A stretch of DNA of 14,997 nucleotides, taken from NCBI GenBank assembly GCA_054661495.1, contig BAAFSQ010000243.1, forward strand, positions 1 through 14,997. The letters are read 5' to 3'. Both the position numbers and the translations under genes were made by a program. Below the pieces are notes generated by a model. That model saw only the letters and a list, made by a program, of their open reading frames with translations, had not been told where the DNA came from and made no database searches. Shown here in pieces: positions 1-14,997 of this stretch. Each line of letters opens with the position of its first letter. Position 1 is the first letter of the stretch. The stretch comes from Zygophlyctis sp. KS116. Lineage: Eukaryota; Fungi; Chytridiomycota.

Positions 1-133
1 GATTCAATTTCTACGAATGTTTCTCAAGAACAAGCAACTAAAAGCATCTAGGCCATTACTAATTAGGATTAAGTATCGCCTTATGCTTTTCGATCATTTA
101 TACTGCCGCTTCTGAACGCCACCGTTTAGAGAA

Positions 134-1390
134 ATGATAGAAGCAGTTATCATTTTATTCTTTCTTTTATTTCAGAATGTAGTTGATGCACAATCATGCC
201 TTATACTTGATGAGACAAACGCATGCGGGAGAGACTTTGTTGGTTTTCCTATCGATCTTCCAGCAATCAATTCCGTTCAGCAATTTAACAATGAGTTAGC
301 CAGTAGTACTAATGCTAATGCATATGCTGAATTTGGATGTAAAGCTGAAGAGATAAGTCAGTCCGCCATACCTTTTCTCAGATATTATAGCTCATTCTGG
401 TGTTCAGCTTGGGTAGGAGAAGCAGCCCAAAAGAATTGTACCTCAAATAAATCAAACTCAAGTGCATGGCCAGTCCTTTGTAGGGACCAATGCTCGTTGG
501 CAATATCTTCATTTAACTCACTGCTCAAAAGCTGTTCAGACAATTCGGACAAAATGGTACAGAATAGGAAGAAAATGATTGACTATTTCACAAAAACTTG
601 CCAAGAGTTTTCTTCAAAGCAAACCGATTCCAAATCTTGTACTCAAGGGGCTGAAGTGGAATCAAAATTTTGTGGTAAGATATTTTAAAATAATTTAGTA
701 GGTTGGAGTTCTAAGGATCTTGCTGTTACAAATTGTAAAAAGGATAGTAGCTCTTCATGCTGCTCCTCACTCTTAATCTCTGAAAATCGCCCAAATCAAA
801 TGGAAGCATGGAAAATCGCATTGATTGTGATTGCAGGGATCATTGTTTTGTTAGCTGTATACTTATTTTATCGGTCGAAACGGAAAGTTTCTACACTCTC
901 TGTTAAGGGGCTAGAGAGAGATTATCAATCTAATGAAAAAATGGACTTATCTGAAGATGCAAGGCGCATGAGCCGCAATACTCTAAGTTTAAGTAGCATA
1001 GGTCAACTTTCAATCAGTGAATCGGTAGAAGGTTATTCAGAAACATATAGTTTAAGGCCTGAAGTAAAGGAAAATTATATGCGAGTAGCCATAGAGAAGT
1101 TTACTACATCTGGATCAGACGAACTTCCGTTAGATATAGGCGATCTTGTATATTGCTTGAAAGAATTCGATGATGGCTGGGCATTGGGCTGCAATCCAAT
1201 CACACAGGAGCAGGGTGTTTTTCCTCTAATGTTAACTAGAGCCAAAAATGATGACTCAGTGGACATCTTTGATAAGAAATTATCATTTATTCGAAAACCA
1301 AGTATACGCATGTCTTCTCGCAGTAGTTTAGCCTCAGGATATAGCATAGAAAGTATAGGGGTAAATCCATTCAGAGGAAATGGATTTTAA
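134..1390 (+). CDS. Type I membrane protein: signal peptide, Cys-rich (Frizzled/Mid1-CRD-like) ectodomain, TM helix, cytoplasmic SH3 domain (~409 aa)
   Basis: Exons 134-674 and 702-1390, joined across a 27-nt intron (gtaaga...ttagtag, 675-701), give ...SKFCGWSSKDLAVTNCKKDSSSSCC... in frame. N-terminal hydrophobic signal. Cys motifs RYYSSFWC, LCRDQC and CTQG..E..FCG resemble a conserved fungal CRD-TM-SH3 family. TM IALIVIAGIIVLLAVYLFY is followed by RSKRK. SH3 motifs: DELPLDIGD, DDGWALG, GVFP. Confidence 0.85.
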
Positions 1391-1414
1391 TGCGTCATTG
1401 TTCTTGATCACTAA

Positions 1415-1431
1415 TGATGACGTGGCGCGAA
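1415..1431. promoter_or_regulatory. CRE/ATF-like TGATGACGT followed by E2F/SCB-like GGCGCGAA
   Basis: CpG-rich patch tgatgacgtggcgcgaa in the 83-nt intergenic region, about 45-60 nt upstream of ATG 1474. The same TGATGACGT occurs inverted at 8032-8040. Confidence 0.35.
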
Positions 1432-1473
1432 TCATTCTTGTTTGTTTAGTGTAAAAACATTTTGAAAGATCAT

Positions 1474-3395
1474 ATGTTATCTAGTGAGAATGATCCAGTT
1501 TTAGGTCGATATGGTCGATCAGCCGATGCATTATCATTCTTTGCAATCATTTTATGTAGACTTTTTTACATATTAACATTCAGCGGTAATATATCTTGGT
1601 ATTCAAATGAATCTCCCGGGCAGACATCATTATCAGGATATTGCAAAAGCTCAATCATCTTCAAACTCAAATACTGTGTATTTCTCTAAATACTTGGCAG
1701 ACACTCCATCCGATCCTGAGCGTCCGATTGTTGCCACTGAAAGTGCGAACGTTGTAACAGAAAATGCCGGATCTATTCTAGATTTCCTTCCATCCCTCAA
1801 GAATATATTGGCTGATCAAGAAATTAAAGATGAGCCGCCGCAAAAATCATCACAAAATATTGAGAATGTCGAAAAGAAAACTCAGACACAGAATAAGCAA
1901 CCTTTTGACAGTTTTCTATTTTGGAAGCCACTATTAGCAGATCATGCAAATGAGAACAAGGAAGACTCAAACATTTTCAATGGATTTTCTACAAAATTGC
2001 AGCAATACGACTTGTATAATTGGCTGGTGAATTTTCTAGTGAATGACGAAGACTTTGATCAAGTCGTAAAAGACAAAAGCTCAAAGTCTGAGTCACAAAA
2101 GCTTGATTCTAATAGTCCCTTCTCAATTATTGATAGTCTTTTTGCAGATCCAGATCTAGCTGGTGCGATTTCTGGCGTAAAAGATCAGGAAAAGAATAGA
2201 ATTAAAGAAAATGTTATACCAACGGATACTTTGAAAATCAAGGAAAAAGAAAGGAATCAAAAAGAGCAAGAAAACAATCAAGAAGAACAGGTCAAAAAAG
2301 AAAAATTGGATGACGAACTTCATTTGGAAACAGACGAGCTGCTAGAATCTTTTAAAATTTTTCTAAGAGGATATTCTGCTGGAAAATCCAAAAAGAAGTC
2401 CAGTGATGAAATTCGAACAGACTTTAAGACATTTTTGGAGACTAAGCAGAATTTGGACAAAGGTAAGTCTAAATTTCTTTAATTATTTAGAAGATCAGGC
2501 ACAAAAATCATCATCCAAGAAAATTATAATTGAAGAAACAAAGTTTCGCAAAGGGACTGCTGAGAAAAATTTGGGGGTTTCCTCCATTCTAAGTAAGTTC
2601 TTGGTTGACGATGAGCTAGTGGTAAGCCAAAATCAAGGACTGAAACAGGTGAAAAATGCCCAACCAGAAGATTCTAGCTTCGAACATGTTAGCAACTTTT
2701 TAAAGGGGATTCTGGCCGATGATGGTCAAACTAAAGACTCTAAGCCGAGAAATGAAGGCATGAACAATAGAAATGAGATAACTGATTTATTACAAGAATT
2801 TCTAGCTGGAAATCAGAAAATAGAAACTTCGCAAACTGCTCAAAATGAAGAAAAACAAGACAAGAAAGGATCCACCGTTACCGACTTATTCGAGGAATTA
2901 TTAGTAGAGAAAGATTCGGAAGTAAACTCACCAAGTAAGCGGAGCAGCAGTGATTCCGATTCTTCCAATTTTTTTACTTCGTTATTGGCAGATGATTCCT
3001 CGGATAGTAACAGTAATCCAACTACATCTGGGCCCAAAATTTTATCATTTTTTAAGAATCTAATGGCAAAAGAGACCTCTGCTGGAAACAAGGATATTAA
3101 AACTCCCATGAATGATTTTTTGGATTTTTTCGGAAGTGTTTTGGCAGATGGAAATGTTGTAGAATCAGAATTCGAAGAAATTTCTCACGATGACCCTTTC
3201 CATTTATGTATTCAAGCTTTCTTACTAAATGGAAATGAAGCACCAAAGAGCACATTTCCTGATGAAATAAGGAAACTCTCGACTTACTTAAAAAAATTCC
3301 TTTACTCTGATGAAAATAATTATCCCAAGAAAAAAAATAGTGATAAAGAGGAGGGCAATCCATTGGAATCTTTTTTTAGTGGTTTTTTGGCATGA
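1474..3395 (+). CDS. Uncharacterised membrane-anchored protein with ~17 amphipathic 'phi-x-x-phi-phi-x-x-phi-L-A-D' repeats (~621 aa)
   Basis: Exons 1474-1555, 1584-2462 and 2491-3395. Two 28-nt introns (1556-1583 gtagac...cag; 2463-2490 gtaagt...tag) join three ORF-track frames into one ORF and rebuild an N-terminal TM (ALSFFAIILSVIYLGIQM). Confidence 0.8.
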
Positions 3396-3433
3396 TAGAA
3401 GCAAAATAAAAAATCTATTGATAAACTACAGTT

Positions 3434-5912
3434 TTATTCCACGAATAGATGCATAATTCCTCTATCAGAATCTCCAAGGTGTCGACACACATCAAACGCC
3501 AAGAAAAGATCATCATCTCCAAATATTTGAATAAAATCACCATCTTCGTCTTTATATCGTAACTTTAAGGATTGATTTTCTGGTAAGTTAGTGCCTGCTA
3601 ACTGTATTTTTCTCTCGATTTTAGATAGAAGCTCTGCATAAGAGCAAATTCCAGCCAATGCAATAACAAATATATCAGACCCATAAAATACCTTAACTTT
3701 GATCAGCGCGGAAGAAACAGAGCCTCTAGATGGGGGTAAAACAGGAGACCGAATCGACATACCAGTAATTCTACTTTCATCATGTAAAGACAATCTGCCT
3801 ATAGATTCCACAGAAGGGCTTTTTCTCGATATTGATGATCGAGAAAAATTTTCCGTTGATGATCTTCCACTTGTATACATCCCTGGAAGGGGCAAACCAG
3901 ACTGAGGAGGAGCCGTCGGACTTAGAGGAGAATATCTTACCGAATCTGAATTTCTAGAAAGATTAATTTCGCTTGAGTCTATAATCTGTTCTTGCCCAAA
4001 TGTCTGTGCTCTGTTAGGACGAATTACTGAACTCGATGAGCGATCCGAATGGTTGAGTGATGATGCTCTTTCTCTTCGTCCCATGGACTGGCGGGTGGAA
4101 TCAGGACTATGATACGACCTTGTAGATAAAGCAGAATATCGATCAGAGTTTTTATCAGCATCTTCCCATGAGCGATTAGATTCTACTGAATATCGCAAGT
4201 TAGACGTAGAGCCACCCAAATGAGCTCCATGCATGCTCTTATCTTCATAAGTTCTTCTTTTCCTATTTTTTTCTTCTGCAATAACTTTTTCTAATCTCTG
4301 TTTCCAAAGTAAAACTTGCTCCTCGTTCTTGCATTTTAGAGAAAATGACTCCATGTCTGCTACATCCTTCCAGTATATCCTAAGATTAAACGACTGCTCT
4401 GCTGGCTTAGAGGAGTTTACAACTTCAATGACTGAAGACATAAAAATATTTCCACGCAGTGCATAAGAAGGCTGGTCATCTTTTGAAGAAAATCGTTTCT
4501 TTTTTTTCTGATCTTTACAGCACAGCAAAACTTTTTCAAAGAGAAAAACATGATATTCCTTATCCCCATCAGGTGTACTCATTAGAAAACGATCCGAAAG
4601 AAGCAGCTCACCCGAACCATCCAGATCGAAATACTGGAAATCAAAATTCAAATAAAGTTTACCTTCCAATCACTGACCCATGATCTTAAATTTTCCTTGA
4701 GTTGGTGATTTTCATTTTTTCGAGTCATTTCATTCACACGATCTGCAACTCTCTTGACGACATCAAGCCCTCGCTTTAATTCATCCAAATGTGGATAAGT
4801 TTTTGCAGTTGACAGTTTGATAATTTCCTAATATAATAAACAGAAAAGTTATACATTGAGCAATAGGGGATATTTGCAAATCCTTTGAACAGGTTTTATC
4901 AGATGTGATGGTAAAGCAACAATAGGATCCATTGAACCTCCCAATTTCTGCAAAAATTCTGATTCAGACCTAGCCAACTCAATTGCCGACTCATAATTCC
5001 CACAAAACGGCACATAAACTGAAAATGCTTCTTCCTAGAGAAAGTTAAAATTAAAAAAATTACATTGCTAACAAAAAGGGCTCCGATTCTCTGTTCCTCA
5101 AATGGCAGAGCAAGAGTAGCTTCCATTGCAATTAGCAACCGCCTTTGAAAATCTAATAACTCCCCAAGATTACCAAATATCCCTACTACTAAATCTCTTG
5201 AAACTGATGAATTTCTTCTTAATTCATTTTCATACTCCTAAAGAATTAACTTTTCCAAAATATAAAGATTTTCTTTATATCAATACCATACCTGTAAAAC
5301 TTGTAAATCATTAATATATTTCCTTTCAGTCAATAATAATTCCTGAATAACTTTTGATCTATTATCCATTGGTGATTCTTTAATTTTCGTATCTAAAAAT
5401 GGCAATCTTCGCCTTGGAGGAGACAATCCCCTCTTTTGTAGTTCTTCAAGAACCTTGTTAACAGTACTAAGTACCTATAAATTTAATTTTCCGACTCTAA
5501 CCTTTACAAATCCATTTGTATCATCTCTATAAAGTTCAGTGATTGTAAATAATGAATCATCTGTAATTTTTAAATCTTCTTTACAAGCCAATAGAAAAAA
5601 ATAAATTGATTTCTTGCATGTGTTATTATATGTAGTTAGACCAGATACGTCTGGTACATCCAATTTTTTGAGTTTAAAACAATTTATCAAATGACAAAGA
5701 GGGGCTCCCAGTCTAAAACATCCCCATAAAACAGCTACAGGATCAATCATTGGATTGCCATCATTGTTTTTCATGAGATTTGCGACGCCTTCTGGAAATA
5801 AATAGAATTCAAAGCCAGGGATAGAATATAACTGTTCAATCGTCGACATGGTTTGCTGATAGAGTGAAGAGGATTTGGTGGAAGCATTGGCAACGGGGCG
5901 TTCTATATTCAT
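3434..5912 (-). CDS. CDC24: Cdc24/Scd1 Rho-family (Cdc42) guanine nucleotide exchange factor, CH-DH-PH-PB1 (~770 aa)
   Basis: Exons 5912-5502, 5474-5292, 5237-5064, 5034-4855, 4827-4663 and 4633-3434; introns are 27, 54, 29, 27 and 29 nt, all phase 0. CDC24 CH motif DPVAVLWGCFRLGAPLC. DH motifs RSKVIQELLLTERKYINDLQ and LIKPVQRICKYPLLL. PH motif YHVFLFEKVLLCCK. PB1 motif KVKVFY...LRYKDEDGDFI...DDDL. Confidence 0.95.
5238..5291 (-). other. 54-nt spliceosomal intron of CDC24 containing a perfect 9-bp hairpin (5260-5280)
   Basis: gtatgg...ctttag; removal restores DLQVLQ|EYENEL in the DH domain. Internal inverted repeat ATATAAAGA-aaa-TCTTTATAT. Confidence 0.85.
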
Positions 5913-5932
5913 GAGATTTCTTGGGTCGTCAA

Positions 5933-5961
5933 GTGCGCGTTTTTACGTGACGCGCACGCGT
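5933..5961. promoter_or_regulatory. CpG-rich element in the divergent CDC24/methyltransferase promoter: 8-bp inverted repeat plus MCB-type ACGCGT
   Basis: GTGCGCGT (5933-5940), a 9-nt spacer, then ACGCGCAC (5950-5957); ACGCGT at 5956-5961. The stretch has 7 CpG in 29 nt within a very AT-rich background. Confidence 0.5.
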
Positions 5962-6080
5962 TTGGCATTGGATCAGAGATTATATTGGCACATACTTCTG
6001 AGCCTGAAATTATAAAGTATACATGGCATATTCATTAGGCTATAAGTGGTCAAAATTTTAAAAATAGCGATGATGTAGTA

Positions 6081-7197
6081 ATGATGAAACAATCAGCCCT
6101 TAAAATTTTACAAATGTTTGATCAAGAAGAACAGGCTGCATTTGACTCTGTTGTACTGCACTTTGCTAATTATAGATCTGGAACCTTGCGTTTACCAAAA
6201 GTTAAAAGGATGCATGCAAAGAAATTACCATCGGACCATCAAAAGTATTTGAAAGATCATTATAATCTATTGGATACAGTTGAAGATCGGATCATTAGAA
6301 ATCAAATGTTTTTAAATTTTATAATTAAAGATCAGACTATAGTTAAAAAGGATGTTGGTTTTTCAGAATTGGACAAGATCAGAACCGTTTTAAAACAATT
6401 TGTAAGAGATTGGTCTGATCAGGGTGAAAAAGAACGATTGGATTGTTATTCTCCTATTTTAAAAGAATTGGATTCTATTCATGAGAATGTGGATGTAAAA
6501 GAAAGAGGGAAATTGAAAATGCTGGTTCCTGGAGCAGGATTAGCTAGATTAGCACATGATATTGCTACGTTGGGATTTTCTGTTCAGGGAAATGAATTTT
6601 CTTTTTACATGTTACTTTCTTCAGATTTTATTTTAAATCAGTAAGTTTATATAAGCTAATCTTATAGAGTTGAAAAGGCGTATCAATTTGAGATTTATCC
6701 TTGGATTCATTCATTCTCAAATCATGTATCAAAGGAATCCATTATCGAGTCTGTTAAAATTCCTAATATTATTCCTGGGAAAGACTTTCCTAGCACAAGT
6801 GAATTCTCAATGACTGGTGGTGATTTTATCCAAATTTATTCAGATTCTCAACAAGACAATAGCTGGTATTTTAGATTTTATAATAATTTAAAGGGATGCT
6901 GTTATAACATGTTTTTTTCTAGATACAGCCCACAATATTATTACTTATATAGAAATTATTCACAAGATCTTGAAGAATGGTGGAATTTGGATAAATTTAG
7001 GACCTTTATTATACCATTTTGAAGATGGTCACGATCCAAGTGTTGAACTACCACTTGATCAAGTATTAAAAATCATCAAGGCTATTGGATTTGAGATTAA
7101 AAAGTCTTATTTCAAGGAATGCACTTATACAAATCACCCAAAGACTTTGCTTTCCTATACTTATAATTGTGCATTTTGGGTAGCACACAAAGTTTAA
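6081..7197 (+). CDS. CARNMT1: Carnosine N-methyltransferase (N2227-like SAM-dependent histidine methyltransferase; yeast YNL092W family)
   Basis: Exons 6081-6640 (the start could be ATG 6114), 6668-6865 and 6894-7197; introns 27 and 28 nt. Motifs: LKQFVRDWS..G..ER, LVPGAGLARL, QGNEFSFYML, IYPWIHSFSN, GDF, TCFFLDTAHN, GGIWINLGPLLYHFE. Confidence 0.92.
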
Positions 7198-7341
7198 CTG
7201 TTTAAATATATCATGGATACTGTCAATTGATTTTTTATTTTAACTGTTGAACTGCAATTCTTAAAACATGCGGCGCAAAAGGAAAAGACTTACGATACAA
7301 TGCCGCAACTGCCGTTAAAATCGATTCAAAGTTTGTCATCA

Positions 7342-7833
7342 ATGAAATACCTGTTATTGTTATTCTTGGCACAAATCATTACAGCAGACACCGTTGTCTA
7401 TATTGTACGACATGCTGATGATGGATCAGACGGACATCTTAACTCTAATGGCCAACAGCAAGCCAAATACATCAAATCATTTTTTTCTGGAAATCCTTTT
7501 CCAGTACCTTTTAAACTTGTTGCTACAGATGTTGTTCGTTGTAGAGAAACACTTGGACCTATTTCATCCAGTCTACAATTGCCTATAAACACTTGCGCTA
7601 CTGGCTTATCTACCACTCAAACTTGTTTCAAGAATAAAGTTGCTCTTGGAAAGAATAATCTATATGCTCTAAGATCTTCTGAAATGCAAAACTTTGTTAG
7701 AACCTTGGGAGCAACAGTTACTGCTGGTTGTCCGAATCCATCACAAAGCTTTAATCAGCTTTGGAAAGTTTCATGGCGGTCGAATCGTCCGAAAACATTT
7801 GAATGCTTTGATTTGATATTCCCAAACGCATAG
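7342..7833 (+). CDS. Secreted histidine phosphatase (phosphoglycerate mutase-like) superfamily protein
   Basis: Intronless. Signal peptide MKYLLLLFLAQIITA from ATG 7342 (an upstream in-frame ATG lies at 7300). Motifs VYIVRHA, L...GQQQA and RCRETLGP match the His-phosphatase branch 1 fold. Confidence 0.75.
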   Translation: MKYLLLLFLAQIITADTVVYIVRHADDGSDGHLNSNGQQQAKYIKSFFSGNPFPVPFKLVATDVVRCRETLGPISSSLQLPINTCATGLSTTQTCFKNKVALGKNNLYALRSSEMQNFVRTLGATVTAGCPNPSQSFNQLWKVSWRSNRPKTFECFDLIFPNA

Positions 7834-8074
7834 ATATTTCTCAAAGTTTGAATCATGAATTTCCTAATGATCAATTTAAAATCTTGTTTTAGCAAATCGT
7901 TTCACTTGAGTTGGCAGATGTATCCCTGTATCAAACAATCAATGCATTTTCAAATAATAACAAGGATAAACAATACGATCAGATTGTTGACAGGATATTG
8001 CATTTAATAATGTACTTGTTGCGGACCTGGTACGTCATCAAGTACGGAATGTTTAGAGCTTAGGTGAATAAAAA

Positions 8075-9355
8075 ATGGACGACGTCGATGATCTTTTGTA
8101 TGGAAATTTTGAAGAGGCCCCTATGATAGATTCTGTAATTGACTCATAATTAAAAATAGCTTTTAAGTTCTCCTGCAGCCGCACCTCCTCAACAGATTGT
8201 GATTCCAAAGGAAGTAACTGAAAAACCTACTCAAAAGGCTATTGAAATTACACAAGTTGAGGCTGAAAGAGAAACATCTCCTCAGCAAAATAATGGTAAT
8301 AGAGGTGGGCTCTTGGATCCGAATGTATCTAAAATGGGTAAAATGTTTATCGGAGGACTGAGTTGGGAAACTACAGATGAGGGGCTTCGGAATTACATGC
8401 AAATATATGGAGAGATTGAAGATGTCTTGATCATGAAGGATAGTCTGACAAATAGATCGCGTGGATTTGCGTTTTTGACTTTCAAAAATCCTGCCTCGAT
8501 TGATAAAGTATTACAAACAGAACATTATATTGATGGAAAAAAGGTGCGTTTGTGGCTAAATTCAAAGTGTTTGGCTTTTGTATGTCTAAATAAAAGATTG
8601 ATCCTAAACGAGCTGTTCCAAAAGAAGAATACGAGAGAGCTGAAAAGGTATTTGTGGGTGGTGTGCATACTGATGTCACTGAAAAAGAATTTAAAGAGTA
8701 CTTTGAAAAGTTTGGTACTATTACAGAAGCTACTATAATGTTTGATCGTAATACGGGTAGGCCTAGAGGATTTGGATTCGTGACTTTTTCAGGATGGGAT
8801 GGTGTACAGAGTGTTTTAGATGAACAAGCTAGTAGAGGTGTTTTTCTTTTAGGAAAAAGGGTAGTTTTTGTATTTTTGTTTTTGATCTCCCAGATGGAAG
8901 TAAAGCCTGCTTCCTTGCGCCATCAGCCGCTCGGTGCTACATATCCATCATACGGAATGCCAGGAATGATAAACATGAACATGTCTGGATATGGAGCCGG
9001 AGCTGGTCAAAATGGTAGACTGTCATATGTTAATTCTCCCTACAATACTCACGGTGCAGATACAGGATCTCAAGATGGATCTTCATCTGATAGATTTGCA
9101 GATAGGAGAGATCCATCACATCATGATGATGATCATGAATCGGCAAGGTCTGTAAATGATTTAGATGATGAGAACACTAAAAGAGGTGAAAGTAAATACA
9201 GGAATGCATATGGAGGAGATAGGTTGCAACGAGAAAGAGTTAGTAGATATGATCGTGATGACCGAGATTGGGATGATGAAAGATACGATAGAGAGAGACA
9301 GAACCGTGGACGTTATGATCAAAATAAACGTGGACAAAGGGGTAGAAGACGATGA
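8075..9355 (+). CDS. Two-RRM RNA-binding protein, Hrp1/Musashi/hnRNP A-B-like, with Gly/Met-rich and Arg/Asp-rich tail (~389 aa)
   Basis: Exons 8075-8134, 8160-8543, 8597-8860 and 8894-9355; introns 25, 53 and 33 nt. RRM1: KMFIGGLSWETT...RSRGFAFLTF...IDGKK|IDPKRA. RRM2: KVFVGGV...RPRGFGFVTF...GKR|MEVKPA. Confidence 0.9.
8544..8596 (+). other. 53-nt spliceosomal intron with an internal hairpin masking a cryptic branch point and acceptor
   Basis: gtgcgt...taaaag; removal gives the canonical DGKK|IDPKRA. Possible stem 8554-8561/8569-8576 (includes G-U pairs). Confidence 0.8.
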
Positions 9356-9406
9356 TTAGTAAAAAATATCATTCTTGCATATCTAAAAAAATTGAGAGTC
9401 AGTTAA

Positions 9407-11082
9407 TCATAGCAGACTTTTCACGTAATCTGACATAGCTTTTTCTTCATCCTCAGTTTGAATGCAGTTTTTCCAATCCGACTTTTCTGGATAGCCAAGT
9501 AAATTTGCGATTACAGATCTTCCAAATTGAGGGTCAATAATTCTAGGTGCACGTCTTCTCATTTGGCTTGCTTCTTCTTCCAAAGATCTGAATTCCTTTA
9601 GCTTATCTTCAGACGGAGTGAATATATGAGTTGATACCCTCTTGCCGTCTTTAAAGATCTCCACTTTACAATATGCCATAGCCATGAACTCTACATCTTT
9701 TTCATTTGATTCACAAAAACCTTGATTCTCTGCCTCTTGTTGAAAAGAAGGTCCTACTTCTAATTCCAGTTCTGACGGTATCGGGAGCAACTGATAATGA
9801 AGGTGCTGTAAAGGAGCAGATTGACCTTGATAACCTCCAAACAATTCAAAGCTTACCAAAACTTGATCCCTTTTAGAATAAAGTTTAGAAACTTGCATTT
9901 GCATTTGTTGTATTTCATCCCTTATTGATCCTGATGGATCTGCATTTGCCAAGTGTTTGAATGACTGATAATGTCCAACTGGAACAATCAATAAGTGACC
10001 TCCCCAATCAACTACGCCCTTAAATTTACTATGACATATATTTACCCCCTTTGCAACTGCCAAATAAATTTCTTCTCCAATCGACACAATTAAATGTTGT
10101 TCTAAATTTGGATTTGACAAACAAAACCAACATTGACTTAAATCCCGACCCAACTTTTTAAAAGACTTATCTTTTTTCTTGGCCTTTGGACAATCTCTAA
10201 TAAAATGTCCTGCAACTGAACAAATCTTGCAAACATAACCATCCGGCAATTCTTTTTTCTTGTTTGGACAATCCTGTATCCAATGTCCAGGTTCTGAACA
10301 AATCTTACATTCATATCCATCTGGAGGAGGTCCTTTTATTTTTTTCTGGTGCTGTCCTTCCCAAAAGAAATTGTTTGACTCATCCTCGAGACCCCTTTTC
10401 ATAATATTTAAATAAGGACATGCTGTCGCTTGTAAATTTGATCCTGTGGTTGTATCGTTTGGAACTATATTAATGGCATAATACCACCTTTCCTTTGTCA
10501 CATTACCAAAATTCGCAAGACCAATAAATCTTGTCAGAGTACCATTATTATTCGAGTATGGCTCTCTTTCCAGAAAAGTATCAATTCCTGAAGAAAAATG
10601 ATATTTTGGAGTTAACGCCATCACTGCCTCTGATACAGCTGAGGAACCAGATTCTAAAATATTTTTTGTAGATGCAATATTTGATCCAGTTGAAATTCCT
10701 TGTGGCCATTCTGCACTAAGAAATAAATCGCATTTAAATCCACTTTTCTGACAAGATTTCACTAGATCTGCTACCGATTGTGATGAATGAGTTTTAGACA
10801 TGTATGCAATCGTCAATCCTTCAGCTGTAGTTAATATACCATGATCGCCTTTGAAATTAGTAATGTAAAATTACCAAGATATAATTCATTATCAGCCGAA
10901 TGTCCATCATTAGAAATTAAATAAGTTGGGATTGGAATAGTCGCAATAAATTGTTCTACATTTGGGATGAGCCCCAATACAAGGATCAAATCAAACTTTT
11001 GTTTTGTAGTCATTGATGATACTTTAGAGATCCATGCAGACTCATTAATCTCAGCCGTTGGTCCCAAAACCAAAATTTTCAT
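9407..11082 (-). CDS. CWF19L1: CWF19-like protein 1 / Drn1 (lariat-debranching cofactor) with two CCHC zinc knuckles (~540 aa)
   Basis: Exons 11082-10875, 10848-10046 and 10018-9407; introns 10849-10874 (26 nt) and 10019-10045 (27 nt, in frame). Pseudo-phosphoesterase motifs DLFLSAEWP, PKYHF, EREPY, TRFIGLA. Two CxxCxxxGHxIxDC knuckles. CwfJ motifs CWFCLSNP..E.HLIVSIG, GHLLIVP..H, HLHYQLLPIP, QFGR, DWKNC. Confidence 0.92.
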
Positions 11083-11108
11083 CAAAAAGATTTATTTTTC
11101 TTTGACAA

Positions 11109-12299
11109 TTATAACAATTCGGGATAGTCCGCCTTTTTTAGACTTAGATCATACAAAGCATATAGAATTCCAACAATTCCAAACACAACGCTATAAATTT
11201 TAACCGCTTTCTGTTTGAAAAATGATAAAAAGTCATGAATAAAACTTTCTTCTCTCTGTCTTTCCTTCATTCGAGCTGTACGAAGTTCATTCTTTGATTT
11301 GAGTTCTTTTACTAGTTCAGAATCATGCTCATCTGCGGTAAAATCTGGCTTAAACGATTCCTGGTTTGTCTCTGTAAACTTTGCTTGAGTTTCAGCATCT
11401 TCTCCAAAAAACACAAATCCTTTAAGTTCTGGTTCTGGAATCGGATTATCTTGTGGTGGTACTTTTGAGATTTCGGGTTCTTTGACTCTATCACTTTTAC
11501 TAACAGAGTTTGATTCTTGAGAAATATCCTCTGATTCTTTACCGACAAAATTAGGGCCCTGAGGAATATCATTTAATTCTTTACCAACCACATCTGATCC
11601 TAGAGAAATACCTTGCAGAGTCTTTTCAAGTGATTCTTCCATTGATTTAACTGGACCTTCCGAATCAATATTATTAATATTATCTGAAACTTTTAGACTA
11701 TTTGGGCCATGATCTATCGGGAGTTTTGAAGGAGAAGTTGTTTTAGCATTCTTTTCAACATTTCTTAGTTTTTTTGCAATTTCCCTGACTCTTCCTTTTT
11801 CGGGTAAATTTCTCCAAATGTTCTGTAGTTCTTTAGAGTCTAAATGTGAAAGCGGATGAATCTTTCTAACTGCATCAGCGACTTGTGAGATTTCATTTCT
11901 GCGATTAAGACTTCTAGCATCTTTCTCAACCTGATCAATCCAGGCATTTGATAAACTTTGAACCATTTCTTGAGCATTTCTCATAGCTGCATTCTTACTT
12001 CCGTCTTGATTAATTTTCACTTTATATGATCCTTGAGTTATAATATGATTGGCTACTTTAGAGTACTGATTAAGCAATTTTTGATTATGAATCCTTGTCC
12101 GATTCTCTAATTCTTCCAAGTTAGACTCAGAATAGTACTGATTAGACTTTTGATCAGTAAAGAAATTTAGCGTCAGAGCTTCCAAATTCGTTCTAAATTC
12201 TCCCAGAATATAATCTGTAGTGGCATTTATTTTTTCAATTGGAGATAATGCATTGGCCTGATAAGCATAGATTGCATTCAAGAGATAAAGAAAGATCAT
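11109..12299 (-). CDS. Uncharacterised type I membrane/secreted precursor with Kex2-type SLNRR site (distant member of the 13.5-15 kb family, ~396 aa)
   Basis: Intronless from ATG 12299. Signal peptide MIFLYLLNAIYAYQANA; NAQEMVQSLSNAW...SLNRR; C-terminal TM IYSVVFGIVGILYALY. Confidence 0.75.
   Translation of the reverse strand: MIFLYLLNAIYAYQANALSPIEKINATTDYILGEFRTNLEALTLNFFTDQKSNQYYSESNLEELENRTRIHNQKLLNQYSKVANHIITQGSYKVKINQDGSKNAAMRNAQEMVQSLSNAWIDQVEKDARSLNRRNEISQVADAVRKIHPLSHLDSKELQNIWRNLPEKGRVREIAKKLRNVEKNAKTTSPSKLPIDHGPNSLKVSDNINNIDSEGPVKSMEESLEKTLQGISLGSDVVGKELNDIPQGPNFVGKESEDISQESNSVSKSDRVKEPEISKVPPQDNPIPEPELKGFVFFGEDAETQAKFTETNQESFKPDFTADEHDSELVKELKSKNELRTARMKERQREESFIHDFLSFFKQKAVKIYSVVFGIVGILYALYDLSLKKADYPELL
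11485..11610 (-). repeat. Degenerate 42-bp (14-aa) tandem repeat, about 3 copies, in coding sequence
   Basis: ISLGSDVVGKELND / IPQGPNFVGKESED / ISQESNSVSKSDRV; g(a/g)aata ends recur at 11526, 11568 and 11610. Confidence 0.7.
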
Positions 12300-12483
12300 G
12301 ATATGCAATAGATTTTGCAGGAAAAATTTTAATTTTCTGAAACTGGTAGAAATCGGACATCAGTTTTGACTAAAGTGTATAATGATTTATAGCAGTATGA
12401 TCTGCTTTCGTAATGAGCAGATGCCTTCACTAATATTATTTGTGCCGCATAAGTTGGCGACTCATGCCGCAATAATCTTCTAA

Positions 12484-13383
12484 ATGTTTTCCAAAACTCT
12501 TTTGTTATCATTACTTACTTCTCTGTCTATTGCTCTTCCTTCTGGATCTCCAATCTGTGATATAGATGATGAATTCTCTAAACATCATGGAGCTGAAGAT
12601 CCTAACGCTGGATTTTCTGCAACGGTCAATCAGAATGGTGGTTCATATACCATTCGATTGCAGGGTAAAGATACTCCTATTCATGGGGTACTCATGTATG
12701 TTTCTAAAGATTCTGATAAATCATCTCGTCTTGGACAGTTTACTGCTAAAGATGGATTCAAGTTTGTCAGTGGTTGTCATGCGTCACTTAAAGAAACAAC
12801 AATCACTCACGGAAATTCTCAGCTTAAAAAGGAAACTGAATTCACTTGGACCCCCGGTCCTGATGATAAAGGTTCTTTTACTTTGCATGCAGTAGTCAGT
12901 GGTGAAAAAGTCCCATGGCAGCGTCTCAAATTGCAGTTGACAACACAAACTGTTCAGACTCCTTCAGTGACAGAGTCAGCTAGCGAGGCTTCTGATATTT
13001 CAACCCCCACTATCGAAGCTTCTGATATTCCAACCTCCACTATCAAAACTTCTGATATTTTAACCTCCACTATCGAAGCTTCTGATATTTTAACCTCCAC
13101 TATCGAAGCTTCTGATATATCAACCTCCAATATCAAAACTTCTTCCGTTCCAACATCTGTTGCTCCAAAGTCTACTTCTATCCAATCTGCTTATTTCCCA
13201 ATTCCAACAGACGGAAAATTCGAAATTTCGAAAGCTTCTGGTTCAGCCATTATAACAAAACCGGATTATTCCTCAAGCCCAACACCAGATGATCATGTCG
13301 GATTAACCTTTACCAGTGGCGTTTCTCTTTCAGGTGATTTGTCGACATTCTTGAGTATTCTTATGGCCCTTGTTATTTTGTAA
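12484..13383 (+). CDS. Secreted, probably GPI-anchored Reeler-domain protein with Ser/Thr-rich stalk (299 aa)
   Basis: Signal peptide. Reeler-like motifs ALPSGSPIC, HG, GVLMYV, GQF, TITH...K, FTWTP. S/T-rich stalk and hydrophobic C-terminus (TFLSILMALVIL) with no cytoplasmic tail. Confidence 0.82.
   Translation: MFSKTLLLSLLTSLSIALPSGSPICDIDDEFSKHHGAEDPNAGFSATVNQNGGSYTIRLQGKDTPIHGVLMYVSKDSDKSSRLGQFTAKDGFKFVSGCHASLKETTITHGNSQLKKETEFTWTPGPDDKGSFTLHAVVSGEKVPWQRLKLQLTTQTVQTPSVTESASEASDISTPTIEASDIPTSTIKTSDILTSTIEASDILTSTIEASDISTSNIKTSSVPTSVAPKSTSIQSAYFPIPTDGKFEISKASGSAIITKPDYSSSPTPDDHVGLTFTSGVSLSGDLSTFLSILMALVIL
12985..13143 (+). repeat. 30-bp (10-aa) coding minisatellite, about 5.3 copies
   Basis: Unit approximately tctgatatttyaacctccactatcraarct, encoding SDI(S/P/L)T(S/P)(T/N)I(EA/KT), at 12991-13140. 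Confidence 0.95.
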
Positions 13384-13533
13384 GATAGCTGTATAAAGCT
13401 CTTTGCCAAATTTACATGTGTGTTGAAATATCAAAGGTTTAAAAATTTCAAATATAAAAATTTCATACTTTGAATTGTCTCAAAATTAAAATTATTGAAA
13501 GATGAAATGTATTGATTTTGAAAAAAATGGAAA

Positions 13534-14418
13534 TCATCCGTAGTAAACGTATTTATCAGGATCCGGAAATGAGCCACCATATGTATATCCATAAGTAGAA
13601 GGTGGAATATAAGGAGGAGGGTAGGTGGGCGGAACAACTCCCGAAACGCTGAATGGTGGAACTGGAGGTGGAACTATATATCCTCTTGGAGCAAAGAGAG
13701 CTCTTAGAGCCCATAGGATGAATAATGATGCAGCAATCACTACACCGACGAGTCCTGCAATTTGTACCCAATTCTTTGATCCAGCAGCCTTCTTTGCATT
13801 CTCATCAATAGAACGACTCGAAGGTGTTTTTTCATTGGGATGTTTAGTTTTTCGTAGATTTTGTAGATTATCTGATGAGGCTGAGGTGAAACTACTAACA
13901 TCATCTGATGAAGTCCGAACTCCTCGGCCAAGAGACTCTGCAACCTCGCCAACTCCCTTTACTAGAATCATTCTACGAGCCAAGGAATGATCGCTATTTG
14001 AAATCGTTCCCCATTCAACAGCCAGCTGTTTTTGGATGATTTTAGCGTTTTCAGTTATGCCATCAACTTCATTATCAACAACTGCTTCTTCTCGTTTGTA
14101 GACTGCTGAAGCAGCTGGATGGTAAAATCCTCCTCCAGGAGCCGGTCGATAAAGGTATGGATTATTTTCGTCACAACCAGATTTAACGATTCCGTATGCT
14201 CTGGGATAATATTGCTTAAGAATGTTTGGATGGAATCCATAATTTCTTTTGGACAAGCTGCCTTGCTCTACAGTTTGATTCTTGATTTCATTTTCAATGA
14301 ATTTCATGATTTGATTGACTGTTGATCGGATCTGGGCCTCTTTATTATCATCGATTGTTGAGTCTGTGGCAGTGGAATAGGCCAAGAAGAAGTTGAGAAG
14401 CAACAATGAAAATTGCAT
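13534..14418 (-). CDS. Uncharacterised multiply Kex2-cleavable type I membrane precursor with PPxY cytoplasmic tail (294 aa)
   Basis: Intronless from ATG 14418. Signal peptide MQFSLLLLNFFLAYSTA; dibasic sites SLSKR, VYKR and SLARR; TM WVQIAGLVGVVIAASLFILWAL; tail PPTYPPPY. Confidence 0.82.
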   Translation of the reverse strand: MQFSLLLLNFFLAYSTATDSTIDDNKEAQIRSTVNQIMKFIENEIKNQTVEQGSLSKRNYGFHPNILKQYYPRAYGIVKSGCDENNPYLYRPAPGGGFYHPAASAVYKREEAVVDNEVDGITENAKIIQKQLAVEWGTISNSDHSLARRMILVKGVGEVAESLGRGVRTSSDDVSSFTSASSDNLQNLRKTKHPNEKTPSSRSIDENAKKAAGSKNWVQIAGLVGVVIAASLFILWALRALFAPRGYIVPPPVPPFSVSGVVPPTYPPPYIPPSTYGYTYGGSFPDPDKYVYYG

Positions 14419-14429
14419 TTTAAATGTCG

Positions 14430-14509
14430 TGAAACGCAGGGGCAGCTGCATAAATCCTGAATCGGACATGAAACTGAAAATTTTCTCGCCAATGAAACGC
14501 AATGAAACA
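14430..14509. promoter_or_regulatory. Cluster of four TGAAAC (Ste12 PRE-like) motifs plus AATCGGACAT
   Basis: TGAAACG at 14430, ATGAAACT at 14468, ATGAAACG at 14492 and ATGAAACA at 14502, all in the same orientation and 12-91 nt upstream of ATG 14418. Confidence 0.45.
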
Positions 14510-14620
14510 AAAACCAAAAGTGATATTTATATTCATCATTATTATTCAACTAGCGAAAATCATTGTGAACTAATAAACACCGAAGTTAAAGTGAGTGCGC
14601 AGATAATTTATTCAAAATCA

Positions 14621-14997
14621 TCAATCTAACAATTGGGGAATCAAATAAGTGAAAAGAACCCCCAACAATGCAGAAACAACAGCGGATGTAAATATAACTA
14701 TCCCAATCACACCGACTATTTCTAAGGAATTTCTAAACATTGGTCTCCTAGTTGTAGTTTGAAAGTTTTGCGGAGCCCCTGAATGTTTCGAAGCAGCAGT
14801 AATTACACTAGCATCATCATATGAAGATCTCAAACCAGCTGCAAACGACTGAGCAACGCCACCCAGCGTGACTCCGAATCGTCTCCGAGTCAAAGAGTTG
14901 TATTGGCTCGAGAGTTTTTCCCACTCCATAGCTAATTGTTTTTGGATGATTTTAACGTTTTCAGTCAGAGCATCTACATCTTGATCAACTGCTTCTT
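14621..14997 (-). CDS. Tandem paralogue of the 13534-14418 gene (5' end beyond the window)
   Basis: The frame is open to the window edge. EAVDQDVDALTENVKIIQKQLAMEWEKLSSQYNSLTRR aligns with EAVVDNEVDGITENAKIIQKQLAVEWGTISNSDHSLARR, with DNA-level similarity (14028-14055 vs 14938-14965). C-terminal TM present. Confidence 0.85.
   Translation of the reverse strand, partial: EAVDQDVDALTENVKIIQKQLAMEWEKLSSQYNSLTRRRFGVTLGGVAQSFAAGLRSSYDDASVITAASKHSGAPQNFQTTTRRPMFRNSLEIVGVIGIVIFTSAVVSALLGVLFTYLIPQLLD

What the first reader, a model, noticed from the sequence alone, without database searches (positions are those of the whole stretch)
13534..14997. Unrecognised family of Kex2-activated membrane precursors that expose a Gly-rich amphipathic N-terminus (fusion-peptide- or toxin-like)
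Seen: two tandem paralogues share a conserved acidic/helical pro-segment (TEN.KIIQKQLA.EW...SL.RR). Directly after RR each has a Gly-rich amphipathic helix (MILVKGVGEVAESLGRGVR; RFGVTLGGVAQSFAAGLR), then a conserved S.DD.S..T.AS linker, a short polar spacer and one TM with G-x-x-G. Established: L-x-R/K-R is a typical fungal Kex2 site. Dibasic cleavage releasing a Gly-rich amphipathic N-terminus is the logic of class I viral fusion proteins and of peptide-toxin precursors such as Candida Ece1. Inference: these may be protease-activated, membrane-tethered, membrane-active proteins (adhesion, cell fusion or antagonism) from a family I cannot assign to any known domain.
Basis: partly seen in the sequence, partly recalled or inferred. 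Interest (0 to 1): 0.8.

Follow-up and report, generated by a model that had tools for sequence, protein, structure and literature searches.

The report
Triple-cut fungal surface peptide precursor
Two neighbouring genes of what is likely a freshwater chytrid-type fungus belong to an unnamed family of predicted membrane-anchored proteins with three conserved dibasic sites; cutting there would free a conserved tyrosine-rich, positively charged peptide and leave a variable surface stalk, most likely for attachment and unlikely to work as a viral-type fusion protein.

Summary
The complete gene (14418-13534, minus strand) reads: signal peptide, acidic helix, LSKR, 49-residue Tyr-rich cationic peptide with the only Cys, VYKR, acidic helix, LARR, variable stalk, one TM helix, tail. 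18 relatives were found, all labelled ENA, JGI or Logan and none NCBI/UniRef; no significant Pfam, NCBIfam, PHROGs, PDB or fold match. All three dibasic sites are conserved. The internal peptide is the most conserved segment (mean identity 0.56); the post-RR helix is among the least (0.21). That helix stays amphipathic (8 of 11 rows against 0 of 38 control windows), but Gly-richness, the S.DD linker and TM GxxG are not family traits, and no heptad repeats follow, so a class I fusogen is unlikely. AlphaFold predicts residues 19-149 as three helices (pTM 0.69) with the cut sites in loops. Most likely a kexin-matured surface precursor: it sheds a conserved peptide held by acidic pro-helices and leaves a diversifying tethered stalk, probably for attachment. 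Cleavage, expression and function are untested.

The parts
13534..14418 (-). P0001, complete single-exon gene, 294 aa precursor (an in-frame ATG at 14469 would add 17 aa)
   Evidence: P0003 matches at 90% identity over 98% of the length
14368..14418 (-). predicted signal peptide (about residues 1-17)
   Evidence: hydrophobic N-terminus in every full-length relative; judged by inspection, no SignalP available
14245..14367 (-). pro-segment 1: acidic helix ending in dibasic site 1 (LSKR58)
   Evidence: helix at residues 20-51 in model m9edca2f68819; mean identity 0.46; site in 14 of 14 rows that cover it
14092..14244 (-). internal peptide (residues 59-109 with its KR): Tyr-rich, net positive, helix 65-81, single Cys82, Pro/Gly loop; ends in dibasic site 2 (VYKR109)
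   Evidence: most conserved segment, 0.56; P64 Q69 Y71 Y75 I77 C82 K108 R109 conserved in at least 90% of rows; Tyr 14-25% and net +1 to +5 in 9 of 9
   Evidence: helix at residues 120-144; mean identity 0.46; site in 15 of 15 rows
13918..13971 (-). post-RR amphipathic segment (150-167), predicted new N-terminus of the tethered product
   Evidence: moment above shuffles, p=0.041; mean identity 0.21; coil in the full-length model
13762..13917 (-). polar Ser/Thr-rich stalk, predicted disordered
13705..13761 (-). predicted transmembrane helix (220-238), type I orientation inferred
   Evidence: KD 2.57; helix 217-242
13537..13704 (-). predicted cytosolic Pro/Tyr/Gly-rich tail with two PPxY motifs (13609-13632) and terminal [VI]x[YF]G-stop
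   Evidence: terminal motif in 6 of 15 rows, spread over the tree
14621..14995 (-). P0002, tandem paralogue cut at its 5' end by the window: pro-segment 2 (14882-14995), post-RR segment (14828-14881), stalk, TM (14663-14719), 13-aa tail
   Evidence: pro-segment 35 of 36 identical to P0012, stalk only 5 identities; its upstream half is inferred from the assembly joint 14985 to 14079, not seen in the window

Best explanation
This is a predicted type I membrane precursor of a likely chytrid-type freshwater fungus that a kexin (Kex2-like) protease would cut at three conserved dibasic sites, likely shedding a conserved 32-57-residue Tyr-rich, cationic, single-Cys peptide and leaving a variable membrane-tethered stalk, most likely as part of a surface attachment apparatus. 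Shown: domain order, conservation of the three sites, conservation ranking, charge complementarity between the peptide and its flanks, paralogue array. Predicted: residues 19-149 fold as three helices with the peptide helix between two acidic pro-helices and the cut sites in loops. Inferred: the pro-helices hold and neutralise the sticky peptide until late-Golgi cleavage and Kex1-type trimming; the freed peptide then binds or coats an anionic surface (host wall or own cyst wall), possibly cross-linked through Tyr or Cys82; the stalk with its new amphipathic N-terminus stays on the cell and varies between paralogues; the tail motifs sort the protein. My odds: triple processing about 0.8, internal peptide as a functional product about 0.6, attachment as the role about 0.4.
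For: Dibasic sites at aligned positions in 14 of 14, 15 of 15 and 15 of 15 rows; P4 is hydrophobic in 15 of 15 at site 2, where my pattern did not require it. This fits the Kex2 motif in PMC8528282 (part 1 of 3 read). Site 2 of P0001 has the acidic P1'/P2' favoured by Kex2 (PMC2515848 passages). Sites 1 and 3 lie in low-confidence loops and site 2 in coil. Segment identities: peptide 0.56, its helix core 0.59, pro-segments 0.46, post-RR 0.21, stalk 0.21, TM 0.24. Peptide net +1 to +5 with 7-10 Tyr against pro1+pro2 net -2 to -9 with 0-2 Tyr in 9 of 9. One Cys in the mature region in 18 of 18 proteins that cover it. Some paralogue stalks carry Q/N/Y/G-rich tandem repeats of variable number. The two adjacent genes also encode predicted membrane-anchored surface proteins, one with a Reeler domain, E 6e-11. 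Published analogues: Ywp1, Rep1, Rbt1 (abstracts or passages).
Against: No direct evidence of cleavage, expression, location or binding. The conserved residues of the internal peptide could be the packing core of a removable cap and not a released product. The pro-segments are also well conserved (0.46). The post-RR segment keeps its amphipathicity (8 of 11), so it is under some constraint. No kexin gene could be checked (no genome). The organism's identity and lifestyle are inferred from neighbours and habitat, not tested. Attachment rests on composition, neighbourhood and analogy only.
Confidence: 0.42

Rival explanations
1. The whole three-helix N-terminal domain is a removable pro-domain (chaperone or cap) that the internal cuts dismantle; the working product is the variable tethered ectodomain with its unmasked amphipathic helix, acting as a diversifying adhesin or recognition protein.
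For: Near-identity between P0002 and the P0012-type paralogue (1 difference in 104 nt) stops exactly at the end of the RR codons (14882), after which the sequences diverge: a shared cassette with variable cargo. Post-RR amphipathicity in 8 of 11 rows against 0 of 38. Stalk repeats vary in number.
Against: Effector pro-domains often lack secondary structure (PMC8528282); this one is helical and the best conserved part, with Tyr and Cys concentrated in one excisable piece. The full-length model does not dock residues 150-167 on the bundle (shallow alignment, weak evidence).
Confidence: 0.25
2. The released internal peptide is a diffusible signal or antagonist (pheromone-like ligand, or an Ece1-like or antimicrobial peptide acting on host or competitor cells), and the TM part is only a sorting anchor.
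For: Cationic peptide flanked by acidic spacers. As with candidalysin, it is one internal piece between two Kex2 sites (PMC5784256 abstract). The HeliQuest-type discrimination factor is at least 0.68 in 11 of 11 peptide helices, driven by charge (threshold recalled).
Against: The peptide helix moment is not above shuffles in any of 8 rows tested, which is poor for a lytic helix. One copy per precursor and no X-A/X-P dipeptide spacers. Near-identical peptides across paralogues argue against a specificity-coding pheromone.
Confidence: 0.17
3. The domain is only nicked: the pieces stay together as a folded head (as the Ywp1 propeptide stays on its core) that is shed at RR149 or remains on the surface, possibly disulphide-linked through Cys82.
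For: Fold predicted with pTM 0.69 and conserved positions in all three helices; lone conserved Cys; Ywp1 precedent (abstract).
Against: Three conserved sites, two of them bracketing one piece exactly, suggest excision; no Cys partner exists within the protein.
Confidence: 0.1
4. One reading: cleavage at RR unmasks a fusion peptide on a membrane-tethered subunit that drives cell-cell fusion or membrane damage (class I-like, or small FAST-like).
For: Type I topology, convertase site, and a Gly/Ala-containing, moderately hydrophobic new N-terminus (G+A 3-9 of 17-20 residues). P0002 has a 16-residue uncharged run and an RR-to-TM length of 54 aa.
Against: Post-RR segment not conserved in sequence (0.21), whereas fusion peptides are generally conserved within a family (PMC10377500 passage). 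Acidic residues in 9 of 11 rows; discrimination factor at least 0.68 in only 3 of 13. No heptad periodicity in 38 stalk windows; RR-to-TM length 54-208 aa.
Confidence: 0.05

Closest known systems
Candida albicans Ywp1 and Rbt1 (surface-anchored proteins that lose or release a piece)
   Same: Signal peptide, processed N-terminal part, Ser/Thr-rich stalk, surface anchor; Ywp1 is cut by Kex2 at two basic sites (abstract); Rbt1 releases an active peptide (abstract and outline).
   Different: Those are GPI or wall-anchored; this has a TM helix and a cytosolic tail with conserved motifs. No shared Pfam family or sequence match was found.
Candida albicans Ece1/candidalysin and Ustilago maydis Rep1 (Kex2-cut peptide precursors)
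   Same: A discrete peptide between two Kex2 sites, ending in KR for Kex1-type trimming.
   Different: Those release 8 and 11 peptides and have no TM anchor (recalled); here one excised peptide sits in a predicted folded bundle on a TM anchor, and its helix is not markedly amphipathic.
KEPs, Kex2-processed repeat proteins (PMC7329392, PMC6339444; passages read)
   Same: Signal peptide plus several Kex2 sites; KEPs also occur in Chytridiomycota.
   Different: No tandem repeats between the sites; membrane-anchored.
K2PP effectors (PMC8528282)
   Same: N-terminal pro-region ending in LxxR/KR.
   Different: The pro-region is helical, conserved and cut three times; the remainder is membrane-bound and largely disordered.
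Class I viral fusion proteins and reovirus FAST proteins (PMC10866366, PMC10377500; passages)
   Same: Single-pass membrane protein; for class I, a cleavage-generated, moderately hydrophobic N-terminus.
   Different: No heptad repeats, no conserved fusion peptide, variable disordered stalk.
Animal membrane-anchored pro-peptides such as pro-TGF-alpha, ITM2B and PMEL (recalled, no call)
   Same: Convertase or sheddase release of a conserved luminal peptide from a TM precursor with a sorting tail.
   Different: No homology detected; analogy of logic only.

Membership tests
Kex2/kexin substrate | P1 Arg, P2 Lys/Arg, aliphatic P4 | tested here: met
   44 dibasic sites in 15 rows. At sites 1 and 3 my pattern required L/I/V at P4, but every row matched at the aligned column. 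At site 2, unconstrained, P4 is V 7, F 6, L 1, I 1 (Phe is hydrophobic, not aliphatic).
Kex2/kexin substrate | Entry into the secretory pathway (signal peptide) | tested here: inconclusive
   Hydrophobic N-terminus in all full-length rows by inspection; no SignalP-type tool available.
Kex2/kexin substrate | Sites accessible in the folded protein | tested here: met
   Model m9edca2f68819: sites 1 and 3 in segments with pLDDT below 50, site 2 in coil; prediction only.
Kex2/kexin substrate | Cleavage shown; kexin gene present in the organism | not testable with these tools
   No genome held; no proteomics.
KEP (Kex2-processed repeat protein) | At least 3 tandem repeats of at least 8 aa between Kex2 sites (PMC7329392) | tested here: not met
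   hhalign pro1 vs pro2 probability 16%, only the SL.[KR]R end; peptide vs post-RR 0.6%.
K2PP effector | N-terminal pro-domain, often disordered, removed from a soluble folded effector | tested here: not met
   Pro-region is predicted helical (pLDDT 76); the remainder is membrane-anchored and predicted coil.
Class I fusion protein | About 20-25-residue moderately hydrophobic Gly/Ala-rich peptide at the cleavage-generated N-terminus | tested here: inconclusive
   G+A 3-9 of 17-20 residues, acidic residues in 9 of 11 rows; P0002 fits best.
Class I fusion protein | Fusion peptide conserved within the family | tested here: not met
   Mean identity 0.21, equal to the stalk.
Class I fusion protein | Heptad repeats 1 and 2 forming a six-helix bundle | tested here: not met
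   0 of 38 stalk windows with helical hydrophobic periodicity; hydrophobic share 0.13-0.24; residues 143-215 coil with pLDDT below 50.
Class I fusion protein | Trimer; fusion activity | not tested
   No trimer job run; activity needs bench work.
Ece1/candidalysin-type toxin precursor | Active peptide lies between two Kex2 sites and ends in KR | tested here: met
   Residues 59-109.
Ece1/candidalysin-type toxin precursor | Strongly amphipathic, hydrophobic lytic helix (recalled); soluble precursor (recalled) | tested here: not met
   Moment above shuffles in 0 of 8 peptide helices; a TM helix is present.
FAST-type small fusogen | Small ectodomain on a single TM helix, with fusion activity | tested here: inconclusive
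   RR-to-TM length 54 aa in P0002, up to 208 aa in paralogues; activity not testable.
Any known fold | Structural match of the N-terminal domain | tested here: inconclusive
   Best VIA-align Z 6.3, rmsd 3.1, 85 aligned, at the level of common helical arrangements.

The most novel reading that the evidence does not exclude
A two-product host-attachment and entry device of alga-parasitic zoosporic fungi: one kexin-triggered precursor releases a conserved Tyr/Cys adhesive peptide from a three-helix cage and at the same time unmasks a membrane-active amphipathic helix on a hypervariable tethered stalk that sets host range, or in the short-stalk paralogue fuses membranes. It would be a named molecular candidate for chytrid parasite adhesion, which PMC10512372 lists as an open question.
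Probability: 0.12. Interest if true: 0.8.

Novelty: new variant of a known kind. Interest (0 to 1): 0.5.

Why it matters
The family has no name, domain or fold match in the libraries searched, and it joins two logics usually seen apart in fungi: an excised internal peptide (Ece1, Rep1) and a cleaved surface anchor (Ywp1), here on a true TM helix with a conserved cytosolic end. If the organism is an aquatic chytrid-type parasite, the proteins behind attachment are an acknowledged gap (PMC10512372). A 32-49-residue peptide can be synthesised and the precursor expressed in yeast, so the idea is cheap to test. If the peptide is only the core of a pro-domain, this remains a lineage-restricted surface family of modest interest.

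Tried and rejected
Family scans: Pfam no hit for P0001, best E 0.024 over 13 members; NCBIfam best E 0.009, far below cut-off; PHROGs best E 0.009. PDB sequence profiles: best E 0.15 and 0.7. Fold searches: full-length model 0 Foldseek hits at E<=0.001, best Z 6.7; N-domain model 0 hits in PDB and BFVD, best Z 6.3; absence does not show a new fold. Homodimer of the N-domain: no answer, score 0.02, alignment not used; no evidence either way. Loci of relatives: none among 593 and 58 pattern matches in metagenome contigs or 270 in viral contigs, so synteny is untested. No genome held. The ESM Atlas gave no result for this protein or three relatives. Two RNA runs with a small share covered only pieces of the Reeler gene: no evidence on expression. 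Small-share runs X11-X24 were not used for habitat. Earlier scan notes: nothing. Print: four family motifs in 0 papers; searches listed no such family; a find in PMC13391722 gave 0 hits for kex, adhes, secreted, effector and signal peptide; subscription journals and supplements were not searched. Rejected: internal duplication pro1/pro2; the source label 'conjugal transfer/entry exclusion protein' on the 89-aa fragment P0018, which nothing else supports; TM GxxG and the S.DD linker as family motifs; a RiPP cluster (no tailoring domain among 12 ORFs scanned, but the upstream side is unseen). Word-based searches miss distant relatives: searches did not return some of their own query members.

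Full report
What is there. The interval holds two minus-strand ORFs. P0001 (14418-13534) is complete, 294 aa. P0002 (14995-14621) is cut by the window end, 124 aa. They align at 38% identity, E 8e-22. The surroundings look fungal and compact: a PH+PB1 protein that I read as Cdc24, a CwfJ zinc-knuckle protein, a carnosine methyltransferase, an SH3 membrane protein and a Reeler-domain protein (gene names recalled). The ten runs holding at least a fifth of the words are one coded organism of 14 million letters and nine freshwater, lake or estuary metagenomes; three of the ten may be the source. An early-diverging, chytrid-type freshwater fungus is my inference; no call tested the taxonomy.

Anatomy. 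P0001 reads: signal peptide (about 1-17, by inspection), acidic segment ending LSKR58, a 49-residue peptide plus KR109, a second acidic segment ending LARR149, an 18-residue amphipathic segment, a polar stalk, one TM helix (220-238, KD 2.57) and a 56-residue tail. These three are the only KR/RR sites before the TM helix.

The family. Three word-index searches, one full HMMER search and cluster look-ups gave 18 relatives, P0003-P0020. Their sources are ENA, JGI/IMG or Logan, none NCBI or UniRef. No Pfam, NCBIfam, PHROGs or PDB match was significant. A tree of the N-terminal half of 15 rows (fragment P0018, P0002 and near-copies P0006, P0010, P0011 left out; midpoint root, for drawing only) shows a cluster of close paralogues around P0001 and several distant branches (P0013, P0014, P0015/P0020, P0016, P0017/P0019).

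What is conserved. Mean pairwise identity over nine distinct rows: internal peptide 0.56 (helix core 0.59), both pro-segments 0.46, post-RR segment 0.21, stalk 0.21, TM 0.24, tail 0.26. All three dibasic sites are kept: 14 of 14, 15 of 15 and 15 of 15 rows. P4 was required to be L/I/V by my pattern at sites 1 and 3; at site 2 it was free and is hydrophobic in 15 of 15. That fits the Kex2 motif (PMC8528282, part 1 of 3 read), and the acidic residues after site 2 of P0001 fit the P1'/P2' preference (PMC2515848, passages). The excisable peptide is 32-57 aa, 14-25% Tyr and net +1 to +5, while the two pro-segments together are net -2 to -9 with 0-2 Tyr, in 9 of 9 rows; P0004, not in that set, has a net-zero peptide. 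It holds the only Cys of the mature protein in 18 of 18 proteins that cover it. The Pro/Gly loop is missing in P0016, P0017 and P0019, so the minimal unit is the helix, the Cys and the aromatic-KR end.

Fold. AlphaFold on residues 19-149 with 15 sequences gives pLDDT 76, pTM 0.69: helices at about 20-51, 65-81 and 120-144, site 1 and site 3 in low-confidence loops, site 2 in coil. The full-length model has the same helices and leaves 143-215 as coil under pLDDT 50. I could not inspect contacts, so packing of the peptide helix between the pro-helices is inferred from the pTM and from matches to helical bundles. No fold search stood above background.

The post-RR segment. P0002 itself is not significant (p=0.195), and five rows are close paralogues. 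It is not a conserved fusion peptide: identity 0.21, Gly 1-4 of 20, acidic residues in 9 of 11 rows, discrimination factor at least 0.68 in 3 of 13 (threshold recalled). Class I fusogens need heptad repeats that form a six-helix bundle (PMC10866366, passages), and their fusion peptides are generally conserved within a family (PMC10377500, passages). Here the RR-to-TM distance is 54-208 aa, polar, and without periodicity. The S.DD linker and TM GxxG are features of a few paralogues only. Against a lytic role for the internal peptide, its helix moment beats shuffles in 0 of 8 rows (three rows not tested).

Paralogue array. All 6 DNA runs laid show a contig that matches 14882-14985 and then continues, exactly after the RR codons, into another sequence, that of the P0012 type; 5 of them show the joint 14985 to 14079 (X1 may be the window's source). 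So at least a third paralogue exists, and P0002 most likely carries the whole N-terminal cassette upstream of the window (inferred). P0002 and P0012 share 35 of 36 pro-segment residues but only 5 identities in their best stalk alignment, while the P0002 stalk is closest to that of P0001 (17 of 36). This mosaic suggests conversion or recombination that keeps the cassette uniform while the stalks diverge. Some stalks carry Q/N/Y/G-rich repeats of varying number. P0006 and P0010 each list a longest contig of 2917 bases, a hint only that they are neighbours. This pattern fits both the released-peptide and the removable-cap reading.

Tail. P0001 has two PPxY motifs (binding of Rsp5-type ligases is recalled). 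Six of 15 rows end in [VI]x[YF]G-stop and two in WWGR; five close paralogues have short tails and two rows are fragments. The motif lies on both sides of the tree, so it is probably ancestral and P0001 the copy that kept it. Its function is unknown; sorting is my guess.

How it most likely works. Secretory entry, folding of the cassette, kexin cuts at three loops and Kex1-type trimming would give a cationic Tyr-rich peptide, two acidic helices and a tethered stalk. I take the peptide to be a working product because conservation, Tyr, charge and the Cys all concentrate in exactly the piece that two sites bracket. I take attachment as the likeliest role because of that composition, the adhesin-like variable stalks, and two adjacent predicted surface proteins (11109-12299 and the Reeler gene 12484-13383). 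That last step is analogy, hence 0.42. Rivals: removable cap with the stalk as product 0.25; diffusible signal or antagonist 0.17; nicked head 0.10; fusogen 0.05.

Known systems and novelty. It works like Ece1 or Rep1 in excising an internal peptide (PMC5784256 abstract and outline; PMC3133707 listing) and like Ywp1 or Rbt1 in being a processed surface protein (PMC6258133 and PMC12578311, abstracts and outlines), but it is a member of none. It fails the repeat criterion of KEPs (PMC7329392, passages). Four family motifs occur in none of the papers searched; supplements, including the KEP tables, were not searched. Verdict: a real, unnamed family and a new variant of a known kind of convertase-processed precursor; the fusion-protein reading is unlikely; interest 0.5.

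Noticed in passing
window 12484-13383 (+): Signal peptide, Reeler domain (E 6e-11), six 30-nt Ser/Thr repeats and a hydrophobic C-terminus (GPI-like, by inspection); one other run lacks two repeat units. Convergent with P0001.
   Followed up: partly
window 11109-12299 (-): 396-aa protein with predicted signal peptide and C-terminal TM helix, no Pfam hit and no exact record; with the Reeler gene, P0001 and P0002 it makes four adjacent predicted surface proteins.
   Followed up: no
window 1607-3395 (+): Two overlapping ORFs in different frames carry at least 11 copies of a short hydrophobic-acidic motif (F/L..L[LFM][AV][DEG][DEN]) about 26-42 aa apart; probably one gene split by an intron or frameshift; no Pfam hit.
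   Followed up: partly
window 134-1390 (+): Likely two exons of one gene: signal peptide, Cys-rich ectodomain, TM helix and cytosolic SH3 domain (E 1e-6).
   Followed up: no
window 7300-7833 (+): Small protein with a predicted signal peptide and a histidine-phosphatase domain (E 1e-4).
   Followed up: no
P0013, P0020 and P0001 tails: Tails of distant relatives have independently expanded Tyr/Gly/Pro-rich short repeats before the shared terminal [VI]x[YF]G; the terminal aromatic-Gly recalls the Atg8 C-terminus and acidic-aromatic adhesin tails (recalled, untested).
   Followed up: partly
window 14882: Near-identity between two paralogues ends exactly at the codon boundary of the third cleavage site, in 6 of 6 DNA runs laid.
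   Followed up: yes
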